Virus genome (UHGV): UHGV-0165251
Source: a virus
Reading direction: 5' to 3' (one strand)
Length of the DNA stretch: 26,293 nucleotides
Within the stretch, counting starts at the first letter, position 1. Each line of letters opens with the position of its first letter. Both the position numbers and the translations under genes were made by a program. Positions 1 to 26,293 of the stretch are shown piece by piece. The notes beneath the pieces were generated by a model. That model searched no databases. It worked only from the letters and a program-made list of their open reading frames with translations, and had not been told where the DNA came from.

Positions 1-52
1 TTATCAATTTGTTGCAACGAACAGGTCACTATCAGTCAAAATAAAATCATTA
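1..52. other. attL P' arm (partial); Int arm-type binding sites at 23..52; core lies just left of the window
   Basis: Sequence matches my recollection of the lambda attP P' arm (ttatcaatttgttgcaacgaacaggtcactatcagtcaaaat); three arm-type-like decamers (aggtcactat, cagtcaaaat, aaaatcatta) abut the int stop codon. Confidence 0.6.
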
Positions 53-1120
53 TTTGATTTCAATTTTGTCCCACTCCCTGCCTCTGTCATCACGATACTG
101 TGATGCCATGGTGTCCGACTTATGCCCGAGAAGATGTTGAGCAAATTTATCGCTTATCTGCTTCTCATAGAGTCTTGCAGACAAACTGCGCAACTCGTGA
201 AAGGTTGGCGGATCCCCTTCGAAGGAAAGACCTGATGCTTTTCGTGCGCGCATAAAATACCTTGATACTGTGCCGGATGAAAGCGGTTCGCGACGAGTAG
301 ATGCAATTATGGTTTCTCCGCTAAGAATCTCTTTGCATTTATCAAGTGTTTCCTTCATTGATATCCCGAGAGCATCAACATGCAATGTTGTAGGGATGGC
401 AATTTTTACGCCTGTTTTGCTTTGCTCGACATAAAGATATCCATCTACGATATCAGACCACTTCATTTCGCATAAATCACCAACTCGCTGCCCGGTAACA
501 ACAGCCAGTTCCATTGCAAGTCTTAGCCAACATGGTGATGATTCTGCTGCTTGATAAATTTTCAGGTATTCGTCAGCCGTAAGTCTTGATCTCCTTACCT
601 CTGATTTTGCTGCGCGAGTGGCAGCGACCGGGTTTGTTGTTATATGGCCTTCAGCTATTGCCTCTCGGAATGCATCGCTTAGTGTTGATCTGATTAACTT
701 GGCTGACGCCGCCTTGCCCTCGTCTATGTATTCATTGAGCATTGCCGCAATTTCTTTTGTGGTGATGTCTTCAAGTGGAGCATCAGGCAGGCCCCTCCTT
801 ATTGCTTTAATTTTGCTCATGTAATTTATGAGTGTCTTCTGCTTGATTCCTCTGCTGGCGAGGATTTTTTCGTAGCGATCAAGCCATGAATGTAACGTAA
901 CAGAATTATCACTGTTGATTCTTGCTGTCAGAGGCTTGTGTTTGTGTCCTGAAAATAACTCAATGTTGGCCTGTATAGCTTCAGTGATTGCTATCCTCCT
1001 GTCTCGGCCTAATCCAAACTCTTTACCCGTCCTTGGGTCCCTGTAGCAGTAATATCCATTGTTTCTTATATAAAGATTAGGGGGTAAATCCCGGCGCTCA
1101 TGACTTCGCCTTCTTCCCAT
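50..1120 (-). CDS. int: tyrosine integrase, lambda Int type
   Basis: 356-aa ORF starting MGRRRSHERRDLPPNLYIRNNGYYCYRDPRTGKEFGLGRDRR and ending with the HxxR...Y catalytic region; near-identical to lambda Int as I recall it. Confidence 0.95.
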   Translation of the reverse strand: MGRRRSHERRDLPPNLYIRNNGYYCYRDPRTGKEFGLGRDRRIAITEAIQANIELFSGHKHKPLTARINSDNSVTLHSWLDRYEKILASRGIKQKTLINYMSKIKAIRRGLPDAPLEDITTKEIAAMLNEYIDEGKAASAKLIRSTLSDAFREAIAEGHITTNPVAATRAAKSEVRRSRLTADEYLKIYQAAESSPCWLRLAMELAVVTGQRVGDLCEMKWSDIVDGYLYVEQSKTGVKIAIPTTLHVDALGISMKETLDKCKEILSGETIIASTRREPLSSGTVSRYFMRARKASGLSFEGDPPTFHELRSLSARLYEKQISDKFAQHLLGHKSDTMASQYRDDRGREWDKIEIK

Positions 1121-1316
1121 TTCTGATCCTCTTCAAAAGGCTACCTGTTACTGGTCGATTTAAGTCAACCTTTACCGCTGATTCGTGGAACAGATACTCT
1201 CTTCCATCCTTAACCGGAGGAGGGAATATCCTGCACTCGCGTACCCATCGACGAACTGTTTCAAGGCTTCTTGGGCGTCGCTGGCGTGCGTTCCACTCCT
1301 GAAGTGTCAAGTACAT
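1098..1316 (-). CDS. xis: excisionase Xis
   Basis: 72-aa product MYLTLQEWNARQRRPRSLETVRRWVRECRIFPPPVKDGREYLFHESAVKVDLNRPVTGSLLKRIRNGKKAKS inside the listed 102-aa ORF; overlaps the int start by 23 nt as in lambda. Confidence 0.9.
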   Translation of the reverse strand: MYLTLQEWNARQRRPRSLETVRRWVRECRIFPPPVKDGREYLFHESAVKVDLNRPVTGSLLKRIRNGKKAKS

Positions 1317-1328
1317 CGCAAAGTCTCC

Positions 1329-1342
1329 GCAATTACACGCAA
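1329..1342 (-). promoter_or_regulatory. CII-binding site (TTGC-N6-TTGC) at the -35 of pI
   Basis: Minus strand reads ttgcgtgtaattgc just upstream of the xis ATG, the lambda pI arrangement. Confidence 0.5.
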
Positions 1343-1364
1343 GAAAAAGCCGCATTGATGCGGC
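1341..1364 (-). terminator. rho-independent terminator-like hairpin
   Basis: Minus strand gccgcatcaatgcggc (6-bp stem, 4-nt loop) followed by tttttctt. Confidence 0.45.
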
Positions 1365-1442
1365 GATGGTAGGTCTGGATATCATTGAGCAATGAACAGG
1401 CCTCATCGAGTGTGAGGCGGTGTGATTTCTTTATTTCCACTC

Positions 1443-1658
1443 TTAATGTTTGTCAGTGAATGGTTTCTCCATCTCCATTAATGCCTTATTCATCTCATTT
1501 CGTAACTCTATAGCCATCCTGACGGCTTCAACTTGTGCAGGATGTCGGTTAATTGCTGGAGAATATCGTCGGGAACGAAGGATTGAGAAAACAAAGATAA
1601 TGCAAGCAACTATCTGAATTGCATTGCATGTTATTGATACAATGTGAATTGCAGCCAT
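1443..1658 (-). CDS. hypothetical small membrane protein (one N-terminal TM helix)
   Basis: 71-aa ORF with hydrophobic stretch IHIVSITCNAIQIVACIIFVFSIL then RSRR; sits in a ~300-bp insert absent from lambda as I recall it, bounded by two terminator hairpins; gggg 6 nt upstream of the ATG. Confidence 0.35.
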   Translation of the reverse strand: MAAIHIVSITCNAIQIVACIIFVFSILRSRRYSPAINRHPAQVEAVRMAIELRNEMNKALMEMEKPFTDKH

Positions 1659-1669
1659 CTACTACCCCC

Positions 1670-1690
1670 AAAAAAACCGCCATCAGGCGG
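1670..1690 (-). terminator. rho-independent terminator (lambda-type hairpin)
   Basis: Minus strand ccgcc-tgat-ggcgg followed by seven T; overlaps the stop codon of the orf55-like gene. Confidence 0.5.
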
Positions 1691-1850
1691 CTTGGTGTTC
1701 TTTCAGTTCTTCAATTCGAATATTGGTTACGTCTGCATGTGCCATCTGCGCCCACAGCATCCAGTGGTCATAGCAGTCGTTGATGTTCTCTGCTTCGATA
1801 ACTCTGTTGAATGGTTCTCCATTCCATTCACCTGTTACTCGGAAGTGCAT
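1683..1850 (-). CDS. small hypothetical protein, lambda orf-55-like
   Basis: Own translation of the minus strand: MHFRVTGEWNGEPFNRVIEAENINDCYDHWMLWAQMAHADVTNIRIEELKEHQAA (55 aa); below the ORF-track cutoff; DNA matches the lambda region next to xis as I recall it. Confidence 0.5.
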   Translation of the reverse strand: MHFRVTGEWNGEPFNRVIEAENINDCYDHWMLWAQMAHADVTNIRIEELKEHQAA

Positions 1851-1922
1851 TTATCATCTCCATAAAACAAAACTCGCCGTAGCGAGTTCAGATAAAAGAA
1901 ATCCCCGCGAGTGCGAGGATTG

Positions 1923-2207
1923 TTATTCATTGCTGATATTCACCTTTATCGCTAACACCTTTACCGGTTTATCACCGAAGTGCGGATGTGTGATTGTCTT
2001 GATTTCATATCCACCATACGGAACATCAATTCTGCGACTGGAATCGTCGCGCTTCGGATATCCCTTTGTGATAATCAGGCGGTCATATTCCCGGAACATA
2101 ATTCGCTTATTCCAGTAGTCATTACACAGGCGATACTCTTCCGTTTTCTCCCCGCGAATCATGGCATCGAAGTATTCACCTTTGACGGCAAGTTGCAGGT
2201 TAGCCAC
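1923..2207 (-). CDS. ASCH/PUA-like domain protein (DUF3850-like)
   Basis: GTG start 6 nt after aggagg, overlapping the upstream stop; motif LAVKGEYFDAMIRGEKTEEYR resembles ASCH-domain N termini. The upstream part of the listed 142-aa ORF overlaps the Ea22-like gene and is unlikely to be coding. Confidence 0.5.
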   Translation of the reverse strand: MANLQLAVKGEYFDAMIRGEKTEEYRLCNDYWNKRIMFREYDRLIITKGYPKRDDSSRRIDVPYGGYEIKTITHPHFGDKPVKVLAIKVNISNE

Positions 2208-2949
2208 GGTTAACCTCCTGCGGCGGTTCTGGTAGCGGCATCCAGTGTGTGACGTTGCGGCTCTGCGTTTCGAAAAATTCATCACCATCACGGACGACAT
2301 CAAAAAACTCACCGTCTCGATATTGCGCATAAAGAACGAATGCGCCATCACATAAAATAATTACGTGCTGACCATCATCTGGCATTCGCTCACTACAGCT
2401 TATCCAACCATCCGGAGTTACTGGAGAGTTGCCATCCAGCGCGTTCAACTTGTAAGCCTGGCTTACAGGTTCGGCTTCCAGTTCTGCTATGCGCTTCTCT
2501 GATGCTTCAAGTAACGCCTGCTTATCGCGTAGCGCTTCTTCCAGTTCAGCAACATGGCACTCACTATCAATAAGGTTGTTCTCTGCGGCTTCCAGCTCAA
2601 CACGCAGCTTCCCTACCGTTAGCGCAATATCCTCGTTCTCCTGATCACGGTTTTTGATGTATTGCTGGTTTCTTTCCCGTTCATCCAGCAGTTCCAGCAC
2701 GGTAGCCGGATTGGCTGCAGCGATGAATTCAGCATTGGCCTGCTGTTCCATTTGGAAATCTTCATCGAAACCGCTTTCAGGATGCGCTCCTTCAATTCTG
2801 CAAATGGGAATATATCCAGCAACTTCACGATGAATTAGCGCATCATCACCATCAAATCGGCTCTCTCCATATTCGAGCGACCATACACCACACGTTGCTT
2901 TTTCTGCCTTTTCACGCAGTGCCTGATAGTCAATTTTCATACTCGCCAT
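2200..2949 (-). CDS. ea22: Ea22-like protein with a central coiled coil and a DUF551-like C terminus
   Basis: Central segment LLDERERNQQYIKNRDQENEDIALTVGKLRVELE matches lambda Ea22 as I recall it; N and C termini differ. Confidence 0.75.
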   Translation of the reverse strand: MASMKIDYQALREKAEKATCGVWSLEYGESRFDGDDALIHREVAGYIPICRIEGAHPESGFDEDFQMEQQANAEFIAAANPATVLELLDERERNQQYIKNRDQENEDIALTVGKLRVELEAAENNLIDSECHVAELEEALRDKQALLEASEKRIAELEAEPVSQAYKLNALDGNSPVTPDGWISCSERMPDDGQHVIILCDGAFVLYAQYRDGEFFDVVRDGDEFFETQSRNVTHWMPLPEPPQEVNRG

Positions 2950-3581
2950 CCTTCACAGTTGTAATCACGACATCCTTCAAAATCATATGGGCTGTACTGC
3001 CAGGTAATTTTTCCGCAATGCGGACAATTCCAGCGCACCTTACCGCTTCGCGACTTTTTTCTTCTGTTTTGTTTTTTCAACCAGTCAGGTATGACCAAAC
3101 CTGCGCCCTGAACCATTGTTCTGCGGTTAAAATTATTGATATTGAACGTCCGGCGCTTTGCTGCATCGGCAATGGAAAATGGCAACCAAACTATTCCTGG
3201 CTCGTTTTTGTTGGCGACGCTAAAGATGGTTGCTTTACTGAAGTCATCTGTTGGCAATCCACCGTGTTGAAGCCAGTAAACATCGTTGCCGTTCCAGCTA
3301 CCTTTTTTGTAGGCCACATACGCAGTGCAATCTGACTCAATCAGGCTTTCTGTAGGGATGTACTGGCAATCAACGTGCCACACAGCCATTGCATCCACGC
3401 TATCAGCACAAACAGGCTGATCGATATCTCGCCCACAATTCCAGGCTTTTTGGGCTTCTTCCTGCGTGTAAACATGTGCGCGATCGATATCAGAACTGTA
3501 ACCATTGCCGTTATGGCAATGGAATGAGGCGTTAGTACCCACAGTTTCACGCAAGCACATCATGTAAAAGCGGTTATTCAC
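2937..3581 (-). CDS. hypothetical protein with a C-terminal Cys-rich zinc-ribbon-like motif
   Basis: 214-aa ORF; CPHCGK...C..C...C at the C terminus; start overlaps the upstream stop (GTGAATAA); no family recognised. Confidence 0.6.
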   Translation of the reverse strand: MNNRFYMMCLRETVGTNASFHCHNGNGYSSDIDRAHVYTQEEAQKAWNCGRDIDQPVCADSVDAMAVWHVDCQYIPTESLIESDCTAYVAYKKGSWNGNDVYWLQHGGLPTDDFSKATIFSVANKNEPGIVWLPFSIADAAKRRTFNINNFNRRTMVQGAGLVIPDWLKKQNRRKKSRSGKVRWNCPHCGKITWQYSPYDFEGCRDYNCEGWRV

Positions 3582-3837
3582 TGGTTGCCTCCGCTTCCCA
3601 CGTTTTCAGACTTTCACCACAGAACGGGCAAAAGCACATTGCAACGCCACGACCGATATATTTCCCCGAGTGAATTTGAGCAATATCTATGCCTGACTCG
3701 CCGGTGTTTATGTTCACACGCTCCGGGATAAATATGCCTTTACTCTTGAATGTTGGATTTCCATATTCGAGAGATTTTGCCAACACCGCGCACGGTTCTA
3801 TCTTATTGCCATTAATTTGGCATTTTGACTCACTCAC
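3574..3837 (-). CDS. hypothetical Cys-containing small protein
   Basis: GTG start 6 nt after aaaggagg, overlapping the upstream stop (GTGA); contains CPFCG; 87 aa. Confidence 0.5.
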
Positions 3838-4001
3838 TGGTTGCCTCCTTTGCGCCACATCGCATTCAGATATTTGTTTTGATTCACTGATGGAAAAGAA
3901 TTTCTCTTAAGCAATTCCTCTCTCGATGGCATTGGCTTTACGCGTTGGCGAATAATCATTTCTGCCGGAAGAATGCCGGGATTGTATGCAAGTCCTCTCA
4001 T
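3834..4001 (-). CDS. hypothetical small protein (55 aa)
   Basis: ATG preceded by gaggaa at 7 nt; product [55 protein letters not shown]; stop overlaps the next start. Confidence 0.3.
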
Positions 4002-4011
4002 GGTAAATTCC

Positions 4012-4308
4012 TCAGTCATTACTGATAGCGCCATAGCGTGAGCGGTAATTACGCAGGCGCGGGTCGATATATTCAGGGAAGTGGCTATATGTTGCTTTGC
4101 GGAATGGTCGGATTGATGTCTGGTAAATTCGCTCTCGTTCTTCTTTCTCTGCAAGCCATATGCAGTGGCGAAATTCCTTTTCCTCTTTCGTTTCCTGCGG
4201 TAGCGACATTATCAGGTCGTAGTTTTTTCTGAATTTATCCAGCACCTCCGATACGGAATTGCCGGAACAGCGGCGCGCGTCGTCCGCACCATACAGAGGC
4301 GCTGGCAT
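4012..4308 (-). CDS. hypothetical protein (98 aa)
   Basis: ATG 9 nt after aagga, directly downstream of the ssb stop; no family recognised. Confidence 0.5.
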
Positions 4309-4331
4309 AATGGAATCCTTATGTTGCTACT

Positions 4332-4715
4332 TTAGAAGGGAATTGAATCGTCGTATTCAGGATGATTTTGATGATTACTACTTTGCTGCTGCGGGCCATT
4401 TCCTGAAGCTGCAAATCCAATCTTTGCATTCAGTAATTCAAGAGTGATTGATTGACCATTTTGCCCCTGATAAACATCAACCCTGATGTTTTCTCCGGTA
4501 ATTTCTACAATGCCACCTTCAACAAGAACACTACGGTAGTAATCCGCTTGCGCTCCCGGCTTGGCAAATACAACGGCGCTGTAGTTTGTCCATTCTTTCT
4601 TTTTTGTCTGGCGATCGTAATACTGAACGCCAGCACGGATGTTGAATCCGATATTTTCCCCGGCCTGAAACTCTCTTGCGGGCTTGTTTAGTCTTACAGT
4701 AATCGAATGTGCCAT
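4332..4715 (-). CDS. ssb: phage single-stranded DNA-binding protein (OB fold, acidic DDSIPF tail)
   Basis: 127-aa product from the ATG overlapping the erf stop (TAATG); C-terminal ...EYDDSIPF resembles the SSB acidic tail DDDIPF. Confidence 0.7.
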   Translation of the reverse strand: MAHSITVRLNKPAREFQAGENIGFNIRAGVQYYDRQTKKKEWTNYSAVVFAKPGAQADYYRSVLVEGGIVEITGENIRVDVYQGQNGQSITLELLNAKIGFAASGNGPQQQSSNHQNHPEYDDSIPF

Positions 4716-5320
4716 TAAGCAGCCGCTCCTTCTAATTCGTCTCGTCTGATGTTGTAAACGTCCTGCGCTTTGTGCTGCTCCGGTGTGCCTTCGAGCATCT
4801 TCCACGCTTTGGCGAACGCCTGTTTAAGCTCTTCCACGGTGTTTTTCTGCATTGCTGCGTCAGTGAATGCTTTTAGAACCTGTTCAGGTGTAGGTGATGG
4901 TTTTGATTGCTTTGCTGCTGCGTTCTGCTGATGTTTATGCTCGTCTGTATCTGCATCTTTCGCATCATCAATGCCGAACAAACCATTGAGGCAATACTTG
5001 CGTGCATAAGAGCTTGTAGCTCCCGTAACTTGTGCAGAATCCATTCCTTTCTTGCTTTCTTCCTCTCGTGCAAGAGCGGTTGCCGTATGACTGTTTTCGC
5101 CATCGGTAATAGTTGCCGTGGCTTTCACGTAATACCGATCACCAATCAACACAACTTCATCGCTGATTGATAAAAACAGACCATTCAGTAACGGCTTAAC
5201 GCCTTCAAGAATGTCTTCGCAGCTTCTGTATTTATATTTGCCGAATGAGTTGTACTGATTCTTTGGCGCGTTCAGATTCTCCTGAATAGCTGCCAGTCTT
5301 GCGTAAAATTCTTTGCTCAT
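4715..5320 (-). CDS. erf: Erf-family single-strand annealing recombinase
   Basis: Product from MSKEFYARLAAIQENLNAPKNQYNSFGKYKYRSCEDILEGVKPLL... closely matches P22 Erf as I recall it. Confidence 0.85.
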   Translation of the reverse strand: MSKEFYARLAAIQENLNAPKNQYNSFGKYKYRSCEDILEGVKPLLNGLFLSISDEVVLIGDRYYVKATATITDGENSHTATALAREEESKKGMDSAQVTGATSSYARKYCLNGLFGIDDAKDADTDEHKHQQNAAAKQSKPSPTPEQVLKAFTDAAMQKNTVEELKQAFAKAWKMLEGTPEQHKAQDVYNIRRDELEGAAA

Positions 5321-5403
5321 ATGATTGTTCTCAGAATGGACACGGCCCAAGGAAATAACGCTGATTTAATACTTCGGCTCGGGACAAATTAAGGCATACC
5401 CGC

Positions 5404-5580
5404 ATTCCTTCACGGTCGCCATTATGGCGATACCAGAGAGCTTTTTGCGTGTACATGCGTCTCTGTAACTTGCTCTCCTTCACTGTGGTTGCAAGTGACA
5501 TGAATATCTCCTTCGTTACCGATTAAATCTTTCATCTGACGAATGAATTCTTCGTCTGACCAGTTATCTGTAAAACTCAT
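5404..5580 (-). CDS. hypothetical small protein (58 aa)
   Basis: Own translation MSFTDNWSDEEFIRQMKDLIGNEGDIHVTCNHSEGEQVTETHVHAKSSLVSP; ATG overlaps the kil-like stop (ATGA). Confidence 0.3.
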
Positions 5581-5729
5581 TTCCTGCGATACCACGGAAG
5601 GTTGATAGCTGATTTCATCGCTTTATTTGCTTCAAGCCACATTTTGGAATCACCAATAAATCTGGCTATTACTGCTTTGTTTTGTGCAGCACGAAGCATC
5701 TGGTGATTGATGGCTATTTCATTGCGCAT
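5577..5729 (-). CDS. kil: Kil-like small protein
   Basis: Own translation MRNEIAINHQMLRAAQNKAVIARFIGDSKMWLEANKAMKSAINLPWYRRK; FIGD.KM motif as in lambda Kil (...ATFIGDEKM...); start overlaps the cIII-like stop. Confidence 0.5.
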   Translation of the reverse strand: MRNEIAINHQMLRAAQNKAVIARFIGDSKMWLEANKAMKSAINLPWYRRK

Positions 5730-5845
5730 AATAAGACCTCAACTCTTTTCCATCCGTCACGTAATTTACGGGTGATTCGTTCAAGTAAAGATTCATTTAG
5801 TTGGAAGGCACCCATGCGAGCGCCTCCCGCGATTGCGTAAATCAT
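5714..5845 (-). CDS. cIII: CIII-like protease inhibitor
   Basis: Own translation MIYAIAGGARMGAFQLNESLLERITRKLRDGWKRVEVLLCAMK; core ESLLERITRKLRDGWKR matches lambda CIII; aagga 7 nt upstream. Confidence 0.7.
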   Translation of the reverse strand: MIYAIAGGARMGAFQLNESLLERITRKLRDGWKRVEVLLCAMK

Positions 5846-5869
5846 GGGTGGTTCCTTATGTTGGTTTTA

Positions 5870-6838
5870 TTAGTAGGTTATTTTTGTTGCGAATACTTCG
5901 CCTTTTACGATGGCTGTTATGATATTTTTAGCAACATCTTCTGATGCACCAACCTTGATAAGGTCAGCAAGTATTTTGTTATTTACTTCTTTCCGGTGAG
6001 CTTTATCCTTTGCTCTGCGCTCTTCTTCGTCCTTGATTCTTTTTTCTTCTGCTATTCTGGCTTGCTCTTTTGCTTCAGCATCGCGACGGATTTGTTCAGC
6101 ATCCTCCTGTGCTTTTCTGCGTTCTGCTTCAATTGCTGCCTGCTTTTCTCTTTCAGCTCGTTCTGCTGCCTCTTTTGCTTCGCGCTGTGCTCGTTGCTCG
6201 GCTTCAATGCGTTCACGCTCTGCACGTTCCGCTGCGGCCTTAGCTTCTGCTTCTCGCCTTGCTGCTGCTTCAATTTCGGCTTTTGCCTTTGCTTCGGCTT
6301 CTGCTCTGGCTTTCTCTTCAGCTTCTCTTTTTAAGCGCTCTTCATGCTCTCGCTTTTCCCGCTCCGTTTTGAGTCTTGCCTCTTCTCTTTGGCGGTCAAA
6401 TTCGCGATCCATCAAAATCGCTATTTCATGGTCAGACTCAATTTGCTTTGCGAGAGCTTCAGCTGCTGCCTTAGCTTCTTCTTCGGCTTTAATCCGCGCC
6501 TGTTCTTCCTCATAATCAGTAAGAGGCTGGCGTGCCTTGGCTTTCAGCTCATCAAGGCGATCACGCACTGTCTTGCGGTTAGCATCAATTAGCTTTGGAA
6601 TTTCTTTCAGTTCAGCAACAAGGTCTTTGCCAAGACCATCGAGATATGTTTTCGTCTGCGCAACTTTATACGCCAGAGAAGCGATCTCCTTTCTGCCCTT
6701 TGCCGTTGTGATATCAGGCACAAAGGACATAACTTCACGTTCAACCTTTTGAAGGATTTCTTCAATCTGGTCGGAAGACTGAAATACAGTCATTGCATTT
6801 GCTTTTTCAATAACAACTAAATCTGTTACTTCACTCAT
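5870..6838 (-). CDS. hypothetical coiled-coil protein with a long charged E/A/K/R-rich central region
   Basis: 322-aa ORF; ggagga RBS; ~150-aa stretch of AEAKAKAEIEAAARREAEAKAAAERAERE-type repeats between distinct N- and C-terminal domains. Confidence 0.75.
   Translation of the reverse strand: MSEVTDLVVIEKANAMTVFQSSDQIEEILQKVEREVMSFVPDITTAKGRKEIASLAYKVAQTKTYLDGLGKDLVAELKEIPKLIDANRKTVRDRLDELKAKARQPLTDYEEEQARIKAEEEAKAAAEALAKQIESDHEIAILMDREFDRQREEARLKTEREKREHEERLKREAEEKARAEAEAKAKAEIEAAARREAEAKAAAERAERERIEAEQRAQREAKEAAERAEREKQAAIEAERRKAQEDAEQIRRDAEAKEQARIAEEKRIKDEEERRAKDKAHRKEVNNKILADLIKVGASEDVAKNIITAIVKGEVFATKITY
5996..6400. repeat. low-complexity purine/pyrimidine-skewed repeat DNA encoding the charged repeat region
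   Basis: Imperfect reiteration of ctgcttc/ttctgc/ttttgc units; generates spurious long ORFs in other frames. Confidence 0.6.
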
Positions 6839-6850
6839 ATATCCTCCGTC

Positions 6851-6876
6851 AAAAAATTGCCCTCACATCGGAGGGC
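6851..6876 (-). terminator. rho-independent terminator
   Basis: Minus strand ttgccctc-cgatgt-gagggcaa followed by tttttt, immediately upstream of the RBS of the coiled-coil gene; the same hairpin precedes ea10 in lambda as I recall it. Confidence 0.55.
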
Positions 6877-6982
6877 AAAGAAGATTTCCAATAATCAGAA
6901 CAAGTCGGCTCCTGTTTAGTTACGAGCGACATTGCTCCGTGTATTCACTCGTTGGAATGAATACACAGTGCCTATTCGCAGC

Positions 6983-7309
6983 CTACATAATCATTCCGGT
7001 TATTATTACCATTTCAATATCACTATCTTTCATAATGATTGGTGTTGAGTTATCAACTTTACTTTTACTCCATTTTCCTGCATCAGTTTTTACCGCTCCA
7101 CAATAAGAAAGCCAATCATCATCACAATGTTCTGGATCACTGATTCTGACAAGAACTCGTGATAGTGCTTTTTCGATACTTTCATCACAATTAGCATTTG
7201 TGTAATTGCCGTGAGACAATTTCAAATCGTTAACTTCATCTTCATTGGCATCAAAAATATAGATTTCAGTCGACTCTGGAACATTTTCATAAACCATTAA
7301 AACTTTCAT
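6983..7309 (-). CDS. hypothetical acidic protein (108 aa) at the position lambda uses for ral
   Basis: ORF rich in D/E (net charge roughly -11 by my count); no family recognised. Confidence 0.6.
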   Translation of the reverse strand: MKVLMVYENVPESTEIYIFDANEDEVNDLKLSHGNYTNANCDESIEKALSRVLVRISDPEHCDDDWLSYCGAVKTDAGKWSKSKVDNSTPIIMKDSDIEMVIITGMIM

Positions 7310-7324
7310 TTTTACCCCGTATTG

Positions 7325-7352
7325 TTTATGCCAAAAATAAAGGCCTACTATG
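7325..7352. repeat. 28-bp direct repeat, copy 1 (tttatgccaaaaataaaggcctactatg)
   Basis: 27/28 identical to copy 2 at 8095..8122; the same motif lies downstream of ral in lambda as I recall it. Confidence 0.7.
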
Positions 7353-7368
7353 CGTCCTAGTAGAATGC

Positions 7369-7827
7369 CTAATTTTCTGTTTCTTGGTTGTGTCCAAAGT
7401 TATATTCAATATCTGGTGTTGATGTATCAATATTCTTCATCCCATCAACAAGAGTTGATACAACAGCCAAATCTTGTTTGATTCTCATTAAATGGTATTT
7501 CTTCCGGCGCAATAAACTTTCAATGGCAAGTTTCTTCGTTGGGAATGCAAAAGATCTTTCTGCATTTTTTGCTACTTTCTTAATTTCATATCTATTTCTC
7601 TTTTGTTTCCATTCCTGTAACCACTGATTTGGTGCTGGTTTAAAATTAACGATCCAATGCGCAGGAACCAACCATGCATAATGCTCTGTCTGATGAAAAG
7701 CTATATATTGAAGTGCGAATATTTTGATTCCATCTTCTTCAACTGTCGCCTGGAATCTCCAGAAAACAGGCATTCCATCATGTTCAGTTTCTGATTCAGG
7801 AAAAGGTACGCTCCATGATATTGTCAT
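7369..7827 (-). CDS. hypothetical protein (152 aa), second gene of the repeat-flanked cassette
   Basis: Start overlaps the upstream stop (ATGA); no family recognised. Confidence 0.65.
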   Translation of the reverse strand: MTISWSVPFPESETEHDGMPVFWRFQATVEEDGIKIFALQYIAFHQTEHYAWLVPAHWIVNFKPAPNQWLQEWKQKRNRYEIKKVAKNAERSFAFPTKKLAIESLLRRKKYHLMRIKQDLAVVSTLVDGMKNIDTSTPDIEYNFGHNQETEN

Positions 7828-8078
7828 ATCTCACCTTCAAGAGCTTTGCTGATTGCTGACAGTGCTTTCGATACTTCATCAGGATAATGGTCATTCCATT
7901 TTTGCTTGTATGCCTTGTTTAGCATCGCTTGCAGAGCTTCGAGCAAATCAGGAGCTGCCTCCATCAATCTCACATCACCTCGATGGATGGTTGTATCGTC
8001 AAACGTGAAATAAACCCCATCATCGTTAAATCCAGCGCCAACAACATTCCATGGCCTTTTCATTCTTCCTACTGTCAT
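7824..8078 (-). CDS. hypothetical protein (84 aa), first gene of the repeat-flanked cassette
   Basis: gaggtga RBS; translationally coupled to the 152-aa gene; no family recognised. Confidence 0.65.
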   Translation of the reverse strand: MTVGRMKRPWNVVGAGFNDDGVYFTFDDTTIHRGDVRLMEAAPDLLEALQAMLNKAYKQKWNDHYPDEVSKALSAISKALEGEI

Positions 8079-8094
8079 TATTCACCTCTGTGTA

Positions 8095-8122
8095 TTTATG
8101 CCAAAAATAAAGGCCGACTATG
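8095..8122. repeat. 28-bp direct repeat, copy 2 (tttatgccaaaaataaaggccgactatg)
   Basis: Direct repeat of 7325..7352; contains the stop codon of the 8118..8432 gene. Confidence 0.7.
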
Positions 8123-8432
8123 TGGCTTTATATCTGCGCACTGAAATAATTGGGCAGTGTGTAATTCCAGCAGTCTTTTCCCATCTCAACAATGGGATGC
8201 GGAATACTTCGAACTCCACCTTCCCGATATGGTCGTTTTGGAAATCCTTTTTCCCCACCAACCAAACCTTTTCAAATCTACGCTCTATAAGGAAAGCTGA
8301 TGACCATCCATATTTAGAACCAGCTTTTAACGCTTCCTTTTTTGTCGGAAAGGTTGTAACAATGGAAATTATCTCATCAACTCGGAGGCTTAAAAGATTA
8401 TTGTCTTTAAAGCTAATTCCGTTCGACGCCAT
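8118..8432 (-). CDS. hypothetical protein (104 aa) immediately downstream of N
   Basis: Start 3 nt after the N stop; no family recognised. Confidence 0.55.
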   Translation of the reverse strand: MASNGISFKDNNLLSLRVDEIISIVTTFPTKKEALKAGSKYGWSSAFLIERRFEKVWLVGKKDFQNDHIGKVEFEVFRIPLLRWEKTAGITHCPIISVRRYKAT

Positions 8433-8435
8433 AAT

Positions 8436-8741
8436 TCATCCCTCATACAGTGGTTTGCTGCCTAATTTCATTTTCTGGCGACCAACACAAGTCACACCCA
8501 TTTCACTGCGTGGCTTGCGGTAGTAAATACGATTCTGTTTACGCTCGACTTCTTCTGACTTCTTGCAGCGAAGGCTTCCGAGTGATGCTGCTTTATCTGC
8601 TCTGACGCAACCAGAGAGCTTTAGCGCAATTTTTCGCGCCAGTCGCTGCTCTTGCATTGCCTGTTCACGTTGAGCCTGTCTGCGTGCTCTGCGGCGATTT
8701 CTGGCGTTATCGTCAGCCAGATATGTAATGACTACTGTCAT
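8436..8741 (-). CDS. N: N-type transcription antiterminator
   Basis: N-terminal arginine-rich motif NARNRRRARRQAQRE; C-terminal YRKPRSEMGVTCVGRQKMKLGSKPL resembles lambda N (YSKPGERGITCSGRQKIKGKSIPLI). Confidence 0.8.
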   Translation of the reverse strand: MTVVITYLADDNARNRRRARRQAQREQAMQEQRLARKIALKLSGCVRADKAASLGSLRCKKSEEVERKQNRIYYRKPRSEMGVTCVGRQKMKLGSKPLYEG

Positions 8742-8849
8742 GTTGACCTCCGATGATTGACTTTGGCGGTGACGCGCCGGGTGCTTATCTTCCGGTTGCT
8801 GTCGTGCAGCTGCACTTCACGTCACCCCAAAGCCAACTACTCTTTGGTT

Positions 8850-8889
8850 CCCGCATTTCGGCGGGACAATCCCATCAATGTTAAAGAGC
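8850..8889 (-). promoter_or_regulatory. nutL (boxA gctctttaa plus boxB hairpin cccgccgaaatgcggg)
   Basis: The same boxA and boxB sequences recur at 10519..10561 on the plus strand (nutR); nutL lies between pL and N. Confidence 0.6.
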
Positions 8890-8935
8890 CTGCCAATCTT
8901 TTCCGTTTGGCTTCCAGCTTCCTGCTGATGGCTAA

Positions 8936-9022
8936 AGAATACTGTAGGTATTTTATTGTGTAAATACCCAAGGTATTTATTTTTGATGAAATAATGATAA
9001 GCAAATGAATACAAAGGATATT
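8936..9022 (-). promoter_or_regulatory. oL/pL: three operators AATAC-N5-GTATT (8938..8952, 8963..8977, 9008..9022); pL -35 tttaca and -10 tattct
   Basis: Palindromes of the same consensus as in oR; putative -10 and -35 (17-bp spacer) overlap OL1 and OL2. Confidence 0.55.
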
Positions 9023-9108
9023 TATTTTTTCGGTGTCTGCTTGTTCAGTGCTTTTTATGCGGGATATGTGAAGTGGATCCCGATAGCTATTGCTGCCGGG
9101 ATTATAGG

Positions 9109-9477
9109 TTAGTCAGCGAAGGTTAAGACGAGAATTAACTTAATGATGTCTGCTACAACAGACACGGCCATAGATAAACCAAAGACGATCCAAGCCACAG
9201 TGATGTCTTCACTACCATCGTATAGAGTTCCGTAATCACTGGTGTAAGGCGTAAATGTCGCGCCTTGATACAACAGGTATAAGCTTGAACCATAGAGGAT
9301 AAATGCAGATATCCCTTGTATTGCTATGATCACTAGAATCATGAAACGAGCTGATCTATGCGCCCAAGCCTGTCTTATTTTTTCTGATAGAGATTTCGCA
9401 ATAAAAGCATGCGCTAAGCCGTAAATTGTCGAGATTGCCAACATCCCAAAAAAGCTTGCTATAGCGGTTCCAACCAT
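9109..9477 (-). CDS. hypothetical integral membrane protein (3 predicted TM helices) co-transcribed with cI
   Basis: ATG 16 nt after the cI stop with aagggg RBS (the ORF track starts it at TTG overlapping the cI stop); three long hydrophobic segments; not RexB-like. Confidence 0.65.
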   Translation of the reverse strand: MVGTAIASFFGMLAISTIYGLAHAFIAKSLSEKIRQAWAHRSARFMILVIIAIQGISAFILYGSSLYLLYQGATFTPYTSDYGTLYDGSEDITVAWIVFGLSMAVSVVADIIKLILVLTFAD

Positions 9478-9494
9478 AAGCGCCCCTTGCGTGA

Positions 9495-10211
9495 TCAAAC
9501 CAGCCTTAGTTTTGTCTCAATTGCAACGCCTATAATCTTGCAGTTTCCATTGATTGGCACGAGAGGCCATGCAGGGTTAAGTCCCTTGAGGTATTTATTT
9601 CCTCCGTCGATTATCAGCTTCTTGAATGTTGCCTCGTTAGAGTCAGAAAGTTTTGCTATGACCAAGCTGCCGTTGATCGCCTCCCTTCCGGTATCGAAAA
9701 GAACGAATGTTCCCTCTGGAATGCTTAACCCAACCGGTGCCGTCATTGAATCACCTTCCACTTTAAGCCAGAACGCATTACCTTGAATATGCGCGTCAGA
9801 CTCAAGCCAAACATCTATGTCTTTAATGGTGTATGGTTCGCATGCTTCACACCACGAGCCAGCCTGGATACTGCTTAACACCGGATACCTCTTTCCTGCT
9901 CTGTATTCCCCTGCATACCTTACGTTGGCATCGCTCTTAAGGCTTTCTGCCTGTTCTGCAACCTTGGCAGCAATTGACTGGCTAAAATCAGCAATTGAGA
10001 CTTGCAACAATCGTGCAAAACCAGATGCAACCTCAACGTTTAGCGCATTTCTGCCATTAAGATAATGCCCTACCGCTCCTTGGGTGATACCCAGTTCATC
10101 AGCGATTGAGTATTGGGTTATTCCCAATTCTTTCTTTTTTGACTCATACAAAGCCTTAAGCCGCTTAGCGTCTTCCAGCTGTTCTGTCGTCAGTGATTTT
10201 TTATTTTCCAT
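9495..10211 (-). CDS. cI: CI repressor (HTH domain plus LexA/S24-type autocleavage domain)
   Basis: 238 aa; N-terminal HTH (ITQYSIADELGITQGAVGHYLNG), C-terminal GDSM serine and K dyad region (GDSMTAPVG...VIAKL...TFKKL). Confidence 0.9.
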   Translation of the reverse strand: MENKKSLTTEQLEDAKRLKALYESKKKELGITQYSIADELGITQGAVGHYLNGRNALNVEVASGFARLLQVSIADFSQSIAAKVAEQAESLKSDANVRYAGEYRAGKRYPVLSSIQAGSWCEACEPYTIKDIDVWLESDAHIQGNAFWLKVEGDSMTAPVGLSIPEGTFVLFDTGREAINGSLVIAKLSDSNEATFKKLIIDGGNKYLKGLNPAWPLVPINGNCKIIGVAIETKLRLV

Positions 10212-10217
10212 AGCTTA

Positions 10218-10288
10218 ATTCTAATAGCTAAGGTACTTAAACTAAAAATACCCTGAGTATTGATTGCTTTGAATACCTGTAGTATTCT
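10218..10288. promoter_or_regulatory. oR with pRM and pR: operators OR3 10223..10237, OR2 10247..10261, OR1 10272..10286; pR -35 ttgatt/-10 tattct; pRM -10 tagaat on minus strand
   Basis: Three AATAC-N5-GTATT palindromes at 24-25 bp centre spacing between divergent cI and cro; the pRM -10 ends 6 nt before the cI ATG. Confidence 0.6.
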
Positions 10289-10317
10289 TTGTTCATGGTT
10301 AATAACGGAGAGTGCAT

Positions 10318-10512
10318 ATGATTCGAATGACACTTGCCGATTACGCCAAAATCCATGGACAGGCTAAAGCAGCCAGTGACTTTGGTGTAATTCAGTGCGC
10401 TATCAGCAAGGCCATTCTGGCAGGCCGTAACATCATGGTTACGGTAAAGCCTGATGGCAGTGTGATTGGAGAGGAAGTTCGTCCTTTCCCAAGCAACAAG
10501 AAAAACAAATAG
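10318..10512 (+). CDS. cro: Cro repressor
   Basis: [64 protein letters not shown] resembles lambda Cro; ggag 7 nt upstream of this ATG. Confidence 0.85.
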
Positions 10513-10518
10513 TAACAC

Positions 10519-10561
10519 CGCTCTTTAACAGTCATGGTCCTCATTCCCGCCGAAATGCGGG
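10519..10561 (+). promoter_or_regulatory. nutR (boxA cgctctttaa, boxB cccgccgaaatgcggg)
   Basis: Immediately downstream of cro; boxB identical to the nutL copy. Confidence 0.65.
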
Positions 10562-10569
10562 AATACAAC

Positions 10570-10600
10570 GCGCATAAGTTGATGCGCATAACTTCTTATT
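10570..10600 (+). terminator. tR1-like hairpin (gcgcat-aagttg-atgcgc)
   Basis: 6-bp stem followed by a moderately T-rich tract between nutR and cII. Confidence 0.3.
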
Positions 10601-10620
10601 TGTTAAGGAAATACTTACAT

Positions 10621-10914
10621 ATGGTTCGTGCAAACAAACGCAACGAGGCTCTAAGAATCGAGAGTGCGTTGCTTAACAAAATCGCAATGCTTGGAACTGA
10701 GAAGACAGCGGAAGCTGTGGGAGTTGATAAGTCGCAGATCAGCAGGTGGAAGAGGGATTGGATTCCAAAGTTCTCAATGCTGCTTGCTGTTCTTGAATGG
10801 GGCGTCGTCGACGACGATATGGCTCGATTGGCACGACAAGTTGCTTCGATTCTCACCAATAAAAAACGCCCGGCGGCAACCGAGCGTTCTGAACAAATCC
10901 AGATGGAATTCTGA
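10621..10914 (+). CDS. cII: CII transcriptional activator
   Basis: 97-aa product MVRANKRNEALRIESALLNKIAMLGTEKTAEAVGVDKSQISRWKRDW... near-identical to lambda CII as I recall it. Confidence 0.9.
   Translation: MVRANKRNEALRIESALLNKIAMLGTEKTAEAVGVDKSQISRWKRDWIPKFSMLLAVLEWGVVDDDMARLARQVASILTNKKRPAATERSEQIQMEF
10630..10643 (-). promoter_or_regulatory. pRE CII-binding site (ttgcgtttgtttgc on minus strand)
   Basis: TTGC-N6-TTGC direct repeat inside the cII 5' end, antisense orientation. Confidence 0.5.
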
Positions 10915-10937
10915 GGTCATTACTGGATCAATCCACA
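10860..10937 (-). ncRNA. oop: oop antisense RNA with terminator hairpin
   Basis: Plus strand aataaaaaacgcccggcggcaaccgagcgttctgaacaaatccagatgga... matches the lambda oop region as I recall it; cgcccggcggc hairpin plus T-run on the minus strand. Confidence 0.55.
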
Positions 10938-10946
10938 GGAGTAATT

Positions 10947-11108
10947 ATGACAAAACGTCGTAAGAAATACCAGGAAAAAGAAGAGATTCGACACCCTGAT
11001 TCACCTGAGGGATTAGTGGTAGCCGCAGCAAATAACAGGGCGTTCGCAGAGCGCCTTGTTGGTGTTTACAGACTAGCCAAAGCAGGAGTGAAACATGGGC
11101 GTCGTTAA
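10947..11108 (+). CDS. possible small basic protein (53 aa) between cII and the O-like gene
   Basis: Own translation [53 protein letters not shown]; ggag 7 nt upstream; overlaps the O-like start by 14 nt. Confidence 0.25.
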   Translation: MTKRRKKYQEKEEIRHPDSPEGLVVAAANNRAFAERLVGVYRLAKAGVKHGRR

Positions 11109-11916
11109 GTTAGCTGATTACAGGCCTCAACTGGAGGTCGTGGAGCATCGCGTGGCAGATACCGAAGATGGTTTCATGCGCGTTGCTAACGAGATTACCG
11201 ACAGTCTGCTGATGGCTGATTTAACCGTCCGGCAGCTGAAGGTGATGCTCGCTATCATGCGCAAGACATACGGATTCAATAAGCCGATGGATCGACTCAC
11301 AAACACGCAGATAGCAGCCATGACAGGTATTCATCACACTCATGTTTGCGCTGCCAAGCGCCAGCTTATCGAGCGTAAATTCCTCATTGCTGATGGCGTG
11401 AAAATCGGAGTGAACAAGGTGGTTTCTCAGTGGATTAGCCAGGACAGCTTAACATTAGCTAAAACAGCTAATAAAACATTAGCCAAGTCGGCTAATGGGC
11501 ATAAGCCAAGTCAGCTAAACACAAAAGACAATATACAAAAGACAATAAATACAAATACCCCCTTACCCCCTAACGGGGGCGGCGATGGGCAGGTTAAACC
11601 TGAACGTCGCAAGGCAGAACGAATCGACTACGAATCCTTCCTGAACGCCTACAACACCGAAGTCGGTGACAGACTTCCACATGCTGTTGCGGTCAACGAG
11701 AAACGCAAACGCCGCCTGAAGAAAATCATCCCGCAACTGAAAACGCCAAACGTGGACGGTTTCAGAGCGTATGTCAGGGCGTTTGTGCATCAGGCCAAGC
11801 CGTTTTACTTCGGAGACAACGACACGGGCTGGACGGCTGATTTTGATTACTTGCTGAGAGAAGATTCGTTAACGGGGGTTCGGGAAGGGAAGTTTGCAGA
11901 CAGGGGGATAGCATGA
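11095..11916 (+). CDS. O: replication initiator, lambda O / P22 gp18-like N-terminal domain
   Basis: [32 protein letters not shown] matches lambda O (LTKRQFKVLLAILRKTYGWNKPMDRITDSQLS); C-terminal half unrelated to lambda O. Confidence 0.8.
11453..11557. other. candidate replication origin: three ~20-bp iterons plus AT-rich tract inside the O-like gene
   Basis: cattagctaaaacagctaat / cattagccaagtcggctaat / cataagccaagtcagctaaac followed by acaaaagacaatatacaaaagacaataaatacaaatac. Confidence 0.5.
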
Positions 11917-13289
11917 GACAGGATATCGAAGCGAGCGTTATCGGTGGCCTGCTGATTGGTGGATTAACTCCAACCGCCAGCGACGTTCTGGCAACGCTGG
12001 AGCCGGAAGCGTTTTCAATTCCGCTCTACCGGAAAGCCTTCGAGGTTATCCGCAAGCAGGCGAGAAACAGAAACCTAATCGATGCGCTGATGGTTGCCGA
12101 GGCGTGCGGAGAGGAGCATTTCACGTCAATCCTGATGACCAGCAAAAACTGCCCGAGTGCCGCAAACCTGAAGGGATATGCAGGAATGGTCGCGGATAAC
12201 TATCACCGCCGTCTGGTGCTGGAAATCATGGATGAAATGCGTGAACCAATTCAGAGCGGAACCATCGACGCATCGAGTCAGGCGATGGATGAACTTGTAA
12301 AGCGTCTTTCAGCCATCAGAAAGCCCCGTGACGAGGTTAAACCGGTACGGTTAGGGGAAATCATCACTGACTACACTGACACGCTTGACAGGCGTCTGAG
12401 GAACGGAGAAGAGTCAGATACCCTGAAGACCGGAATCGACGAACTTGACGCCATCACCGGAGGGATGAACGCAGAAGACCTGGTGATTATCGCCGCTCGT
12501 CCTGGTATGGGTAAAACCGAACTGGCGCTGAAGATTGCCGAAGGCGTTGCAAGCCGTGTTATTCCTGGTTCTGACGTCCGGCGCGGAGTGTTGATTTTCT
12601 CGATGGAAATGAGCGCATTGCAGATTGCAGAGCGAAGCATTGCCAACGCCGGGAGGATGTCGGTTAGCGTACTGCGAAATCCTGCATCGATGGATGACGA
12701 AGGCTGGGCGCGTGTTGCTAACGGCATGAGTCAGCTTGCAGATTTGGATGTATGGGTAGTCGATGCCTCGCGGTTATCGGTCGAAGAAATTCGCTCAATC
12801 GCAGAGCGGCACAAACAGGAAAATCCAAACCTGTCACTCATCATGGCGGATTATCTTGGCCTGATTGAGAAGCCGAAAGCAGATCGCAACGACCTCGCAA
12901 TTGCTCACATCTCCGGAAACCTGAAGGCGATGGCGAAAGACCTGAAAACACCGGTTATTTCCCTGAGTCAGCTTTCACGCGATGTTGAGAAGCGACCAAA
13001 CAAACGCCCGACAAACGCAGATTTGCGTGATTCAGGAAGCATTGAACAGGACGCAGACTCAATCATCATGCTCTATCGGGAAGCGGTATATGACGAGAAC
13101 AGTAGCGCCGCGCCATTTGCTGAAATCATCGTGACGAAAAACCGTTTTGGCTCACTTGGTACGGTTTACCAGCGGTTCTGCAACGGACACTTTGTTGCAT
13201 GTGACCAGGATGAAGCCAGACAGATTTGCACAACATCAAATGCACCCGCTGCGCGTGGCAGACGATATGCACAAGGGGCTGACGTATGA
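11913..13289 (+). CDS. DnaB-family replicative helicase (P22 gp12-like)
   Basis: 458 aa; Walker [10 protein letters not shown], DnaB motifs (SLEMS-like [18 protein letters not shown]); start overlaps the O-like stop (ATGA). Confidence 0.9.
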
Positions 13290-13315
13290 ACATCTACATC
13301 ACTGAGATAATAACA

Positions 13316-13345
13316 GGGGCTATTTACACAGTAGCCCTTTTTTAT
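13316..13345 (+). terminator. tR2-like rho-independent terminator
   Basis: gggcta-tttacacag-tagccc followed by ttttttatt; at the position and of the form of lambda tR2. Confidence 0.6.
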
Positions 13346-13367
13346 TGGATTAAGAACGAGGGGGATC

Positions 13368-13583
13368 ATGATGGACACCGTTAACGGAATGTGTTCAGAC
13401 GCACCGCGTGCCAAAAAATGTAAATGCGGAAAATCACCGACAATATTCGACATGGAGAACGGGTGCCAAATCTACTGCGCTAACCACGCCGCTGTGGCGG
13501 CCGCGAATTATCGCAGTGCGGTAACGGAGTGGAATAACCTGAAATCTGTTAGAGAGGGAAGTCATGAAAAAACTAACCTTTGA
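13368..13583 (+). CDS. hypothetical small Cys-rich protein (71 aa)
   Basis: gaggggg RBS; C..C.C...C..YC pattern; lies in a ~220-bp insert between tR2 and ninB. Confidence 0.5.
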   Translation: MMDTVNGMCSDAPRAKKCKCGKSPTIFDMENGCQIYCANHAAVAAANYRSAVTEWNNLKSVREGSHEKTNL

Positions 13584-14004
13584 AATTCGATCCCCAGCAC
13601 ATCAGCAAAACGCTATTCACGCAGTACAGCAAATCCTTCCAGACCCAACCAAACCAATCGTAGTAACCATTCAGGAACGCAACCGCAGCTTAGACCAAAA
13701 CAGGAAGCTATGGGCCTGCTTAGGTGACGTCTCTCGTCAGGTTGAATGGCATGGTCGCTGGCTGGATGCAGAAAGCTGGAAGTGTGTGTTTACCGCAGCA
13801 TTAAAGCAGCAGGACGTTGTTCCTAACCTTGCCGGGAATGGCTTTGTGGTAATAGGCCAGTCAACCAGCAGGATGCGTGTAAGCGAATTTGCGGAGCTAT
13901 TAGAGCTTATACAGGCATTCGGTACAGAGCGTGGCGTTAAATGGTCAGACGAAGCGCGACTGGCTCTGGAGTGGAAAGCGAGATGGGGAGATAAAACTGA
14001 ATGA
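13564..14004 (+). CDS. ninB: NinB (Orf-family recombination mediator)
   Basis: MKKLTFEIRSPAHQQNAIHAVQQILPDPTKPIVVTIQERNRSLDQNRKLWA... near-identical to lambda NinB as I recall it. Confidence 0.9.
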   Translation: MKKLTFEIRSPAHQQNAIHAVQQILPDPTKPIVVTIQERNRSLDQNRKLWACLGDVSRQVEWHGRWLDAESWKCVFTAALKQQDVVPNLAGNGFVVIGQSTSRMRVSEFAELLELIQAFGTERGVKWSDEARLALEWKARWGDKTE

Positions 14005-14591
14005 ACAAATACCGACTTATTTACGCAGATCCGCCTTGGCAATATCGCGACAAAGCCAACGATGGCAATCGCGGTGCTGGACATAAATACGATGTTATGA
14101 ATGTTCAGGACATTTGCCGACTGCCAGTATGGGATTTAGCGGATCCAGAATCTTGCTTGTTAGCGATGTGGTGGGTGCCGACACAGCCAGCCGAAGCGCT
14201 AAAGGTAATTGAGGCGTGGGGATTCAGGTTGATGACTATGAAAGGCTTTACTTGGCACAAAACCAATAAGCACAAAGGCAACAGTGCGATCGGAATGGGG
14301 CATATGACCCGGGCAAATAGCGAGGATTGCTTGTTTGCCGTTCGAGGGCGGTTACCTGAGAGAATGGACGCTTCAATATGCCAGCACTTTACCGCACCGA
14401 GAATGGAGCACAGTGCAAAACCACCGATCGTAAGAGACATGTTAGCTAAGTTGCTTGGCGACGTGCCGCGCTGTGAGTTATTTAGCCGCGACAAAGTGAC
14501 CGGGTGGGATATGTGGGGCAATCAGTGCGACTCCGATTTTGAACTGGCTACCGGCATGGCGATTAAACCATGCAAAATGGTGATCGCATGA
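14001..14591 (+). CDS. DNA N6-adenine methyltransferase, MT-A70 family (orphan)
   Basis: N-terminal [10 protein letters not shown] (DPPW catalytic motif); occupies the slot of lambda ninC; no adjacent restriction endonuclease. Confidence 0.8.
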
Positions 14592-14761
14592 AGCACTGTT
14601 ATCGATGTGGAGAGCGAAAGGAAGACGATCGCTTTCGACCCGGGCAACATTACTGGAATCGATGGTGTCTCCGGTGTGAAAGAACACCAACAGGGGTGTT
14701 ACCACTACCGCAGGAAAAGGAGGACGTGTGGCGAGACAGCGACGAAGTATCACCGACATAA
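14588..14761 (+). CDS. ninD: NinD
   Basis: [57 protein letters not shown] resembles lambda NinD; start overlaps the methyltransferase stop. Confidence 0.7.
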
Positions 14762-14910
14762 TCTGCGAAAACTGCAAATACCTTCCAACGAAGCGCTCCA
14801 GAAATAAACGCAAGCCAATCCCAAAAGAATCTGACGTAAAAACCTTCAACTACACGGCTCACCTGTGGGATATCCGGTGGCTTAGAGAACGTGCGAGGCA
14901 TACAAGGTGA
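14728..14910 (+). CDS. ninE: NinE
   Basis: GTG start after aaaggagg; [51 protein letters not shown] matches lambda NinE. Confidence 0.75.
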
Positions 14911-15077
14911 TTGACCCAAATCGAAGTTACGAACAAGAAAGCGTCGAGCGAGCTTTAACGTGCGCTAACTGCGGTCAGAAGCTGCATGTGCTGGAAGTTC
15001 ACGTGTGTGAGCACTGCTGCGCAGAACTGATGAGCGATCCGAATAGCTCAATGTACGAGGAAGAAGACGATGGCTAA
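14907..15077 (+). CDS. ninF: NinF
   Basis: Own translation [56 protein letters not shown] (56 aa); GTG overlapping the ninE stop; below the ORF-track cutoff. Confidence 0.65.
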
Positions 15078-15681
15078 ACCAGCGCGAAGACGATGTAAAA
15101 ACGATGAATGTCGGGAATGGTTTCACCCTGCATTCGCCAATCAGTGGTGGTGCTCTCCAGAGTGTGGAACCAAGATAGCACTCGAACGACGAAGTAAAGA
15201 ACGCGAAAAAGCGGAAAAAGCAGCAGAGAAGAAACGACGACGAGAGGAGCAGAAACAGAAAGATAAACTTAAGATTCGAAAACTCGCCTTAAAGCCCCGC
15301 AGTTACTGGATTAAACAAGCCCAACAAGCCGTAAACGCCTTCATCAGAGAAAGAGACCGCGACTTACCATGTATCTCGTGCGGAACGCTCACGTCTGCTC
15401 AGTGGGATGCCGGACATTACCGGACAACTGCTGCGGCACCTCAACTCCGATTTGATGAACGCAATATTCACAAGCAATGCGTGGTGTGCAACCAGCACAA
15501 AAGCGGAAATCTCGTTCCGTATCGCGTCGAACTGATTAATCGCATCGGGCAGGAAGCAGTAGACGAAATCGAATCAAACCATAACCGCCATCGCTGGACT
15601 GTCGAAGAGTGCAGGGCCATCAAGGCGGAGTATCAGCAGAAACTCAAAGACCTGCGAAATAGCAGAAGTGAGGCCGCATGA
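15070..15681 (+). CDS. ninG: NinG (Rap) recombination-associated endonuclease
   Basis: 203-aa product near-identical to lambda NinG as I recall it. Confidence 0.9.
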
Positions 15682-15884
15682 CGTTCTCAGTAAAAACCAT
15701 TCCAGACATGCTCGTTGAAGCATACGGAAACCAGACAGAAGTAGCACGCAGACTGAAATGTAGTCGCGGTACGGTCAGAAAATACGTTGATGATAAAGAC
15801 GGGAAAATGCACGCCATCGTCAACGACGTTCTCATGGTTCATCGCGGATGGAGTGAAAGAGATGCGCTATTACGAAAAAATTGA
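15678..15884 (+). CDS. ninH: NinH
   Basis: [43 protein letters not shown]... matches lambda NinH. Confidence 0.8.
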
Positions 15885-16527
15885 TGGCAGCAAATACCGA
15901 AATATTTGGGTAGTTGGCGATCTGCACGGATGCTACACGAACCTGATGAAAAAACTGGAGACGATAGGATTCGACACCAAAAAAGACCTGCTTATCTCGG
16001 TTGGCGATTTGGTCGATCGCGGTACAGAGAACGTCGAATGCCTGGAATTAATCACATTCCCCTGGTTCAGAGCTGTACGTGGAAACCATGAGCAAATGAT
16101 GATTGATGGCTTATCAGAGCGCGGAAACGTCAATCACTGGATGCTTAATGGCGGTGGCTGGTTCTTTAATCTCGATTACGACAAAGAAATTCTGGCTAAA
16201 GCTCTTGCCCATAAAGCAGATGAACTTCCGTTAATCATCGAACTGGTGAGCAAAGATAAAAAATATGTCATCTGCCACGCCGATTATCCTTGTGACGAAT
16301 ACGAGTTTGGAAAGCCAGTTGATCATCAGCAGGTAATCTGGAACCGCGAACGAATCAGCAACTCACAAGACGGGATCGTGAAAGAAATCAAAGGCGCGGA
16401 CACGTTCATCTTTGGTCATACGCCAGCAGTGAAACCACTCAAGTTTGCCAACCAGATGTATATCGATACCGGCGCAGTGTTCTGCGGAAACCTCACATTG
16501 ATTCAAGTACAGGGAGAAGGCGCATGA
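15862..16527 (+). CDS. ninI: NinI Ser/Thr protein phosphatase (calcineurin-like metallophosphatase)
   Basis: From [25 protein letters not shown]...GDLVDRG...GNHE (metallophosphatase motifs); matches the lambda phosphatase. Confidence 0.9.
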
Positions 16528-17147
16528 GACTCGAAAGCGTGGCTAAATTTCATTCGCCAAAAAGCCCGATGATGAGTGACTCACCACGGGCCACGGCTTC
16601 TGACTCTCTTTCTGGTACTGATGTGATGGCTGCTATGGGGATGGCGCAATCACAAGCCGGATTCGGAATGGCTGCATTCTGTGGTAAGCACGAACTCAGC
16701 CAGAACGACAAACAAAAGGCTATCAACTATCTGATGCAATTTGCACACAAGGTATCGGGGAAATACCGTGGTGTGGCAAAGCTTGAAGGAAATACTAAGG
16801 CAAAGGTACTGCAAGTGCTCGCAACATTCGCTTATGCGGATTATTGCCGTAGTGCCGCGACGCCGGGAGCAAGATGCAGAGATTGCCACGGTACAGGCCG
16901 TGCGGTTGATATAGCCAAAACGGAGCAGTGGGGGAGAGTTGTTGAGAAAGAGTGCGGAAGATGCAAAGGTGTCGGCTATTCAAGAATGCCAGCAAGCGCA
17001 GCATATCGCGCTGTGACGATGCTAATCCCAAATCTTACCCAACCCACCTGGTCACGCACTGTTAAGCCGCTGTATGACGCTCTGGTGGTGCAATGCCACA
17101 AAGAAGAGTCAATCGCAGACAACATTTTGAATGCGGTCACACGTTAG
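16524..17147 (+). CDS. Q: Q late-gene antiterminator
   Basis: 207 aa with zinc-finger CRDCHGTG...CGRCKG; near-identical to lambda Q as I recall it. Confidence 0.9.
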
Positions 17148-17189
17148 CAGCATGATTGCCACGGATGGCAACATATTAACGGCATGATA

Positions 17190-17219
17190 TTGACTTTTTG
17201 AATAAAGTTGGGTAAATTT
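17190..17219 (+). promoter_or_regulatory. late promoter pR' (-35 ttgact, -10 taaatt) with overlapping qut site
   Basis: ttgactttttgaataaagttgggtaaatt matches the lambda pR' region with a few substitutions. Confidence 0.7.
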
Positions 17220-17223
17220 GACC

Positions 17224-17418
17224 CAACGATGGGTTAATTCGCTCGTTGTGGTAGTGAGATAAAAAGAGGCGGCGCTTACTACCGATTCCGCCTAGTTGGT
17301 CACTTCGACGTATCGTCTGGAACTCCAACCATCTCAGGCTGAGAGGCCTGTAAAATGCAATCCCGAAACAGTTCGCAGGTAATAGTTAGAGCCTGCATAA
17401 CGGTTTCGGGATTTTTTA
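17224..17418 (+). ncRNA. 6S late leader RNA from pR' to tR'
   Basis: Interval between pR' and the tR' hairpin; conserved with lambda. Confidence 0.55.
17359..17418 (+). terminator. tR' rho-independent terminator
   Basis: atcccgaaac ... gtttcgggat followed by tttttt. Confidence 0.7.
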
Positions 17419-17815
17419 TATCTGTGCAACAGGTAAGAGCATTCTCCCTTATGGGGCTTGGCTTAAATGCATTGAGTGCTCTTTCCGTTGTGCTGAATTA
17501 AGCGAATACCGGAAGCAGAACCGGATCACCAAATGCGTACAGGCGTCATCGCCGCCCAGCAACAGCACAACCCAAACTGAGCCGTAGCCTCTGGCTATCC
17601 TGAATTCATCAGTGATAGTTACGCTGCGGCCTTCTACACATGACCTTCGTGAAAGCGGGTGGCAAGAGGCTGCGCTAACAACCTCCTGCCGTTTTGCCCG
17701 TGCATATCGGTCACGAACAAATCTGATTACTAAACACAGTAGCCTGGATTTGTTCTATCAGTAATCGACCTTATTCCTAATTAAATAGAGCAAATCCCCT
17801 TATTGGGGGTAAGAC

Positions 17816-18139
17816 ATGAAGATGCCAGAAAAACATGACCTGTTAGCCGCCATTCTCGCGGCAAAGGAACAAGGCATCGGGGCAATCCTTGCGTTTGCAA
17901 TGGCGTACCTTCGCGGCAGATATAATGGCGGTGCGTTTACAAAAACAGTAATCGACGCAACGATGTGCGCCATTATCGCCTGGTTCATTCGTGACCTTCT
18001 CGACTTCGCCGGACTAAGTAGCAATCTCGCTTATATAACGAGCGTGTTCATCGGCTACATCGGTACTGACTCGATTGGTTCGCTTATCAAACGCTTCGCT
18101 GCTAAAAAGGCCGGAGTAGAAGATGGTGGTAATCAATAA
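17816..18139 (+). CDS. S: S holin/antiholin (dual start M1-K2-M3)
   Basis: [41 protein letters not shown]... matches lambda S107/S105. Confidence 0.9.
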
Positions 18140-18599
18140 TCAACGTAAGGCGTTCCTCGATATGCTGGCGTGGTCAGAGGGAACTGATAACGGACGGCAG
18201 AAAACCAGAAATCATGGTTATGACGTCATTGTTGGCGGAGAGCTATTCACTGATTACTCCGATCACCCTCGCAAACTTGTCACGCTAAACCCCAAACTCA
18301 AATCAACAGCAGCCGGACGTTACCAGCTTCTTTCCCGTTGGTGGGATGCCTATCGTAAGCAGCTTGGCCTGAAAGACTTCTCTCCGAAAAGCCAGGACGC
18401 TGTGGCATTGCAGCAGATTAAAGAGCGTGGCGCTTTACCGATGATTGATCGCGGTGATATTCGTCAGGCAATTGACCGTTGCAGCAATATCTGGGCTTCA
18501 CTGCCGGGCGCTGGTTATGGTCAGTTCGAGCATAAGGCTGACAGCCTGATTGCAAAATTCAAAGAAGCAGGCGGAACGGTCAGAGAGATTGAGGTATGA
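18123..18599 (+). CDS. R: R endolysin (lytic transglycosylase)
   Basis: 158 aa, near-identical to lambda R ([17 protein letters not shown]...). Confidence 0.9.
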
Positions 18600-19033
18600 G
18601 CAGAGTAACCGCGATTATCTCCGCTCTGGTTATCTGCATCATCGTCTGCCTGTCATGGGCTGTTAATCATTACCGTGATAACGCCATGACCTACAAAGAG
18701 CAGCGCGATAAAGCCACATCCACAATCGCTGACATGCAGAAGCGTCAACGTGATGTAGCTGAACTCGATGCCAGATACACAAAGGAGCTTGCTGATGCTA
18801 ACGCGACTATCGAAAGTCTCCGTGCTGATGTTTCTGCTGGGCGTAAGCGCCTGCAGGTCGCCGCCACCTGTGCAAAGTCAACGACCGGAGCCAGCGGCAT
18901 GGGCGATGGAGAAAGCCCAAGACTTACAGCAGATGCTGAACTCAATTATTACCGTCTCCGAAGTGGAATCGACAAGATAACCGCGCAGGTTAACTACCTG
19001 CAGGAATACATCAGGACGCAATGCCTTCGATGA
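18596..19033 (+). CDS. Rz: Rz i-spanin
   Basis: N-terminal TM helix and coiled-coil periplasmic domain; N-terminal third matches lambda Rz, the remainder diverges. Confidence 0.85.
18795..18980 (+). CDS. Rz1: Rz1 o-spanin lipoprotein, embedded in the +1 frame of Rz
   Basis: aaaggag RBS 7 nt upstream; signal peptide with lipobox LLGVSAC and proline-rich mature part ([16 protein letters not shown]). Confidence 0.7.
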
Positions 19034-19412
19034 TAGCGATAATTTTACTCATCATCCTTCACATCTGGCTCTGTAGACAGGGTGGTGATCACTTCTGGAG
19101 TGAATCCAGATTAAACATCTCATTGCTGATGCTTGATATTGAGCATCTGGCGCGCGGTAAGGGGTTGCGTTGAGATAAGAGCCAGTTCATTACAAAGCCT
19201 ATCTACTGGTGGGCTTGATAATGAAACCGGAATTTATTCTGGGTAACCAGTTACGGCAGTACAGCGAAACAACCCAAGCCAGTAAGTGGGGAAATAACAC
19301 TGGCAGCCACTGAAAGATGAACCTCCTGCCTTATGGCAAAAAAAGATTCTTTGTGGTGGCGGACTGATGGAAAGACATCCTAATCAAGCAACCACTCCAC
19401 AGGGTCATAATT

Positions 19413-19793
19413 ATGAACGACCAGCAAATCGAAAAAGAAATCGTTGAGAAAGGCAAAACCGCTCCGAGAATCACTCCGCAGCACATCGAAGACGTGATTA
19501 AAAGCGAGCATTACTTTACTGCTTATGATGGACGTAATGGTGCCATTTCCAGCAACGAATATTGTGGCAGGGAAAAACCAGAAGAAGGCGATCGTGATTT
19601 ATCACCATTGAAGTTGCTCACTTTCTGCGTACTGGTGCTGAAGAATGGCTTCACCGTCACCGGAGAGAGTGCCTGTGCAAGCCCGGAAAACTTTGATGCA
19701 GAAATTGGTCGGAAGATTGCCCGGCAAAATGCTGTAAACAAAATCTGGATGCTCGAAGGTTACTTGCTGAAGCAGAAGCTAAGCGAACAGTAG
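19413..19793 (+). CDS. hypothetical protein (126 aa) downstream of the lysis cassette
   Basis: ORF with a plausible start; no family recognised. Confidence 0.6.
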   Translation: MNDQQIEKEIVEKGKTAPRITPQHIEDVIKSEHYFTAYDGRNGAISSNEYCGREKPEEGDRDLSPLKLLTFCVLVLKNGFTVTGESACASPENFDAEIGRKIARQNAVNKIWMLEGYLLKQKLSEQ

Positions 19794-19896
19794 TTATTAC
19801 AAAAGCCATTCCCTACAGAGTGGCTTTGATAATGGCTTATACCCTACACGGGATAACTTAACTGATATCCCTTTTAACGGATAAACGGAGCCAACA

Positions 19897-20139
19897 ATGG
19901 CAGAGATTATTCCCATGACTGAAGAACAGAAATTCCAGTTAGAGATTTACAAACTGGTCATGAACCAGAACGCAGCCGCAGAAGAAGCATTTCAATTCAT
20001 TGGCGCTGACGAGCTGAAGCTTGAGCTATTCAAAATTCACTTCCAGTCAGGCGGCGCTAATTCAGATATCACGACCCGCACTATCGAAGCGGTGCGTAAA
20101 TCGAAGGAAGCGTTAGACCTGTTCACTACCGGAGCATAA
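19897..20139 (+). CDS. hypothetical protein (80 aa)
   Basis: ggag RBS 7 nt upstream of the ATG; no family recognised. Confidence 0.55.
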   Translation: MAEIIPMTEEQKFQLEIYKLVMNQNAAAEEAFQFIGADELKLELFKIHFQSGGANSDITTRTIEAVRKSKEALDLFTTGA

Positions 20140-20218
20140 ACATGGCAACTCAAGGTTTCGACAACCCATCCAAATTCCGCGATGAATGGGATAAGCAAGC
20201 AGAAGGGAAATAATCAAT

Positions 20219-20644
20219 ATGGCGACTGAGAAAAAGAACGTCGGTCGCCCTTCGGATTACCTGCCGGAGGTGGCTGATGATATCTGTGCGCTGCTTGCCT
20301 CCGGGGAAAGTCTGGTTAAGGTTTGCAAGCGCCCCGGCATGCCAGCAAAGGCTACTGTATTTCGCTGGCTGTCAGAGCATGACGAATTTAGAGACAAGTA
20401 CGCGAAGGCAACTGAGGCACGAGCTGATTCTATTTTCGAAGAGATATTCGAAATTGCTGACAATGCGATTCCAGATGCTGCTGAGGTGGCAAAGGCAAGA
20501 CTTCGCGTTGATACCCGCAAATGGGCGCTGGCCCGAATGAATCCACGTAAGTATGGCGACAAGGTAACTAATGAGCTTGTCGGCAAAGACGGCGGCGCAA
20601 TCCAGATTGAAACATCACCGATGAGCACTCTATTCGGAAAATGA
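20219..20644 (+). CDS. terminase small subunit (Sf6 gp1-like); expected to contain the pac site
   Basis: MATEKKNVGRPSDYLPEVADDICALLASGESLVKVCKRPGMP...ATEARADSIFEEIFEIADNA closely matches Sf6 small terminase as I recall it. Confidence 0.8.
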   Translation: MATEKKNVGRPSDYLPEVADDICALLASGESLVKVCKRPGMPAKATVFRWLSEHDEFRDKYAKATEARADSIFEEIFEIADNAIPDAAEVAKARLRVDTRKWALARMNPRKYGDKVTNELVGKDGGAIQIETSPMSTLFGK

Positions 20645-22053
20645 CCTCGATTAATCCTATCTTTGAACAGTTCATTGAGGCGCATCGCTACAAAGTCGCC
20701 AAAGGCGGTCGAGGTAGCGGTAAATCATGGGCAATTGCGAGGCTGCTTGTTGAAGCGGCGCGTCGGCAGCCGGTGCGCATCCTCTGTGCTCGTGAACTGC
20801 AAAACAGTATCAGTGATTCGGTAATCCGGTTGCTTGAAGACACTATCGAGCGTGAAGGGTATTCGGCTGAGTTTAAAATTCAGCGTTCAATGATTCGTCA
20901 TCTCGGAACGAATGCTGAATTCATGTTCTACGGCATCAAAAACAACCCTACGAAGATTAAATCGCTCGAAGGTATTGATATCTGCTGGGTGGAAGAAGCG
21001 GAGGCGGTAACGAAGGAATCGTGGGATATTCTGATACCAACCATTCGCAAGCCGTTTTCCGAAATATGGGTGAGCTTCAACCCGAAAAACATCCTCGACG
21101 ATACCTATCAGCGATTCGTTGTAAATCCTCCCGATGATATTTGTCTGCTGACGGTGAACTACACCGACAACCCGCATTTTCCTGAAGTTCTCCGTCTGGA
21201 GATGGAAGAGTGTAAACGCAGAAATCCGACACTGTATCGTCACATCTGGCTTGGTGAGCCAGTAAGCGCAAGTGATATGGCAATCATCAAACGTGAATGG
21301 CTTGAAGCCGCAACCGATGCGCACAAGAAACTCGGATGGAAAGCGAAAGGCGCGGTTGTTTCTGCACATGACCCGTCAGATACAGGGCCAGATGCTAAAG
21401 GTTACGCATCGCGTCACGGTTCGGTGGTTAAGCGCATTGCCGAAGGTCTGCTGATGGACATCAACGATGGTGCTGACTGGGCTACTTCGCTGGCTATTAA
21501 AGACGGCGCTGACCATTACCTGTGGGATGGTGATGGTGTTGGTGCCGGGCTACGCAGACAGACAACGGAAGCGTTCTCCGGTAAGAAAATCACCGCCACG
21601 ATGTTCAAGGGCAGCGAATCGCCATTCGATGAAGATGCGCCATATCAGGCCGGAGCATGGGCTGATGAAGTCGTACAGGGCGACAATGTTCGCACTATTG
21701 GCGATGTATTCCGCAATAAGCGAGCGCAATTCTATTACGCGCTGGCTGACAGGCTGTATCTGACATATCGGGCGGTTGTTCACGGTGAGTATGCAGACCC
21801 CGACGACATGCTGAGTTTCGATAAAGAAGCGATAGGCGAGAATATGCTGGAGAAGCTGTTTGCAGAACTGACGCAGATTCAGCGCAAATTCAATAACAAC
21901 GGGAAGCTGGAGCTAATGACTAAGGTCGAAATGAAGCAGAAGCTCGGTATTCCATCTCCCAACCTGGCTGATGCTCTGATGATGTGTATGCATTGCCCGG
22001 CATTGGTCCGCGAAGAAACAGAAATATACGTTCCCTCATCCTCCGGTTGGTAA
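20641..22053 (+). CDS. terminase large subunit (headful type)
   Basis: 470 aa; Walker A KGGRGSGKS near the N terminus; ATPase and nuclease domains; start overlaps the terS stop. Confidence 0.9.
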   Translation: MTSINPIFEQFIEAHRYKVAKGGRGSGKSWAIARLLVEAARRQPVRILCARELQNSISDSVIRLLEDTIEREGYSAEFKIQRSMIRHLGTNAEFMFYGIKNNPTKIKSLEGIDICWVEEAEAVTKESWDILIPTIRKPFSEIWVSFNPKNILDDTYQRFVVNPPDDICLLTVNYTDNPHFPEVLRLEMEECKRRNPTLYRHIWLGEPVSASDMAIIKREWLEAATDAHKKLGWKAKGAVVSAHDPSDTGPDAKGYASRHGSVVKRIAEGLLMDINDGADWATSLAIKDGADHYLWDGDGVGAGLRRQTTEAFSGKKITATMFKGSESPFDEDAPYQAGAWADEVVQGDNVRTIGDVFRNKRAQFYYALADRLYLTYRAVVHGEYADPDDMLSFDKEAIGENMLEKLFAELTQIQRKFNNNGKLELMTKVEMKQKLGIPSPNLADALMMCMHCPALVREETEIYVPSSSGW

Positions 22054-22055
22054 AC

Positions 22056-24182
22056 ATGGCAGAGACATTAGAGAAAAAACATGAGCGGATCATGCTCAGG
22101 TTTGACCGCGCCTATTCTCCACAGCAGGAAGTGCGCGAAAAGTGCATTGAAGCTACGAGGTTTGCTCGTGTCCCCGGAGGTCAATGGGAAGGAGCAACGG
22201 CGGCTGGAACTAAGCTTGATGAGCAGTTCGAGAAGTATCCTAAGTTTGAAATCAATAAGGTTGCAACTGAACTTAACCGCATCATTGCAGAATACCGCAA
22301 TAACAGAATCACAGTTAAGTTTCGTCCTGGTGACAGAGAGGCAAGCGAAGAGTTAGCCAATAAATTAAATGGTCTGTTCCGTGCTGACTACGAAGAAACT
22401 GATGGCGGTGAGGCTTGCGATAATGCATTTGACGACGCTGCTACTGGTGGTTTCGGTTGCTTCCGTTTGACGTCGATGCTGGTCAATGAATACGACCCCA
22501 TGGACGATCGTCAGCGTATTGCTATTGAACCAATATACGACCCGTCGCGCTCTGTGTGGTTTGACCCTGACGCTAAGAAGTACGACAAATCTGACGCGTT
22601 GTGGGCGTTCTGCATGTATTCGTTGTCACCTGAAAAATATGAGGCTGAATACGGAAAGAAACCTCCTGCTTCTCTGGATGTAACGTCTATGACCAGTTGG
22701 GAATATGACTGGTTTGATGCAGATGTTATTTACATAGCGAAGTATTACGAAGTTCGTAAAGAGTCTGTTGACGTCATCAGTTATCGACATCCAATCACTG
22801 GAGAGATTGCAACATACGACAGTGATCAGGTTGAAGATATTGAAGATGAACTGGCAATAGCTGGATTTCAGGAAGTGGCAAGGCGCTCAGTGAAGCGCCG
22901 TCGTGTGTATGTATCCGTAGTGGATGGTGATGGTTTCCTTGAGAAACCCCGACGTATTCCTGGTGAGCATATCCCCCTCATCCCGGTTTATGGAAAACGC
23001 TGGTTCATTGATGACATTGAGCGTGTCGAAGGACATATTGCAAAAGCAATGGATCCACAGCGTTTGTATAACCTTCAGGTATCAATGCTGGCTGATACTG
23101 CCGCGCAAGACCCCGGTCAGATCCCTATAGTTGGCATGGAGCAAATTCGTGGACTTGAGAAGCACTGGGAGGCTCGCAACAAGAAACGCCCAGCGTTCTT
23201 GCCGTTGCGCGAAGTGAGAGATAAATCTGGCAACATTATCGCTGGAGCTACCCCCGCAGGATATACACAGCCTGCGGTTATGAATCAGGCATTGGCTGCA
23301 TTACTACAGCAAACCAGTGCTGATATTCAGGAGGTTACAGGCGGCAGTCAGGCCATGCAGCAGATGCCAAGTAATATTGCTCAGGAAACGGTTAACAACT
23401 TGATGAACAGAGCAGATATGGCTTCGTTTATCTATCTGGACAATATGGCGAAAAGTCTTAAACGCGCTGGTGAAGTATGGCTGTCAATGGCGCGTGAAGT
23501 GTACGGTTCAGAACGTGAAGTGCGCATCGTTAACGAAGATGGAAGTGATGATATCGCTGTCCTGAGCGCACAGGTTGTTGACAGGCAAACAGGGGCTGTT
23601 GTTGCGTTAAATGACCTTTCTGTCGGTCGATACGATGTGACGGTTGATGTTGGACCAAGCTACACAGCACGACGTGATGCAACGGTTTCTGTACTGACAA
23701 ATGTCCTTAGCTCTATGCTTCCAACAGACCCAATGCGCCCGGCAATTCAGGGTATTATTCTGGACAATATCGATGGCGAAGGCCTTGATGACTTCAAAGA
23801 GTACAACCGAAACCAACTGCTGATATCTGGTATTGCAAAACCACGCAATGAGAAAGAGCAGCAGATTGTTCAACAGGCGCAAATGGCAGCACAAAGCCAG
23901 CCAAATCCTGAAATGGTTCTCGCTCAGGCGCAAATGGTAGCAGCGCAGGCAGAAGCGCAAAAAGCAACTAACGAAACTGCTCAAACTCAAATCAAAGCAT
24001 TTACTGCCCAGCAGGATGCGATGGAGAGTCAGGCAAACACTGTCTATAAACTGGCTCAAGCCAGAAACATCGATGACAAAGCAGTGATGGAGGCAATACG
24101 CCTTCTGAAAGATGTCGCCGAGTCACAACAACAGCAATTCCAGTCACCACCACAGTCACCGGCAGACTTAATGCCGAGTTAA
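22056..24182 (+). CDS. portal protein (P22/Sf6 type)
   Basis: 708-aa product from MAETLEKKHER; motifs shared with P22 gp1 (KRRRVY, GEHIPLIPV, NLMNRAD, GRYDVTVDVGPS); ATG 2 nt after the terL stop. The listed ORF start at 21984 is upstream and in-frame. Confidence 0.9.
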   Translation: MAETLEKKHERIMLRFDRAYSPQQEVREKCIEATRFARVPGGQWEGATAAGTKLDEQFEKYPKFEINKVATELNRIIAEYRNNRITVKFRPGDREASEELANKLNGLFRADYEETDGGEACDNAFDDAATGGFGCFRLTSMLVNEYDPMDDRQRIAIEPIYDPSRSVWFDPDAKKYDKSDALWAFCMYSLSPEKYEAEYGKKPPASLDVTSMTSWEYDWFDADVIYIAKYYEVRKESVDVISYRHPITGEIATYDSDQVEDIEDELAIAGFQEVARRSVKRRRVYVSVVDGDGFLEKPRRIPGEHIPLIPVYGKRWFIDDIERVEGHIAKAMDPQRLYNLQVSMLADTAAQDPGQIPIVGMEQIRGLEKHWEARNKKRPAFLPLREVRDKSGNIIAGATPAGYTQPAVMNQALAALLQQTSADIQEVTGGSQAMQQMPSNIAQETVNNLMNRADMASFIYLDNMAKSLKRAGEVWLSMAREVYGSEREVRIVNEDGSDDIAVLSAQVVDRQTGAVVALNDLSVGRYDVTVDVGPSYTARRDATVSVLTNVLSSMLPTDPMRPAIQGIILDNIDGEGLDDFKEYNRNQLLISGIAKPRNEKEQQIVQQAQMAAQSQPNPEMVLAQAQMVAAQAEAQKATNETAQTQIKAFTAQQDAMESQANTVYKLAQARNIDDKAVMEAIRLLKDVAESQQQQFQSPPQSPADLMPS

Positions 24183-24195
24183 CCAGGAGTAATCA

Positions 24196-25080
24196 ATGGA
24201 AAACGAACTGATCATCGACGGTCAGGTTATTGACCTGTCTGAAACACAGGAAAATGCAGAAGAAACCATCATCCAAACAGAGTCACAGCCTGAGAATGAA
24301 AGCCAGGATGACAACGGAAAAGAGATGGCATCTGATCCTGAAAAAACCGAAGAGACACCAGAAGATTACGCCTTGCGTATTGGTGATGAAGAAATTCAGC
24401 TTAACGCTGACGATGATGATCACATTGACGGGCAACCTGCACCGCAATGGGTGAAAGATCTTCGCAAAGGCTTCAAAGAAACACAGAAAGAAAACCGTGA
24501 GTTGCGCCGCCAGCTTGAGGAAGCATTAGCCAAGCCTGCGGAACATCAGCAACCACAACCAGACGATATTCCACCAAAACCGACTCTTGAGTCGTGTGAT
24601 TATGACGAACAGGCGTTTGAACAGGCATTGACTGATTGGCATGAGAAAAAAGGCCGTGTCGAACAGCAGCAGCAACAAAAACTACGTCAGCAACAGGAAT
24701 ACCAACAGCGTTTCCAGCAAAGGGTAGAAGCGCATAAACAACGGGCAGCCAAACTTCCTGTGAAAGATTATCAGGAAATGGAGGCCATTGTTCTTAGTGA
24801 GCTACCACCAATTCAGCAGGAAATCATCATTCACTGTGCAGACGAAGGCTCTGAACTACTCGCCTATGGCTTAGGTAAGAGCCAGCAATTACGCCAGCGT
24901 GTAGCCGCTGAGACAGATCCAATTCGCGCAGCATTCCTCTTGGGGCAGATTAGCAAACAGGTAAGCCTTGCTCCAAAACCAAAGAAAGCCATCAAGCCAG
25001 AGCCGGAAGTACGTGGTGGCGGTGCTGATGCGAAACAAGACGAATTCAACAAATTATGCCCCGGCGCAAAAATCGAATAA
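24196..25080 (+). CDS. scaffolding protein
   Basis: Acidic, Q-rich, helical 294-aa protein between portal and coat, as in P22-like head modules. Confidence 0.7.
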   Translation: MENELIIDGQVIDLSETQENAEETIIQTESQPENESQDDNGKEMASDPEKTEETPEDYALRIGDEEIQLNADDDDHIDGQPAPQWVKDLRKGFKETQKENRELRRQLEEALAKPAEHQQPQPDDIPPKPTLESCDYDEQAFEQALTDWHEKKGRVEQQQQQKLRQQQEYQQRFQQRVEAHKQRAAKLPVKDYQEMEAIVLSELPPIQQEIIIHCADEGSELLAYGLGKSQQLRQRVAAETDPIRAAFLLGQISKQVSLAPKPKKAIKPEPEVRGGGADAKQDEFNKLCPGAKIE

Positions 25081-25091
25081 GGAAAAGATAA

Positions 25092-26243
25092 ATGCCTAAC
25101 AATCTCGACAGTAACGTCAGTCAAATCGTTCTGAAAAAATTCCTTCCGGGTTTTATGTCAGATTTAGTTCTGGCGAAAACCGTAGACCGTCAGTTGCTGG
25201 CAGGTGAAATCAACTCCAGCACTGGCGATAGCGTTAGCTTTAAACGTCCGCATCAATTCTCATCCCTCCGTACTCCAACTGGTGATATTTCAGGGCAAAA
25301 TAAAAACAACCTGATCTCAGGTAAAGCTACTGGGCGTGTAGGTAACTACATCACTGTTGCTGTTGAATATCAGCAACTGGAGGAAGCGATCAAGCTTAAC
25401 CAACTGGAAGAAATTCTCGCGCCGGTTCGCCAGCGAATCGTTACCGACCTTGAAACAGAGCTTGCTCACTTCATGATGAATAACGGTGCGTTGTCACTTG
25501 GTAGCCCCAATACTCCAATCACCAAATGGTCTGATGTTGCGCAGACGGCATCTTTCCTGAAAGACCTCGGCGTTAATGAAGGTGAAAACTATGCTGTAAT
25601 GGATCCATGGTCTGCACAGCGACTTGCTGATGCGCAGACTGGTTTGCACGCTTCAGATCAATTGGTTCGTACTGCATGGGAGAATGCACAGATCCCGACC
25701 AATTTTGGCGGCATTCGCGCACTGATGTCTAATGGGCTTGCCTCTCGTACGCAGGGGGCATTTGGCGGAACACTGACAGTCAAAACACAGCCAACTGTTA
25801 CCTATAACGCAGTTAAAGACTCATACCAGTTCACTGTAACATTGACCGGAGCGACAACCAGCGTTACAGGTTTCCTGAAAGCTGGTGATCAGGTTAAATT
25901 CACCAATACATACTGGCTGCAACAGCAGACCAAACAGGCGTTGTATAACGGAGCCACACCAATTAGCTTCACTGCAACGGTTACTGCTGATGCTGATTCA
26001 GACGGCAGTGGCGATGTGACGGTTACGCTTTCTGGTGTTCCGATTTATGACACTACAAACCCGCAGTACAACTCTGTAAGTCGTCAGGTAGCGGCAGGTG
26101 ATGCCGTATCTGTAGTAGGCACTGCTAGCCAGACAATGAAGCCAAACCTGTTCTATAACAAGTTCTTCTGTGGACTTGGCTCTATCCCACTGCCGAAACT
26201 GCACAGTATTGATTCTGCTGTTGCAACATATGAAGGTTTCTAG
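25092..26243 (+). CDS. major capsid (coat) protein, P22/Sf6 type, apparently 3'-truncated by IS2 insertion
   Basis: 383-aa ORF at the coat position; its stop TAG is the first three bases of the IS2-like terminus; P22-type coats are ~420-430 aa. Confidence 0.8.
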   Translation: MPNNLDSNVSQIVLKKFLPGFMSDLVLAKTVDRQLLAGEINSSTGDSVSFKRPHQFSSLRTPTGDISGQNKNNLISGKATGRVGNYITVAVEYQQLEEAIKLNQLEEILAPVRQRIVTDLETELAHFMMNNGALSLGSPNTPITKWSDVAQTASFLKDLGVNEGENYAVMDPWSAQRLADAQTGLHASDQLVRTAWENAQIPTNFGGIRALMSNGLASRTQGAFGGTLTVKTQPTVTYNAVKDSYQFTVTLTGATTSVTGFLKAGDQVKFTNTYWLQQQTKQALYNGATPISFTATVTADADSDGSGDVTVTLSGVPIYDTTNPQYNSVSRQVAAGDAVSVVGTASQTMKPNLFYNKFFCGLGSIPLPKLHSIDSAVATYEGF

Positions 26244-26293
26244 ACTGGCCCCCTGAATCTCCAGACAACCAATATCACTTAAATAAGTGATAG
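26241..26293. mobile_element. IS2 left terminal sequence (element continues beyond the window)
   Basis: tagactggccccctgaatctccagacaaccaatatcacttaaataagtgatag matches the IS2 left inverted repeat end as I recall it. Confidence 0.7.

Follow-up and report, generated by a model that had tools for sequence, protein, structure and literature searches.

A 71-codon open reading frame between orf55 and xis of a lambdoid prophage, termed ORF71 here, is, judged by comparison with its relatives, a real protein gene under protein-level selection. The prophage makes up the whole stretch of DNA that was analysed (26,293 nt, hereafter the window). ORF71 is one occupant of a variable slot, an ordinary accessory gene and no self-contained toxin cassette. 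Taken together, we regard it as rather probable that ORF71 is a genuine accessory gene of the exo-xis region, that it is expressed from pL in dependence on N, and that its product acts through intramembrane contacts of a membrane helix; membrane topology, pL/N-dependent expression and intramembrane contacts are the three parts of this reading that we infer.

A lambda-type int occupies the left end of the prophage (50-1120, minus strand), and the other features that define the locus are collected in Table 1. The 421 bp around the ORF71 locus were 100% identical to E. coli strain E9, whose prophage adjoins ybhC, the lambda attachment site. Rightward of ORF71, on the same strand, come an ea22-like gene and further early-left genes, and the gene order of int, xis, ea genes, N-like, cI-like and cII genes places ORF71 in the promoter-distal part of the leftward early (pL) operon, at its end. 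Its start codon is an ATG at 1658-1656 on the minus strand. Since the cII-box and pI lie downstream of ORF71, pI transcripts would not include it. The 101-aa product of the N-like gene is a candidate N-type antiterminator with the arginine-rich motif NARNRRRARRQAQ, which is relevant to read-through of both terminators described below; its C-terminal half presumably resembles N of phage 21.

Table 1. Position, strand and basis of assignment of features at the ORF71 locus and in the early region of the window
Feature	Position	Strand	Basis
xis, lambda-type excisionase gene	1098..1316	minus	Pfam Exc, E=4e-41; annotated as excisionase in E. coli E9, whose locus is 100% identical
cII-box TTGC-N6-TTGC of the pI promoter	1329..1342	minus	identical sequence annotated in phage 434
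Hairpin 1, predicted intrinsic terminator, shortly 5' of the pI promoter and xis	1341..1364	minus	terminator scan
Non-coding relic of a P22-type (HTH_17) xis, first ~20 codons	1368..1431	minus	alignment to the intact xis of L041, 4228-4599
ORF71, 71-aa protein gene	1443..1658	minus	ORF list, comparative evidence, PHROG 15342, AlphaFold model
Shine-Dalgarno-like GGGGG	1665..1669	minus	six bases 5' of the ORF71 ATG
Hairpin 2, predicted intrinsic terminator at the orf55 end	1670..1691	minus	read directly from the sequence
orf55 homologue (lambda lambdap35)	1683..1850	minus	PHROG 676, E=2e-39
N-like protein, arginine-rich motif	8436-8741	minus	same strand as ORF71, ea genes, xis and int
cI-like repressor	9495-10211		
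cII	10534-10914	plus	

The earlier note on this DNA had described a 71-aa ORF between two hairpins, and this ORF was confirmed. Dozens of comparable ORFs were listed, so that a frame of 71 codons is by itself not above chance, and its reality has to come from comparative evidence. Apart from the ORF71 types, an exhaustive phmmer search against 1.84 billion representatives returned one spurious repeat protein and nothing else. The sole distant match was a 74-aa protein (P0004, here ORF74 or type B; 46% identity, E=3e-11), which is listed by NCBI as an E. coli hypothetical protein. Its gene is the last before xis-int in a lambdoid/P22-like E. coli prophage near fimZ-type and fimbrial genes. The ORF, for which conservation nowhere at all had been envisaged as one outcome, thus has a relative at the same position, and the two differ in the manner expected of purifying selection. 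Across 71 aligned codons of type A (ORF71) and type B, pN was 0.34 and pS 0.86, the latter being saturated. Within the gap-free part (codons 1-67), differences at codon positions 1, 2 and 3 numbered 28, 21 and 42 (chi-square p=0.001). Amino-acid identity was 31/67, whereas 20,000 neutral simulations averaged 17.6 and never exceeded 28 (P<5e-5). A six-frame check found the sense frame alone open in both types, with 2-8 stops in each of the other five. Furthermore, ORF71 matched PHROG 15342 from end to end (E=2e-52, with residues 1-71 aligned to the whole of a 71-position profile), and ORF74 matched the same family with E=2.5e-18. The deep constraint between the types, the single shared open frame and the PHROG match together argue that ORF71 is a real gene. 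The comparative case is one deep pairwise comparison, since there are no more than two sequence types and both come from E. coli/Shigella phages.

Within type A, 46 loci of at least 94% identity were assembled from viral, metagenome and genome collections. It is among these that the opposite idea finds part of its evidence, namely that the ORF arose by chance or is decaying, in debris left by recombination between orf55 and xis. Variation in the type-A ORF was near-neutral, with 12 synonymous, 23 non-synonymous and 1 stop-type change (the last affects two bases of one codon and creates no real stop) where 8.6 synonymous changes were expected (P=0.12). The variable sites fell on codon positions 1, 2 and 3 in the numbers 10, 10 and 16, and population dN/dS over the 46 loci detected no selection among type-A copies. 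Debris would also agree with the silence of annotation, as PGAP made no gene call at ORF71 in any of 79 E. coli genomes, the GenBank records of phages IME10 and Sf101 are blank there, and neither Pfam nor NCBIfam has a family for it. Truncated copies exist as well, and the neighbouring 64 bp truly are a gene relic (both described below). Nevertheless, we consider the debris explanation very unlikely: the protein-level constraint between types A and B is strong, one open frame has been retained across saturated synonymous divergence, and none of the 46 type-A loci has a disrupted ORF. The Shine-Dalgarno sequence is retained too, as GGGG or GGG in type-A variants, with AGGAG five bases 5' of the start in type B. 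The sole indel inside the type-A ORF is 6 bp long and in frame, which is weak evidence because it arose by slippage of a 6-bp repeat.

Both hairpins on either side of ORF71 had been placed on the minus strand, and direct reading of the sequence found them there. Hairpin 1 reads GCCGCA-TCAA-TGCGGC at 1364-1349, followed by TTTTT at 1348-1344; its 6 pairs (5 G-C), 4-nt loop and five T have the make-up of a rho-independent terminator, and the records of phages 434 and HK97 annotate a terminator at the homologous site. Hairpin 2 reads CCGCC-TGAT-GGCGG at 1690-1677, followed by seven T at 1676-1670, and with 5 G-C pairs and a 4-nt loop it is likewise a predicted rho-independent terminator. The stop codon TGA of orf55 sits inside its loop. 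The terminator scan, which counted 7 terminator-like sites within 1000-2300 as against 0.9 +/- 1.0 in shuffles, lists hairpin 1 on the minus strand and hairpin 2 as read on the plus strand (1677-1690); for hairpin 2, the minus-strand form and its seven-T tail were taken from the sequence and not from the scan. The name 'tL3' had been considered for hairpin 2 and was dropped, the position of tL3 being unconfirmed. Two further tandem terminator-like hairpins lie just upstream of orf55 (1870-1889 and 1900-1921, minus strand), with sub-threshold Rfam matches to rsmX, the Leu leader and the rimP leader. The stem-loop of hairpin 2 is identical to the single terminator of lambda between orf55 and xis, and ARNold predicted the same lambda sequence as terminator 't5' (PMC4195576).

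The view that the two hairpins were duplicated by an insertion did not hold. They are similar, but each belongs to a different mosaic module, hairpin 2 travelling with orf55 and hairpin 1 with the xis relic. Nor can the whole insert be taken as a gene cassette, since the last ~64 bp before hairpin 1 are the relic of a P22-type xis. This relic aligns closely with the 5' end of the type-B xis, but has lost its ATG and gained a 1-nt insertion. By its alignment, then, the 1368-1431 segment is a fossil of a P22-type xis, neither a spacer nor a part of a cassette. The hairpin GCCTCACACTCGATGAGGC at 1400-1418, which was flagged by the terminator scan, is incidental and lies inside the former xis coding sequence. 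In the type-B locus the intact 123-aa excisionase (MESHSLTLDEACAFLKISRPTATNWIR...) starts 2 nt past the ORF74 stop, matches HTH_17 and has 78% identity to P22 Xis. Hairpin 1 and the relic also precede the lambda-type xis of phages 434 (L002) and HK97 (L039), which lack ORF71 and have these two elements in common with the ORF71 locus. The well-studied int-xis regions of 434 and HK97 therefore carry the fossil of a displaced xis. The relic documents swapping of integration modules onto one early operon, with joints in the first ~20 xis codons or in terminator T-tracts.

The segment was said to be absent from lambda. Comparison of the two loci bears this out: orf55 and xis are spaced 39 bp apart in lambda, and the window has 327 bp more at this junction. 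The single hairpin of lambda consists of the hairpin 2 stem-loop joined to the hairpin 1 T-tract and the sequence downstream of it. The lambda state may have arisen by loss, through recombination between two similar terminators, or the segment may never have been present. Elsewhere the slot between orf55 or eaG and xis is filled differently, which marks it as variable: it holds eaC in P22 (between eaG and xis), ORF114 in 434/HK022, gp37 in HK97 and nothing in lambda. ORF71 shares the slot with eaC and ORF114 and has no homology to either, ORF114 being a member of PHROG 1229 and EaC a protein of 211 aa. In the P22 record (L055 826-1348), a C1-activated antisense 'aI RNA' is annotated across eaC.

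Downstream, type-A ORF71 is joined to at least four integration modules, namely a lambda-type module, IntS/TorI, a thrW-side module with an HTH excisionase, and AlpA. The joints lie within the xis fossil or at the hairpin 1 T-tract. With the lambda-type and IntS/TorI modules, ORF71 is followed by hairpin 1; with AlpA it is followed by another terminator-like hairpin. In the thrW-side context there is no terminator between ORF71 and the next gene, and type B is likewise without one.

It had further been suggested that a gene set between terminators might be expressed independently of pL. Promoter prediction gave no support to this, as no sigma-70-like promoter was found on either strand within 1000-2300 at standard stringency. 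The best site in a relaxed consensus scan lies inside orf55, matches at 8/12 positions and has a 15-nt spacer. The type-B gene is wedged into its operon, starting 2 nt past the upstream stop and ending 2 nt before the xis ATG, with room for neither a terminator nor a promoter around it. The exo-xis genes are reported to be early genes transcribed from pL (PMC4195576, PMC8614690). Given that no promoter was found and that the type-B relative is so tightly packed, ORF71 is most likely transcribed from pL once N-type antitermination overrides the orf55 terminator. A point against this reading is that the upstream terminator would also be compatible with a separate transcription unit, and a weak or non-sigma-70 promoter may have escaped the scan.

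Such a separate unit has a known counterpart in the 'moron', a concept reportedly due to Hendrix and colleagues in their comparisons of HK97 and HK022. ORF71 would then be an independent, terminator-insulated gene with its own weak promoter active in the lysogen, e.g. a superinfection-exclusion factor or a membrane toxin. Like morons, it is an extra gene relative to a close relative, being present here and absent at the same junction in lambda, and it has a GC content of 38.9%, below the 47% of its flanks and the 47-49% of orf55 and xis. An intrinsic terminator is predicted at each side of it here, but the downstream one, hairpin 1, follows ORF71 in some contexts only and also occurs in phages that lack ORF71. 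The predicted small single-pass architecture also fits, and several exclusion proteins are small single-pass membrane proteins. Unlike morons, however, ORF71 has no promoter of its own by the consensus scan, and the type-B relative is integral to its operon, with 2-nt gaps and no flanking terminators or other signals. The thrW-side context, with no terminator past ORF71, also speaks against insulation, and PADLOC matched no defence family at E<=10 for either type. We therefore regard a moron as unlikely, and the exclusion idea in particular is weakened by the failure to find a prophage promoter.

A structured non-coding RNA is not indicated either, since the folding of the insert (z = -1.4) and of its 3' part (z = -1.1) was no more stable than that of shuffles. 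Rfam gave sub-threshold matches only within 1000-2300 at E<=10. One of these, isrK at 1670-1730, was rejected, as its score of 18 bits is below the gathering score (50) and it corresponds to the terminator hairpin.

An antisense-controlled small toxin, in the manner of type I toxin-antitoxin systems, was considered in view of the extended -10-like element TGATACAAT on the plus strand (1635-1643). This element lies antisense to the ORF71 start and faces the hairpin at 1677-1690, which is also terminator-like on the plus strand. An RNA made from it would stop at this hairpin, be ~45 nt long and cover the ORF71 ribosome-binding site, and the ORF71 product is small and hydrophobic. Natural variants, however, alter hexamer positions 1638-1640, and 2 of the 3 changes damage the motif, so that the TGATACAAT site is probably non-functional. 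No comparable motif was seen by eye in the type-B gene, the plus-strand T-run past the hairpin is poor, and no Rfam family was matched. Typical type I toxins are, moreover, unlike a 71-aa protein with a 40-residue soluble tail. We judge this explanation to be highly improbable.

The predicted protein agrees with the architecture that had been proposed for it, an N-terminal transmembrane helix followed by a basic, charged tail; hydropathy, charge count and an AlphaFold model, all of them predictions, bear it out. Residues ~2-27 are strongly hydrophobic, with a Kyte-Doolittle maximum of 2.4-2.8 over ~6-27. Right after the helix there are 4-6 K/R as against one acidic residue, and by the positive-inside rule these basic residues would put the C-terminus in the cytoplasm (N-out/C-in). 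The AlphaFold model, computed from a shallow alignment of five sequences, has helices at 2-31 and 40-63 with a loop between them (mean pLDDT 79). ORF71 is thus predicted to encode a single-pass inner-membrane protein of N-out/C-in topology, whose second helix would be cytoplasmic and amphipathic. A Foldseek search of the model against viral structures gave no match, a two-helix model being too simple to inform such a search.

Between types A and B, 30 positions are invariant. These include H5, S8, C11, N12, Q15 and C19 in the membrane helix, an HPAQ motif (residues 39-42) within the basic loop, and A45, V46, A49, L52, R53, E55 and M56 in the second helix. H5, S8, N12, Q15 and C19 form a polar stripe within an arc of ~80 degrees on one helix face. 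A stripe of this sort is the kind of surface used in intramembrane helix-helix association, which suggests that the protein may act by such contacts.

On this basis we propose that ORF71 is an accessory gene of low GC content, situated where the leftward early ('exo-xis') operon approaches xis, and that it has no promoter of its own but is transcribed from pL after an N-type antiterminator has let RNA polymerase pass the orf55 terminator. Its accessory character shows in the low GC content, the small number of E. coli genomes that carry it, the at least four int/xis modules joined to it and the varied occupancy of its slot. Being dependent on pL and N, the protein would be made early after induction or infection, at the same time as the other host-modulating 'ea' proteins, and would be missing from the quiescent lysogen. 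Its membrane helix could use the polar face for self-assembly or for docking onto a host membrane protein, and the cytoplasmic HPAQ-helix tail would be the effector or regulatory part.

The closest known system is the set of exo-xis genes of lambda and Stx phages (orf60a, orf63, orf61, orf73, ea22, ea8.5, orf55), which lie in the same segment and on the same strand, from exo to xis. They are small, dispensable, variable in content between phages and, as reported, expressed early from pL (PMC4195576, PMC8614690). ORF71 comes straight after orf55, the final gene of this set in lambda (PMC8614690). The exo-xis proteins were modelled as soluble, with suggested roles in transcription (PMC8614690), whereas a membrane anchor is predicted for the ORF71 product, which is unrelated to them in sequence. 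ORF71 would thus add a membrane-anchored member to a poorly understood accessory region to which a role in the lysis-lysogeny decision has been ascribed in lambda and in Shiga-toxin phages.

Small host-targeting proteins encoded in the early-left operons of prophages include lambda Kil and CIII, Rac KilR, and DicB and YdfD of Qin. Some of them work on or within the inner membrane: CIII acts on FtsH via an amphipathic helix, and YdfD acts via an N-terminal membrane helix. ORF71 belongs to the same class of operon, but the resemblance is one of kind only, as no sequence relatives were found among these proteins. In the same way, no sequence relationship to Kil, KilR, DicB, YdfD, holins, or exclusion or defence proteins was detected, and a sequence search of the PDB gave no credible match. 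The toxin, Kil-like and exclusion roles raised in the earlier note may still apply, though no specific evidence favours any of them. PHROG 15342, which ORF71 matches over its full length, is itself a family without a name, a function, or a Pfam or NCBIfam counterpart.

A bolder possibility is that ORF71 and ORF74 are the first of a new phage membrane-protein family whose function is linked to that of the adjacent xis. It draws on the unrearranged context, where 2 nt separate the end of the gene from the xis ATG, and we hold it to be quite unlikely. If it were true, ORF71/74 could couple prophage excision, or the choice between lysis and lysogeny, to a component of the host membrane; the polar stripe would bind an inner-membrane protein, for instance a protease or transporter, and the HPAQ-helix tail would be the effector. 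Apart from this, nothing at the locus would surprise a phage specialist. Our preferred reading remains that of an exo-xis accessory gene expressed from pL.

The range of ORF71 is narrow and confined to E. coli and Shigella phages. ORF71 DNA was found in 79 of 5,426 complete E. coli genomes (1.5%) and also in phages IME10 and Sf101, and no match to the type-B DNA was found among the complete E. coli genomes. Scanning 185,579 genomes of GTDB species representatives with the protein and the alignment did not detect ORF71, and a profile search of 5.8 billion proteins found no members outside four clusters. ORF71 is a concrete example of the systematic under-annotation of small membrane proteins.

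Two loci, L037 and L054, had been taken as 64%-identical homologues and were rejected as such. L037 is a truncated copy that contains the C-terminal half only, and L054 agrees with L037 both in its 64% match, over residues 5-71, and in the sequence downstream. A third, L038 (48% over 32 residues), was set aside as marginal. The truncated copies (L037 3120-3215, L054 and E. coli H109-H115) begin at about codon 36 (NRHPAQ...) and are fused to unrelated DNA. An IS3-type transposase gene lies near the copy in L037, and those in the genomes fall under 'DNA ejection protein' or 'Ea22-like' annotations. The common breakpoint suggests that one recombinant lineage has spread.

The type-B loci offer a further observation. 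The gene upstream of the type-B relative (L041 3156-3998, L042 1925-2767), for which Pfam gave no match in L041, is 280 aa long in one locus and is represented by 206 aa plus 61 aa in the other, and the content of the slot thus differs even between near-identical type-B prophages.

Follow-up and report, generated by a model that had tools for sequence, protein, structure and literature searches.

A 1.37-kb stretch of the early-left operon of virus genome UHGV-0165251 is probably an assembly of four independently assorting genes, including relatives of P22 abc2 and orf56

Introduction

The early-left/exo-xis regions of lambdoid phages encode small C4 zinc proteins, such as those of Lar-type restriction alleviation, lambda Orf73 (TraR/DksA-like) and lambda Ea8.5. 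In phage P7, the C1-controlled "hea" operon contains the genes of Upf87.4 and Upf87.6 followed by an Ead/Ea22-like gene. In phage P22, Abc2 does not block RecBCD but redirects it towards the phage recombinase, and Pro68 of Abc2 was proposed to be the residue on which PpiB acts (PMC9836394). The combination of SAP, SSB and an anti-RecBCD protein has been described as the "HK75" functional type (PMC12315714).

We looked at a stretch of 1.37 kb in the virus genome UHGV-0165251, the whole of which (26,293 nucleotides) is called the window below. A first-pass annotation had described there a block of four unrecognised proteins in the early-left operon. The results presented here indicate that the stretch probably consists of four early-left operon genes that assort independently and do not make up one system. 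Much of it is already known and largely ordinary: besides a gene directed at RecBCD and the small gene that usually accompanies it, there are two phage genes already catalogued as "hypothetical".

Results and Discussion

Organization of the locus

The four genes are co-directional open reading frames of the minus strand, coding for 214, 87, 55 and 98 aa (Table 1). Coordinates and flanks were found as first annotated, with the four tightly packed between an Ea22-like gene and ssb, and the RefSeq annotation of E. coli S1 calls the same four CDSs (645, 264, 168 and 294 nt). The good ribosome-binding sites reported earlier were also seen, with a Shine-Dalgarno (SD) sequence before all four starts: GGAGG, 6 nt upstream of both GTG codons (214- and 87-aa genes), GAGGA before the ATG of the 55-aa gene and AAGGA before that of the 98-aa gene. 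The overlap of start and stop codons noted earlier was limited to three joints, with 13 nt at Ea22/214, 8 nt at 214/87 and 4 nt at 87/55, whereas the 55/98 and 98/ssb joints are spacers of 10 and 23 nt, respectively. The four genes are co-transcribed leftward and linked by translational-coupling joints. On the minus strand, no promoter-like or terminator-like site was found within the four-gene block, no terminator-like site was found from 6857 to 1921, and an Rfam scan of the window gave no RNA family. The leftward order is CI-like repressor, N-like antiterminator, Kil, Erf, SSB, the four genes, Ea22, ASCH, xis and int, in agreement with the early-left location initially proposed. The flanking 249-aa Ead/Ea22-like gene is a mosaic of P22 EaD-like and EaA-like segments.

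Table 1. Position of the genes and sites discussed in the text, numbered along the window
Feature	Positions	Strand	Remarks
Ead/Ea22-like + DUF551 gene, 249 aa	2200-2949	-	Pfam PF13935 E 1.2e-33, PF04448 E 6.8e-22
214-aa gene	2937-3581	-	start GTG
Codons of putative ligands C186, C189, C204, C209 (214-aa protein)	2955-3026	-	
87-aa gene	3574-3837	-	start GTG
Joint copy 1, GGAGGCAACCAGTGA	3578-3592	-	SD + GTG of 214-aa gene, within 3' end of 87-aa gene
Joint copy 2, GGAGGCAACCAGTGA	3834-3848	-	SD + GTG of 87-aa gene, overlaps TGA stop of 55-aa gene
55-aa gene	3834-4001	-	start ATG
98-aa gene (abc2)	4012-4308	-	start ATG
SSB-like gene, 127 aa	4332-4715	-	C-terminus DDSIPF; phrog_44 SSB, E 2.5e-27
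erf	4715-5350	-	Pfam ERF, E 2.4e-44
N-like antiterminator gene	8436-8741		
CI-like repressor gene	9495-10211		

All four genes are under purifying selection. The dN/dS ratio was 0.09 for the 214-aa gene, 0.11-0.19 for the 98-aa gene and 0.14 for the 55-aa gene compared with P22 orf56, two near-identical pairs of the latter having too few differing sites for a usable ratio. Between allele types of the 87-aa gene, it was 0.27-0.57. Since these ratios are low, the four are not chance ORFs. Identical or near-identical copies of all four are already present in public databases.

Two of the four genes are relatives of P22 abc2 and orf56

By its similarity to the P22 protein, the 98-aa product is identified as Abc2, anti-RecBCD protein 2. 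It matched Pfam PF11043 (Anti-RecBCD_p2) with E 1.8e-61 and 204.8 bits for a cut-off of 25, residues 1-98 being aligned on profile positions 1-97, and phrog_656 ("abc2 anti-RecBCD") with E 1.2e-55. It shares 92% of its residues with P22 Abc2 along the whole length, differing at a few positions in the C-terminal 25 residues, and a search of the PDB retrieved 8B1T/8B1U (E 8.8e-56). Pro68 is kept, within a segment (IRPFRK, residues 66-71) that is the same in P22 Abc2. By homology, the 98-aa protein should bind RecC as described (PMC9836394), and from the 92% identity we infer that it would alter the response of RecBCD to Chi. The gene adjoins a strand-annealing module in the order erf, SSB-like gene, abc2; Erf, SSB and Abc2 together make up a recombination module, in which abc2 comes last. 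In P22, abc1 stands between erf and abc2; here an SSB-like gene takes this place, which corresponds to an HK75-type module (PMC12315714).

The 55-aa protein is, judged by sequence, a homologue of P22 Orf56, HK620 HkaI and Sf6 gp23 (DUF2737). It matched Pfam PF10930 (DUF2737; E 9.1e-32, 109.2 bits, cut-off 25) and phrog_1117, has a pI of 11 and is 77% identical to P22 Orf56. P22 orf56 lies 10 nt downstream of abc2, that is, in the same position and with the same spacer as the 55-aa gene here. A tblastn search of 50,697 phage records gave matches in 702, among them HK022, Stx phages and virulent siphoviruses; the virulent siphoviruses of Salmonella and E. coli have only the core, residues 23-51, in common with the 55-aa protein. 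No relative was found in the PDB, and the literature on DUF2737 gave one mention, within an annotation list. The orf56-type gene usually travels with abc2, and we do not take this co-travel itself as a functional link.

The statement that none of the four resembles a P22 early protein was thus wrong for two of them. The other two, also counted as unrecognised, belong to catalogued PHROG families that are present in phage P7. On the other hand, the first-pass annotation rightly pointed to the region as one that holds host-takeover and anti-defence functions, since abc2 itself is one of the four; Abc had been named there yet went unrecognised.

The genes assort independently at a recurrent 15-nt joint

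The starts of the 214- and 87-aa genes lie in two copies of the 15-mer GGAGGCAACCAGTGA, an exact direct repeat (D5) with a spacing of 256 nt that brackets the 87-aa gene. These are the only two exact copies in the window, for a chance expectation of 0.52 matches at up to 3 mismatches. The same 15-mer was found in at least 120 IMG/VR contigs, with 22 gene clusters downstream and 11 upstream of it. Ead/Ea22-like genes are the commonest type after the 15-mer in these contigs (78 of 134). GGAGGCAACCAGTGA is a standard joint, usually standing between DUF2737-type genes and Ead/Ea22 genes, and the 87- and 214-aa genes are inserts at this joint, moving as separate cassettes. In the prophage AF14, the DUF2737 gene is directly followed by the 214-aa gene, without the 87-aa gene. 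Many prophages likewise keep the 214-, 55- and 98-aa genes and lack the 87-aa gene. Conversely, D6, mEp460 and the virulent phage VSiP have the 87-aa gene but no 214-aa gene, and each of the four genes is found also without the other three. Of the E. coli genomes, 1,686 gave a match of any kind and 57 contained 80% of the block or more; in most of the matches listed, some 256 nt are missing.

With this independent assortment, the genes do not form one coherent block, contrary to what had been proposed. Four novel host-takeover or anti-defence proteins acting together would fit with the tight packing, the common direction and the coupled joints, with the presence of an anti-defence gene, abc2, in the region, and with the fact that the same four genes occur together again in some E. 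coli prophages. However, two of the four are known P22 genes, the joints are generic and common to many unrelated genes, and at least 80% of the block is found in so few of the E. coli genomes with any match. Besides, no PADLOC-DB defence profile was matched at E<=0.1 by any of the four proteins. Together with the independent assortment, these observations make joint action of the four improbable. Assembly of separate cassettes at a recurrent 15-nt joint explains how genes are shuffled ahead of Ea22-type genes.

In the hea operon of P7, the 87-aa type (Upf87.4), the 214-aa type (Upf87.6) and the Ead/Ea22-like gene follow each other in the same order as here and overlap by the same 8 nt and 13 nt. 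The 214-aa-type gene of P7 has about 97% identical DNA, whereas its 87-aa-type gene has the other allelic core (54% aa identity) between near-identical ends. The upstream neighbour of the latter is an ASCH-like gene in P7 and the DUF2737 gene here.

The 214-aa protein

The 214-aa protein belongs to the family phrog_2457 (P7 Upf87.6; E 7.4e-118, residues 1-213 on profile positions 1-219 of 222), and phrog_2457 was the sole PHROG matched by distant members. Its predicted architecture comprises a tandem pair of alpha/beta repeats (residues ~1-80 and ~85-150), a helical linker of basic character (residues 136-182, net charge +10.5) and a putative C4 zinc ribbon at the C-terminus. Conservation of the cysteines was judged over 35-50 homologues. 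C186, C189 and C204 were invariant and C209 was at least 90% conserved in one alignment of the family (A1), and the first three were again invariant in an alignment of 50 distant sequences (A3). In the model, strands 182-185 and 192-195 flank the first knuckle (C186-P-H-C189). We infer from the four conserved cysteines and the modelled knuckles that the protein binds zinc. The CxxC motifs pointed out previously in the 214-aa (CPHCGK) and 87-aa (CPFCG) proteins are real and lie within conserved four-Cys sites, and their reading as zinc ribbons is backed by conservation and models.

Identity within the family is 40-65% across genera and falls to 22-30% in Pseudomonas and other distant members, while the architecture is constant in about 900 clusters. 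The family is spread over lambdoid, P1-like and P2-like temperate phages. In E. coli, the gene was present in 279 of 5,426 complete genomes (5%), and 181 of its 289 places are on plasmids; those among the matches listed are ~92-96 kb and are read as P1-like phage-plasmids. For the distant homologues, we clustered ORFs within 5 kb at 43 loci. A repressor was found upstream at 12 loci and an integrase downstream at 7, and no other neighbour was recurrent in the 43 loci. The early-operon orientation between repressor and integrase is thus seen in distant hosts also.

Searches for described relatives gave little. At E<=0.1, the only Pfam match was the sub-threshold DUF7575, and for the 87- and 214-aa proteins NCBIfam gave only a sub-threshold match to YnfU (13.4 bits for a cut-off of 36). 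Resemblance to nucleic-acid-binding zinc ribbons was not significant (eL43, E 0.33; RpoM-2, E 0.0034). The large non-zinc domain has no known fold relative among the solved structures of the PDB, and the model matched in BFVD only uncharacterised phage proteins, each over one sub-domain. When fusions were searched for, longer members of the family contained no Pfam domain, and one bears an N-terminal phrog_24658 domain. Homologues of both this protein and the 87-aa protein are named only "hypothetical", "uncharacterised" or "prophage protein" in any source, and nothing was found in the literature on Upf87.4, Upf87.6 or the PHROG identifiers. BLASTP of the two proteins against P22 eaA, C, D, E, F, G, I, orf45/78/87, ral and 17 gave nothing below E = 1. 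DNA mimicry by the N-terminal domain of the 214-aa protein was rejected, a net charge of -8 over 135 residues being too weak.

An enzymatic function was considered, since the P7 record has the note "putative tyrosine protein phosphatase" and the PROSITE-type pattern FHCHNGNGYSSDI is present in the 214-aa protein. However, this pattern lacks the catalytic Arg of CX5R, a Tyr being in its place (C-H-N-G-N-G-Y), and H21 and C22 are not conserved, with FHR, FHG, FWC and FQR as variants. No phosphatase fold was found either, and a phosphatase activity is very unlikely on these grounds. Some polar residues are invariant across the family, namely D71, Q73 and N99 (A3), with Y28 and R143 nearly so, and these could mark a catalytic or ligand site. 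D71, Q73, N99 and R143 might then serve a nucleotide or nucleic-acid modifier, but no enzyme family of Pfam or NCBIfam was matched, and we consider an enzyme of either kind unlikely.

The 87-aa protein

The 87-aa protein belongs to the family phrog_4030 (P7 Upf87.4), with E 3.2e-32 and residues 2-85 on profile positions 2-85 of 85. Its 69 homologues are all named "hypothetical", and no Pfam family was matched at E<=0.1. The conserved cysteines, C6, C16 and C70-P-F-C73 (alignment A2), are putative zinc ligands, a reading supported by conservation and by a mostly beta AF2 model of moderate confidence (pLDDT 74). Foldseek gave 0 hits for this model in the PDB. A common origin of the 87- and 214-aa proteins was rejected, as hhalign aligned the CPxCG knuckle alone, with a probability of 7%. 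The gene exists with two allelic cores between near-identical ends, and the full allele found here is carried by 0.5% of E. coli genomes. This two-core pattern may reflect plain mosaic recombination and not selection on a binding surface. In the virulent phage VSiP, the gene lies among replication genes.

Possible roles of the two putative zinc proteins

The 87- and 214-aa proteins are like Lar-type proteins, lambda Orf73 and lambda Ea8.5 in their neighbourhood, their small size and their four Cys, and this likeness makes binding to a host machine plausible. They differ from them in several respects: in Pfam, at E<=0.1, neither matched the families of Lar or TraR/DksA, the model of the 87-aa protein is beta-rich and resembles no PDB chain by Foldseek, and the 214-aa protein has a large non-zinc domain.

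Our best guess, which is tentative, is that the two proteins bind host nucleic acid or a DNA/RNA-handling protein. They would be stoichiometric binders, not enzymes, made early in lytic growth. The Lys/Arg-rich helix and zinc ribbon of the 214-aa protein would anchor it to nucleic acid or to a conserved host machine handling DNA or RNA, and its acidic part, the double-repeat domain, would act on a partner by blocking or recruiting it. The 87-aa protein would be a small zinc-stapled beta module, whose two exchanged centre forms are what might be expected of a target-specificity surface. A conserved target would account for the low dN/dS of the 214-aa gene and for the occurrence of its family in lambdoid, P1-like and P2-like phages alike, which differ in their own regulatory circuits.

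Alternatively, one or both proteins could serve to inhibit one given defence system of bacteria, as anti-defence factors in the strict sense, and not to bind nucleic acid or a conserved host machine. Such a function would be in accordance with a hypervariable accessory region adjoining abc2, the patchy presence of the genes (the 214-aa allele in 5% and the full 87-aa allele in 0.5% of E. coli genomes), the two divergent cores of the 87-aa gene and its presence in a virulent phage too. Against this, the 214-aa family is conserved to a degree unusual for anti-defence genes (dN/dS 0.09, the identities given above and the constant architecture in about 900 clusters), and no co-occurrence with any defence locus was seen in the neighbourhoods of its homologues. 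Neither protein was found in the supplementary data of two papers on screening for or predicting anti-defence genes, one of them the screen of accessory genes by Silas et al. Such a role is possible but doubtful.

The two genes could also be morons expressed from the prophage for superinfection exclusion or defence, as such genes are frequent in prophage accessory regions and the 214-aa gene is common on P1-like phage-plasmids. However, neither gene has its own promoter-like or terminator-like site, and each start overlaps the stop of the gene upstream. They are in the direction of the repressed early operon, in the repressor-to-integrase interval, in distant hosts included, and in P7 both are located behind a C1 operator. 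Finally, the 87-aa gene stands among the replication genes of a virulent phage. Expression as morons therefore appears very improbable.

In a bolder reading, the 214-aa protein might be the first of a new fold class of phage host-takeover effectors, its duplicated alpha/beta domain being tethered to the zinc ribbon through the basic helix. Its target would be some conserved machine of Gammaproteobacteria for handling DNA or RNA, or else a defence sensor of wide occurrence. The 87-aa protein would act independently as another effector, with its target specificity set by the exchangeable core. We propose this only as a possibility. If the 214-aa protein binds a core host machine, it would represent a new class of early phage effector. 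The family is in any case a reasonable target for experiments, being large, strongly constrained and confidently modelled, with neither a solved-structure relative nor an annotation. It occurs in early operons of several unrelated temperate phage types and, in E. coli, mostly on plasmids that resemble P1-like phage-plasmids.

Organization of the early-left block

The first-pass annotation had placed four genes with products of 214, 87, 55 and 98 aa between an Ea22-like gene and ssb, and both the ORFs and these flanks were found on the minus strand. In E. coli S1, RefSeq annotates all four of these CDSs. A Shine-Dalgarno sequence lies ahead of each of the four starts, so that the good ribosome-binding sites were borne out, whereas the overlapping starts and stops hold at three junctions (13 nt for Ea22/214, 8 nt for 214/87 and 4 nt for 87/55) and not at the other two, which are spacers of 10 nt (55/98) and 23 nt (98/SSB-like). 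The leftward order CI-like repressor, N-like antiterminator, Kil, Erf, SSB, block, Ea22, ASCH, xis and int supports the proposed placement in the early-left operon. No promoter-like or terminator-like site was found on the minus strand within the block, nor any terminator-like site on that strand from 6857 to 1921, and an Rfam scan detected no RNA family in the window. All four genes are clearly under purifying selection, with dN/dS of 0.09 for the 214-aa gene, 0.11-0.19 for the 98-aa gene, 0.14 for the 55-aa gene (against P22 orf56) and 0.27-0.57 for the 87-aa gene (between allele types).

Coordinates of the block, its surroundings and related P7 genes
Feature	Position	Strand	Remarks
Ead/Ea22 + DUF551 gene	2200-2949	minus	block neighbour
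214-aa gene	2937-3581	minus	GTG start
87-aa gene	3574-3837	minus	GTG start
15-nt joint, two copies	3578-3592; 3834-3848	minus	flank the 87-aa gene
55-aa gene	3834-4001	minus	ATG start
98-aa gene	4012-4308	minus	ATG start
SSB-like gene (127 aa)	4332-4715	minus	phrog_44; C-terminus DDSIPF
erf	4715-5350	minus	beyond the SSB-like gene
322-aa coiled-coil gene	5870-6838	minus	phrog_1376
Terminator-like hairpin	6878-6857		just upstream of the 322-aa gene
Four early-left genes	6983-8432	minus	between coiled-coil and N-like genes
N-like antiterminator	8436-8741
CI-like repressor	9495-10211
P7 lambdoid-type segment (87-aa type, 214-aa, Ead/Ea22)	NC_050152.1 86.8-89.0 kb		behind C1 operator
P7 upf87.4	3638-3898 of P7 locus L001
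P7 upf86.8	3891-4472 of P7 locus L001

Elsewhere in the operon, the centre of the 322-aa protein is an extended coiled coil that is highly charged and E/K/R/A-rich; its E. coli annotation is that of a coiled-coil protein, and it resembles Sf6 gp33. The four genes beyond it encode proteins of 108, 152, 84 and 104 aa belonging to the uncharacterised families phrog_4658, 1636, 1273 and 16670. The Ea22-like gene is a mosaic: in the centre it matches P22 EaD (61% over 57 aa), and in the DUF551 part at the C-terminus it matches both EaA and Orf87 of P22. If translation began instead at an ATG at 2941, the protein would have the canonical N-terminus '...IDYQALRE' and the start would overlap the stop of the 214-aa gene by 4 nt (ATGA).

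Two of the four proteins have P22 counterparts

The block had been described as four unrecognised proteins with no likeness to early proteins of P22; for two of them this did not hold. The 98-aa protein is Abc2, by its matches to PF11043 (E 1.8e-61), phrog_656 and PDB 8B1T (E 8.8e-56); it shares 92% of its residues with the P22 protein, Pro68 included, and by homology its mechanism would be that of the P22 complex whose structure has been solved (Wilkinson et al.). A module made of SAP, SSB and anti-RecBCD genes is of the 'HK75' type (PMC12315714), and abc2, erf and the SSB-like gene constitute such a module. The SSB-like protein matches phrog_44, with no Pfam SSB match, and its C-terminal tail is typical of SSB; a homologue in one prophage is labelled 'hypothetical protein' by RefSeq. 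The longest ORF of this gene, from a GTG at 4805 overlapping erf, probably does not mark the real start.

The 55-aa protein is assigned to DUF2737 (PF10930, E 9.1e-32) and is 77% identical to P22 Orf56, whose gene follows abc2 after a spacer of 10 nt, as in the window. The abc2-DUF2737 pair recurs as one DNA segment common to many lambdoid phages. DUF2737 occurs in 702 of 50,697 phage records, and no PDB relative of the 55-aa protein was found.

A 15-nt joint flanks the 87-aa gene

Two exact copies of a 15-nt direct repeat (coding strand, GGAGGCAACCAGTGA) bracket the 87-aa gene. The repeat includes a Shine-Dalgarno sequence, a GTG start and, overlapping it, a TGA stop; each copy provides the ribosome-binding site and start of the next gene over the end of the previous one. 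In many E. coli prophages, such as that of isolate AF14, the 214-aa gene comes immediately after DUF2737, across a single copy of the joint. The same 15-mer was present in at least 120 IMG/VR contigs, and we compared the neighbours of 134 copies, these and the two of the window. Downstream lay 22 gene clusters (78 copies preceding Ead/Ea22-like genes, 6 the 214-aa type and 2 the 87-aa type) and upstream 11, the majority ending in ...RKGGNQ*. The joint is thus generic to the front of Ea22-type genes, and the 87-aa and 214-aa genes are inserts there. Where contigs held two copies, these were 241 to 1225 nt apart. The joint has the look of a general site for recombination of early-operon cassettes, and the block is an assembly of cassettes. 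P1-like phage D6, lambdoid phage mEp460 and virulent phage VSiP carry the 87-aa family but lack the 214-aa gene, and 43 loci of the 214-aa family from many genera showed no recurrent neighbours beyond an upstream repressor and a downstream integrase. A concerted system of all four genes, which their tight packing might evoke, is improbable beside these arrangements.

The two predicted zinc proteins

The CxxC motifs noted earlier in two proteins correspond to conserved cysteines, C186/C189 in the 214-aa protein and C70/C73 in the 87-aa protein. The latter is a homologue of P7 Upf87.4 (phrog_4030, E 3.2e-32), with C6, C16, C70 and C73 conserved. Its model is beta-rich and of moderate confidence (pLDDT 74); Foldseek found no match in the PDB, and at the sequence level the sole hint was archaeal RpoM-2, a weak match of the zinc-ribbon kind (E 0.0034). 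The first ~75 nt and last ~70 nt of the gene, which encode both Cys pairs, are near-identical to P7 upf87.4; identity falls to only ~45% over the ~150 nt in the centre, so the family has two allelic cores. This mosaic pattern was seen in the window, in P7 and at loci L058 and L059. The family is rare in phage records (19/50,697); the full window-type allele was found in 27 complete E. coli genomes, and E. coli commonly has truncated or chimeric versions of the gene with unrelated C-termini attached.

The 214-aa protein is likewise a homologue of P7 Upf87.6 (phrog_2457, E 7.4e-118). In P7 the order is Upf87.4, Upf87.6 and an Ead/Ea22-like gene. Searching 1.84 billion representative proteins with a profile (E<=1e-3) returned 895 clusters, nearly all of 200-220 aa and the same architecture, from Enterobacterales, Acinetobacter, Alteromonas, Shewanella, Aeromonas, Pseudomonas and one Undibacterium among named hosts; every source names them 'hypothetical'. 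The AlphaFold2 model is confident (pLDDT 92.3, pTM 0.78) and contains two units in tandem, both made of a long hairpin and then helix-strand-helix-strand; hhalign aligns the two halves with each other (E 3.9e-4). A helical linker follows; the net charge is +10.5 over residues 136-182 and -8 over 1-135, and C186, C189, C204 and C209 form a predicted zinc ribbon. D71, Q73, G98, N99, C186, C189 and C204 are invariant across 50 distant members. A tyrosine phosphatase was considered and rejected: the CX5R Arg is absent, the Cys varies among homologues and no phosphatase fold was found.

The 214-aa allele was present in 279 of 5,426 complete E. coli genomes, and plasmids (181 of its 289 places) were a more frequent setting for it than chromosomal prophages. 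Plasmids among the matches listed are ~92-96 kb (e.g., NZ_AP040221.1 and NZ_CP100487.1), and we read them as P1-like phage-plasmids. P7 also contains the lambdoid-type segment, and this shows that early accessory cassettes are exchanged between lambdoid and P1-like phages. Homologues in Pseudomonas came from a prophage of P2-like appearance, which has genes for Ogr/Delta and Toprim, and from a 114-kb plasmid with recT, ssb and parA-like genes.

Proposed role and novelty

The best-supported reading is that both zinc proteins would be stoichiometric binders made early in lytic growth, since their genes lack separate signals, show translational coupling inside a repressed early operon, lie behind the C1 operator in P7 and, for the 87-aa gene, sit amid replication genes of a virulent phage, and since Pfam, NCBIfam and fold searches detected no enzyme family or fold. 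An enzyme is an unlikely alternative. A defence gene expressed in the lysogen, for which carriage on plasmids and in prophages might speak, is less likely still, given the repressed setting. The target of the 214-aa protein would be something conserved, to judge from how strongly the family is constrained, how constant its architecture is and how its phages differ in their regulatory circuits. Tentatively, the protein might bind nucleic acid or a host machine handling DNA or RNA, with the basic helix and zinc ribbon as anchor and the acidic double repeat as effector surface. A dedicated anti-defence inhibitor, in keeping with the neighbouring abc2, is a similarly tentative possibility.

Besides Abc2 and DUF2737/Orf56, the block falls into two uncharacterised PHROG families, with no membership in any PADLOC defence family or in the zinc-protein profiles of Lar, TraR/DksA or YnfU. 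Public collections already contain both the 214-aa and the 87-aa protein with exactly these sequences, so the block is a further instance of known gene families; literature searches found nothing on the two PHROG families. One point is moderately novel: phrog_2457 is large and well modelled, with no relative in the solved structures of the PDB or in BFVD.

Finally, P7 upf86.8 is labelled 'DNA primase' by RefSeq, yet begins with an ASCH-like motif (...MVRAILGGNKTQTRR...), so this label looks doubtful. The motif also occurs in genes adjoining 214-aa homologues in Acinetobacter and Rheinheimera (L005 7644-8393; L022 7414-8004).

Follow-up and report, generated by a model that had tools for sequence, protein, structure and literature searches.

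Which recombination genes take the place of lambda exo-bet-gam in the early-left operon of this phage, and what, if anything, acts there on the host RecBCD? The question was raised by positions 4332-5845 of the UHGV virus genome UHGV-0165251, where a sequence-only reading had seen a P22-type Erf gene and a putative SSB gene in a lambda backbone, and no Gam or Abc homolog. The locus was analyzed within the window, meaning the whole stretch of 26,293 nt. It is very probable that the region is a recombination module of the HK97/HK022 type, which lies in the early-left (pL) operon of an E. coli phage of mosaic, P22-like/lambdoid make-up and works by the mechanism that we infer below. The module is not new, being a common and catalogued cassette of HK97/HK022-like E. 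coli phages. The main use of the present analysis is a correction: the gene adjoining the locus is abc2.

Gene content and order of the early-left segment

All genes of the module lie on the minus strand, and their identities and order, given here in the order of transcription, can be read directly from the window.

5714..5845, minus strand: cIII, 43 aa, FtsH-inhibiting lysogeny factor (Pfam Lambda_CIII, phrog_550)
5577..5729, minus strand: kil, 50 aa, lambda-type cell-division inhibitor (Pfam Lambda_Kil)
5422..5580, minus strand: small ORF A, 52 aa (start codon ATG at 5580), in the slot of P22 arf (phrog_2123)
5331..5501, minus strand: small ORF B, 56 aa, in a different frame from ORF A, which it overlaps (phrog_1723)
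4715..5320, minus strand: erf, 201 aa, Erf-family single-strand annealing protein (Pfam ERF)
4332..4715, minus strand: divergent phage SSB, 127 aa, HK97 gp40 family ("SSB-1b"), with an OB-fold core, a Q/P-rich linker and a DDSIPF tip (phrog_44, hhalign, fold prediction)
4012..4308, minus strand: abc2, 98 aa, RecC-binding RecBCD modifier (Pfam Anti-RecBCD_p2, phrog_656)
3834..4001, minus strand: DUF2737 gene, homolog of P22 orf56, 55 aa (phrog_1117)

The tight coupling of these genes, already remarked upon from the letters alone, is plain in the sequence: a 16-nt overlap joins cIII to kil, the kil stop codon overlaps the start of small ORF A as ATGA, and a stop-start overlap, TAATG, links erf to the SSB gene. 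The abc2 gene begins 24 nt beyond the stop codon of the SSB gene, outside 4332-5845. The plus-strand ORFs within 4332-5845, which are 30-87 aa long, run antisense to strongly conserved coding genes. A scan of the whole window against Rfam returned no RNA family at the gathering threshold.

The lambda-like cIII and Kil-like genes that had been recognized upstream are both supported by family models. The cIII protein matches Lambda_CIII (E 4e-15, 56 bits against a cut-off of 25.7) and phrog_550 (E 1.6e-20); with 72% identity to P22 C3 over 39 aa and 40% to the cIII of HK97, it is of the P22/Sf101 type. Kil matches Lambda_Kil (E 1.7e-20, 72.6 bits against a cut-off of 27.6), agrees with HK97 Kil at 100% identity, and has no similarity to P22 Kil.

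Between kil and erf lie the two small ORFs A (5422-5580) and B (5331-5501), which the sequence-only reading did not mention. ORF A matches phrog_2123 over its full length (52/52, E 3.7e-41); with gp42 of HK97 it shares 86% identity, in the N-terminal half of that protein. It occupies the position of P22 Arf, to which it has a weak match of 17 aa (47% identity, E 0.16) around the motif SDEEFI. ORF B matches phrog_1723 (E 1.9e-35), and its identity is 75% both to gp42.1 of HK97 and to gp42 in its C-terminal half. Among 80 related loci from IMG/VR, the 52-aa form of ORF A was found in 52. A programmed frameshift joining the two ORFs was considered and rejected: compared with A, ORF B is read in the +1 frame, and only 1 of the 80 loci has the two fused, which points to ordinary indel variation.

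As for the surrounding genome, the description "lambda backbone" turns out to be loose. The best matches of the whole window are to the P22-like Lederbergvirus phages HF4s, CUS-3, HK620 and vB_EcoP-611R6, together with int-xis genes of the lambda/HK97 type. The absence of lambda exo-bet-gam was correctly noted. No Exo- or Bet-type Pfam family was found among the 20 early-left ORFs scanned, and the best tblastn match to lambda Gam in the window has an E value of 0.68.

The annealing protein and its 127-residue neighbor

The erf gene at 4715-5320 encodes what is, by its sequence, an annealing protein of the ERF superfamily. Residues 5-143 match the Pfam ERF model (PF04404) with E 2.1e-44 and 151.6 bits against a cut-off of 25, in agreement with the earlier recognition of an Erf-family gene. 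That reading had called the protein near-identical to P22 Erf and had proposed an alignment as the check. The alignment gave 74.6% identity over 205 columns, which is far from the low identity that would speak against an Erf, but "near-identical" overstates the likeness: residues 1-150 are 91% identical, while the last 51 residues (151-201) are only 33% identical. The protein to which it is identical, at 100%, is the Erf of HK97.

Directly after erf comes the 127-aa ORF, whose protein ends in EYDDSIPF. It had been called an SSB from this tail alone. There is no Pfam or NCBIfam match at E <= 0.01, the SSB model PF00436 included, and searches of the PDB sequences with the single protein and with a profile of 51 sequences gave only non-significant matches to SSBs (E 0.11-0.49). 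These agree in direction with an SSB and are no proof alone. The call is now backed by other comparisons. The protein matches phrog_44, "single strand DNA binding protein", with E 2.5e-27, and the profile of the gp40 family aligns by hhalign with E. coli SSB at 93.8% probability (E 1.7e-7, 33% identity), although only 57 columns are covered. The AlphaFold2 model has a mean pLDDT of 84, rising to about 93 in the first ~100 residues, where it shows an OB topology of strands, a helix at 54-62 and further strands. When this model was compared with the PDB by Foldseek, the top matches were almost all SSBs (E from 1.3e-4, probability 1.0), with a moderate structural similarity (TM 0.35-0.5, rmsd about 6-7 Å); lower among the matches were PriB, an OB protein that is not an SSB, and a subunit of an RNA-editing complex.

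The rest of the protein also follows the SSB plan. The pLDDT falls below 50 between about residues 105 and 120, as in a disordered linker, and among 51 homologs this linker is variable in length and rich in Q, P and G, while the tip reads D(D/E)xIPF or PPF in most. In the related loci the C-terminal end is (D/E)DSIPF in 77 of 80, and the DDSIPF of this protein comes very close to the host tip, DDDIPF in E. coli SSB. Three conserved aromatic residues, Y32, W42 and F50, align with W40, W54 and F60 of E. coli SSB (full-protein numbering), which are the residues that stack on ssDNA in the SSB-ssDNA crystal structure. Thus the call of a very divergent SSB of the bacterial type is confirmed at the level of the sequence profile, the profile alignment and the predicted OB fold. 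The protein is 93% identical to HK97 gp40, which a 2025 survey of lambdoid recombination modules lists as "SSB-1b"; the SSBs of such modules are in general experimentally unstudied (PMC12315714).

It is worth considering what else a protein of this kind could do. Such a conserved tip, so close to that of the host SSB, could serve mainly as a decoy or adaptor, which competes with E. coli SSB for ExoI, RecQ, RecO or PriA or redirects such partners to phage DNA, and the OB-like core would then be a mere scaffold; a core too divergent for the Pfam SSB model, which superposes only moderately on SSB structures and has PriB among its fold matches, would agree with this. We consider it unlikely, since the aromatics are kept at the positions of the ssDNA-stacking residues and nothing of the SSB architecture (core, disordered linker, tip) has been lost. 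The comparable SSB of phage HK620 does bind ssDNA (PMC5928155), and a decoy role and the coating of ssDNA are in any case not mutually exclusive. A different role is suggested by gene position, because the 127-aa gene fills the slot between erf and abc2 that belongs to abc1 in P22, and the HK620 gene in the same slot was first named abc1 (PMC5928155). The protein might then stand in for Abc1 and act with Abc2 on RecBCD instead of on ssDNA. This is highly improbable: no BLASTP match between the protein and Abc1 was obtained at E <= 10, its predicted fold and tail are SSB-like, and the HK620 "abc1" itself proved to be an SSB (PMC5928155).

If the 127-residue protein is a phage SSB, the divergent C-terminus of Erf invites the question of whether the two are matched. 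Annealase C-terminal domains are indeed shuffled between modules. The HK97-type Erf C-terminus is found beside a gp40-like SSB in 80 of 80 loci, a near-clonal set, and the P22-type C-terminus in 0 of 80. In 76 of 80 loci the P22-type C-terminus is attached to another kind of annealing domain. It is paired with Abc1 in 47 loci; in the one non-Abc1 locus that was inspected, it occurs together with a canonical SSB and a DnaQ-like exonuclease. A clean rule linking the type of Erf C-terminus to the downstream gene was not supported, given the near-clonality of the first set and the occurrence of the P22 type with either Abc1 or a canonical SSB, and for this reason co-adaptation is not claimed. One may still entertain, as a rather doubtful idea, that the C-terminus of about 50 residues is an adaptor for the DDSIPF tip of its own SSB, that the two genes are a portable pair adapted to each other, and that exchange of the C-terminus re-wires the annealase to another SSB or RecBCD-modifier partner.

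Abc2 and a proposed course of recombination

The sequence-only reading held that the module has neither a Gam nor an Abc homolog, and suggested that an inhibitor of RecBCD, if there is one, might hide among the unknown genes further down the operon. The statement is right for Gam and for Abc1, whose best tblastn match in the window has an E value of 4.0, but abc2 is present at 4012-4308 on the minus strand. The whole protein (1-98) matches 97 of the 97 positions of Anti-RecBCD_p2 (PF11043) with E 1.8e-61 and 204.8 bits against a cut-off of 25. It also matches phrog_656 (E 1.2e-55), a tblastn search with P22 Abc2 finds it with E 1e-58, and its identity is 91.8% to the Abc2 of P22 and 93.9% to that of HK97. 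A module of Erf and SSB that lacks any RecBCD modulator, with its inhibitor hidden downstream, would be in line with the missing Gam and Abc1 and with downstream ORFs that have no Pfam family; with such an abc2 only 24 nt past the SSB gene, this reading is refuted and its probability is close to nil. There is no missing RecBCD inhibitor to look for.

The gene that follows abc2 encodes a DUF2737 protein (phrog_1117, E 2.1e-37), with 92% identity to its HK97 counterpart and 78% to P22 orf56. Several ORFs downstream of the module have no Pfam family. The window contains no Chi site, which fits a phage with an anti-RecBCD gene, though only 0.6 would be expected by chance.

P22 Abc2 was found to bind RecC, with loss of the Chi response, and the structure of the complex was accompanied by a model in which Abc2-modified RecBCD loads Erf (PMC9836394). 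At 92% identity, the Abc2 of the window would be expected to bind RecC and to abolish the Chi response in the same way. Drawing on such experiments on P22 homologs and on the conserved SSB architecture, the following course of events can be proposed. Abc2 would bind the RecC of host RecBCD, which would no longer respond to Chi, and the modified enzyme would supply the end resection that this nuclease-less module does not have. The resulting 3' single strand would be coated by the phage SSB. Erf, as a ring-forming annealing protein, would be loaded there, probably through the acidic DDSIPF tip of the SSB and/or by the Abc2-modified RecBCD, and would anneal the loaded strand to a complementary strand. 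The outcome would be the circularization of terminally redundant, headful-packaged DNA, together with recombination-dependent replication. The binding of ssDNA by the 127-aa protein, any contact between Erf and SSB, and the division of labor among the proteins are the conditional parts of this scheme. The trio of Erf, SSB and Abc2 is a candidate for a compact, nuclease-free recombineering cassette.

Relatives of the module

The locus had been presented as a P22-type module in a lambda backbone. Rather than an unusual graft, it is the standard module of HK97, HK022 and Sf101, and the cassette recurs with a nucleotide identity of 96-98% in Sf101, mEp213, mEp043, HK633, HK544, HK97, HK022, CUS-3 and Stx phages, where its genes are annotated as erf, hypothetical or gp40, and abc2. 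At least 80% of the module is held by 559 of 5426 complete E. coli genomes, or about a tenth. Among the lambdoid prophages of E. coli and Shigella it is one of the commonest recombination cassettes, and a published table already gives its composition. In the IMG/VR loci with the same Erf N-domain, a gp40-like gene, abc2 and the DUF2737 gene are present in 80 of 80; since these loci are nearly clonal, with an Erf N-domain that is 100% identical throughout, their unbroken association says little about a functional dependence.

The HK97/HK022 module (cIII-kil-gp42-erf-gp40-abc2-DUF2737) has the same genes in the same order, with a nucleotide identity of 96% over the module; in HK97, Erf and Kil are 100% identical to those of the window, gp40 93% and Abc2 94%. 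HK97 cIII is only 40% identical, gp42 is a single ORF of 83 aa in which A and B are fused, unlike the two overlapping ORFs seen here, which are the majority form, and the last residues of gp40 read DDSNPILI where DDSIPF stands here. Of the sequenced phages, the closest in this region is the Lederbergvirus Sf101, with 98.3% nucleotide identity over 86% of positions 3500-6000. Sf101 shares the split small ORFs, erf, the 127-aa hypothetical protein, abc2, the DUF2737 gene and a 322-aa ORF upstream of cIII, and differs in the genes farther downstream, on the ea side, and in its integrase.

The P22 module (c3-kil-arf-erf-abc1-abc2-orf56) shares the overall order and likewise has no phage exonuclease. 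The likeness to P22 is high in the N-terminal domain of Erf (91%), in Abc2 (92%) and in orf56 (78%). However, P22 has the unrelated Abc1 (94 aa) where the SSB sits here, the C-terminal 51 aa of Erf are 33% identical, Kil is unrelated, and the similarity to Arf is marginal.

The HK620 module (hkaM-sak4-ssb-abc2) has the same layout, in which an annealase is followed by a phage SSB with a host-like tip and then by Abc2, but its annealase is Sak4, a RecA-like protein, in place of Erf. The HK620 SSB stimulates the neighboring annealase through its last six residues (PMC5928155). The survey separates that SSB ("SSB-2"), which lacks homology to the bacterial protein, from gp40, a divergent SSB of the bacterial type (PMC12315714). 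Lambda Red (exo-bet-gam) likewise lies downstream of cIII and kil in the pL operon, and serves the same task of end processing and strand annealing. The module described here has no homolog of Exo, Bet or Gam, and Abc2 would co-opt RecBCD, which in lambda is blocked by Gam. The published classification includes a class anti-RecBCD+ / SSB+ / nuclease- / SAP+, with HK75 as the prototype (PMC12315714).

Gene order and the proposed modulation of RecBCD

The minus strand carries every gene in and around 4332-5845. The genes are listed here in the order of transcription.

Genes of the module and their family matches
5714-5845, minus strand: cIII, 43 aa; Pfam Lambda_CIII, E 4e-15
5577-5729, minus strand: kil, 50 aa; Pfam Lambda_Kil, E 1.7e-20
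5422-5580, minus strand: small ORF A, 52 aa; phrog_2123
5331-5501, minus strand: small ORF B, 56 aa; phrog_1723; overlaps ORF A in another frame
4715-5320, minus strand: erf, 201 aa; Pfam ERF, E 2.1e-44
4332-4715, minus strand: ORF ending DDSIPF, 127 aa; phrog_44
4012-4308, minus strand: abc2, 98 aa, just beyond the interval of the sequence-only reading; Pfam Anti-RecBCD_p2
3834-4001, minus strand: DUF2737 gene, 55 aa

The matches to Lambda_CIII, Lambda_Kil, ERF and Anti-RecBCD_p2 are all far over the curated Pfam cut-offs and the PHROGs are concordant, which confirms the lambda-like cIII and Kil genes noted earlier from the sequence. The tight translational coupling noted at the same time is also real, since there is a 16-nt overlap between cIII and kil, an ATGA at the stop/start of kil and ORF A, and a TAATG at that of erf and the 127-aa gene. 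The start of abc2 lies 24 nt past the 127-aa gene and has its own AAGGA ribosome-binding motif.

The sequence-only reading had described an Erf and SSB module without any Abc homolog or other RecBCD modulator, and had suggested that an inhibitor might be among the unknown genes further downstream. This reading is refuted: the abc2 product matches Anti-RecBCD_p2 with E 1.8e-61 (204.8 bits) and is 91.8% identical to P22 Abc2, and there is therefore no hidden inhibitor to invoke. As had been stated, no lambda Gam homolog was found in the window (tblastn, best E 0.68); nor was a homolog of P22 Abc1 (best E 4.0). The proposed replacement of exo-bet agrees with the absence of any Exo- or Bet-type family among the 20 early-left ORFs scanned. 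The Chi site (GCTGGTGG) occurs 0 times on both strands of the window (1-26293), which fits an anti-RecBCD module, with small weight since just 0.6 sites are expected by chance. An Rfam scan of 1-26293 gave no family at the gathering threshold.

The small ORFs match two PHROGs with the odd label "recombinase", phrog_2123 and phrog_1723. In P22 the place between kil and erf is taken by arf, whose product they resemble only marginally ("SDEEFI", E 0.16). HK97 has them joined as the single 83-aa gp42, whereas the window has two overlapping ORFs (5331-5580, minus strand). Of 80 loci, 52 have the 52-aa first ORF seen here, 21 a 56-aa version, and just 1 the fused form of 83 aa.

The 127-aa protein as a putative divergent SSB

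Pfam and NCBIfam gave no match for the 127-aa protein, and PDB sequence searches returned SSB matches that were non-significant only. Four independent lines nevertheless support its reading as a very divergent bacterial-type SSB, in agreement with the phage SSB first suggested by the DDSIPF tail. The first is its match to phrog_44, "single strand DNA binding protein" (E 2.5e-27). The second is the alignment of a profile of 51 homologs to E. coli SSB (93.8% probability, E 1.7e-7), which places Y32, W42 and F50 (full-protein numbering) opposite W40, W54 and F60, the residues that stack on ssDNA in the crystal structure of the E. coli complex; all three positions show no or almost no variation among the homologs. 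The third is the AlphaFold2 model (mean pLDDT 84; ~93 over the first ~100 residues), in which strands, a single helix (54-62) and further strands make up a predicted OB topology. Its best Foldseek matches in the PDB are nearly all bacterial, mitochondrial or apicoplast SSBs, with PriB and an RNA-editing complex subunit further down; the E-values start from 1.3e-4 with probability 1.0, and the superposition is moderate (TM 0.35-0.5, identity 13-18%). The fourth is the architecture: a conserved core of ~100 aa, then a linker rich in Q, P and G, of variable length and predicted disorder, and finally an acidic D(D/E)xIPF or PPF tip. The ending (D/E)DSIPF is found in 77 of 80 related viral contigs.

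That the protein is mainly a tail decoy is less likely, given its conserved aromatic residues and the completeness of its SSB architecture. The protein could also be thought of as a substitute for Abc1 acting on RecBCD; its gene position is the sole argument for this, and the same argument once got the HK620 SSB misnamed abc1 (PMC5928155). A divergent SSB is the reading we prefer. In the HK97 locus (4380-4408; window 4332-4360, minus strand) gp40 ends in ...DDSNPILI, the IPF tip having been destroyed by small indels. The reference phage HK97 is thus an outlier, and its SSB may be partly disabled.

Erf, its C-terminus and the flanking genes

Erf matches HK97 Erf at 100% identity and is clearly a member of the annealing family, as had been claimed. 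Its supposed near-identity to P22 Erf holds for the annealing domain (residues 1-150, 91%) and fails for the last 51 residues (151-201, 33%); the overall identity is 74.6%. Among the 80 IMG/VR loci retrieved with the P22-type Erf C-terminal domain, 76 carry its ~57 aa on a different, unrelated N-terminal annealing domain, in a 235-aa protein (L095 2503-3210; L132 2503-4274). Modules therefore exchange annealase C-termini, a shuffling also suggested by PMC12315714. Abc1 follows the P22-type C-terminus in 47 of the 80; in L132, the one locus read without Abc1, a canonical SSB and a DnaQ-like exonuclease follow. This SSB has 15 extra residues beyond its DFDDDIPF tip. Because no clean rule tying the type of C-terminus to the partner was found in the retrieved loci, co-adaptation of annealase and partner is speculative.

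Upstream of cIII, across a 24-nt gap, lies a 322-aa ORF (5870-6838, minus strand) with a very high content of E, K, A and R, which is probably a coiled coil. It has no Pfam family, matches phrog_1376 and phrog_21365, and is annotated in phage records as "TolA", "hypothetical" or "antitoxin, similar to phi80 Agt". The GC content then falls to 0.37-0.38 over 6900-8100, against ~0.46 on both flanks. This stretch has minus-strand ORFs at 6983-7309, 7369-7827 and 7824-8078, with no Pfam family, and has the look of a moron-type insertion separating N from the recombination module. On the other side, a 249-aa protein (2200-2949, minus strand) with an Ead/Ea22-like domain (E 1.2e-33) and a C-terminal DUF551 (E 6.8e-22) is typical content of the lambdoid "ea" region.

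Proposed mechanism and known relatives

Gene content, order and predicted folds come from this analysis; the rest of the mechanism is drawn from homologs. Under the model proposed for Abc2, RecBCD becomes a resection machine that no longer depends on Chi and supplies ssDNA to Erf and not RecA; phages bearing Abc2 are typically without their own exonuclease (PMC9836394), as is the module here. RecBCD altered by Abc2 would then resect without responding to Chi and hand its product to Erf, with the phage SSB covering the single strand that resection exposes. The phage SSB of HK620 stimulates the adjacent annealase only when its final six residues are present (PMC5928155); by analogy, the DDSIPF tip probably serves to recruit Erf, host proteins that interact with SSB, or both. 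At its right end the window has matches to the terminase and portal genes of P22-like phages. Such phages package by the headful mechanism and depend on recombination to circularise their terminally redundant DNA; this is Erf's classical essential function and may be the one it serves here.

Sf101, mEp213, mEp043, HK633, HK544, HK106, HK97, HK022, CUS-3, HF4s and many Stx-converting phages share the cassette with 96-98% nucleotide identity, and there the annotation runs erf, then gp40, hypothetical or "ssb protein", then abc2. At least 591 IMG/VR contigs encode this Erf N-domain; the HK97-type Erf C-terminus, the gp40-like gene, abc2 and DUF2737 are all present in 80 of 80 IMG/VR loci fetched, and 559 of 5426 complete E. 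coli genomes hold at least 80% of the module. The original observation is largely real, right on Erf and SSB and wrong on the absence of Abc. The best whole-window matches are P22-like Lederbergvirus phages, in combination with an int-xis of the lambda/HK97 type, and "lambdoid mosaic" is a better description than "lambda backbone". The module itself is well known, and very common. A survey published in 2025, covering 325 lambdoid phages, named HK97 gp40 "SSB-1b" from its predicted fold and listed 27 phages, HK75 being the prototype, under the class anti-RecBCD+ / SSB+ / nuclease- / SAP+ (PMC12315714).

Follow-up and report, generated by a model that had tools for sequence, protein, structure and literature searches.

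A rare, mobile cassette in the pL operon of a P22-like Escherichia coli phage encodes an acidic protein of the uncharacterised PHROG 4658 family

We analysed a 26,293-nucleotide stretch of viral DNA (hereafter the window) from an HK620/CUS-3-like (P22-like) E. coli phage and found that the minus-strand ORF at positions 6983..7309 is a genuine gene, carried by a rare, AT-rich and horizontally mobile accessory cassette in a hypervariable slot. Its 108-aa product belongs to a phage-restricted family that is already catalogued (PHROG 4658) yet uncharacterised, and its predicted fold has no solved relative. The gene would most likely be expressed early, from pL with N antitermination, and we tentatively regard its product as a candidate early counter-defence factor that may inhibit an anti-phage function encoded by the host or by a prophage, a reading whose probability we put somewhat below even.

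The gene and its acidic product

The ORF consists of 108 codons beginning with ATG and follows a short leader (7310..7348, minus strand) that moves along with it and provides, 5 nt ahead of the start codon, a GGGG Shine-Dalgarno sequence (7315-7318); no sigma-70-like promoter match was found in this leader. The GC content of the ORF is 33.0%, compared to 47.0% for the window. The identical protein WP_001554880.1 is present on 616 contigs in public data, where it is "hypothetical" throughout. Comparison of the window allele with 12 other prophage alleles revealed 3-6 synonymous and 0-4 non-synonymous differences, corresponding to a pN/pS of 0-0.16, and the product matched the PHROG 4658 profile essentially end to end (E = 2.4e-38, residues 1-108 against profile positions 2-109 of 109). 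Taken together, the full-length family match, the low pN/pS, the fold predicted with a pLDDT of 95, the Shine-Dalgarno sequence and the spread over 616 contigs established that the gene is genuine.

The composition of the product, 21 acidic (12 Asp and 9 Glu) versus 10 basic residues (8 Lys and 2 Arg), agreed exactly with the count given in the initial annotation of this DNA, which had also called the protein markedly acidic and proposed to compute its pI and predict its structure. The pI was 4.36 and the net charge about -11 (-11.3 at pH 7), making the protein the second most acidic among the window ORFs of at least 80 aa and placing its cluster among only 3 of the 87 recurrent protein clusters of ~30 related early-left regions with a pI below 4.5. 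Structure prediction with AF2 on a 35-sequence alignment, which replaced a single-sequence AlphaFold model of pLDDT 41, gave a confident model (pLDDT 95.1, pTM 0.87) in which residues 2-10 and 13-20 form a beta-hairpin, 23-32, 43-56 and 64-70 are helical, and 100-107 make up a C-terminal strand. A Foldseek search of this model against 350,542 chains returned nothing below E = 1, and the BFVD search retrieved uncharacterised family members only. We take the product to be a soluble single-domain protein; its confidently predicted fold lacks a solved relative, and for that reason it is not a member of the Ocr, ArdA, Arn, Ugi, solved sponge or anti-CRISPR families. DNA mimics are not known to share a common fold, and the missing fold match therefore lowers the case for an Ocr-like protein, not for a protein that works like a mimic.

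Sequence searches were equally unproductive. The product had no match in Pfam or NCBIfam, nor did the whole family alignment in Pfam; PADLOC gave 0 families at E <= 0.1, and no relative was found among PDB sequences with either the single sequence or the profile. The fold search did not bear out weak matches to plant ferredoxin and HORMA proteins (E = 0.025-1), which were therefore rejected. The PHROG 4658 profile, matched by 36/36 aligned relatives, is without functional annotation, and no member is named, has a Pfam domain or has a solved structure. Scanning 1.84 billion cluster representatives exhaustively with HMMER yielded 59 family representatives in the 50%-identity library, nearly all of them stand-alone proteins of 84-116 aa, and neither domain fusions nor partner genes conserved across clades were found. 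No copy with at least 60% protein identity was present among 50,697 phage genomes, and a genome-contig scan found no relative. Literature on the family was not found by accession or family name, and a peptide-string search for the protein and its relatives in the supplements of Silas et al. (10.1101/2023.04.06.535777) gave no match. Word-index homologue searches retrieved close relatives alone. The 90%-identity cluster holding the window protein (P0090/P0091) has as its representative P0091, an unrelated Cys-rich protein of 210 aa, and the first homologue search missed the exact protein because of this representative; the gene for P0091 is the upstream neighbour of the target in locus L037, and the grouping looks like a clustering artefact.

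Acidity is largely a family trait, with a median pI of 4.41 and a median net charge of -10.4 in the 69 members of at least 95 aa, and 5-6 members are near-neutral (pI 6-7.9). In at least 60% of the members an acidic residue is found at the columns corresponding to E8, E12, D20, E23, E25, E43, S44, E46, D65 and E99 of the product. The most invariant positions are non-acidic: P11 (94%), H33 (89%), Y36 (83%), N38 (94%), A48, G78, W80 (81%), T104 and G105 (100%). A short subfamily of 84-89 aa is without residues ~57-85 and without the middle helices and keeps E8/P11/E12/H33/Y36/N38/T104/G105, comprising the N-terminal motif, H-G-x-Y-x-N and the C-terminal T-G-F strand, while the near-neutral member P0085 retains the N-terminal part of the conserved motif.

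A mobile cassette inserted downstream of ral's position

The minus-strand gene order of the window runs from the repressor (9495-10211) through an N-like antiterminator (8436-8741) and three small ORFs (104, 84 and 152 aa) to the target gene, and continues with a conserved intergenic block, a 322-aa charged protein, small ORFs and Erf. The block 3' of the gene (6851..6978, minus strand, 128 bp) presumably corresponds to the lambda tL2 terminator cluster, reportedly described by Luk and Szybalski (1983). It matches lambda 33925-34045 with 97.5% identity over window positions 6851-6971 and contains three hairpins (z = -4.7 versus shuffles), the last of which (6857..6878, minus strand), ~105 nt past the stop codon, is intrinsic-terminator-like, with an 8-bp stem including 5 G-C pairs followed by TTTTTT in the DNA. 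The conserved lambda-like intergenic terminators described in the initial annotation are real. Across 5426 complete E. coli genomes the block was located at 3193 places, distributed over 2234 genomes (~40%), and Rfam gave no RNA family in the whole window. Between the 152-aa gene's stop codon and the target leader (7349-7366, minus strand) there is a weak AT-rich hairpin, CTACTA-GGACGCA-TAGTAG, followed by a T-run; it was not called by the terminator scan and might act as a weak terminator or mark a processing site.

Relative to lambda, the gene is an insertion (6972..7321, minus strand) at a spot where lambda has 13 bp (34046-34058); comparison with phage 933W placed the insertion at 6979-7348 (minus strand). 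Window positions 7322-7351 match lambda 34059-34087, the 29 bp directly 3' of ral, and the gene therefore sits promoter-distal to the ral 3' flank, downstream of ral and not in its place. The ral position assigned to the gene earlier thus holds as far as the accessory region and the vicinity of ral are concerned, and fails as to the place itself, which lies one slot further upstream. That place is occupied in the window by the 152-aa ORF (7369..7827, minus strand), a PHROG 1636 member and homologue of 933W L0079; no ral was found in the window by tblastn with two Ral proteins.

The same flanks enclose nothing in lambda and 933W, whereas in P22 the interval from ral to gene 17 contains orf78 and orf87, and in Bas106 the slot is filled by Bas106_0040/0041. 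These four are small ORFs of unknown function whose protein sequences are unrelated to that of the target. The Bas106 cassette shares with the target the leader, the RBS and the first codons (window 7293-7348 against L007 3604-3660, ~95% identical) despite the unrelated gene Bas106_0041, which places a recombination junction at the very start of the CDS.

The target has the make-up of an accessory cassette, with variable content between conserved flanks and a deviant base composition that points to a horizontal origin. In more than 20 prophage loci the shared DNA stops at 7345-7358, 36-49 bp before the ATG, regardless of the upstream gene, and the cassette was found behind at least 8 different upstream neighbours. 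These included Ral (5 loci), a 121-149-aa membrane protein (5 loci), the 152-aa L0079-like gene (3 loci), the putative nucleotide-modification gene Nmad5 (2 loci, L001 and L032), the N-like gene itself (2 loci), an HK022 Nun-like gene (2 loci, with a 47-codon ORF of doubtful reality in between) and the Cys-rich 210-aa protein (1 locus). The cassette is rare, the ORF being carried by 16/5426 complete E. coli genomes, or ~0.5% of the lambdoid slots in this species. On the downstream side, P22 gene 17 (PF17420), whose product is annotated in the P22 record with 'allows growth on Fels2 lysogen', directly follows the target in five loci.

In related prophages an intact ral directly precedes the gene for the same protein or for an 82%-identical relative (L002, L003, L021, L024 and L030); in L016 it is found two genes upstream. 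This frequency, 6/31 loci, compares with a background of ~29% (917 ral places per 3193 terminator-block places in E. coli genomes), indicating that ral and the target assort roughly independently, with no mutual exclusion. The possibility that the target substitutes for ral was rejected on this ground. The two proteins are also unrelated in sequence: Ral is a Cys-containing protein of 66 aa that belongs to PF11058, a family to which the target product has no Pfam match.

Family distribution and candidate role of the product

Relatives sharing 24-49% identity with the product occur in several settings. The homologue of Rac-like Serratia prophages directly follows the repressor gene and precedes kil and recE/recT, and in other temperate phages it adjoins xis and int. 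Homologues are also carried by Aeromonas phages, by 48-kb Klebsiella phages, one lineage of which has a Mom-family gene two genes downstream, and by RB43-, RB16- and KP27-type T4-like phages of Escherichia, Klebsiella, Enterobacter, Citrobacter and Cronobacter. RB43 carries its copy between ndd and t, an interval that in T4 holds stp and arn. RB43-type phages are absent from the list of phages with gene 42 or arn, and how such unmodified T4-like genomes avoid restriction was described as unknown by Petrov et al. 2010 (PMC2993671). The presence of the family in phages not listed with gene 42 or arn is effectively a one-clade correlation and only a lead.

The family is phage-restricted. Among 72,556 plasmid records a single match was found (H96, NZ_CP104216.1 32834-33157), full length at 33.6% identity, on a 41.6-kb Burkholderia gladioli plasmid whose size and non-mobilizable typing made us wonder about a phage-plasmid; with this one match no link to plasmid leading regions emerged. 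Loci L039-L042 contain homologues 47% identical to the target at the far end of the early-left operon, flanked on one side by a 79-aa ORF that clusters with a PGAP-annotated DUF4222 gene of L002 and on the other by excisionase-like and integrase-like genes identified by reading the sequences, a placement different from the next-to-ral placement of the target.

Because the ORF has no promoter match of its own, we infer that it is read from pL with the help of N. As the last gene before the tL2-like block, it would be transcribed during infection or induction, and its product would then bind and block, stoichiometrically, an anti-phage function encoded by the host or a resident prophage. In the mechanism that fits this scheme best, a conserved acidic face (E8, E12, D20, E23-25, E43-46, D65 and E99) would occupy the nucleic-acid-binding surface of a DNA-targeting defence protein, acting in a decoy-like or DNA-mimic-like manner. 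We hold this acidic-decoy mechanism to be unlikely as it stands, and consider it quite improbable that PHROG 4658 as a whole represents a fold family, not recognised before, of counter-defence proteins serving as acidic decoys against DNA-targeting immunity (R-M, BREX-like).

Several lines of evidence argue for the broader counter-defence role. The gene occupies a hypervariable accessory location, where its neighbours Ral, P22 gene 17, Nmad5 and Mom are counter-defence or DNA-modification genes. Silas et al. described accessory regions of this kind as anti-defence gene clusters and also found a defence-triggering gene in an accessory region that holds ral (10.1101/2023.04.06.535777). An early position recurs in unrelated phage types (Rac-like Serratia prophages and RB43), and the lack of a promoter match in the cassette favours a lytic-phase over a lysogen-expressed role. 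Rarity (16/5426 genomes, compared to 2234 with the block) and AT-richness are typical of arms-race genes; the conserved acidity of the family, with its several acidic columns, and its presence in RB43-type phages not listed with gene 42 or arn point in the same direction.

Other observations count against this role. No functional homologue was found, the protein being "hypothetical" in every source, and no solved anti-defence or DNA-mimic protein is a structural relative. The region is a general dumping ground for accessory genes, which makes guilt by association weak. ArdA/KlcA-type anti-restriction proteins are common on plasmids, from which the family is near-absent (1/72,556). The 5-6 near-neutral members would be unusual for obligate DNA mimics; the 19% acidic residues and about -0.10 charge per residue of the product fall at the low end of the values for known mimics, and the most invariant residues, which are not acidic, could mark a ligand or catalytic site instead.

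Among the alternatives, an unlikely one that nevertheless survives best is a host-takeover or regulatory factor outside immunity that would, like Kil, CIII, Ndd or AsiA, bind a housekeeping host protein of the nucleoid or of the transcription, replication, division or protease machinery. It accords with the direct adjacency of the target to kil and cIII in lambdoid and Rac-like prophages, with the location of the homologue near ndd in RB43, with the early position in every phage type examined, and with a small stand-alone domain lacking a cross-clade conserved partner gene. Generally useful takeover functions, however, tend toward wider fixation, and the target is rare and patchy, filling ~0.5% of E. 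coli lambdoid slots, in a hypervariable location that it shares with several counter-defence genes.

The reading put forward in the initial annotation, a DNA mimic directed against type I R-M enzymes such as EcoKI and working as a ral analogue at the ral position, would be a special case of the counter-defence role and is decidedly less probable than the role itself. The pI of 4.36 and net charge of -11, the acidity kept in most of the family, the location in an accessory region containing ral, the Mom-like anti-restriction modification gene near the Klebsiella-phage homologue and the RB43-type phages, which are not listed with hydroxymethylcytosine genes or arn, would all suit such a mimic; we rate it quite unlikely, given that the gene lies downstream of ral's position, that ral co-occurrence (6/31 versus ~29%) shows no substitution pattern, that the product resembles no solved structure in fold or sequence (Ocr, ArdA, Arn and Ugi included), and that near-neutral members exist while plasmids are virtually devoid of the family.

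A small-molecule binder or small enzyme built around the polar cluster E8, E12, H33, Y36, N38, W80 and T104, such as a sponge for an immune signalling nucleotide or a metabolite modifier, would make the charge incidental to the mode of action. The most conserved columns are indeed polar or aromatic and not acidic, the motif survives in the 84-89-aa short subfamily, and its N-terminal part is kept in near-neutral P0085. This proposal appears very doubtful: the fold is not similar to the Tad, Acb and Apyc families as represented in the PDB or to any enzyme, anionic nucleotides would be disfavoured as ligands by the net charge of -11, and the role of the conserved Gly, Pro and aromatic residues may be structural only.

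Lower still we place a defence or superinfection-exclusion gene guarding the infected cell or lysogen from other phages. Such a function would recall sieB in the same region of lambdoid phages, and rarity and mobility suit defence as well as anti-defence, but the target belongs to the repressed pL operon and lacks a promoter match of its own, the family is also present in strictly virulent T4-like and 48-kb Klebsiella phages, PADLOC gave no match, and the product is a small soluble acidic protein in which Pfam, NCBIfam and PADLOC detected no effector domain. Finally, a spurious ORF or decaying non-functional remnant, in favour of which nothing speaks except the missing annotation, is effectively refuted by the end-to-end PHROG 4658 match, 59 divergent family representatives, purifying selection among alleles, a predicted fold of pLDDT 95, a good Shine-Dalgarno sequence and an identical protein on 616 contigs.

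In its general character the candidate counter-defence factor resembles T7 Ocr, plasmid ArdA and T4 Arn, which are likewise small, acidic and expressed early, Ocr and Arn being phage accessory genes as well; the likeness to Arn extends to location, the RB43 homologue occupying the ndd-t interval where T4 has arn and stp. The shared strong negative charge is accompanied by no sequence or fold homology to these three proteins, charge density is lower in the target than in known mimics, and some members of the target family are neutral. Lambda/P22 Ral (PF11058), by comparison, shares with the target the pL accessory region and is often its immediate neighbour, the target lying one slot downstream and co-occurring with ral. 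Ral has been described as hyperactivating a type I methyltransferase (10.1101/2023.04.06.535777). With Tad1/Tad2/Acb2-type sponges the target has no fold similarity to any solved representative.

If the product is a counter-defence factor, it would enlarge the phage anti-immunity repertoire by a new family with a new fold, and the ral-to-gene-17 interval of lambdoid and P22-like phages would be a slot worth mining; the slot is easily located, being bounded by the 128-bp block in ~40% of complete E. coli genomes. If the family consists of acidic decoys, it might help to explain how the apparently unmodified RB43/KP15-type T4 relatives escape restriction (PMC2993671). Its presence in RB43-type T4-like and Klebsiella phages has some relevance to phage-therapy host range. 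The target is one among very many uncharacterised small acidic phage early proteins and, as such, a good candidate for an anti-defence screen, not a discovery in itself.

Proteins encoded around the cassette

Two further acidic proteins, the P22 gene 17 family (pI 4.1) and DUF2528 (pI 4.3), recur directly downstream of the target and terminator block (L021 6472-6783, L030 6480-6848 and other related loci) and, together with the target, make up the only three of the 87 recurrent clusters with a pI below 4.5, suggesting that acidic proteins cluster in this stretch of the pL operon. Both resemble the target in size (103-122 aa) and acidity (pI 4.1-4.3). A remote homology of the target family to P22 gp17, raised by a similar N-terminal pattern, was rejected after hhalign gave a probability of 0.3% and Pfam no match.

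Beyond the terminator block, the 322-aa protein (5870-6838, minus strand; PHROG 1376) contains a long, central, highly charged E/K/A/R-rich stretch and no Pfam domain, and its PGAP name in a related prophage is "cell envelope biogenesis protein TolA". Upstream, the N-like antiterminator (8436-8741, minus strand) carries the arginine-rich motif NARNRRRARRQAQREQ near its N-terminus, with a good match to PHROG 271 and a weak one to Pfam N_peptide (E = 9e-4, below the curated cut-off). In L020 (5438-5776) and L034 the N position ahead of the target cassette is occupied by an HK022 Nun-like protein (...SRDRRRIARWEKRIAYALK...). The 84-aa ORF two genes ahead of the target (7824-8078, minus strand; PHROG 1273) shares the C-terminal motif AAPDLLEALQ...SKAL.GE with Bas106_0041 (L007 3343-3621) and with a 69-aa ORF that neighbours the target in L016, showing that this small family recurs within the same accessory region.

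Follow-up and report, generated by a model that had tools for sequence, protein, structure and literature searches.

A 28-bp direct repeat in the leftward early operon of the prophage analysed here most probably represents two copies of the standard intergenic linker of the lambdoid pL accessory interval, the variable stretch that runs from N to PreS/tL2a, with the linker serving as a site of homologous recombination. The two genes that lie between the copies, orf84 and orf152, are, as the comparisons below indicate, separate modules for which the linker is the junction. The phenomenon itself is already recognised, in the boundary sequences of lambdoid phages and the gene-by-gene mosaicism of the pL accessory region, and the locus is a tidy example of it, not a surprise.

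The repeat and its place in the pL operon

The window, by which we mean the whole stretch of 26,293 nucleotides that was analysed (UHGV virus genome UHGV-0165251), is a P22-like lambdoid prophage, and the genes in question belong to its leftward early (pL) operon, on the minus strand. Prophage genes in the window include those for a lambda-type integrase (50-1120), Ead/Ea22, Abc2, ERF, replication protein O, a DnaB-type helicase and a P22-type portal, with a cI-like repressor at 9495-10211 on the minus strand. Followed in the pL direction, the order is N-like gene, orf104, linker, orf84, orf152, linker, orf108, a conserved 128-bp segment, a TolA-like gene, and cIII with kil.

The promoter-proximal border of the variable accessory interval is the gene for the N-like antitermination protein (8436..8741, minus strand; phrog_271). 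Its distal border is the PreS/LPR1 small-RNA region with the tL2a intrinsic terminator (6851..6978, minus strand; tL2a hairpin at 6857-6878), identified from the match of positions 6851-6971 to lambda 33925-34045 at 97.5% identity. PreS (LPR1) is an Hfq-dependent small RNA encoded, together with tL2a, in the lambda ral-ea10 intergenic region (bioRxiv 10.1101/2024.10.31.621285). The same segment is present in 933W, phi367, DP051, Sf101 and most of the viral loci compared (given below by number, with the prefix L), and in a diverged form in P22; Rfam gave no family match anywhere in the window, the PreS segment included.

Four accessory genes of unknown function occupy the interval, all on the minus strand. 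Located 5' of linker copy 2 is orf104 (8118..8432; phrog_16670), in a slot held in other phages by Nmad5, ral or other genes, whilst orf108 (6983..7309; phrog_4658) is located 3' of linker copy 1 and is found behind the same linker in L024, L048 and L082, each time with a different upstream gene. Between the copies are orf84 (7824..8078; Y8K6/XkdD family, PF27050 Phage_P22_Y8K6, phrog_1273) and orf152 (7369..7827; phrog_1636, the 933W L0079 family).

The repeat copies occupy positions 7325-7352 and 8095-8122 and are identical at 27 of 28 positions (96%), 770 nt apart from start to start; a repeat finder and a pattern search thus bear out the figures given in a preliminary description of this DNA. 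The pattern search, allowing up to three mismatches, found no third copy in the whole 26.3-kb window, and 100 dinucleotide-preserving shuffles of the window contained no match to the 28-mer, which is non-random and restricted within the window to the pL operon. Copy 2 (8095..8122, minus strand; sense strand CATAGTCGGCCTTTATTTTTGGCATAAA) is the orf104/orf84 spacer: it includes the orf104 stop codon TAG (8118-8120) and is followed on its 3' side by a Shine-Dalgarno sequence and the orf84 start codon, ending at 8076. Copy 1 (7325..7352, minus strand; sense strand CATAGTAGGCCTTTATTTTTGGCATAAA) is the orf152/orf108 spacer, beginning 17 nt past the orf152 stop codon and followed 3' by a ribosome-binding site and the orf108 start codon, ending at 7307. 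Both copies are therefore intergenic, lying between stop codon and start codon. Since an ENA contig is 100% identical to the window across positions 5800-9100 and the 84-aa protein itself is encoded on 12 contigs, the repeat arrangement is genuine and not an oddity of assembly.

A 141-aa plus-strand ORF (8098-8523) starts at an ATG inside copy 2. This ORF, which is antisense to the conserved orf104, we consider spurious; the matching ATG of copy 1 opens a frame of 10 codons only.

The linker in other phages

The core of the repeat is a 21-mer that reads GGCCTTTATTTTTGGCATAAA on the sense strand. In lambda this is located immediately past the ral stop codon (34062-34082), as the preliminary description had stated, and the exact 21-mer is found in at least 120 viral contigs, which supports and extends the idea of a conserved linker. 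As the scan of viral sequences demanded an exact 21-mer, variation in the linker is under-sampled. When 120 instances among the matches listed were sorted by their flanks, around 12 upstream and 13 downstream classes were seen, in 34 combinations. The upstream genes among the matches listed comprise two types of ral, Nmad5, orf104, orf152 and several more; the downstream partners among them are the PreS segment directly (the lambda layout), orf152, orf108, orf84, several Y8K6 paralogues and others.

Comparison of the window with 933W, phi367, DP051, AZ146, Sf101, L048, L059, L082, L104 and L135 places the breakpoints of homology at 7345-7358, 8095, 8115-8126 and 7830-7836. Those at 7345-7358, 8095 and 8115-8126 coincide with the edges of the linker. 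The linker thus has the properties by which boundary sequences are recognised, being intergenic, present in many phages with unrelated flanks and coincident with breakpoints.

These distribution data already contradict the simplest account of the repeat, namely that it arose by local duplication or slippage in one lineage and has no wider meaning. Two near-identical copies 770 bp apart in one operon are what such an event would leave behind, but lambda and the viral contigs counted above have the motif as well, and each copy is found elsewhere separately with its own flank: orf152-linker in L059 and L104, linker-orf108 in L024, L048 and L082, and orf104-linker-orf84 in L125 and L126. We regard a purely local origin as scarcely credible.

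In a scan of a genome collection the motif was essentially limited to enterobacterial prophages, its matches in unrelated taxa being mostly lambda DNA itself. Identity to lambda is at least 98.2%, and mostly at least 99.6%, in loci L136-L155, which are assigned to Pseudoxanthomonas, Shewanella, Pseudomonas, Neobacillus, Oceanobacillus, Kitasatospora and others; several of these loci are on contigs of ~48.5 kb, some with a coverage near 1 in the contig name. These loci look like contamination of assemblies with lambda control DNA.

An empty site and a second bounded gene

If the linker is where accessory genes come and go, relatives should exist in which the site is empty exactly at the repeat, a comparison that the preliminary description had proposed. 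The query used was the synthetic deletion product of recombination between the two repeat copies, orf104-linker-orf108. It is matched in one piece, over 100% of its length and at 98.8% identity, by E. coli O25:NM strain 2014EL-1343-2. In the prophage of this strain there is a single hybrid linker, the left flank of which corresponds to copy 2 and the right flank to copy 1, and window positions 6851-7352 and 8095-8967 map to the overlapping intervals 3871-4370 and 4343-5256. Because both flanks meet at this one hybrid linker, the presence or absence of the genes is defined exactly at the repeat. Elsewhere the 2014EL-1343-2 prophage is a different mosaic, having no TolA-like gene and an N region that is ~84% identical, and, as it is itself another mosaic, the direction of the change (insertion or deletion) is not readable from it.

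A second, independent case involves a different gene. In nine viral loci (L008, L009, L051, L054, L055, L064, L073, L081 and L105) the order is ral, a diverged linker, a gene for a 149-aa membrane protein, an exact linker and PreS, with the two linker copies 494-522 bp apart. A homologue of the 149-aa protein, with two predicted transmembrane segments, is among the genes reported as screened by Silas et al. (bioRxiv 10.1101/2023.04.06.535777).

orf84 and orf152 as separate modules

The preliminary description had pictured the interval between the repeat copies as a two-gene cassette encoding a functional pair. Its starting point is correct: two translationally coupled ORFs of 84 and 152 aa, the stop and start codons of which overlap as ATGA on the minus strand, are indeed present between the copies, and both are real, conserved genes, with orf152 belonging to phrog_1636 and orf84 to phrog_1273 and PF27050, with 188 homologues. 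The claim that they form a pair fares less well. E. coli genomes with orf152 number in the hundreds; the gene usually stands by itself, and often there is no linker. Both genes are present in just 20 of the 666 complete E. coli genomes that match any part of the orf84-orf152 region and together in none of the 89 phage records that match it, all of which have orf152 alone.

Partners and order also vary. In 933W, L0079 (the orf152 homologue) is located directly between N and the 128-bp PreS/tL2a segment with the linker on neither side; in phi367 the order is ral-linker-orf152; and in DP051 it is N-Nmad5-linker-orf109-orf152, where orf109 resembles orf84 in its C-terminal part only. AZ146-type prophages have the arrangement N-Nmad5-linker-orf84-orf152-PreS, with a single copy of the linker, the upstream one. 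In L059 and L104 the gene order is reversed (N-orf152-linker-Y8K6 paralogue). As for orf84, the gene that comes next is an unrelated one of 66 aa in Sf101 and in two E. coli prophages; in L125 and L126 orf84 follows orf104-linker, and in P22 its homologue orf78 lies behind ral and a diverged linker and overlaps the unrelated orf87. Since the genes occur in relatives without the flanking repeat (933W has no copy and AZ146 only one), the cassette reading fails by the criterion that the preliminary description itself had set.

The translational coupling, too, appears to be a local feature. The orf84/orf152 junction differs by a 4-nt indel from those of AZ146 and DP051, and, as it stands in the window, matches the N/L0079 junction of 933W exactly. 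This indel between lineages and the 933W-identical junction indicate that the ATGA overlap is the product of a join at the Shine-Dalgarno-like GGAGGTGA, and not a conserved trait of a pair; on this comparison, the overlap is specific to the window's lineage.

Could orf84 and orf152 nevertheless be one functional pair (toxin-antitoxin, anti-defence or host-modulating) that was acquired as a unit at the linker? The site is empty exactly at the repeat in 2014EL-1343-2, the genes are coupled in the window and found together in the 20 complete genomes, and in AZ146 the pair is contiguous at 96.7% identity. The interval is, moreover, a recognised accessory region that also houses ral and, in some relatives, Nmad5. 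Against this, most genomes by far, and every matching phage record, have orf152 on its own, the partners of orf84 in Sf101 and P22 are unrelated, the order can be reversed, the AZ146 pair has only one copy of the linker, and the 4-nt indel means that the coupling is not conserved. Neither protein shows significant similarity to toxin-antitoxin, defence or anti-defence proteins in searches of Pfam, NCBIfam, PADLOC and PDB sequences or in fold searches, so the suggestion of a toxin-antitoxin or anti-defence function drew no support. Silas et al. (bioRxiv 10.1101/2023.04.06.535777) included the orf84 homologue of Sf101, AII27858.1, in their screen of 200 accessory genes, and their main text mentions no phenotype for it. 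We consider acquisition as a functional pair improbable.

Anatomy of the linker

The 28-mer is the core of a longer element. When one representative per flank class was compared, conservation extended from position -12 relative to the 21-mer (GGCCGCATAGTC) to position +17 (CAACAGAGGnnAAnATG) and fell to background beyond these points, showing that the linker is a complete stop-to-start spacer of ~50 nt, GGCCGCATAGTC-GGCCTTTATTTTTGGCATAAA-CAACAGAGGnnAAnATG. Four parts can be distinguished. The first, GGCCGCATAG, comprises the end of the upstream gene, with its final two codons and its stop codon inside a hairpin loop. The second is a U-rich tract, TTTATTTTT, and the third, GGCATAAA, separates this tract from the fourth, CAACAGAGGnnAAnATG, from which the downstream gene takes both its Shine-Dalgarno sequence and its start codon, at a fixed distance.

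Most copies of the linker fold into a hairpin that ends in GGCC and has the U-tract immediately 3' of it; the hairpin runs into UUUAUUUUU without a gap. Two alternative stems pair with the fixed GGCC, these being GGCCG/CGGCC and, after ral, GGCTGCC/GGTGGCC (GGCUGCC/GGUGGCC in RNA). Folding energies for the consensus form are -11 and -13.9 kcal/mol in constructs of ~40 nt and range from -7.7 to -13.6 kcal/mol for the 24-nt hairpin segment. A ΔG of -8 or lower with the 3' GGCC paired was obtained for 31% of linker copies, compared with 3% after shuffling of the upstream arm. The consensus linker hairpin and its U-tract are, by this pattern, terminator-like. The copies in the window have weak or degraded hairpins (-3.7 and -5.9 kcal/mol), as does that of lambda (-4.3 kcal/mol), and a terminator scan called neither window copy. 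Given these weak hairpins, terminator function at the window copies is doubtful. Overall, the linker probably supplies expression signals: the next gene would take its translation start from it, and its hairpin, weakly terminator-like or RNA-stabilising, would be read through by N-modified polymerase.

These features raise the possibility that the linker is maintained mainly by selection for a cis-acting function, as an intrinsic terminator, an RNA 3'-end or processing site or a translation enhancer, and not as a recombination site. The occurrence of the hairpin and U-tract in two stem versions, both pairing with the fixed GGCC, fits this well, as does the fixed distance to the Shine-Dalgarno sequence and start codon; a U-rich tract 5' of a Shine-Dalgarno sequence is a typical feature of translational enhancers. 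However, near-perfect identity over 21-50 nt in many gene contexts exceeds what such signals need, and the weak hairpins of the window and lambda copies and the result of the terminator scan also count against it. We think this explanation possible, if on the doubtful side; it is in any case compatible with recombination at the same sequence.

A promoter was also considered. At copy 2 there is a promoter-like match, TTGGCA-16-AATAAT, that agrees with the consensus at 10 of 12 positions, but its -10 element overlaps with the start codon of orf84, nothing comparable is present at copy 1, and promoter-like sites are not in excess in the region (5, compared with 6.2 in shuffled sequences). The linker was accordingly rejected as a promoter. 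The same evidence bears on the broader suggestion that the motif is either the promoter of a moron or the dedicated site of a site-specific recombinase, as in integrons. The cassette-like presence and absence of genes would suit such a site, just as the match at copy 2 would suit a promoter. Yet no recombinase is tied to the interval, the sole integrase in the window being the lambda-type enzyme mentioned above, and an imperfect inverted repeat of the attC type is missing from the motif. Either version is very unlikely.

A model for gene exchange at the linker

Homologous recombination at the linker remains the reading that we favour, its mechanism being inferred from comparative patterns. A near-identical stretch of 28-50 nt, varied combinations of unrelated flanks, breakpoints at its edges and an exact empty site are the traces that such recombination leaves. 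The linker would offer a near-identical stretch of 28-50 bp at which co-infecting or resident lambdoid phages could recombine, by means of host RecA or a phage single-strand-annealing protein such as the ERF that this phage encodes, and accessory genes would be exchanged singly at this point. The core appears as a direct repeat with a spacing of 770 bp because the phage carries two linker-bounded junctions in tandem. The interval between them is itself composite, with orf84 and orf152 joined at the Shine-Dalgarno-like microhomology GGAGGTGA, and in other genomes each of the two moves on its own. Recombination across the direct repeat is further predicted, as a side effect, to delete both genes at once and to give orf104-linker-orf108, the layout seen in 2014EL-1343-2. 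Other routes of exchange also operate, since some junctions have no linker, among them those of N/orf152/PreS in 933W and the orf84/orf152 microhomology.

Short conserved boundary sequences have been proposed as the recombination points of lambdoid mosaicism (Clark et al. 2001; Susskind and Botstein 1978; both as described in PMC3029335), and Red-beta, with a minimum of ~30 bp, acts on short or diverged sequences (PMC3945230). A stronger version of the model can also be envisaged, in which the linker is a selected, standardised connector that both expresses the gene behind it and is a preferred substrate of phage annealing proteins. The N-to-PreS interval would then be a recombinase-free counter-defence cassette array, in which the uncharacterised orf84, orf152, orf104 and orf108 take their place alongside ral and Nmad5. 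We give this version only an outside chance.

Relation to known systems

The closest parallel is with the boundary sequences of lambdoid phages (Susskind and Botstein; Clark et al. 2001 on HK620; via PMC3029335), which are likewise short conserved junction sequences with non-homologous flanks and have been proposed as places where homologous recombination reassorts modules. Compared with boundary sequences as PMC3029335 describes them, the element in the window differs in being a full stop-to-start spacer of ~50 nt, in being present in two copies in one genome and in having a documented, exact empty site. The locus is also situated in the same hotspot as the ral accessory regions of Silas et al. 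(bioRxiv 10.1101/2023.04.06.535777), in which the orf84 homologue, its 66-aa neighbour and the 149-aa homologue were screened; the hotspot is defined there by gene variability and phenotypes, and a shared linker does not feature in the main account. In the lambda ral-ea10 region (bioRxiv 10.1101/2024.10.31.621285) the linker is found directly upstream of PreS, which the window retains as its distal border. The two differ in content: in the window the stretch from N to PreS contains four accessory genes and two linkers, whereas in lambda it contains orf28, ral, the oppositely oriented sieB and a single linker.

Two further comparisons are looser. As with integron cassettes, a short sequence that recurs within one operon is where single genes come and go, but the interval contains neither an integron integrase nor attC, and exchange would depend on homology. 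Morons, the extra genes in lambdoid phages reportedly described by Hendrix and Juhala, are similar in being optional genes of unknown function that are present or absent at the same position among relatives. A classic moron is expressed from the prophage and brings its own promoter and terminator. In contrast, the genes in the window are in line within the N-antiterminated pL operon, with no convincing promoter found in the region and only weak flanking hairpins. The earlier description of the interval as a moron cassette at a conserved linker therefore survives in part: the linker and the presence/absence of genes stand, the single two-gene cassette does not.

Current understanding of phage mosaicism is unchanged by this locus. 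What it offers is a clean sequence-level illustration of the swapping of single accessory genes, with a shared spacer, many combinations of flanks and an exact empty site, and recombination at very short homologies could be measured with it. Its four small genes of unknown function in the ral hotspot are candidates for host-interaction screens.

The accessory genes and their neighbours

The assignment of orf84 to PF27050 comes from a precomputed match on an identical protein, and NCBI names the family 'XkdD/Y8K6 family'. BLASTP aligns orf84 with P22 orf78, the founder of PF27050, at 31% identity (E 5e-7). The conserved parts of the protein are an AAPDLLEAL helix and the C-terminus AISKALGEE, and the predicted structure is a beta-hairpin with two helices (mean pLDDT 73). 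Remote homology searches and structure prediction, which the preliminary description had recommended for both proteins, were uninformative as to function. By hhalign, orf84 and orf152 are unrelated to each other (probability 1.6%).

In the Y8K6 family the C-terminus reads ...ALG(E/G/K)E, and the codons that specify it (GGAGGTGA-like) serve at the same time as the Shine-Dalgarno sequence of a closely coupled gene downstream. The identity of that gene varies, being orf152 in the window (7824-7850, minus strand), the 66-aa gene in Sf101 and orf87 in P22 (locus L158, 3560-3600).

The match of orf152 to phrog_1636 is strong (E 6.5e-107). Its homologues are 58-97% identical, some of them from Pectobacterium, Brenneria and Rosenbergiella. 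In the window, a TGG to TAG change (7369-7380) has removed the last four residues relative to the 156-158-aa family, which ends ...ETENWVFY; the same shortened 152-aa product is called on other contigs with this arrangement. Among 1.84 billion representatives, a profile search picked out 78 distant relatives, mostly of 130-155 aa, and none of the ten scanned has an informative Pfam domain. We also considered whether orf152 might be the 'orf184' of Silas et al. (bioRxiv 10.1101/2023.04.06.535777), a gene of the ral accessory region that is reported there to trigger gop-beta-cII. This was rejected: orf184 starts MEALVVERSEDGYWT.

Downstream of PreS, the TolA-like gene (5870-6838, minus strand) encodes a 322-aa coiled coil rich in Ala, Glu and Lys and has internal nucleotide repeats. 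It is annotated elsewhere as 'cell envelope biogenesis protein TolA' and occupies the slot of lambda ea10 and P22 gene 17. At the other border of the interval, the 3' end of the N-like ORF contains 47 nt (8449-8495, minus strand) that are 100% identical to 933W N at and just past its stop codon, the comparison of the two N regions giving no further match beyond this stretch. These 47 nt may be another boundary sequence.

Follow-up and report, generated by a model that had tools for sequence, protein, structure and literature searches.

A rare phage protein family encoded by an accessory cassette between N and a widespread linker in a P22/HK620-like early-left operon

The 104-aa ORF that directly follows the N gene in the window (the whole 26,293-nucleotide stretch of viral DNA analysed here) is a genuine, conserved protein-coding gene, and it constitutes an ordinary accessory cassette of the lambdoid early operon that is already catalogued as phrog_16670. 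We are highly confident of the part of our explanation that concerns the gene, its status as a cassette and its early expression. The whole of our best explanation, that the cassette specifies a non-essential early accessory protein made together with N and likely acting as a non-enzymatic binder of a host or defence target, is more tentative, and we place it slightly short of probable.

In the window we see the early region of an E. coli phage or prophage of the lambdoid, P22/HK620-like kind; about half of its length matches vB_EcoP-611R6, HF4s, CUS-3 and HK620 at 97-98% identity. An earlier note, written from the sequence without database searches, had proposed a 104-aa gene next to N, and an ORF of 104 codons lies on the minus strand at exactly the place given (ATG at 8432-8430, TAG at 8120-8118; Table 1). 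The refuting condition named in that note, a frame not conserved in related phages, was not borne out: the frame is uninterrupted in 20 of 20 related loci. The differences between homologues follow a coding pattern, with identities at codon positions 1, 2 and 3 of 0.78, 0.85 and 0.46 between the window and locus L008, and of 0.60, 0.76 and 0.31 between the window and locus L003. Position 3 is the most diverged (identity 0.31-0.46, as against 0.75-0.85 at position 2), and comparison with relatives gives a saturated dS and a dN of 0.2-0.38. The GC content of the gene is 0.41, compared with 0.47 for the window, and a protein identical to its product is annotated in E. coli prophages.

A longer ORF of 141 aa on the opposite strand (8098-8523, +) covers both the 104-aa ORF and the end of N, which raises the alternative that the antisense ORF is the real gene or that the 104-aa ORF arose by chance. 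We consider this alternative negligible. The antisense frame is unbroken solely in near-identical relatives and is disrupted in every diverged homologue, whereas the sense frame is disrupted in none. Moreover, the third-position divergence fits the minus-strand frame, an alignment of the family yielded a confident AlphaFold model, and RefSeq annotates the same minus-strand CDS as 'hypothetical protein' (e.g. WP_097680306.1). We judge the 141-aa ORF to be spurious.

Table 1. Positions of the 104-aa gene, its junctions and neighbouring early features in the window
Feature	Position	Strand	Remarks
104-aa CDS	8118..8432	-	12.0 kDa, pI 9.8, without transmembrane segment; phrog_16670 member
N-type antiterminator	8436..8741	-	101 aa, arginine-rich N-terminus; phrog_271, E 5e-38
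SD-like GAGGGA	8439..8444	-	in last codons of N, 6 nt ahead of the ATG
N 3'-end junction	8441..8464	-	GGCAGCAAACCACTGTATGAGG; left boundary of cassette; variant of widespread GGCRGCAAACCACTTATTTGAGG
Linker A, copy 1	8095..8122	-	CATAGTCGGCCTTTATTTTTGGCATAAA; right boundary of cassette; gives the ORF's TAG stop
Linker A, copy 2	7325..7352	-	between 152-aa and 108-aa genes
84-aa cassette	7824..8078	-	phrog_1273 (uncharacterised family); begins 16 nt past linker A
152-aa cassette	7369..7827	-	phrog_1636 (uncharacterised family)
108-aa cassette	6983..7309	-	phrog_4658 (uncharacterised family)
Terminator-like hairpin + T-run	6857..6878	-	first intrinsic-terminator-like site downstream of N on pL strand
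nutL	8851..8889	-	boxA GCTCTTTAAC + boxB CCCGCCGAAATGCGGG; upstream of N on pL transcript
nutR	10520..10560	+	same boxA + boxB; other side of immunity region

The gene lies in the early-left (pL) operon. It follows nutL and N on their strand, and neither a promoter nor a terminator was recognised in between. The operon reads pL, nutL, N, the 104-aa ORF, the linker, three more cassettes, the hairpin and a tolA-like gene, followed by cIII, kil, erf, ssb, abc2, xis and int; the four post-N cassettes are GC-poor (0.33-0.44, compared with 0.47 in the window as a whole). A full N system is present. BoxA followed by boxB occurs exactly twice, where none would be expected by chance, and nutR matches nutL. 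For the N-type ORF itself, the score of Pfam N_peptide fell below threshold. The boxB loop of nutL and nutR presumably differs from the boxB loops of lambda and P22, which suggests that the N/boxB pair of the window forms a distinct specificity group.

We found no promoter-like site in the 3-nt gap that separates N from the 104-aa ORF, and no terminator-like site ahead of the hairpin on the pL strand in a prediction that covered intrinsic terminators only. A promoter-like site in the linker (8104..8077) was rejected, as its -10 element overlaps the start codon of the next gene and such sites are fewer than expected from shuffles. An Rfam scan of positions 6500-11500 yielded no meaningful RNA family. 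The proposal of the earlier note, that the gene would be made with N at the start of the pL transcript, agrees with the predicted layout, in which the gene comes after nutL but before the first terminator-like hairpin. A pL transcript running through nutL would thus carry N and the 104-aa gene ahead of any recognisable intrinsic terminator, and the product would be among the first phage proteins to appear on infection or induction while being silent in the repressed prophage.

Two observations concern the downstream part of this operon. In lambda, the terminator tL1 sits right after N; here, unlike in lambda, the first terminator-like hairpin comes after four accessory cassettes and, if so, all four accessory genes would be immediate-early. 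Separately, a 322-aa protein (5870-6838, -) has a long, repetitive middle rich in Glu, Ala, Lys and Arg (DNA repeat families D1 and D2) and carries the RefSeq label TolA-like cell envelope protein.

The gene had been described earlier as tightly coupled to N, and this description is correct, subject to two qualifications. The ORF does begin 3 nt past the N stop (ATT between TGA at 8438-8436 and the ATG), and an SD-like sequence is embedded in N (Table 1), from which the ORF could be translated by coupling or re-initiation; GAGGG is also found upstream of homologues of the gene in other contexts. The qualifications are that the spacing is specific to this N allele and that the gene is not functionally bound to N, as divergent homologues lie away from N. 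The N protein of the window ends in ...KPLYEG*, and its junction is one base shorter than the canonical ...KPLI* form; because of this shorter variant, the spacing from the N stop to the ORF is 3 nt in the window, compared with 10 nt in relatives with the canonical N end.

Tight coupling could be explained if the product were a cofactor or modulator of N that, for example, stabilises N or tunes antitermination. The 3-nt gap, the SD region shared with N, and the fact that the gene immediately follows N in six independent loci, among which two or more N alleles are represented, all fit such a role. However, the gene is missing from most lambdoid phages that have this N, and unrelated cassettes take its place, homologues are found behind non-N genes (as in locus L005) and in early-right or non-lambdoid contexts, and the close spacing is a property of one allele. 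We therefore consider a function in the service of N very unlikely.

The cassette is delimited by a short conserved sequence on each side (Table 1). As the earlier note had seen, the repeat on the right starts at the stop codon of the ORF: the TAG of the 28-nt linker is that stop codon. The two linker copies in the window are identical at 27 of 28 nt, a similarity not expected in shuffles, and at least 120 viral contigs contain the consensus, TAGT[AC]GGCCTTTATTTTTGGCATAAA. Linker A, 26-28 nt in length, borders many unrelated gene families on both sides (124 instances among the matches listed). Its TAG serves as the stop of the upstream ORF in 55 of the 124 listed instances, the next gene begins 14-16 nt past it in 44 of them, and the linker holds stop codons in two frames. 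Linker A is a widespread adaptor between gene cassettes. A literature search for a published description of it returned an indirect citation only, and a publication on the Pas sRNA proved irrelevant. The left boundary is formed by the 3' end of N, whose canonical junction (N end ...KPLI*) was found in 56 of 143 loci.

Judged from their sequences, three loci make exchange at these junctions visible. In L001, a single linker joins the 104-aa gene directly to the 108-aa gene, and the two genes that separate the linker copies in the window (84 aa and 152 aa) are absent; in L007, the linker A 5' half is fused to the 3' half of the N-end junction in a hybrid; and in L005, the N-end junction and the cassette stand behind a non-N gene. 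The cassette is also found with different N alleles and immunity regions. We propose that it would move between phages via recombination in the short conserved junctions. That lambdoid phages exchange modules via short conserved sequences on either side of them is documented (PMC2327257, citing Clark et al. 2001). The cassette studied here resembles such modules in its arrangement: it lies between two short junctions common to many phages, and the window and its relatives display hybrid junctions and gain or loss of cassettes between linker copies.

Mosaicism of another kind is seen in the phrog_1273-like genes that follow linker A (83-99 aa; positions 7824-8078 (-) in the window, and loci L020-L139). 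These genes have in common a C-terminal AAPDLLEALQ motif joined to several unrelated N-terminal halves, and the mosaic boundary seems to lie inside the gene.

The interval from the N stop to the first linker is highly variable among phages. In other phages it is occupied by ral (phrog_1055, E 4.5e-49) or by phrog_3054, 1372, 1965, 8831, 19514, 37822, 5305 or 11941, singly or combined, so that approximately ten alternative cassette families are found between the N 3' end and linker A, as befits an accessory region. The phrog_3054 occupant is a membrane protein, and ral alone among the slot cassettes has a known function. Among the linker-carrying loci listed, 21 of 123 have ral in the post-N slot; the window does not contain ral. 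No locus of the six with the 104-aa gene after N carries ral alongside it (0/6, compared with 21/123 overall), numbers too small to bear on mutual exclusion of ral and the 104-aa gene.

The phrog_16670 family is rare. The gene is carried by 17 of 5,426 complete E. coli genomes (12 with nearly identical copies and 5 with copies about 69% identical), by 1 of 50,697 phage records, a Klebsiella Uetakevirus, by 3 of 185,579 species-representative genomes, and by 16 IMG/VR contigs. It occurs in two main settings. Six loci (the window, L001, L004, L006, L007 and L147) have it directly after N, and these include at least two different N N-termini, the P22 type among them, as well as different repressors. 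Elsewhere it belongs to nin-like early-right regions, where it follows DUF1064 and Ea22-like genes and in most cases overlaps the upstream gene by 4 nt. More distant members are found among small early ORFs next to RusA, NinB and RecT, and one resides in a virulent-looking contig with a ligase, an SbcCD-like nuclease, a dNMP kinase and ThyX. Because divergent homologues occur in nin-like regions and in phages without N nearby, the gene is not tied to N. A 58%-identical homologue in L146, a 3.6-kb contig from a Sphingobacterium MAG (the bin being a Bacteroidota MAG), is probably a binning artefact rather than an extension of the host range.

Wherever it occurs, the gene forms part of an early operon and has no signals of its own, lying 3-10 nt from the upstream gene or overlapping it by 4 nt. 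This embedding argues against a self-expressed moron, that is, a superinfection-exclusion or defence gene expressed from the prophage for the benefit of the lysogen. Low GC content and sporadic distribution do resemble those of morons, and the membrane protein phrog_3054, which holds the slot in other phages, is a possible exclusion factor. However, the 104-aa gene has neither a promoter nor a terminator of its own, no terminator being present after it in the window, and it lies inside the repressor-controlled pL operon. Its product has no PADLOC match and no membrane segment, and one phage contig that carries the gene is virulent-looking. We regard a benefit to the lysogen of this kind as highly improbable.

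The earlier note had recognised no likeness to lambda proteins, and the database searches accord with this: neither Pfam nor NCBIfam contains a match for the 104-aa protein, PADLOC-DB returned 0 families at E <= 0.1 (a library that covers defence, not anti-defence), and the PHROG match is to an uncharacterised family. The homology and structure searches that had been suggested gave phrog_16670 as the sole family and no significant fold neighbour. The 104-aa protein belongs to this catalogued phage family of unknown function, with residues 4-103 matching profile positions 3-102 of 109 (E 8.8e-40), and 64 of 64 aligned members match phrog_16670 only (best E 6e-73). An initial search gave six relatives, and with a profile the number rose to 63 homologues of about 100 aa and 37-95% identity, with no named protein or Pfam domain among them; a Pfam scan of all 64 members at E <= 1 gave scattered noise only. 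An HMM search of 1.84 billion cluster representatives produced just 57 matches, all short stand-alone proteins save one 2,474-aa repeat protein, and none of the 57 is fused to an informative domain. A literature search under accession and family identifiers found no publication.

A profile search of PDB sequences matched only a 29-residue beta-alpha motif (F-x-TK-x-EA...G-x-x-GW) of NDUFS4, the 18-kDa subunit of complex I (sequence E-value 0.024, stretch E-value 0.13). The alignment (tF-x-TK-x-eA...g-x-x-GW) reflects a local resemblance only. PF04800 matched 2 of the 64 members, with E ~0.09 (0.086), and did not match the window protein. Membership in NDUFS4/PF04800 was rejected, as the matches are sub-threshold, cover a quarter of the protein and are accompanied by no fold match. 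The motif, in the form F-x-TK-x-EA-x(3)-G/A-x(3)-G-W/Y, recurs in six copies in the 2,474-aa metagenomic protein (P0107), which matches the family through the motif alone, and has single occurrences in the 60-aa cassette of L041 (phrog_37822) and in NDUFS4. Rather than pointing to homology, the motif is probably a beta-alpha unit of common occurrence, and kinship of the 104-aa protein with the phrog_37822 cassette, which shares F-x-TK-x-EA, was likewise rejected.

The protein is basic, with a pI of 9.8 against a family median of 9.5, and its conserved residues are K31, R52, E54, K61, R78, R83 and R100 together with the tryptophans W43, W57 and W84. The family alignment contains no conserved His, Cys or Ser/Asp constellation, and the 104-aa protein has no transmembrane or hydrophobic segment; the lack of a catalytic residue pattern and of a hydrophobic segment favours a soluble binder over both an enzyme and a membrane protein. 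AlphaFold2, applied to the family alignment, predicted three short helices, a beta-alpha motif and then a beta meander (pLDDT 89.2, pTM 0.76), and in a second model (pLDDT 88.9), made for a homologue of 37% identity, the elements follow one another in the same order. Foldseek searches of the PDB with the two models returned nothing significant (best E 1.4 and 0.5, TM <= 0.33), nor did a search of BFVD with the first model (best E 1.1). OB-fold and PC4-type ssDNA binders, including SSBs, PriB and the OB subunit of RECC1, recur among these insignificant matches. We treat this as a mere hint and, given such scores for two independent models, rejected membership in an OB-fold or PC4-like ssDNA-binding family.

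The recurrence of ssDNA binders nonetheless bears on the main rival to our preferred reading, in which the protein would help in phage DNA transactions as a small basic binder of single-stranded or structured DNA that aids recombination, replication or repair. The basic character of the family is in keeping with this role, as are the DUF1064, RusA, NinB, RecT and Ea22-like genes that adjoin divergent homologues in nin-like regions and the ligase, nuclease, kinase and ThyX genes of the virulent-looking contig; these replication and recombination neighbours of divergent homologues fit a DNA-transaction role equally well as they fit a defence-directed one. On the other hand, the structural matches are all insignificant (best E 0.5, TM below 0.33), SSB, Erf and Abc2 are already encoded in the window, and nin and early neighbourhoods are unspecific because those regions are dumps for accessory genes. 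Moreover, so sporadic a distribution suits an arms-race gene better than it does core DNA metabolism. On balance we think it unlikely that the protein is a DNA-transaction helper.

Our preferred reading is that of a binder directed at the host or its defences. The product would be an alpha+beta protein that is small, soluble, basic and stand-alone and has no catalytic or metal-binding motifs, and it would most probably act through stoichiometric binding of a host component, be it a nucleic acid or an acidic protein surface. By analogy with Ral in the same slot, its most probable role would be counter-defence or host modulation. Counter-defence as such is a guess by position, which we consider possible though doubtful. 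The function of most early-left genes of P22-like phages is not known, and Ral, like the 104-aa protein as we picture it, is small, early and non-essential (PMC8022706). The Ral protein of lambda and P22 likewise occupies the slot between N and linker A. The two differ in length (66 aa for Ral, 104 aa here) and have no sequence relationship; the hhalign probability is 0.1%, the PHROG scan gave no phrog_1055 match, and a kinship with Ral was rejected.

In enterobacterial phages, accessory regions that contain ral have been found to hold an excess of counter-defence genes and of triggers of these defences (Silas et al., bioRxiv 10.1101/2023.04.06.535777). Those regions, like the one described here, have variable content between conserved flanks, with Ral as the known counter-defence member, and the low GC content and sporadic distribution of the 104-aa gene also fit the genes in them; the 104-aa protein is not among the sequences in the supplements of that study. 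A defence-directed binder appears the most plausible reading because the slot is shared with Ral, because ral-containing regions yield counter-defence genes, and because the distribution is sporadic. Sharing a slot with ral is an association only, and the other nine slot cassettes are themselves uncharacterised. A bolder version, that phrog_16670 represents a new type of early counter-defence protein with an unseen fold, a basic non-enzymatic binder in the post-N slot that, like Ral, would neutralise nucleic-acid-sensing or nucleic-acid-cleaving host immunity, strikes us as improbable.

Taken by itself, the gene is a routine hypothetical early gene and opens no long-standing question. The slot is of wider use: precisely bounded by the N 3' end and linker A and holding about ten unrelated cassettes, it provides a compact list of candidates for counter-defence screens. 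The junctions with their hybrid forms offer a clean example of single-gene swapping in lambdoid early operons, and given a confidently predicted model that lacks a structural neighbour, a function for the protein would probably come with a new fold. In E. coli DP051, which carries a relative of this prophage, the N-proximal region encodes an 'Nmad5 family putative nucleotide modification protein' in place of these cassettes, which adds a further candidate for counter-defence to this neighbourhood.

Follow-up and report, generated by a model that had tools for sequence, protein, structure and literature searches.

The immunity region of the window, the whole stretch of 26,293 nt of viral DNA that was analysed, very probably belongs to a mosaic lambdoid (P22-like, Lederbergvirus-type) E. 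coli phage or prophage and is of the HK620 type. Between positions 8550 and 10623, the window aligned without gaps to phage HK620 (AF335538) with 98.8% identity, and none of the 25 mismatches fell in an operator or a nut site. The nutL, pL, OL1-3, hkaS, cI, OR1-3, pR, cro and nutR features of the HK620 GenBank record map to the same positions (Table 1). With respect to immunity type, the DNA-binding domain of the repressor and Cro both match their HK620 counterparts, and OL1, OL2, OR1-3 and the site at 9007-9023 are all without mismatch to HK620. The boxA and boxB sequences, pL and pR are likewise identical. The architecture is lambda-like, as originally predicted, with N, nutL, pL/oL, a membrane-protein gene, cI, pRM/oR/pR, cro, nutR and cII in that order.

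Table 1. Features of the immunity region, in window coordinates
Feature	Position	Strand	Description and basis
N antiterminator gene, 101 aa	8436-8741	-	phrog_271, E=5e-38
N-ARM + nutL module	8650-8936	-	first ~30 N codons, leader, nutL
nutL boxB hairpin	8850-8865	-	CCCGC-CGAAAU-GCGGG
nutL boxA	8880-8889	-	GCTCTTTAAC; within HK620-annotated nutL
pL promoter	8936-8964	-	-35 TTTACA, 17 nt spacer, -10 TATTCT; promoter scan and HK620 annotation
OL1	8937-8953		GAATACTGTAGGTATTT; overlaps pL -10; HK620 annotation, matrix, exact palindrome
OL2	8962-8978		AAATACCCAAGGTATTT; overlaps pL -35; HK620 annotation, matrix, exact palindrome
Probable OL3	9007-9023		GAATACAAAGGATATTT; 45 bp from OL2; site of the original prediction; operator matrix
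hkaS homologue in rex slot, 122 aa	9109-9477	-	three predicted membrane helices (hydropathy)
cI repressor, 238 aa	9495-10211	-	Pfam HTH_3 and Peptidase_S24
Predicted pRM -10	10218-10223	-	TAGAAT; read from sequence
OR3	10222-10238		TAATAGCTAAGGTACTT; begins 11 nt from cI ATG, as in lambda; HK620 annotation
OR2	10246-10262		AAATACCCTGAGTATTG; HK620 annotation, matrix, exact palindrome
pR promoter	10260-10288	+	-35 TTGATT, 17 nt spacer, -10 TATTCT; sequence and HK620 annotation
OR1	10271-10287		GAATACCTGTAGTATTC; spans pR spacer and -10; HK620 annotation, exact palindrome
cro, 64 aa, lambda-Cro fold family	10318-10512	+	Pfam Cro, E=3.6e-26
nutR/tR1 module	10520-10603	+	boxA 10520-10529, boxB 10546-10561
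Invariant 20-mer linker	10604-10623		TAAGGAAATACTTACATATG; cII ribosome-binding site and ATG
Lambda-type cII	10621-10914	+	Phage_CII, E=1.7e-48

Repressor, Cro and relation to known immunity types

The cI product combines a lambda-CI-like HTH N-terminal domain with an S24 self-cleavage domain and is transcribed divergently from a Cro-family protein, the arrangement of a lambda-type switch. It is identical to HK620 cI at 237 of 238 residues, the sole change, A66T, lying outside the HTH, and Cro is identical throughout (64/64). Both proteins also showed full-length homology to their lambda counterparts, CI (PDB 3BDN) with 42% identity (E=2.9e-52) and Cro (PDB 1COP) with 59% identity (E=4.7e-19). 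The cI and cro described as non-lambda thus encode homologues of lambda CI and Cro and do not represent a different protein family. The residues of the recognition helices differ, reading QGAVGHY in CI and QCAISK in Cro, versus QSGVGAL and QSAINK in lambda. The cI and cro of phi21 are unrelated in specificity to those of the window. As in HK620, the rex slot contains hkaS, in place of lambda rexAB; a further difference from lambda is the distance between oL and oR, 1.33 kb. The HkaS homologue matches HK620 HkaS at 119 of 122 residues and falls in phrog_6534, labelled as of unknown function; neither hkaS nor the ORFs to the left of N had a match in Pfam or PADLOC (defence systems).

The HK620-type region was also found in HK630, HK140, mEpX2, HF4s and Stx2c phages, and in 146 of 5,426 complete E. 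coli genomes. HF4s has the same combination of N motif, immunity and lambda-type cII as the window. The DNA-binding domain of cI was at least 95% identical in 16 phage records, the next relatives reaching at most 84%.

The reference for the coliphage HK620 immunity region is Clark et al. 2001 (J Mol Biol 311:657). The sites in the GenBank record are sequence-based annotations, in which the nut sites are labelled 'putative'. To call the region 'already characterised' thus rests on GenBank annotation, because the searchable literature, which did not extend to Clark et al. 2001, yielded no binding or genetic data for the HK620 immunity type. Within the same scope, searches on the operators, boxB, Cro and repressor of HK620 found no account of an HK620-type switch.

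The original prediction had implied novelty, while holding that identity with a characterised immunity type would make the region known. Comparison with HK620 showed that identity, albeit to sites annotated as putative. That the immunity and nut specificities have never been described before is thus extremely improbable: although neither the operators nor boxB are those of lambda or phi21, and the boxB, operator and N-motif strings had no match in a full-text literature search, the sites are base-for-base those annotated in HK620, Cro is the same, cI is one residue off, and 16 or more phage records, besides the E. coli genomes, contain the region. By these comparisons, the HK620-type region is already known, its annotation dating from 2001. 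It is also very unlikely that the window represents a decayed prophage remnant with a non-working switch. The three residues by which hkaS departs from HK620 and the different C-terminus of N could be read in that way, but all ORFs are intact, the deposited phages HK620, mEpX2 and HF4s have identical regulatory sites, and the replication, lysis and head genes also present in the window match other deposited phage genomes.

Operators, promoters and the position of OL3

The operators, taken as 17 bp, were searched for by their core pattern, AATAC-N5-GTATT (AATACNNNNNGTATT). The pattern had exactly four matches in the 26-kb window (8938, 8963, 10247 and 10272), all in oL or oR, versus 0.02 expected and none in 100 shuffles. 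Permitting one mismatch added a fifth site, at 9008-9022, and the core of OR3 (10223-10237, AATAGCTAAGGTACT) has two mismatches to the palindrome. Of the six operators said to share it, four are thus exact and two are only degenerate copies. The operators were correctly predicted to be unlike those of lambda: the half-site is AAATACC in the window and TATCACC in lambda, the lambda and phi21 loci contained neither AATAC-N5-GTATT operators nor the boxB of the window, and lambda operators (TATCACCGC-type) and the lambda boxB, GCCCUGAARAAGGGC, were absent from the window.

Three operators had been proposed on each side, as in lambda, which also has the same gene order. The claim stood for oR; in oL, OL1 and OL2 are clear, and the third site is weak and uncertain, GenBank and the original prediction placing it differently. 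The tripartite oR, between cI and cro, has a site every 24-25 bp, with OR1 and OR2 overlapping the hexamers of pR and OR3 abutting the predicted pRM -10. This arrangement is conserved in distant relatives: in phages of Hafnia, Serratia and Erwinia, oR and oL each contain three AATAC-N5-GTATT sites with diverged flanks, and the CI N-terminal domains of these phages are 67-84% identical with the same recognition helices. Because the promoter scan missed pR (8/12 match), this promoter was assigned by inspection and from the HK620 annotation. The cI ATG has no Shine-Dalgarno sequence and the predicted pRM -10 lies 6 nt upstream of it, which implies that the cI mRNA is probably leaderless, as in lambda.

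OL3 of the HK620 immunity type probably lies at 9007-9023 and not at the position given in GenBank. The site at 9007-9023 scored 12.1 on the operator matrix versus -13.5 for the GenBank OL3 (8984-9000), which was rejected as an operator; shifts of up to 3 bp either way also scored negative. It is possible, if unlikely, that only OL1 and OL2 work in oL and that 9007-9023 is a chance match, or that OL3 is where GenBank places it. The score of 12.1 is below those of the other five operators (16.5-23), and about 0.4 hits as good are expected per 26 kb. The 45-bp gap to OL2 is unlike the 24-25 bp found elsewhere, the site coincides in part with the annotated tIMM and with the beginning of a small ORF, and in Pocitis76 and EhrS_49 the third oL site is instead 29 and 21 bp, respectively, from OL2. 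Against this reading, only 0.0015 such hits are expected per 100 bp, the distance within which the site lies from OL2; Serratia phage OS31 keeps a weak, degenerate site at the same 45-bp distance; all three of the distant relatives have three oL sites; and the GenBank alternative has the negative scores given above.

N, the nut sites and the mosaic joints

The assignment of the N gene is based on an N-terminal arginine-rich motif, read from the sequence, and a conserved C-terminal segment that binds RNA polymerase in lambda N (6GOV, residues 75-109, E=3e-4); the match to Pfam N_peptide (E=8.7e-4) fell short of the curated cutoff. Residues 1-56 are identical to HK620 N, including the motif, NARNRRRARRQAQRE, and residues 33-99 are phi21-N-like (64/67 identical). 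HK620 N differs in ending in ...LPNVAIYAAGYRKSKQLTAR, the joint being at 8550. As predicted, the motif differs from those of lambda and phi21; it is without the Trp18 position of lambda. The window resembles phi21 in boxA (GCTCTTTAAC), nut flanks and ~80% DNA identity over 8429-8936. It differs from phi21 in the arginine-rich motif, in the N-terminal 32 residues of N and in boxB, which is TCACCTCTAACCGGTGA-type in phi21; its nut specificity is thus not that of phi21.

The boxB 16-mer, CCCGCCGAAATGCGGG, occurs in exactly two copies in the window (0.01 expected), one at each nut site, in agreement with the original prediction. Each copy is 14-16 nt downstream of boxA, which likewise occurs just twice; the two elements follow pL as well as pR, each time on the transcribed strand. 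Both boxB copies fold into a G+C stem with the hexaloop CGAAAU. The hairpin was also rightly described as unlike that of lambda, which has a GAAAA/GAAGA pentaloop; the 16-mer was absent from the lambda locus. A C-U mismatch may close the loop, making it a GAAA tetraloop. An Rfam scan of 8000-11500 gave only a spurious match to SCARNA7 (E=0.37); the nut sites are thus not covered by any curated RNA family.

HK620, HF4s and mEpX2 have the same boxB at both of their nut sites, and it is also present in CUS-3 and N7, two heteroimmune P22-like coliphages whose cI and cro are of the phi21/P22 type. The N motif, nutL and nutR of CUS-3 and N7 are identical to those of the window, but a different immunity cassette, without AATAC-N5-GTATT operators, separates their nut sites. 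In an IMG/VR sample, 74 contigs had a divergent pair of such nut sites; NARNRRRA[RK]R was encoded beside one of the sites in 61 of the 65 with enough flank, and just 26 of the 74 had HK620-type operators. A compensatory G-C to A-T change in the boxB stem was seen in 11 sites; as the contigs were selected with a fixed loop sequence, the sample does not test loop conservation. By these sequence comparisons, the N motif and boxB move together as a module, independently of the operators. The pair occurs widely, alongside several different immunity cassettes. We give about even weight to the proposal that NARNRRRARRQAQRE and this boxB constitute a biochemically unstudied peptide-RNA pair distinct from those of lambda, P22 and phi21, taken with the separate relocation of OL3.

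The predicted near-lambda cII was confirmed: its product is identical to lambda CII at 96 of 97 residues, the DNA of the gene is 96.6% identical, and a TTGC-N6-TTGC CII site can be read in its 5' end. In HF4s, CUS-3 and N7, cII is annotated as a longer ORF, which in the window has 126 aa (10534-10914); this version was rejected because its frame crosses the boxB of nutR and the lambda-type gene starts at 10621. HK620 differs in having a P22-c1-like cII, and CUS-3 resembles the window in having a lambda-type one. Homology to HK620 stops at 10623 and homology to lambda begins at 10604, which places the recombination joint predicted between cro and cII at the invariant 20-mer, directly after nutR/tR1. 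At the other borders, mEpX2 homology begins at 8650, homology to CUS-3, N7 and phi21 ends at 8936, the N-ARM/nutL module is common to CUS-3 and N7, and so is the nutR/tR1 module, although cro differs in these phages. Judged from the alignments, the region consists of four exchangeable pieces: the N motif with nutL (8650-8936), the operators with cI and cro (8937-10519), nutR (10520-10603) and the lambda-type cII from 10604-10623. The joints fall at short conserved linkers, namely one base before OL1, the nutR boxA and the cII ribosome-binding site/ATG. The union of an HK620-type region with a lambda-type cII is ordinary phage mosaicism.

A model of the switch and its implications

On the basis of the identity with HK620, the site positions and the module borders observed here, a model of the switch can be proposed in which CI and Cro binding, cooperativity, pRM activation, oL-oR looping and antitermination are taken from lambda. 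CI dimers would bind the 17-bp operators at oR and oL, repressing pR and pL, and CI at OR2 would stimulate the weak pRM. Cro, acting on the same operators, would silence pRM and, later, dampen early transcription. Upon induction, RecA-stimulated self-cleavage by the S24 domain would inactivate CI. The arginine-rich motif of N would bind boxB, beside boxA, in the nutL and nutR transcripts, and N would thereby render RNA polymerase resistant to terminators.

A suitable label for the region is 'imm HK620, N/nut HK620-type, cII lambda-type'; beyond getting the annotation right, the assignment is of little consequence. The N motif-boxB pair, if characterised, could become an additional orthogonal peptide-RNA tethering pair. 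From the label, the phage is predicted to be homoimmune with HK620, HK630, HK140, mEpX2 and HF4s and heteroimmune with lambda, phi21, 434 and P22. Overall, the region provides a clean textbook example of lambdoid mosaicism.

An immunity region of the HK620 type

According to a megablast search of deposited phage genomes, window 8550-10623 aligns without gaps to nucleotides 7454-9527 of coliphage HK620 (AF335538) with 98.8% identity (25 mismatches over 2,074 bases). The HK620 record annotates N, nutL, pL, OL1, OL2, OL3, tIMM, hkaS, cI, OR3, OR2, OR1, pR, cro, nutR, tR1 and pRE. Shifted by +1096, these features coincided with those of the original prediction, whose gene order was also borne out by ORF calling and domain searches. 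No operator or nut site contained any of the 25 mismatches. Cro was identical to that of HK620 (64/64 residues), and CI matched at 237 of 238 positions, the sole difference, A66T, lying outside the helix-turn-helix.

Features of the immunity region in window coordinates
Feature	Position	Strand	Basis
N	8436-8741	minus	ORF calling and domain searches
nutL	8849-8890		HK620 annotation, +1096
OL1	8937-8953		HK620 annotation, +1096
OL2	8962-8978		HK620 annotation, +1096
122-aa membrane-protein gene (hkaS homologue)	9109-9477	minus	ORF calling and domain searches
cI	9495-10211	minus	HTH_3 and Peptidase_S24 domains
OR3	10222-10238		HK620 annotation, +1096
OR2	10246-10262		HK620 annotation, +1096
OR1	10271-10287		HK620 annotation, +1096
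cro	10318-10512	plus	Pfam Cro, E=3.6e-26
nutR	10519-10564		HK620 annotation, +1096
cII	10621-10914	plus	Phage_CII, E=1.7e-48

HK630, HK140, mEpX2, HF4s, HZ41, phi296/phi367 and two Stx2c phages also carry this region, as do 146 of 5,426 complete E. coli genomes. In tblastn searches with the CI N-terminal domain, 16 phage records were at least 95% identical; a few Serratia, Hafnia and Erwinia phages and coliphage Fostie followed at 67-84%, and all remaining records, including lambda, were at or below 54%. This clear break indicates a discrete immunity type, already deposited and annotated. Thus, the elements originally listed were all present, non-random and right in kind, and the region, being identical to the immunity region annotated in HK620, is known rather than novel. 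Searchable literature yielded no biochemical study of either the CI/operator set or the N-motif/boxB pair.

For the hkaS protein, encoded in the rexAB slot, three membrane helices are predicted and no function is assigned. Its ORF can be extended seven codons upstream (9109-9498, minus) to a TTG start overlapping the cI stop; the HK620 annotation uses the ATG at 9477. Convergent with hkaS is a 35-aa hydrophobic ORF (9005-9112, plus; MNTKDIYFFGVCLFSAFYAGYVKWIPIAIAAGIIG), the ATG of which falls within the candidate OL3. HF4s lists this ORF as a hypothetical protein, HK620 leaves it unannotated, and it had no PHROG match.

Operators and switch proteins

The palindrome AATAC-N5-GTATT, predicted to be shared by six operators, matched the 26.3-kb window exactly at four places, two just upstream of N and two between cI and cro (0.02 expected; none in 100 shuffles). 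The remaining two copies were imperfect, with one mismatch at 9008-9022 and two at 10223-10237 (OR3). The half-site of the 17-bp operator is AAATACC, as opposed to TATCACC in lambda. OR1 spans the spacer and −10 element of pR (TTGATT, 17 nt, TATTCT), and OL1 and OL2 span pL (TTTACA, 17 nt, TATTCT). The cI ATG and the start of OR3 lie 11 nt apart, precisely as in lambda. Because this ATG has a TAGAAT hexamer at a distance of 6 nt and lacks a Shine-Dalgarno sequence, the pRM transcript of cI is predicted to be leaderless, as in lambda.

The location of the third oL operator differs between the HK620 record and the original prediction. Scored with a matrix derived from the five unambiguous sites, the GenBank OL3 (8984-9000; TGATGAAATAATGATAA) bears no likeness to the operator consensus: it scored −13.5, and displacing it by as much as 3 bp in either direction always gave a negative score too. 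By contrast, the predicted site at 9007-9023 (GAATACAAAGGATATTT), 23 bp farther from pL, scored 12.1, the sixth-best position in the window; matches this good are expected about 0.4 times per 26 kb and 0.0015 times within 100 bp of OL2. Its distance from OL2 is 45 bp, against 24-25 bp between the other neighbouring operators. In Serratia phage OS31, a degenerate third oL site is likewise set 45 bp from OL2; the corresponding distances are 29 bp in Hafnia phage Pocitis76 and 21 bp in Erwinia phage EhrS_49. Overall, the GenBank OL3 appears misplaced, and 9007-9023 is the better, albeit unproven, candidate.

CI is homologous to lambda CI over its full length (3BDN, E=2.9e-52), and Cro to lambda Cro (1COP, E=4.7e-19). 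The recognition helices differ: QGAVGHY in CI and QCAISK in Cro, against QSGVGAL and QSAINK, respectively, in lambda. In Pocitis76, OS31 and EhrS_49, whose CI N-terminal domains are 67-84% identical, the CI recognition helix is unchanged or nearly so (SQGAVGHY in Pocitis76); EhrS_49 Cro has two changed helix positions (HQTAISK). All three phages keep AATAC-N5-GTATT palindromes in oL, while the DNA around the operators has diverged to about 65-70% identity. Pocitis76 and EhrS_49 also keep the palindrome at three oR positions; in OS31, with a short annotated cI-cro interval, one was seen. By analogy with lambda, from which binding, cooperativity and looping are extrapolated, the region would constitute a lambda-type bistable switch with altered DNA specificity.

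The joint with cII

Homology to HK620 ends at 10623, and homology to lambda spans 10604-10954 (96.6% identity). The overlap is a 20-mer, TAAGGAAATACTTACATATG, which holds the cII ribosome-binding site and ATG and shows no variation among the window, HK620, lambda, CUS-3, N7 and HF4s. It is preceded by nutR/tR1 of HK620 or lambda type and followed by cII of lambda or P22-c1 type, in three combinations among these six sequences. The predicted recombination joint between cro and cII is therefore real and located at this conserved linker. A list of short sequences common to HK620 and lambda, attributed by PMC3349717 to Clark et al. (2001), fits such a joint. A 126-aa ORF (10534-10914, plus), called cII in HF4s, CUS-3 and N7, starts upstream of the nutR boxB; its 29 N-terminal residues are translated nut/tR1, and the lambda-type cII start is 10621.

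The N and nut module

The boxB 16-mer CCCGCCGAAATGCGGG occurs exactly twice in the window (8850-8865, minus; 10546-10561, plus), each time on the strand transcribed from pL or pR and 14-16 nt downstream of one of the only two copies of boxA (GCTCTTTAAC), in agreement with the prediction of identical boxB hairpins at both nut sites. Both copies fold into a G+C stem with the hexaloop CGAAAU; the boxB sequences in the lambda and phi21 records differ from this 16-mer. In EhrS_49 and ten other loci, the nutR stem has A-T in place of one G-C pair and an unaltered loop, a compensatory substitution that agrees with a hairpin. The pL leader of Pocitis76 harbours an annotated tRNA-Gly gene (3423-3502 of that locus, L008) that is situated between nutL and N, an unusual place for a tRNA.

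N is a three-part mosaic. Residues 1-56, arginine-rich motif included, are identical to HK620 N; residues 33-99 match phi21 N at 64 of 67 positions; and the first ~30 residues also occur in HK620 and mEpX2 on other C-termini. The first ~30 codons, which encode the motif, are thus joined to at least three N bodies: phi21-like (window, CUS-3), P22-like (mEpX2) and HK620 type. In the P22-like coliphages CUS-3 and N7, cI and cro are of phi21/P22 type and these operators are absent, but the N motif is shared and boxA-boxB is identical at both nutL and nutR. Homology of these two phages to the window stops at 8936, the base just before OL1, and restarts at 10520, at the nutR boxA. By these alignments, N and the nut sites are a separate module.

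Farther along the pL operon, an intergenic repeat of ~35-40 bp follows two early-left genes (7322-7358 and 8087-8126, minus; …CATAGT.GGCCTTTATTTTTGGCATAAA…) and is also present in CUS-3 and phi21. As the CUS-3 copy forms a GGCCG/CGGCC hairpin with a T-run after it, the repeat resembles either an intrinsic terminator or a conserved mosaic linker.

A scan of IMG/VR with the pattern boxA-N(8-24)-CCGAAATG, in which the boxB loop is fixed and loop conservation is thus outside the scan's reach, identified 74 contigs with a divergent nut-site pair. An N with the motif NARNRRRA[RK]R adjoins one nut site in 61 of the 65 contigs with enough flank, and AATAC-N5-GTATT operators lie between the pair in only 26 of the 74. 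Among these loci (L012-L131), pair spacings group at about 1.1 kb and about 1.65 kb, and a tail extends to 3.7 kb. The immunity cassettes enclosed by the nut pair come in two or more main sizes, plus rarer ones, which argues that the N/nut specificity is combined with several repressor specificities.

Follow-up and report, generated by a model that had tools for sequence, protein, structure and literature searches.

A predicted three-helix membrane protein encoded directly after cI in the HK620-type immunity module as a candidate exclusion factor of lysogens

We analysed a stretch of viral DNA of 26,293 nucleotides (the window) and found that the open reading frame (ORF) lying immediately downstream of its cI repressor gene is hkaS. 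This is a genuine gene, carried as an accessory by the HK620-type immunity module, and it has been on record since 2001 without a functional assignment. We propose that hkaS would be expressed in the lysogen and that its product may protect this cell from other phages at the inner membrane, a reading to which we give a probability of about one half. The proposal draws entirely on position and architecture, given that the interval between cI and N is a published hotspot for accessory genes. This interpretation is plausible and the concept behind it is not new: if hkaS is a defence gene, HkaS would be a sequence-novel example of the known repressor-linked, lysogen-expressed membrane exclusion proteins. 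The gene is in any case a reasonable experimental candidate.

The ORF can be read on the minus strand in two versions that share a TAA stop at 9109-9111, one of 129 aa starting from a TTG (9109-9498) and the other of 122 aa starting from an ATG at 9475-9477 (9109-9477). The shorter version is the hkaS coding sequence according to the ORF list, the match to AAK28867 and to PHROG 6534, hydropathy, the AlphaFold2 model and the dN/dS analysis. The cI gene (9495-10211, minus strand) encodes a repressor of 238 aa with the Pfam domains HTH_3 and Peptidase_S24, and its TGA stop is located at 9495-9497. The original prediction correctly positioned the membrane protein gene directly downstream of cI, but the distance of 16 nt that it gave between the cI stop and the start codon is 17 nt when counted in the sequence. 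A Shine-Dalgarno sequence, AAGGGG (9483-9488, minus strand), is present 5 nt before the ATG, and its purine-rich core (AAGG/AGGA) is kept at the equivalent site of the Salmonella and Hafnia-type loci. Since the PHROG 6534 profile (1-122 of 122) aligns to residues 8-129 of the TTG version, that is, from the ATG, since the HK620 annotation also has 122 aa, and since the Salmonella-type copies carry an in-frame TAA directly before the ATG, we consider this codon the real start. The alternative TTG (9496-9498, minus strand), which overlaps the cI stop codon, is not conserved and is probably unused.

By tblastn, the window ORF was 97.5% identical to hkaS of coliphage HK620 (AAK28867, AF335538), whose product appears as "unknown" in the 2001 record, and it matched PHROG 6534, a family annotated as of unknown function, over its full length (E = 4.2e-78). 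The protein had been described as unrecognised; it has in fact been annotated as hkaS in GenBank since that record and belongs to a PHROG family. All the retrievable database names for its homologues are "hypothetical protein". The surrounding 1.6 kb (window 8700-10300) shared 98.6-99% identity with the immunity regions of HK620, mEpX2, HK630, HK140, HF4s, phi296 and phi367, and the cI of the window was 99.6-100% identical to those of HK620, mEpX2, HK630 and others.

Profile scans of HkaS against Pfam and NCBIfam yielded nothing usable, no PHROG family beyond 6534 gave a meaningful E-value, no similarity was found in PDB or BFVD, and a scan of PADLOC-DB v2.0 returned 0 defence families at E <= 1. 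As regards a possible membership in a housekeeping membrane protein family, a check suggested together with the original prediction, no confident match was obtained in Pfam, NCBIfam or PDB. When 1.84 billion representative proteins were searched exhaustively with the HMMER profile, three matches were obtained, corresponding to one full-length relative, one truncated fragment and one giant YD-repeat protein that aligned with the profile only in the periplasmic loop. The family forms a single cluster at 50% identity among these 1.84 billion proteins and, on the basis of these searches, HkaS is an orphan; as this search revealed no distant relatives, there is no annotation to borrow. A literature search gave no paper on HkaS function, and neither expression nor phenotype data were found in the literature searched; the passages searched in the papers dealing with P22 SieA, Tai, BASEL and co-transfer make no mention of hkaS. 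A scan of the window against Rfam gave no match.

Homologues of HkaS with 55-96% identity were found in E. coli, Hafnia paralvei, Salmonella and metagenomes. When hkaS of the window was compared with that of the Hafnia-type locus, we counted 26.7 non-synonymous differences in 281 sites (pN 0.095) and 39.3 synonymous differences in 85 sites (pS 0.46), which correspond to a dN of 0.101, a dS of 0.722 and an omega of 0.14; the dN/dS ratio is about 0.14-0.2. In addition, 30 of 30 sampled E. coli copies were annotated as an intact coding sequence. Thus, hkaS is a genuine gene under purifying selection. The idea that this ORF has lost its function or was annotated in error could only appeal to a few single-member clusters (P0006, P0007, P0009 and P0014), in which the N-terminal third is scrambled or the protein is cut to 44 aa; these homologues resemble frameshifts, arising from sequencing error or occasional inactivation. 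However, pN is far below pS, 146 complete genomes and phages of different genera have retained the full-length ORF, its Shine-Dalgarno sequence is conserved and the AlphaFold2 model is confident, so that this idea is effectively refuted by the selection and conservation data and we regard it as extremely improbable.

The same comparison for cI gave a dN of 0.022, a dS of 0.708 and an omega of 0.031. The nearly equal dS values of both genes (0.708 and 0.722) indicate that cI and hkaS have a common history, whereas at the amino acid level HkaS has evolved around 4.5 times faster than cI (dN 0.101 versus 0.022). In agreement with this, the identity to diverged copies was 60% and 81% for HkaS versus 86% and 95% for cI.

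The linkage between both genes was complete in the genomes surveyed. Among 5,426 complete E. coli genomes, cI was present in 146, at 147 places, and the same figures were obtained for hkaS, which therefore occurs in approximately 2.7% of these genomes. Its carriers are diverse E. coli and include STEC strains as well as Stx phages. In the phage collection, the 16 records that contain cI are identical to those that contain hkaS. The pair occurs in five genera, Lederbergvirus (HK620, 611R6), Shamshuipovirus (mEpX2), Yautsimvirus (HK140), Lambdavirus (HK630) and Traversvirus (phi296), which have different virion types, indicating that hkaS moves with the immunity module and not with the virion type. 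The order cI-hkaS, upstream of OL/pL and N, was the same in the window, HK620, mEpX2 and the Salmonella, Hafnia-type and metagenomic (L022) loci. Every diverged homologue that could be placed came 18-20 nt after a cI belonging to this lineage and was followed by approximately 350 nt containing operators and pL, and then by N. Overall, the spacing between cI and hkaS ranged from 17 to 20 nt regardless of the virion type, and the pair was retained down to 84-86% cI identity.

Upstream of cI, we identified OR3 (10223-10237), OR2 (10247-10261) and OR1 (10272-10286) with the pattern AATACCnnnGGTATT, allowing 1-2 mismatches, in agreement with the HK620 annotation. The divergent promoters pRM and pR are presumed to be located in this region (10223-10286); pR is annotated in HK620 and pRM is not. 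The downstream boundary of the cI-hkaS unit is the region 8936-8977 (minus strand), which contains pL (TTTACA, a 17 nt spacer and TATTCT), OL1 (8938-8952) and OL2 (8963-8977). The first gene of the pL operon encodes an N-like antiterminator (8436-8741, minus strand; phrog_271, E = 5e-38), whose match to Pfam N_peptide (E = 9e-4) was under the curated cut-off. The interval from the hkaS stop to N is taken up by operators and pL alone, which leaves no room for a partner gene beside hkaS. Downstream of N, a 104-aa ORF (8118-8432, minus strand) matched phrog_16670, of unknown function (E = 9e-40), and the ORFs at 7369-7827 and 7824-8078 had zero family matches. The genes located after N vary between the Salmonella and Hafnia-type loci, so that none of them looks like a conserved partner of hkaS.

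On the minus strand, the gap between cI and hkaS contains neither a promoter-like nor a terminator-like motif. This, together with the short gap, the Shine-Dalgarno sequence belonging to hkaS itself and the same layout in the Salmonella, Hafnia-type and metagenomic loci, leads us to presume that both genes form an operon. From its position, hkaS would share a transcript with cI, initiated at pRM in lysogens and at pRE while lysogeny is being established, in a manner that would parallel lambda rexAB and bstA of phage BTP1. Regarding the end of this transcript, neither the motif scan nor RNA folding revealed a canonical intrinsic terminator between hkaS and pL (8965-9108, minus strand). A hairpin of 7 + 3 bp without a U tract was predicted from the RNA fold centroid at 9077-9102 (minus strand), 6 nt past the hkaS stop; it is conserved in the Hafnia-type loci, where a G.U pair is changed to A-U, and is missing in the Salmonella type. 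This hairpin is possibly an RNA 3'-end or stability element. In the L022 lineage, unlike in the window, hkaS is followed by a stem (ATGAC...GTCAT) and TTTTT. A third operator-like palindrome, AATACAAAGGATATT (9008-9022, 2 mismatches), lies within the stretch annotated in HK620 as tIMM (window 8997-9027) and not within the annotated OL3 (window 8984-9000). The block around this palindrome is invariant in the E. coli, Salmonella, Hafnia-type and metagenomic loci, whose flanks have diverged, and it is separated from OL2 by 45 bp, versus 25 bp between OL1 and OL2. The annotation of OL3 and tIMM in HK620 may need revision.

The hydropathy profile of HkaS (Kyte-Doolittle means over 19 residues) showed three hydrophobic segments at approximately residues 1-27, 43-68 and 92-121, with peaks of 1.67, 2.29 and 2.26. 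The AlphaFold2 model, built from an alignment of six sequences (pLDDT 90.4, pTM 0.77), has three long helices (2-29, 41-74 and 89-121), with a shorter one at 31-38 between the first two, and residues 78-86 form a small beta-hairpin. Both results agree with the protein of about 122 aa and three transmembrane (TM) helices originally predicted. The loop formed by residues 28-44 is basic (K28, K33, R35, R41 and R44), and that formed by residues 71-94 is acidic and tyrosine-rich (D81, D87, E90 and D91), with zero K or R. According to the positive-inside rule, which was used to orient the protein, we infer that HkaS is an inner-membrane protein with the N terminus out, the 28-44 loop in the cytoplasm, the 71-94 loop in the periplasm and the C terminus in. 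A signal peptide at the N terminus was also considered; nonetheless, a cleaved signal peptide is unlikely because the candidate site A22-H23-A24 is not conserved in the homologues, and cleavage at this position would leave the strongly basic loop in the periplasm.

The alignment of the homologues revealed an invariant stripe of small residues on TM1 (G3, A5, S8, G11 and S16), an invariant Q54 in TM2, and the invariant motif S65-x-YLLYQGATF-x-x-Y-x-S-x-YG, which extends from the end of TM2 into the periplasmic loop. In TM3, a continuous invariant stripe was observed (W96, F99/G100, A104, S106, D110/I111, K113, L117/L118 and A121), in which D110 and K113 form an intramembrane pair. The most variable parts were the second half of the periplasmic loop (residues ~84-94) and the middle of TM2. 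In the HMMER search, residues 71-96 of this loop (window 9190-9267; QGATFTPYTSDYGTLYDGSEDITVAW) matched nine repeats of the giant protein (P0013, a YD/Rhs-like protein of 5,949 aa) with E = 3e-8; perhaps the loop adopts the fold of one YD-type beta-hairpin, but the match may also be a compositional coincidence.

The position occupied by hkaS has clear precedents. In the lambda locus that we compared, the slot after cI contains rexA-rexB, as the original prediction had pointed out. The idea that lysogen-expressed accessory or defence genes occupy the cI-N slot has also been published (Owen 2020, PMC7067206; Owen 2021, PMC8585504). In these papers, the second of which cites Degnan 2007, the cI-N interval is presented as a mosaic hotspot for accessory loci, and bstA of BTP1 is transcribed from the cI promoter in lysogens. 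The slot content varies among the more distant relatives of the window cI: it is empty in Serratia phage OS31, whose cI is 71% identical, and in P22, and other relatives carry genes unlike hkaS. For instance, in Erwinia phage vB_EhrS_49 (L013 2530-3132), with a cI that is 65% identical, an unrelated soluble hypothetical protein of 200 aa is encoded 12 nt after cI. In phage 434 (OL657227; L021 2109-2513), a protein of 134 aa with a clear signal peptide, annotated as 'repressor protection protein', is encoded directly after cI and represents another envelope-directed product of the cI-N slot.

High expression beside a repressor has also been documented in prophage NC-SV of E. coli NC101, where two hypothetical genes with locus tags adjacent to that of the presumed repressor, GQ584_RS06840 and RS06845, underwent the largest loss of expression upon deletion of the prophage (logFC -11.7 and -11.1; PMC12803456, S1 Data), exceeding that of the repressor gene. 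The repressor is presumably RS06850, annotated only as an HTH transcriptional regulator. Protection by NC-SV was credited to an sRNA whose definition relies on 77 nt with 58% identity (PMC12803456), and RS06840 and RS06845 were apparently not tested in that svsR study. NC-SV is an unrelated lambdoid prophage and serves only as an analogy for this expression pattern, given that its repressor neighbourhood looks different.

We compared HkaS with the systems that it resembles in position or architecture. Exclusion by the lysogen-expressed rexAB genes of lambda is a textbook case, and RexB is a polytopic inner-membrane protein with four TM helices. HkaS shares with RexA-RexB the slot directly after cI and before OL/pL; however, it is the product of a single gene, with three TM helices and 122 aa, whereas Rex comprises two genes and RexB has four TM helices and 144 aa, and no RexA-like sensor accompanies hkaS. 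The hhalign probability for HkaS and RexB was 0.3%, and the Pfam and PHROG scans revealed no RexB family. Both statements of the original prediction in this respect are thus borne out, namely that the protein is not RexB-like and that it lacks a RexA partner, considering the 17-nt gap upstream and the presence of only operators and pL downstream. BstA of BTP1 is likewise an anti-phage protein encoded by a single gene directly after cI and transcribed from the cI promoter (PMC7067206, PMC8585504), with no similarity to HkaS.

In architecture, the closest match is P22 SieA, which is described in PMC10883804 as an inner-membrane protein of 162-164 aa, made by the prophage, with three predicted TM domains and no signal peptide that blocks DNA delivery. 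The hhalign probability was nevertheless 0.25%, and HkaS lacks the cytoplasmic motif FxRYPxEAxxFNK presented there as conserved in SieA. Moreover, the SieA gene has a promoter of its own in the immI/ejection-protein region, and its product acts against ejection proteins of P22-like phages; hkaS lies beside cI and is tied to no virion type. For P22 SieB, the hhalign probability was 0.04%. HK97 gp15, T4 Imm and the lactococcal Sie2009 are, like HkaS, small single membrane-anchored proteins made in the protected cell, although their sequence families are unrelated to it. The HK97 gp15 gene is located among the tail genes and its product acts on entry of the HK97 type; the gene for Sie2009 is close to the repressor. 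Sie2009 is a prophage-encoded blocker of DNA injection, according to PMC10883804. A further resemblance concerns size, the three TM helices and the predicted N-out/C-in topology, all of which HkaS shares with class I holins. These proteins (lambda S105 and P22 gp13) have approximately 105-120 aa and three TM helices, with N out and C in. In contrast to them, hkaS is located in the immunity region and not in a lysis cassette, its product, which terminates in ...LTFAD, lacks a charged cytoplasmic tail, and its expression would be expected together with the repressor and not late. No holin family was matched in PHROG or Pfam, and the hhalign probability with the holin of the window (17816-18139) was 0.2%.

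If HkaS is an exclusion protein, the most likely mode, by analogy with P22 SieA, HK97 gp15 and T4 Imm, would be a block of genome entry. According to the predicted topology, the exposed parts of HkaS are a basic cytoplasmic loop of 17 residues and a periplasmic hairpin of 24 residues. A protein that is nearly all embedded in the membrane and lacks a soluble partner fits a factor that acts at the membrane itself, and an entry block is favoured because so little of the protein would face the cytoplasm that it could hardly sense an infection inside the cell. Its target could be a host inner-membrane component or a feature common to many phages, more probably than the tail or ejection proteins of the carrier, since hkaS moves with the immunity module and not with the virion module. 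Within the defence reading, the main alternative mode would be a gated depolarising channel. Several observations weigh against the exclusion reading. The gene-wide dN/dS of 0.14-0.2 lacks the sign of an arms race, and a part of the loop (QGATFxPYxSxYG) is invariant instead of diversifying, both of which argue mildly against a classic arms-race surface; besides, there is no homology to characterised exclusion or abortive-infection proteins and no PADLOC match, and no canonical terminator follows hkaS in the window. The perfect association of hkaS with a single cI lineage might instead be explained by a function within the immunity circuit, or simply by close physical linkage.

The depolarising mode can be taken further, to a self-contained abortive-infection effector in which HkaS would form an oligomeric gated channel with a RexB-like output but without RexA; perturbation of the envelope by an infecting phage would cause depolarisation, and the infected lysogen would die before any progeny are formed. 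The slot shared with rexAB, the stripes on TM1 and TM3, the D110/K113 pair and Q54, which fit helix packing or the lining of a pore, and the long helices and periplasmic hairpin that would permit an oligomer are all compatible with it. Yet HkaS is similar neither to RexB nor to the holin of the window, the partner gene is absent, and no obvious sensor can be recognised, given that the cytoplasmic parts amount to the 17-residue loop and a few C-terminal residues; we regard this possibility as quite unlikely. HkaS might instead have no role in defence and act in lysogenic conversion, tuning a host transporter, a sensor or the envelope stress response to raise the fitness of the lysogen, as Bor, Lom and small regulatory membrane proteins do. 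Purifying selection and the invariant periplasmic motif would fit a conserved host partner, hkaS is present in diverse E. coli that include STEC strains and in Stx phages, and the cI-N slot also houses non-defence cargo of widely varying content (434, Erwinia phage 49, P22 and OS31). On the other hand, the best-studied cargoes of the slot named in the cited papers (rexAB and bstA) are anti-phage, the HkaS family is confined to prophage immunity modules, and it has no similarity to housekeeping or regulatory membrane-protein families. We consider a conversion role unlikely, although it deserves consideration.

A further possibility is that HkaS is a part of the immunity circuit and, by way of a membrane partner (FtsH/HflKC, for example), tunes the establishment of lysogeny, the stability of the repressor, or induction; this would account for the perfect linkage of cI and hkaS, present in 146 genomes each and in the same 16 phage records. 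In the same direction, the dS of hkaS equals that of cI, the pair is kept down to 84-86% cI identity, and transcription from pRE would yield HkaS along with cI. A spacing of 18 nt can by itself account for the linkage, however, and relatives of this cI with <=71% identity function without hkaS, as in Serratia OS31 and with P22 c2. Furthermore, the amino acid sequence of HkaS has changed ~4.5 times faster than that of cI, unlike what is expected from a tightly integrated component. A circuit role therefore seems very unlikely to us.

Returning to exclusion by a lysogen-expressed membrane protein, a more specific version is that HkaS is the founder of an undescribed family of single-protein, three-TM exclusion factors that ride the immunity module and confer broad heterotypic protection, by acting on the genome-entry step at the host inner membrane or by gated depolarisation, with the variable loop residues ~84-94 setting the specificity. 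We hold this version as tentative and somewhat doubtful. If HkaS does exclude phages, in whatever way, a compact one-gene membrane defence that current defence finders miss would be added to the E. coli repertoire, in ~2.7% of the complete genomes and in Stx-converting phages, and HkaS would offer a simple model for how infection can be blocked by an inner-membrane protein with almost no soluble domain, a question common to SieA, gp15 and Imm. If HkaS excludes no phage, hkaS would be another accessory gene in a slot of known variability.

As a whole, the window (1-26293) is a mosaic lambdoid phage or prophage, of which the best single phage record covers <=52%. Its DNA matches HK97 from base 1 and includes an integrase ORF (50-1120), the HK620-type immunity region, a DnaB-type helicase gene (11913-13289), a lysis cassette that starts at 17816, and P22-like terminase, portal, scaffold and coat genes (20641-26243).

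Follow-up and report, generated by a model that had tools for sequence, protein, structure and literature searches.

We analysed a 26,293-nucleotide stretch of DNA (UHGV virus genome UHGV-0165251; hereafter the window), which is a mosaic P22-like/HK97-like lambdoid phage or prophage of E. coli. Its closest DNA matches are vB_EcoP-611R6, HF4s, CUS-3, HK620 and HK544, and its genes run in the order cI, cII, O, DnaB-type helicase, nin region, Q, lysis genes, terminase and portal. Position 13289 is the last of the helicase gene, after which come a 32-aa open reading frame (ORF) with a hairpin, a Shine-Dalgarno (SD) sequence, a small cysteine-rich gene of the HK97 gp60 family, and ninB. The features of this interval, all on the plus strand, are as follows.

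13286..13384, plus strand: 32-aa ORF (HK97 gp56; 'ninA' of CUS-3), which encloses the terminator and is separate from the gp60 gene.
13315..13346, plus strand: tR2-equivalent intrinsic terminator with a 10-bp stem, a 5-nt loop and a T-run, from a terminator scan and RNA folds.
Roughly 13349..13551, plus strand: inserted cassette comprising the SD and most of the gp60 coding sequence, about 203 extra nt relative to lambda and JEP4.
13358..13364, plus strand: gp60 Shine-Dalgarno GAGGGGG, read from the sequence.
13371..13583, plus strand: gp60-family coding sequence, 70 aa plus stop, identified by its PHROG 6308 match, identity to HK97 gp60 and purifying selection.
13392 and 13464, plus strand: codons of the other invariant cysteines, C8 and (within the ligand span) C32.
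13419..13487, plus strand: putative zinc-ligand codons C17 (13419), C19 (13425), C36 (13476) and H39 (13485).
13552..13563, plus strand: ninB ribosome-binding region GAGAGGGAAGTC, within the 3' end of the gp60 coding sequence and identical in lambda and JEP4.
13564..14004, plus strand: ninB, encoding the Orf recombination mediator (Pfam NinB, E 1.1e-54; PHROG 72).

A sequence-only reading of this DNA had flagged positions 13290-13583 as one Cys-rich small ORF inserted between tR2 and ninB. The gene does lie inside that range, which also takes in the terminator and the 32-aa ORF (13286-13384), neither of them part of the gene. The longer reading of the gp60 ORF, 13368..13583 (+), begins at an extra ATG specific to the window and gives the 71 residues originally proposed. 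Most relatives have CTG at this first of the two ATGs (13368), so the conserved start is the second ATG, at 13371, and the protein has 70 aa as in HK97 gp60. The strong ribosome-binding site attributed to the ORF is present as GAGGGGG at 13358-13364; it is kept in most HK97-type loci, and divergent homologues carry AAGGAG instead. The gp60 stop codon occupies 13581-13583, and the overlap with the ninB start at 13564, also noticed earlier, amounts to 20 nt. Because gp60 ends 20 nt inside ninB, the ribosome-binding site of ninB falls within the gp60 reading frame.

The ORF is not new; it is the already annotated hypothetical protein HK97 gp60/PHROG 6308. Residues 2-71 of the longer reading align with positions 1-70 of the 70-position PHROG 6308 profile ('unknown function'; E 3.8e-54), and the window protein is 98.6% identical to HK97 gp60 (AAF31135), which is encoded between gp55 (DnaB-like)/gp56 and gp61 (NinB). 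Full-length identities of 97-99% were obtained to hypothetical proteins of HK97, HK446, HK544, mEp506, CUS-3, HF4s, IME10 and a Salmonella phage. At least 1000 public contigs encode the 70-aa protein without any change, with labels such as 'hypothetical protein' and 'prophage protein', and full-length gp60 copies are found in 146 of 5426 complete E. coli genomes (about 2.7%). The family is nevertheless very narrow and confined to enterobacterial lambdoid phages. Among 5.8 billion proteins clustered at 90% identity it accounts for 16 clusters, its most divergent member, P0017, being 51% identical. When 1.84 billion cluster representatives were scanned in full with a HMMER profile, only 8 proteins were returned, all of them members or frameshifted fragments. 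A scan of genome contigs (one genome per species) gave a single spurious match of 15 residues. No family match was obtained in Pfam, NCBIfam or PADLOC, nor any match to PDB sequences with the single protein or with the profile, and no literature on the gp60 protein was found in the searchable literature, including the supplements of an accessory-gene screen (PMC12373910).

Proteins named 'HNH endonuclease' that fall in the 90% cluster of gp60 were rejected as a clustering artefact, being fusions of the NinB N-terminus to an HNH domain without gp60 sequence. In these fusions, which were found in some E. coli and Salmonella prophages (P0039-P0051, and in L039 a 195-aa ORF starting MKKLTFEIRSPA), the first ~32 NinB residues are joined to an HNH endonuclease; apparently a homing endonuclease has inserted in ninB.

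Annotation practice might suggest that gp60 is a chance ORF in spacer DNA. RefSeq/PGAP leaves it without a coding sequence in the complete E. coli genomes inspected: there is no gp60 coding sequence in the one region inspected, L007 (NZ_CP054407.1) 2921-3196, and ninB is the only gene annotated under the four full-length matches listed from such genomes. The omission leaves an 'intergenic' gap of ~275 bp before ninB; GenBank phage records annotate gp60. The lack of a Pfam family would also fit a chance ORF. Against it stand the substitutions that separate the window from three divergent homologues with available DNA (L004 3255-3482, L005 25-240 and L006 4001-4201), where 34-38 of the 43-53 differences fall in third codon positions, dN is 0.06-0.11 and synonymous sites are saturated. 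Among the three divergent copies themselves, dN/dS is 0.14-0.19. The frame is intact in all 85 copies from the fetched loci, and both lineages carry an SD motif (GAGGGGG or AAGGAG). The chance-ORF reading is thus already refuted, and we give it practically no credence. Conservation and synonymous bias, on which the sequence-only reading had staked the coding status of the ORF, are both present, with substitutions overwhelmingly synonymous. gp60 is a real protein-coding gene under strong purifying selection.

The position of this gene relative to sibling phages was defined by a three-way alignment of the window, JEP4 and lambda, with P22-type phages also compared. JEP4 carries the same DnaB-type helicase as the window. 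After the upstream gene, all three have in common ATGACCATCTACAT.ACTGAG.TAATAACAGG, then a hairpin and T-run at the same place, and finally GAGAGGGAAGTCATGAAAAAAC with the ninB ribosome-binding site and start. The distance from the T-run to the ninB SD is about 20 nt in lambda and JEP4. The window has ~203 nt more, close to the 'about 220 extra bp' estimated at the outset, and its homology with lambda and JEP4 restarts at GAGAGGGAAGTCATG after the cassette. The core of the window hairpin has been replaced too, beyond the ~203-nt insertion. gp60 is absent from lambda, P22-type phages and JEP4 despite the matching flanks of lambda and JEP4. Since those two phages have the same flanks without the gene, gp60 is a ~200-bp insertion, and it sits on an optional cassette of that size between the tR2 terminator and the ninB ribosome-binding site. 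The insertion proposed relative to lambda is borne out by the locus comparison suggested for checking it, with lambda and JEP4 lacking the gene at shared flanks.

The window hairpin aligns by position with lambda tR2 and differs from it in stem sequence. The lambda tR2 hairpin GGCCTGC/GCAGGCC has a folding energy of -15.7 kcal/mol and the window hairpin GGGGCTATT/AGTAGCCCC one of -13.2 kcal/mol, both with z about -4 against shuffles. RNA folds of the window terminator gave -19.4 kcal/mol (z -3.0) and, for a second fold, -13.2 kcal/mol (z -4.0). Because it has the same place and structure as its lambda counterpart with a different core sequence, identification of the hairpin as the tR2 equivalent is supported. 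A search of the window against Rfam found no RNA family.

The 32-aa ORF that encloses this hairpin is doubtful as a coding sequence. Lambda, P22 and HK97 types all share its first ~32 nt. Of 85 loci, about a dozen have 1-nt indels that break the ORF or join it to gp60, and these keep the hairpin. An RNA element is more likely than a peptide gene. The ORF begins at the stop codon of the upstream gene; its counterparts are the 26-aa NinA of P22 type and, in lambda, an unannotated stretch (L089 1069-1150). Peptides of this type are hydrophobic (MTIYITELITG…LF.W), the stem sequences of the hairpin differ and both still pair, and one fusion to gp60 yields the 98-aa protein P0002. In one IMG/VR locus (L055), ~95 nt before the gp60 start, a different upstream sequence joins inside the 3' arm of the terminator (…AAGCAAACCCTTTTTTATTGG), a recombination junction within the hairpin by which the 5' arm is lost.

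The lambda nin region is transcribed from pR after N-dependent read-through of tR2. Non-essential genes make up this region, and they are packed so tightly that stop and start codons overlap (PMC8022706). A consensus scan of positions 12800-14300 detected no plus-strand promoter-like site between the terminator and the gp60 start and no terminator-like site downstream of gp60. Because of the missing promoter-like site, and judging by the layout, gp60 would be a delayed-early gene, with transcription that starts at pR and reaches it only when N allows read-through of tR2. By the same layout, gp60 and ninB are probably coupled in translation.

This arrangement bears directly on the earlier suggestion that gp60 is a moron, a term reportedly defined by Juhala, Hendrix and colleagues in 2000. 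As a classical moron, gp60 would be expressed autonomously from the prophage for the benefit of the lysogen. It is indeed an extra gene between genes that are adjacent in related phages (in JEP4 and lambda, ninB directly follows tR2), and its distribution is patchy, as the 146 full-length copies in 5426 complete E. coli genomes illustrate. It lacks a plus-strand sigma-70-like promoter before its start and a terminator after its end, however, and it overlaps ninB. Its G+C content is also ordinary (0.484, at the 56th percentile of 213-nt windows, the whole window having 0.470). With no promoter or terminator of its own and an in-line place in the early-right operon, gp60 does not fit the strict sense of the term, and we regard the classical moron as very improbable.

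We examined the arrangement of genes around gp60 across loci. In HK97-type loci, five different upstream genes abut a single module composed of the 32-aa ORF/terminator, gp60 and ninB, with the change in sequence placed precisely at the ATG overlapping the stop codon of the upstream gene. In the divergent gp60 lineage there is no terminator and the gene directly follows another small gene. The gene after gp60 is always of Orf type and comes from three lineages (PHROG 72 close, PHROG 72 divergent, and PHROG 319/DUF1367), with the exception of L006, in which a Pfam Lar_restr_allev gene (41.7 bits) stands in tandem between gp60 and ninB. The position just upstream of ninB was then surveyed in a sample of 80 ninB loci (L094-L173). 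Most are lambda-like, with Ren or a helicase, a 74-nt spacer containing tR2, and ninB. gp60 occupies the slot in 4 of the 80; other occupants are a Lar-like protein and proteins of 84 aa (MPFIKLTM…), 78, 79 and 106 aa. All inserted proteins end in ..HEETNV, a tail dictated by the 20-nt overlap with ninB. Small Cys-rich ORFs also occur at other spacings before ninB, in L099 (89 aa, …CPVCYG…CELCHGHG…DAWNN) and L113 (68 aa).

Lar-family genes in two further loci (L092 and L093) have the same 5' junction (…GGAGTGAGTATGAGC; …GGAATCAAAGTGAAGGAGTGAGTATGAGC) and 3' overlap as divergent gp60 homologues, and the gp60-like P0017 and the Lar-family P0018 both precede the same DUF1367/Orf-type gene. A polymorphic slot with common junctions marks the place between tR2 and ninB as a hotspot for cassettes whose boundaries are fixed, with gp60 and Lar as alternative or tandem occupants. 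Near-identical DNA is seen between a gp60-like gene (L090 ~985-1060) and a Lar-family gene (L091 ~4175-4250), starting in both exactly at the codons for W-N-E (TGG AA(C/T) GAG), ~17 nt ahead of the start of DUF1367; in these two loci, the 3' boundary of the cassette falls at the WN motif that the proteins have in common. Exchange driven by micro-homology or common ancestry may account for this shared DNA.

The constancy of the downstream gene raises the possibility that gp60 is an accessory factor of NinB/Orf recombination, co-translated with NinB and acting on the same substrates (ssDNA, SSB, RecA loading). Its place directly upstream of an Orf-type gene from three lineages, usually overlapping it, would be explained in this way. 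Most ninB phages do without gp60, however: it was found in only those 4 of 80 sampled loci, and lambda, P22-type phages and JEP4 lack it. Unrelated small genes including Lar hold the same position, Lar separates gp60 from ninB in L006, and the linkage is accounted for equally well by a conserved hotspot for insertions where the nin region begins. We therefore consider a NinB helper improbable, at roughly one chance in eight or nine. More generally, because unrelated small genes occupy the slot too, position in it predicts function weakly. Directly after ninB, at the place of lambda ninC, the window carries an MT-A70-type DNA methyltransferase gene (14001-14591, plus strand; Pfam E 4.7e-25; PHROG 359). 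This is an optional nin-region gene for which an anti-restriction role is plausible.

The gp60 protein has a mass of 7.6 kDa and a pI of 8.3. The description of the ORF as Cys-rich is correct: cysteine makes up 7.1% of its residues, compared with 1.3% in ten long genes of the window. In the 70-aa numbering, the pattern is C8-x8-C17-x-C19-x12-C32-x3-C36-x2-H39. All six of these residues are unchanged throughout alignment A4, down to P0017 at 51% identity, as are G20, I25-F26 and a C-terminal block, N46-Y-R-S-A-V-x-E-W-N55. One natural variant carries C32G, a weak hint that C32 may not be a ligand.

Structure prediction with AlphaFold2 initially gave a poor model (6-sequence alignment, pLDDT 57.6). 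With P0017 added, pLDDT rose to 67 with pTM 0.53 and 71-79 in the core, one of five models being confident. The better model has strands at 24-28, 31-36 and 40-44 and a helix at 47-62; C17 and C19 precede the first strand, and C36 and H39 lie at the turn between strands 2 and 3. This placement of the knuckles is consistent with a zinc ribbon. The predicted ribbon would combine two knuckles, C17-x-C19 and C36-x-x-H39, with a three-stranded sheet and a C-terminal helix that ends in NYRSAVxEWN. Foldseek searches of the first model against PDB and BFVD gave no match. With the better model, nothing significant and no annotated Lar was found in BFVD; the best row was an unnamed 121-aa viral protein (E 0.027, TM 0.58, 51 columns), and lower rows named 'zinc-ribbon family protein' and 'TFIIB zinc-finger' had E about 1. 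Taken together, the residue pattern and the model suggest that gp60 is probably a small zinc-binding protein with a zinc ribbon. The zinc-binding part of the sequence-only reading therefore remains plausible on the strength of five invariant cysteines, one invariant histidine and a predicted beta-sheet plus helix, and a significant fold match does not accompany it.

The other part of that suggestion, a regulator, fares less well. A zinc-finger nucleic-acid-binding regulator would be compatible with the small, basic character of the protein (pI 8.3) and with the Lys/Arg cluster at its first knuckle (PRAKKCKCGK). No DNA- or RNA-binding family or fold was matched, however, and sibling phages whose regulatory circuits are otherwise identical do without gp60, so that we think this role quite unlikely. 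The predicted zinc ribbon would most likely act by stoichiometric binding to another macromolecule and not as an enzyme, with the conserved C-terminal helix as the likely interaction surface and a host factor as our best guess for the target.

The shared slot raises the question of whether gp60 belongs, as a highly divergent member, to the Lar (RalR) family; like Lar and Ral, it would then dampen type I restriction of incoming or replicating phage DNA. Lar/RalR is said to alleviate restriction and enhance modification, an activity reportedly described by King and Murray in 1995. Several observations favour membership. gp60 has the same cassette slot and junctions as Pfam Lar_restr_allev genes, and its layout is collinear, with near-equal spacing, with that of Rac Lar/RalR: K-P-C-P-F-C-G, 18 residues, C-x2-C, 17 residues and W-N-K-R in the latter; K-K-C-K-C-G, 17 residues, C-x2-H, 15 residues and W-N-N-L in gp60. 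A greedy hhalign alignment sets C17, C19, C36 and H39 of gp60 on four Lar cysteines and its EWN on AWN. A regular expression for this layout matched only gp60 and Lar among 3809 local ORFs and 0 of 61,120 shuffles, although it was designed post hoc with both families in view and carries little weight.

Set against the Lar zinc-ribbon pattern CPFCG…CxxC with its helix ending in AWN/AWE-RR, the gp60 pattern CKCG…CxxH…EWN is similar in spacing and lacks the CPFC motif, the fourth cysteine and the RR. Direct comparisons of sequence and profile do not support membership. PF14354 gave no hit for the window protein at E<=1, nor for P0009, P0010 or P0017 at E<=10, whereas the Lar of L006 scored 41.7 bits in the same run (gathering threshold 28.6 bits). 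BLASTP of gp60 against three Lar proteins (L006 Lar, P0018 and Rac RalR) was blank, and hmmsearch --max on a small local database with filters off found no Lar protein. The hhalign probability was 10%, with a default alignment covering only the WN helix/tail; trimming the tails and adding Rac RalR changed it to 3.4% (P=0.013). The tandem occurrence of gp60 and Lar in L006 further argues against simple redundancy. We also considered a match between P0017 and P0018 (E 8e-6) as a bridge between the families and rejected it, since its score comes mostly from a C-terminal tail encoded by shared downstream DNA. The strongest statement that these comparisons allow is that gp60 looks like Lar and sits where Lar sits. 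We do not file it as a Lar-family member, and put membership at about one chance in seven.

RalR is also reported to be a DNase toxin (PMC4041452). In the Rac prophage of E. coli K-12 (L176 2737-2928, minus strand), the former lar is now ralR, 'endodeoxyribonuclease toxin RalR', with the antisense sRNA antitoxin ralA. The protein that gave the Lar family its name is therefore credited with two distinct functions.

Among the single functions proposed for gp60, counter-defence of the Lar/Ral type comes first, since genes of the Lar family are exchanged into its slot. We would give it between one chance in seven and one in five. In our ranking it precedes a NinB/Orf helper and then a DNA-binding regulator, with a classical moron unlikely. 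A more specific proposal is that gp60 represents a hitherto unrecognised family of small counter-defence proteins built on a zinc ribbon. Such a protein would be structurally akin to Lar, would trade places with Lar and other small genes at the tR2-ninB hotspot, and would inhibit, for example, restriction or other DNA-targeting immunity. This is a long shot. If gp60 does act in anti-restriction or counter-defence, the anti-immunity repertoire of phages would gain a new family of small proteins, and the tR2-ninB junction would be a place to mine for anti-immunity genes. Overall, the explanation that we favour with moderate confidence is that gp60 is a non-essential accessory gene of lambdoid phages whose product probably folds as a zinc ribbon and might bind a host factor. 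Its anatomy holds nothing surprising for the nin region and no demonstrable link to a characterised family. Even so, a clearly coding, conserved 70-codon gene has been missed by RefSeq/PGAP although it is present in about 2.7% of complete E. coli genomes, and in HK97 gp60 lends itself to a simple restriction-alleviation or defence-panel assay.

gp60 can be compared with several known systems. Like a moron of HK97 or lambda, it has been added between two genes that are neighbours in sibling phages; in contrast to morons, it is without its own promoter and terminator, has ordinary G+C and lies in-line in a delayed-early operon. NinD and NinF are, like gp60, small non-essential proteins with paired cysteines, encoded in the same operon with overlapping stops and starts. 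They belong to different Pfam families, and BLASTP revealed no similarity of gp60 to NinD or to Rac YdaE. Lambda Ral (66 aa) is also a small, non-essential, Cys-containing early lambdoid protein, but it belongs to the pL operon and has another cysteine pattern; its best BLASTP match to gp60 had E 4.7 over 4 residues, which is no similarity.

A further parallel is Lar/RalR (PF14354). Both are phage proteins of 60-80 aa in which G comes after an N-terminal Cys knuckle, another knuckle lies ~17-18 residues further on and a C-terminal helix, predicted in gp60, ends in W-N. In several phages Lar/RalR genes occupy the same slot upstream of ninB/orf-type genes with identical junctions. The knuckles of Lar/RalR are CPFC and CxxC, whereas those of gp60 are CxC and CxxH (or CxxxC). 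gp60 has two further invariant cysteines (C8 and C32), and there is no significant sequence or profile similarity between the two. HK97 gp60/PHROG 6308, finally, is the same protein in the same place, after a DnaB-type helicase or other replication genes and before ninB; it has 70 aa, and the window copy differs in its one extra in-frame upstream ATG (71 aa).

Follow-up and report, generated by a model that had tools for sequence, protein, structure and literature searches.

The closest studied relatives of the enzyme described here are the MT-A70-type methylases M.EcoGV and M.EcoPA8orf6770P of Stx2a prophages. According to two citing papers, the primary source being Fang et al. 2012, M.EcoGV figures as GATC-specific in a table restricted to PacBio-determined specificities (PMC6602927, Table 3), and GATC methylation is described upon its overproduction in vivo (PMC10810198). 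Gong et al. (PMC10810198) reported that the Stx-phage enzyme alone is weak and non-specific on DNA in vitro, GATC-containing DNA included, and that it forms a 1:1 complex with PNB-2, a protein reported to direct a preference for rRNA. In a SAM-consumption assay this holoenzyme preferred 16S rRNA and 30S subunits, and the authors argued that the real substrate is 16S rRNA. They also reported that the enzyme increases spontaneous prophage induction. Shorter variants of it occur without PNB-2, and the full C-terminal tail was suggested as maybe important for the holoenzyme (PMC10810198).

Other described members of the family are linked to GATC as well. The p32 protein of Serratia phage vB_SspM_BZS1 was found to be GATC-specific by MboI/DpnI digestion in a dam- host (PMC7556043), and gp35 of coliphage HK639 is reported to be 75% identical to it (PMC7556043). 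The MT-A70 enzyme of Tn1549 (M.EfaBMDam) is cited as GATC-specific in the same paper (PMC7556043).

We analysed a related gene in a stretch of 26,293 nucleotides from the virus genome UHGV-0165251 (hereafter, the window). The window is a lambdoid prophage, running from the integrase through to the head genes, and the features that matter for the following are these:

50-1406, minus strand: integrase and excisionase
about 4000-5350, minus strand: ERF recombinase, anti-RecBCD protein and SSB
8436-8741, minus strand: N-like antiterminator gene (PHROG 271, E 1.8e-37)
9495-10211, minus strand: cI-type repressor
10534-13289, plus strand: cII, O-type replication protein and DnaB-type helicase
13315..13347, plus strand: tR2-like intrinsic terminator (10-bp stem, 5-nt loop, then a TTTTTATT tail)
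13564..14004, plus strand: ninB (orf), recombination mediator gene and upstream neighbour (Pfam PF05772, E 1.1e-54)
14001..14591, plus strand: orphan MT-A70 (class beta) N6-adenine methyltransferase gene (ORF with an ATG start, 196 aa)
14005..14585, plus strand: cassette differing from lambda, which has ninC here (BLASTN and lambda annotation)
14588..14761, plus strand: ninD, downstream neighbour (Pfam PF17466, E 9.9e-39, full length 57 aa)
16524-17147: Q gene, after the nin genes and a NinI-type phosphatase

Downstream of Q lie holin and Rz, followed by terminase, portal, scaffold and coat genes. When the window was compared with complete E. coli genomes, the best of them covered 66% of it at 98% identity, the window being a different mosaic.

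The methyltransferase matched the Pfam family PF05063 (MT-A70) over the whole profile, positions 1-172 of 172, with an E-value of 4.7e-25 and 88.9 bits. The gathering cut-off of this family is 23.9 bits, and the match is far above chance. Among the PHROGs it fell into phrog_359, 'DNA methyltransferase' (E 3e-106), and PADLOC matched it to the Type II component MTase_II (E 4e-70), while a search of NCBIfam with the protein matched no family. A preliminary description of this DNA had assigned the protein to the MT-A70 family and had given it a DPPW motif and a length of 196 aa; the Pfam match bears out the family, and the motif and the length can both be read directly from the sequence.

The gene is already known and is annotated as such in RefSeq, and both its type and its location are familiar from other phages. 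The identical protein was present on 380 public contigs from Salmonella, E. coli and other Enterobacteriaceae, under the names 'MT-A70 family methyltransferase' or 'S-adenosylmethionine-binding protein'. The 591-bp gene occurred at 95–100% identity in 39 of 5426 complete E. coli genomes, and among the matches listed there, all were annotated in the order NinB, MT-A70 family methyltransferase, NinD. Relatives of 70–92% identity were spread across prophages of the Enterobacterales. A representative library of 1.84 billion proteins, clustered at 50%, yielded 12,528 relatives at E<=0.001.

Both ends of the gene are tightly joined to its neighbours. The TGA of ninB (14002-14004) overlaps the ATG of the methyltransferase (14001-14003) in an ATGA junction, and the TGA of the methyltransferase (14589-14591) overlaps the ATG of ninD (14588-14590) in a second one. 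A Shine-Dalgarno-like run, GGGGAG, is found at 13985-13990, 10 nt ahead of the methyltransferase start. The claimed translational coupling to both neighbours thus fits the overlap at each end. However, ATGA coupling is a generic trait of the nin regions of lambdoid phages (PMC8022706), and because such tight packing is general there, the coupling is not special to the methyltransferase gene.

The comparison with lambda located the borders of the exchanged gene. BLASTN gave 97.8% identity over window positions 13552-14004, ending exactly at the ninB stop, and the similarity came back from 14586, 2 nt before the ninD start, at 93.8%. Between the same points lambda carries the 873-nt ninC. Relative to lambda, one whole gene thus stands in for another, the methyltransferase for ninC, with the ATGA junctions as its exact borders, and the placement between ninB and ninD in lieu of the lambda ninC, as proposed in the preliminary description, was confirmed by these breakpoints (14004/14586) and by the lambda annotation. 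In lambda, exactly this place is taken by NinC (orf290), and the flanks there are 94–98% identical to those of the window. NinC is, however, a PAPS-reductase-like protein of an unrelated family and no methyltransferase.

We surveyed this position in 80 IMG/VR loci whose NinB was at least 99% identical to that of the window, and could classify the next gene in 79. It was an HK97-type Dam of the family PF05869 in 39 of the 79 loci (behind a further ORF in one of them). In 22 loci ninE followed at once and in six ninD did, seven had ninC, and five had an MT-A70 gene of the window type. The site after ninB is therefore a polymorphic cassette site, and in a little over half of the 79 prophages it holds an adenine methyltransferase of either of two unrelated families. 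The HK97 methyltransferase, which is the commonest occupant next to a near-identical ninB, resembles the window gene in lying directly after ninB with the same ATGA junctions and in being an orphan N6-adenine DNA methyltransferase; it differs in having 175 aa and in lying between ninB and ninE. Kinship between the two enzymes was ruled out (BLASTP E 7.5; PF05869 versus PF05063).

The methyltransferase clade also usually lies directly downstream of NinB-type genes. We observed this in a second set of 80 IMG/VR loci, whose methyltransferases were 72–100% identical to that of the window. All 27 near-identical loci had NinB upstream and NinD downstream. Among 25 loci with an MT-A70 protein of 80–92% identity, a NinB or a DUF1367 gene ended at most 18 nt upstream in 13: NinB in eight, these proteins being 27–56% identical to the window NinB, and DUF1367 in five. 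A third family, of 147 aa, stood upstream in three of the 25, adjacent in two and 164 nt off in the third. The downstream gene in this group varied between NinD, NinE, NinX and others, and more distant relatives of the methyltransferase had PerC-like or other genes upstream. We dropped the stronger statement that a NinB homologue always precedes the methyltransferase, as hhalign found no similarity between the DUF1367 and NinB profiles and only a weak one between the 147-aa family and NinB (probability 67%).

An arrangement of this kind could suggest a module directed to single-stranded DNA, in which NinB/Orf hands single-stranded intermediates of replication or recombination over to the methyltransferase. 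NinB binds ssDNA and SSB, and YbcN, another member of its family, was at one time linked to base flipping (PMC4118853). The unrelated Dam family likewise follows directly after ninB in the slot survey, and methylation of ssDNA in vitro is on record for human METTL3-METTL14 (PMC6928010). We nevertheless hold such a module to be very unlikely; the adjacency may more simply reflect the conserved order of the nin operon together with a favoured first exchangeable junction.

The position of the gene also bears on when it would be expressed. A strong terminator with a T-rich tail (13315-13339) separates the DnaB-type helicase gene from the nin genes, at the place that tR2 has in lambda. No promoter-like site was found on the plus strand from this terminator to the methyltransferase start, and the promoter scan gave seven sites against 8.7 expected from shuffled sequences. 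A promoter of its own for the methyltransferase gene thus found no support, the scan being below the shuffle expectation and without a site upstream on the strand of the gene. As the gene lies downstream of the tR2-like terminator in the pR operon, with no promoter-like site in between, it should be silent in a repressed prophage. By analogy with the biology of lambda, it would belong to the pR delayed-early transcript, depend on antitermination by N, and be made in lytic growth rather than in the repressed lysogen. The preliminary description had considered two roles, protection of the phage DNA from restriction or an epigenetic action; of these, an epigenetic role in the lysogen is made less likely by the delayed-early position and the lack of a promoter-like site of its own.

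The gene is a stand-alone methyltransferase among the window ORFs tested, and not one half of a Type II restriction-modification system. No restriction endonuclease family was detected in these ORFs by Pfam, PADLOC or PHROGs, and of the Type II restriction-modification components PADLOC matched only MTase_II. Pfam identified NinB upstream, and NinD, NinE, NinF and NinG downstream; with Nin proteins on both flanks, the absence of an adjacent endonuclease that had been claimed earlier held as well. Several small ORFs at 5870-9498 are without assignable function and might conceivably include a novel nuclease, but none of them adjoins the methyltransferase.

We examined the integrity of the enzyme in alignments of 22 and 36 homologues of 69–98% identity. 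The stretches discussed below are:

14028..14039, plus strand: catalytic motif IV, D10-P11-P12-W13 (DPPW), read from the sequence
14257..14310, plus strand: variable loop, about residues 86-103, a candidate target-recognition loop (clade differences)
14409..14423, plus strand: conserved H137-S-A-K-P141, HSxKP (homologue alignments)
14475..14525, plus strand: C-terminal block E159-L-F-S-R163 ... W172-G-N-Q175, motif I / SAM-binding region in the beta permutation (alignments)

Loss of catalytic residues on alignment had been named in advance as an outcome that would speak against an active enzyme, and the alignments gave the opposite, with D10, P11 and W13 of DPPW invariant in the 36 homologues. 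S138, K140 and P141 were also invariant, as were E159, F161, R163, W172 and G173, and H137 was nearly so. DPPW, HSxKP, ELFxR and WGNQ are kept even in the proteins of the Stx phages and HK639, which are more distant relatives. In a phmmer alignment, the DPPW of the methyltransferase stood opposite that of Tetrahymena MTA1, whose D209, the catalytic Asp of this motif, is the residue mutated in PDB 8xyx; HSxKP was aligned with the equivalent S-x-KP stretch of MTA1, and ELFSR with its EIFAR. From what is known of the family, HSxKP would have a role in binding the cofactor or the substrate. The order of the motifs is that of the beta class, with DPPW near the N-terminus (10-13), ahead of the ELFSR...WGNQ block (159-175).

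An AF2 model of the methyltransferase, built on a shallow alignment and used for fold assignment only, was of moderate quality (pTM 0.71, mean pLDDT 66). Its low-confidence loops comprise residues 14-31, 81-107 and 131-137, with pLDDT <50 at 81-90 and 93-107. In a Foldseek search of the PDB, the top matches of this model were METTL3 and MTA1 (probability 1.0, TM 0.57–0.60), and the window protein is accordingly predicted to have the Rossmann-like methyltransferase fold of these enzymes. METTL3-METTL14 and the Tetrahymena MTA1 complex share this fold and the catalytic DPPW with the window enzyme. However, the identity to these eukaryotic MT-A70 enzymes is only about 20–25%, and they work as heterodimers, paired with a paralogue that is dead and joined by further subunits, whereas the window encodes no paralogue.

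Pairwise dN/dS values were 0.03–0.08 against relatives of 73–96% amino acid identity, with dS up to about 2 or more, and the length of 196 aa was constant across a cluster of 228 member sequences. Judged from the sequences, the gene has stayed intact, and purifying selection on it is strong.

Next, we compared the protein with its studied relatives. The Stx2a-converting phage methylase is 62–64% identical to it over 95% of the length. The two are of the same family, with identical DPPW, HSxKP, ELFxR and WGNQC, and both are prophage-borne without a restriction partner. They differ, however, in their setting and in their ends. The Stx gene lies near int/xis behind the 67-aa PNB-2 gene, while the window gene lies in the nin operon with no PNB-2; the Stx enzyme has 208 aa and a longer C-terminal tail as against 196 aa, the two sequences parting after WGNQC; and the Stx enzyme is expressed in lysogens (PMC10810198). 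They also differ in the loop 86-103, which is the sole internal stretch that distinguishes the nin-type clade from the Stx-phage (M.EcoGV-like) clade.

HK639 gp35 is 45–50% identical to the window protein, with all motifs conserved, and has a 24-aa insertion in the variable loop. Like the window enzyme, it and BZS1 p32 are orphan, phage-encoded members of the MT-A70 family, but their genes lie downstream of the integrase gene. Closeness to GATC-specific enzymes was judged through the Stx2a-phage protein and HK639 gp35, with BZS1 p32 and M.EfaBMDam taken from their published descriptions. Both phage relatives with a reported specificity that were compared with the window protein are GATC methylators according to these reports. 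In sequenced phages, the nearest relatives are the Stx2a-phage methylase and an 'adenine methylase' of Erwinia phage 59, which is 82% identical and sits after a DUF1367 gene.

Taken together, we favour the reading, with a probability of roughly 0.6, that the gene encodes a Dam-like orphan DNA adenine methyltransferase, delayed-early and dependent on N antitermination, that tops up the methylation of replicating phage DNA. Its gene is an exchangeable cassette, placed at the first junction between genes in the nin region of this lambdoid prophage. It would be transcribed from pR and only past the tR2-like terminator with N-mediated read-through, and its translation would be coupled to that of ninB and ninD through the closely packed ATGA overlaps. 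The enzyme would be present together with the replication proteins in lytic growth, and would methylate adenines of the replicating phage DNA and, incidentally, of host DNA, most probably in GATC. It would top up the mark that host Dam leaves incomplete on fast-replicating lambdoid DNA, and the packaged genomes would thereby be protected from methylation-sensitive nucleases in the current and the next host. The virion DNA of P22 and lambda is in fact undermethylated by host Dam, probably since replication outruns the host enzyme (PMC8022706). We infer the DNA substrate, the GATC target and the benefit to the phage; DNA is the likely substrate. Speaking against this reading, an enzyme for GATC seems superfluous where the enterobacterial host is itself Dam+, and the relative from the Stx phage is reported to be only weak and non-specific on DNA when alone (PMC10810198). 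The window itself has 60 GATC sites against 102 expected from its base composition, a difference from which we draw nothing further, since the density of GATC in lambda is similar.

The target rather than the substrate may be what differs from Dam. The loop 86-103 is the likeliest determinant of specificity, and since it is unlike that of both GATC-specific relatives, the M.EcoGV-like and the HK639-like clades, the target could be another one; however, these two clades also differ from each other there despite their shared reported specificity for GATC. The enzyme could then recognize another short motif, or have a relaxed or absent specificity that gives broad protection against many restriction systems, and such protection would account for an advantage in Dam+ hosts more readily than methylation of GATC. 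Non-specific phage adenine methyltransferases do exist, as in the Serratia prophage OS31 (PMC7556043) and the Hia5 group (PMC3299994), but these precedents may lie outside the MT-A70 family. On the other hand, M.EcoGV, BZS1 p32 and the Tn1549 enzyme, the three MT-A70-type enzymes with experiments in the literature found, are all GATC-specific according to the reports citing or describing them, and those compared with the window protein are close to it, at about 63% and about 45–50% identity. We therefore consider a DNA methyltransferase with a target other than GATC unlikely.

A departure in the substrate would follow the proposal of Gong et al., with the protein methylating 16S rRNA like the M.EcoPA8orf6770P-PNB-2 holoenzyme, and tuning translation or prophage induction. 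The identity of 62–64% to a protein that preferred 16S rRNA and 30S subunits together with PNB-2 (PMC10810198) points this way, as does the presence of the RNA methyltransferase METTL3 among the nearest solved structures. Homologues of PNB-2, and of the PerC-like protein whose gene precedes that of other relatives, are, however, absent from the window, where the upstream gene is ninB: tblastn of both against the whole window gave only chance-level matches (best E 0.15–1.1), and we did not adopt the holoenzyme model on this account. Moreover, the window protein is 12 residues shorter, with a C-terminal tail unrelated to that of the Stx enzyme; the gene lies in the lytic nin operon and not near int/xis; its slot alternates with a Dam-family (PF05869) DNA methyltransferase; and the cited study does not say which rRNA base is modified (PMC10810198). 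An rRNA methyltransferase is thus improbable here, and the Dam-like DNA methyltransferase is favoured because of four of these points: the missing partner, the short tail, the nin position and the slot shared in alternation with Dam. A last possibility is that the protein has decayed or lost its catalysis and persists only as a passenger of the nin region, for instance as a SAM binder that no longer transfers methyl groups. This could be argued from the non-essentiality of nin-region genes in lambda and P22 (PMC8022706), and from those sources that say merely 'S-adenosylmethionine-binding protein'. We regard this as extremely improbable, given that the catalytic and cofactor motifs are all intact and invariant, that dN/dS stays at these low values over dS up to about 2, and that the length is retained throughout the cluster of 228.

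Temperate phages commonly carry orphan adenine methyltransferases, and this very protein is already annotated, so the finding is an ordinary one that matters little as it stands. A prophage-made Dam-like enzyme would be an aid for reading the methylomes of induced E. coli and Salmonella lysogens, and for predicting the host range of phages against methylation-sensitive defences. The reports on the closest studied relative of the window enzyme are in conflict, pointing to GATC in DNA on one side and to 16S rRNA with a partner on the other, and the partner-less version encoded in the nin region would offer a clean test case for the activity of the bare enzyme.

The junction between the ninB gene and the MT-A70 adenine methyltransferase gene that follows it was compared across two sets of 80 IMG/VR loci, one carrying MT-A70 relatives (L007-L086) and the other carrying NinB proteins at least 99% identical to that of the window (L088-L167).
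13564-14591, ninB and the MT-A70 gene
Among the prophages with near-identical NinB, the gene directly after ninB was most often an HK97-type dam (39/79), encoding an adenine methyltransferase unrelated in sequence to MT-A70, while 22 of the 79 had ninE at this place. The remaining ones had ninC (7/79), ninD (6/79) or an MT-A70 gene of the window type (5/79). The junction directly 3′ of ninB is therefore a polymorphic cassette site. Within the window, GATC occurs 60 times versus about 102 expected from base composition (1-26293).

On the upstream side, the usual direct neighbours of the MT-A70 genes of the window clade are divergent NinB-type or DUF1367 genes, and other genes precede MT-A70 in some relatives (L081, L079 and L064). 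These are a gene for a PAPS reductase resembling NinC, with 53% protein identity to the lambda version, and, judging from the look of their sequences, genes for a second putative methyltransferase and a ParB-like protein. Since a NinC-like gene precedes MT-A70 in some relatives, NinC and MT-A70 are not strict alternatives.

The approach to the nin genes contains two further features.
13315-13347 (+), strong intrinsic terminator, 10-bp stem with a T-rich tail
13368-13583 (+), 71-aa Cys-rich ORF, PHROG 6308 (unknown function)
The terminator lies just 3′ of the DnaB-type helicase gene and 5′ of the nin genes, at the position that tR2 has in lambda. The small ORF, which has no Pfam match, is directly 5′ of ninB and shares 20 nt with the start of that gene.

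Genes matching PHROGs of unknown function were also observed farther upstream.
5870-8523, ORF block flanked by the kil/cIII area and the N-like gene
within 5870-8523 (-), ORFs of 322, 108, 152 and 84 aa
8098-8523 (+), 141-aa ORF of the same block
9109-9498 (-), 129-aa ORF, PHROG 6534
The ORFs of the block matched such PHROGs only, with no matches in Pfam or PADLOC. The 129-aa ORF, likewise without a match in either, shares 4 nt with the end of the cI-type repressor gene. It occupies the same position as the lysogen-expressed genes of the lambda rex and P22 sieB type, and is a candidate for a lysogen-expressed exclusion or defence gene.

In Erwinia phage vB_EhrS_59 (L004, 3001-5432), the nin region encodes an adenine methylase of the MT-A70 family with 82% identity to the window protein. 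A C5-cytosine methyltransferase gene lies four genes beyond it. Therefore, nin regions can stack several orphan methyltransferases.
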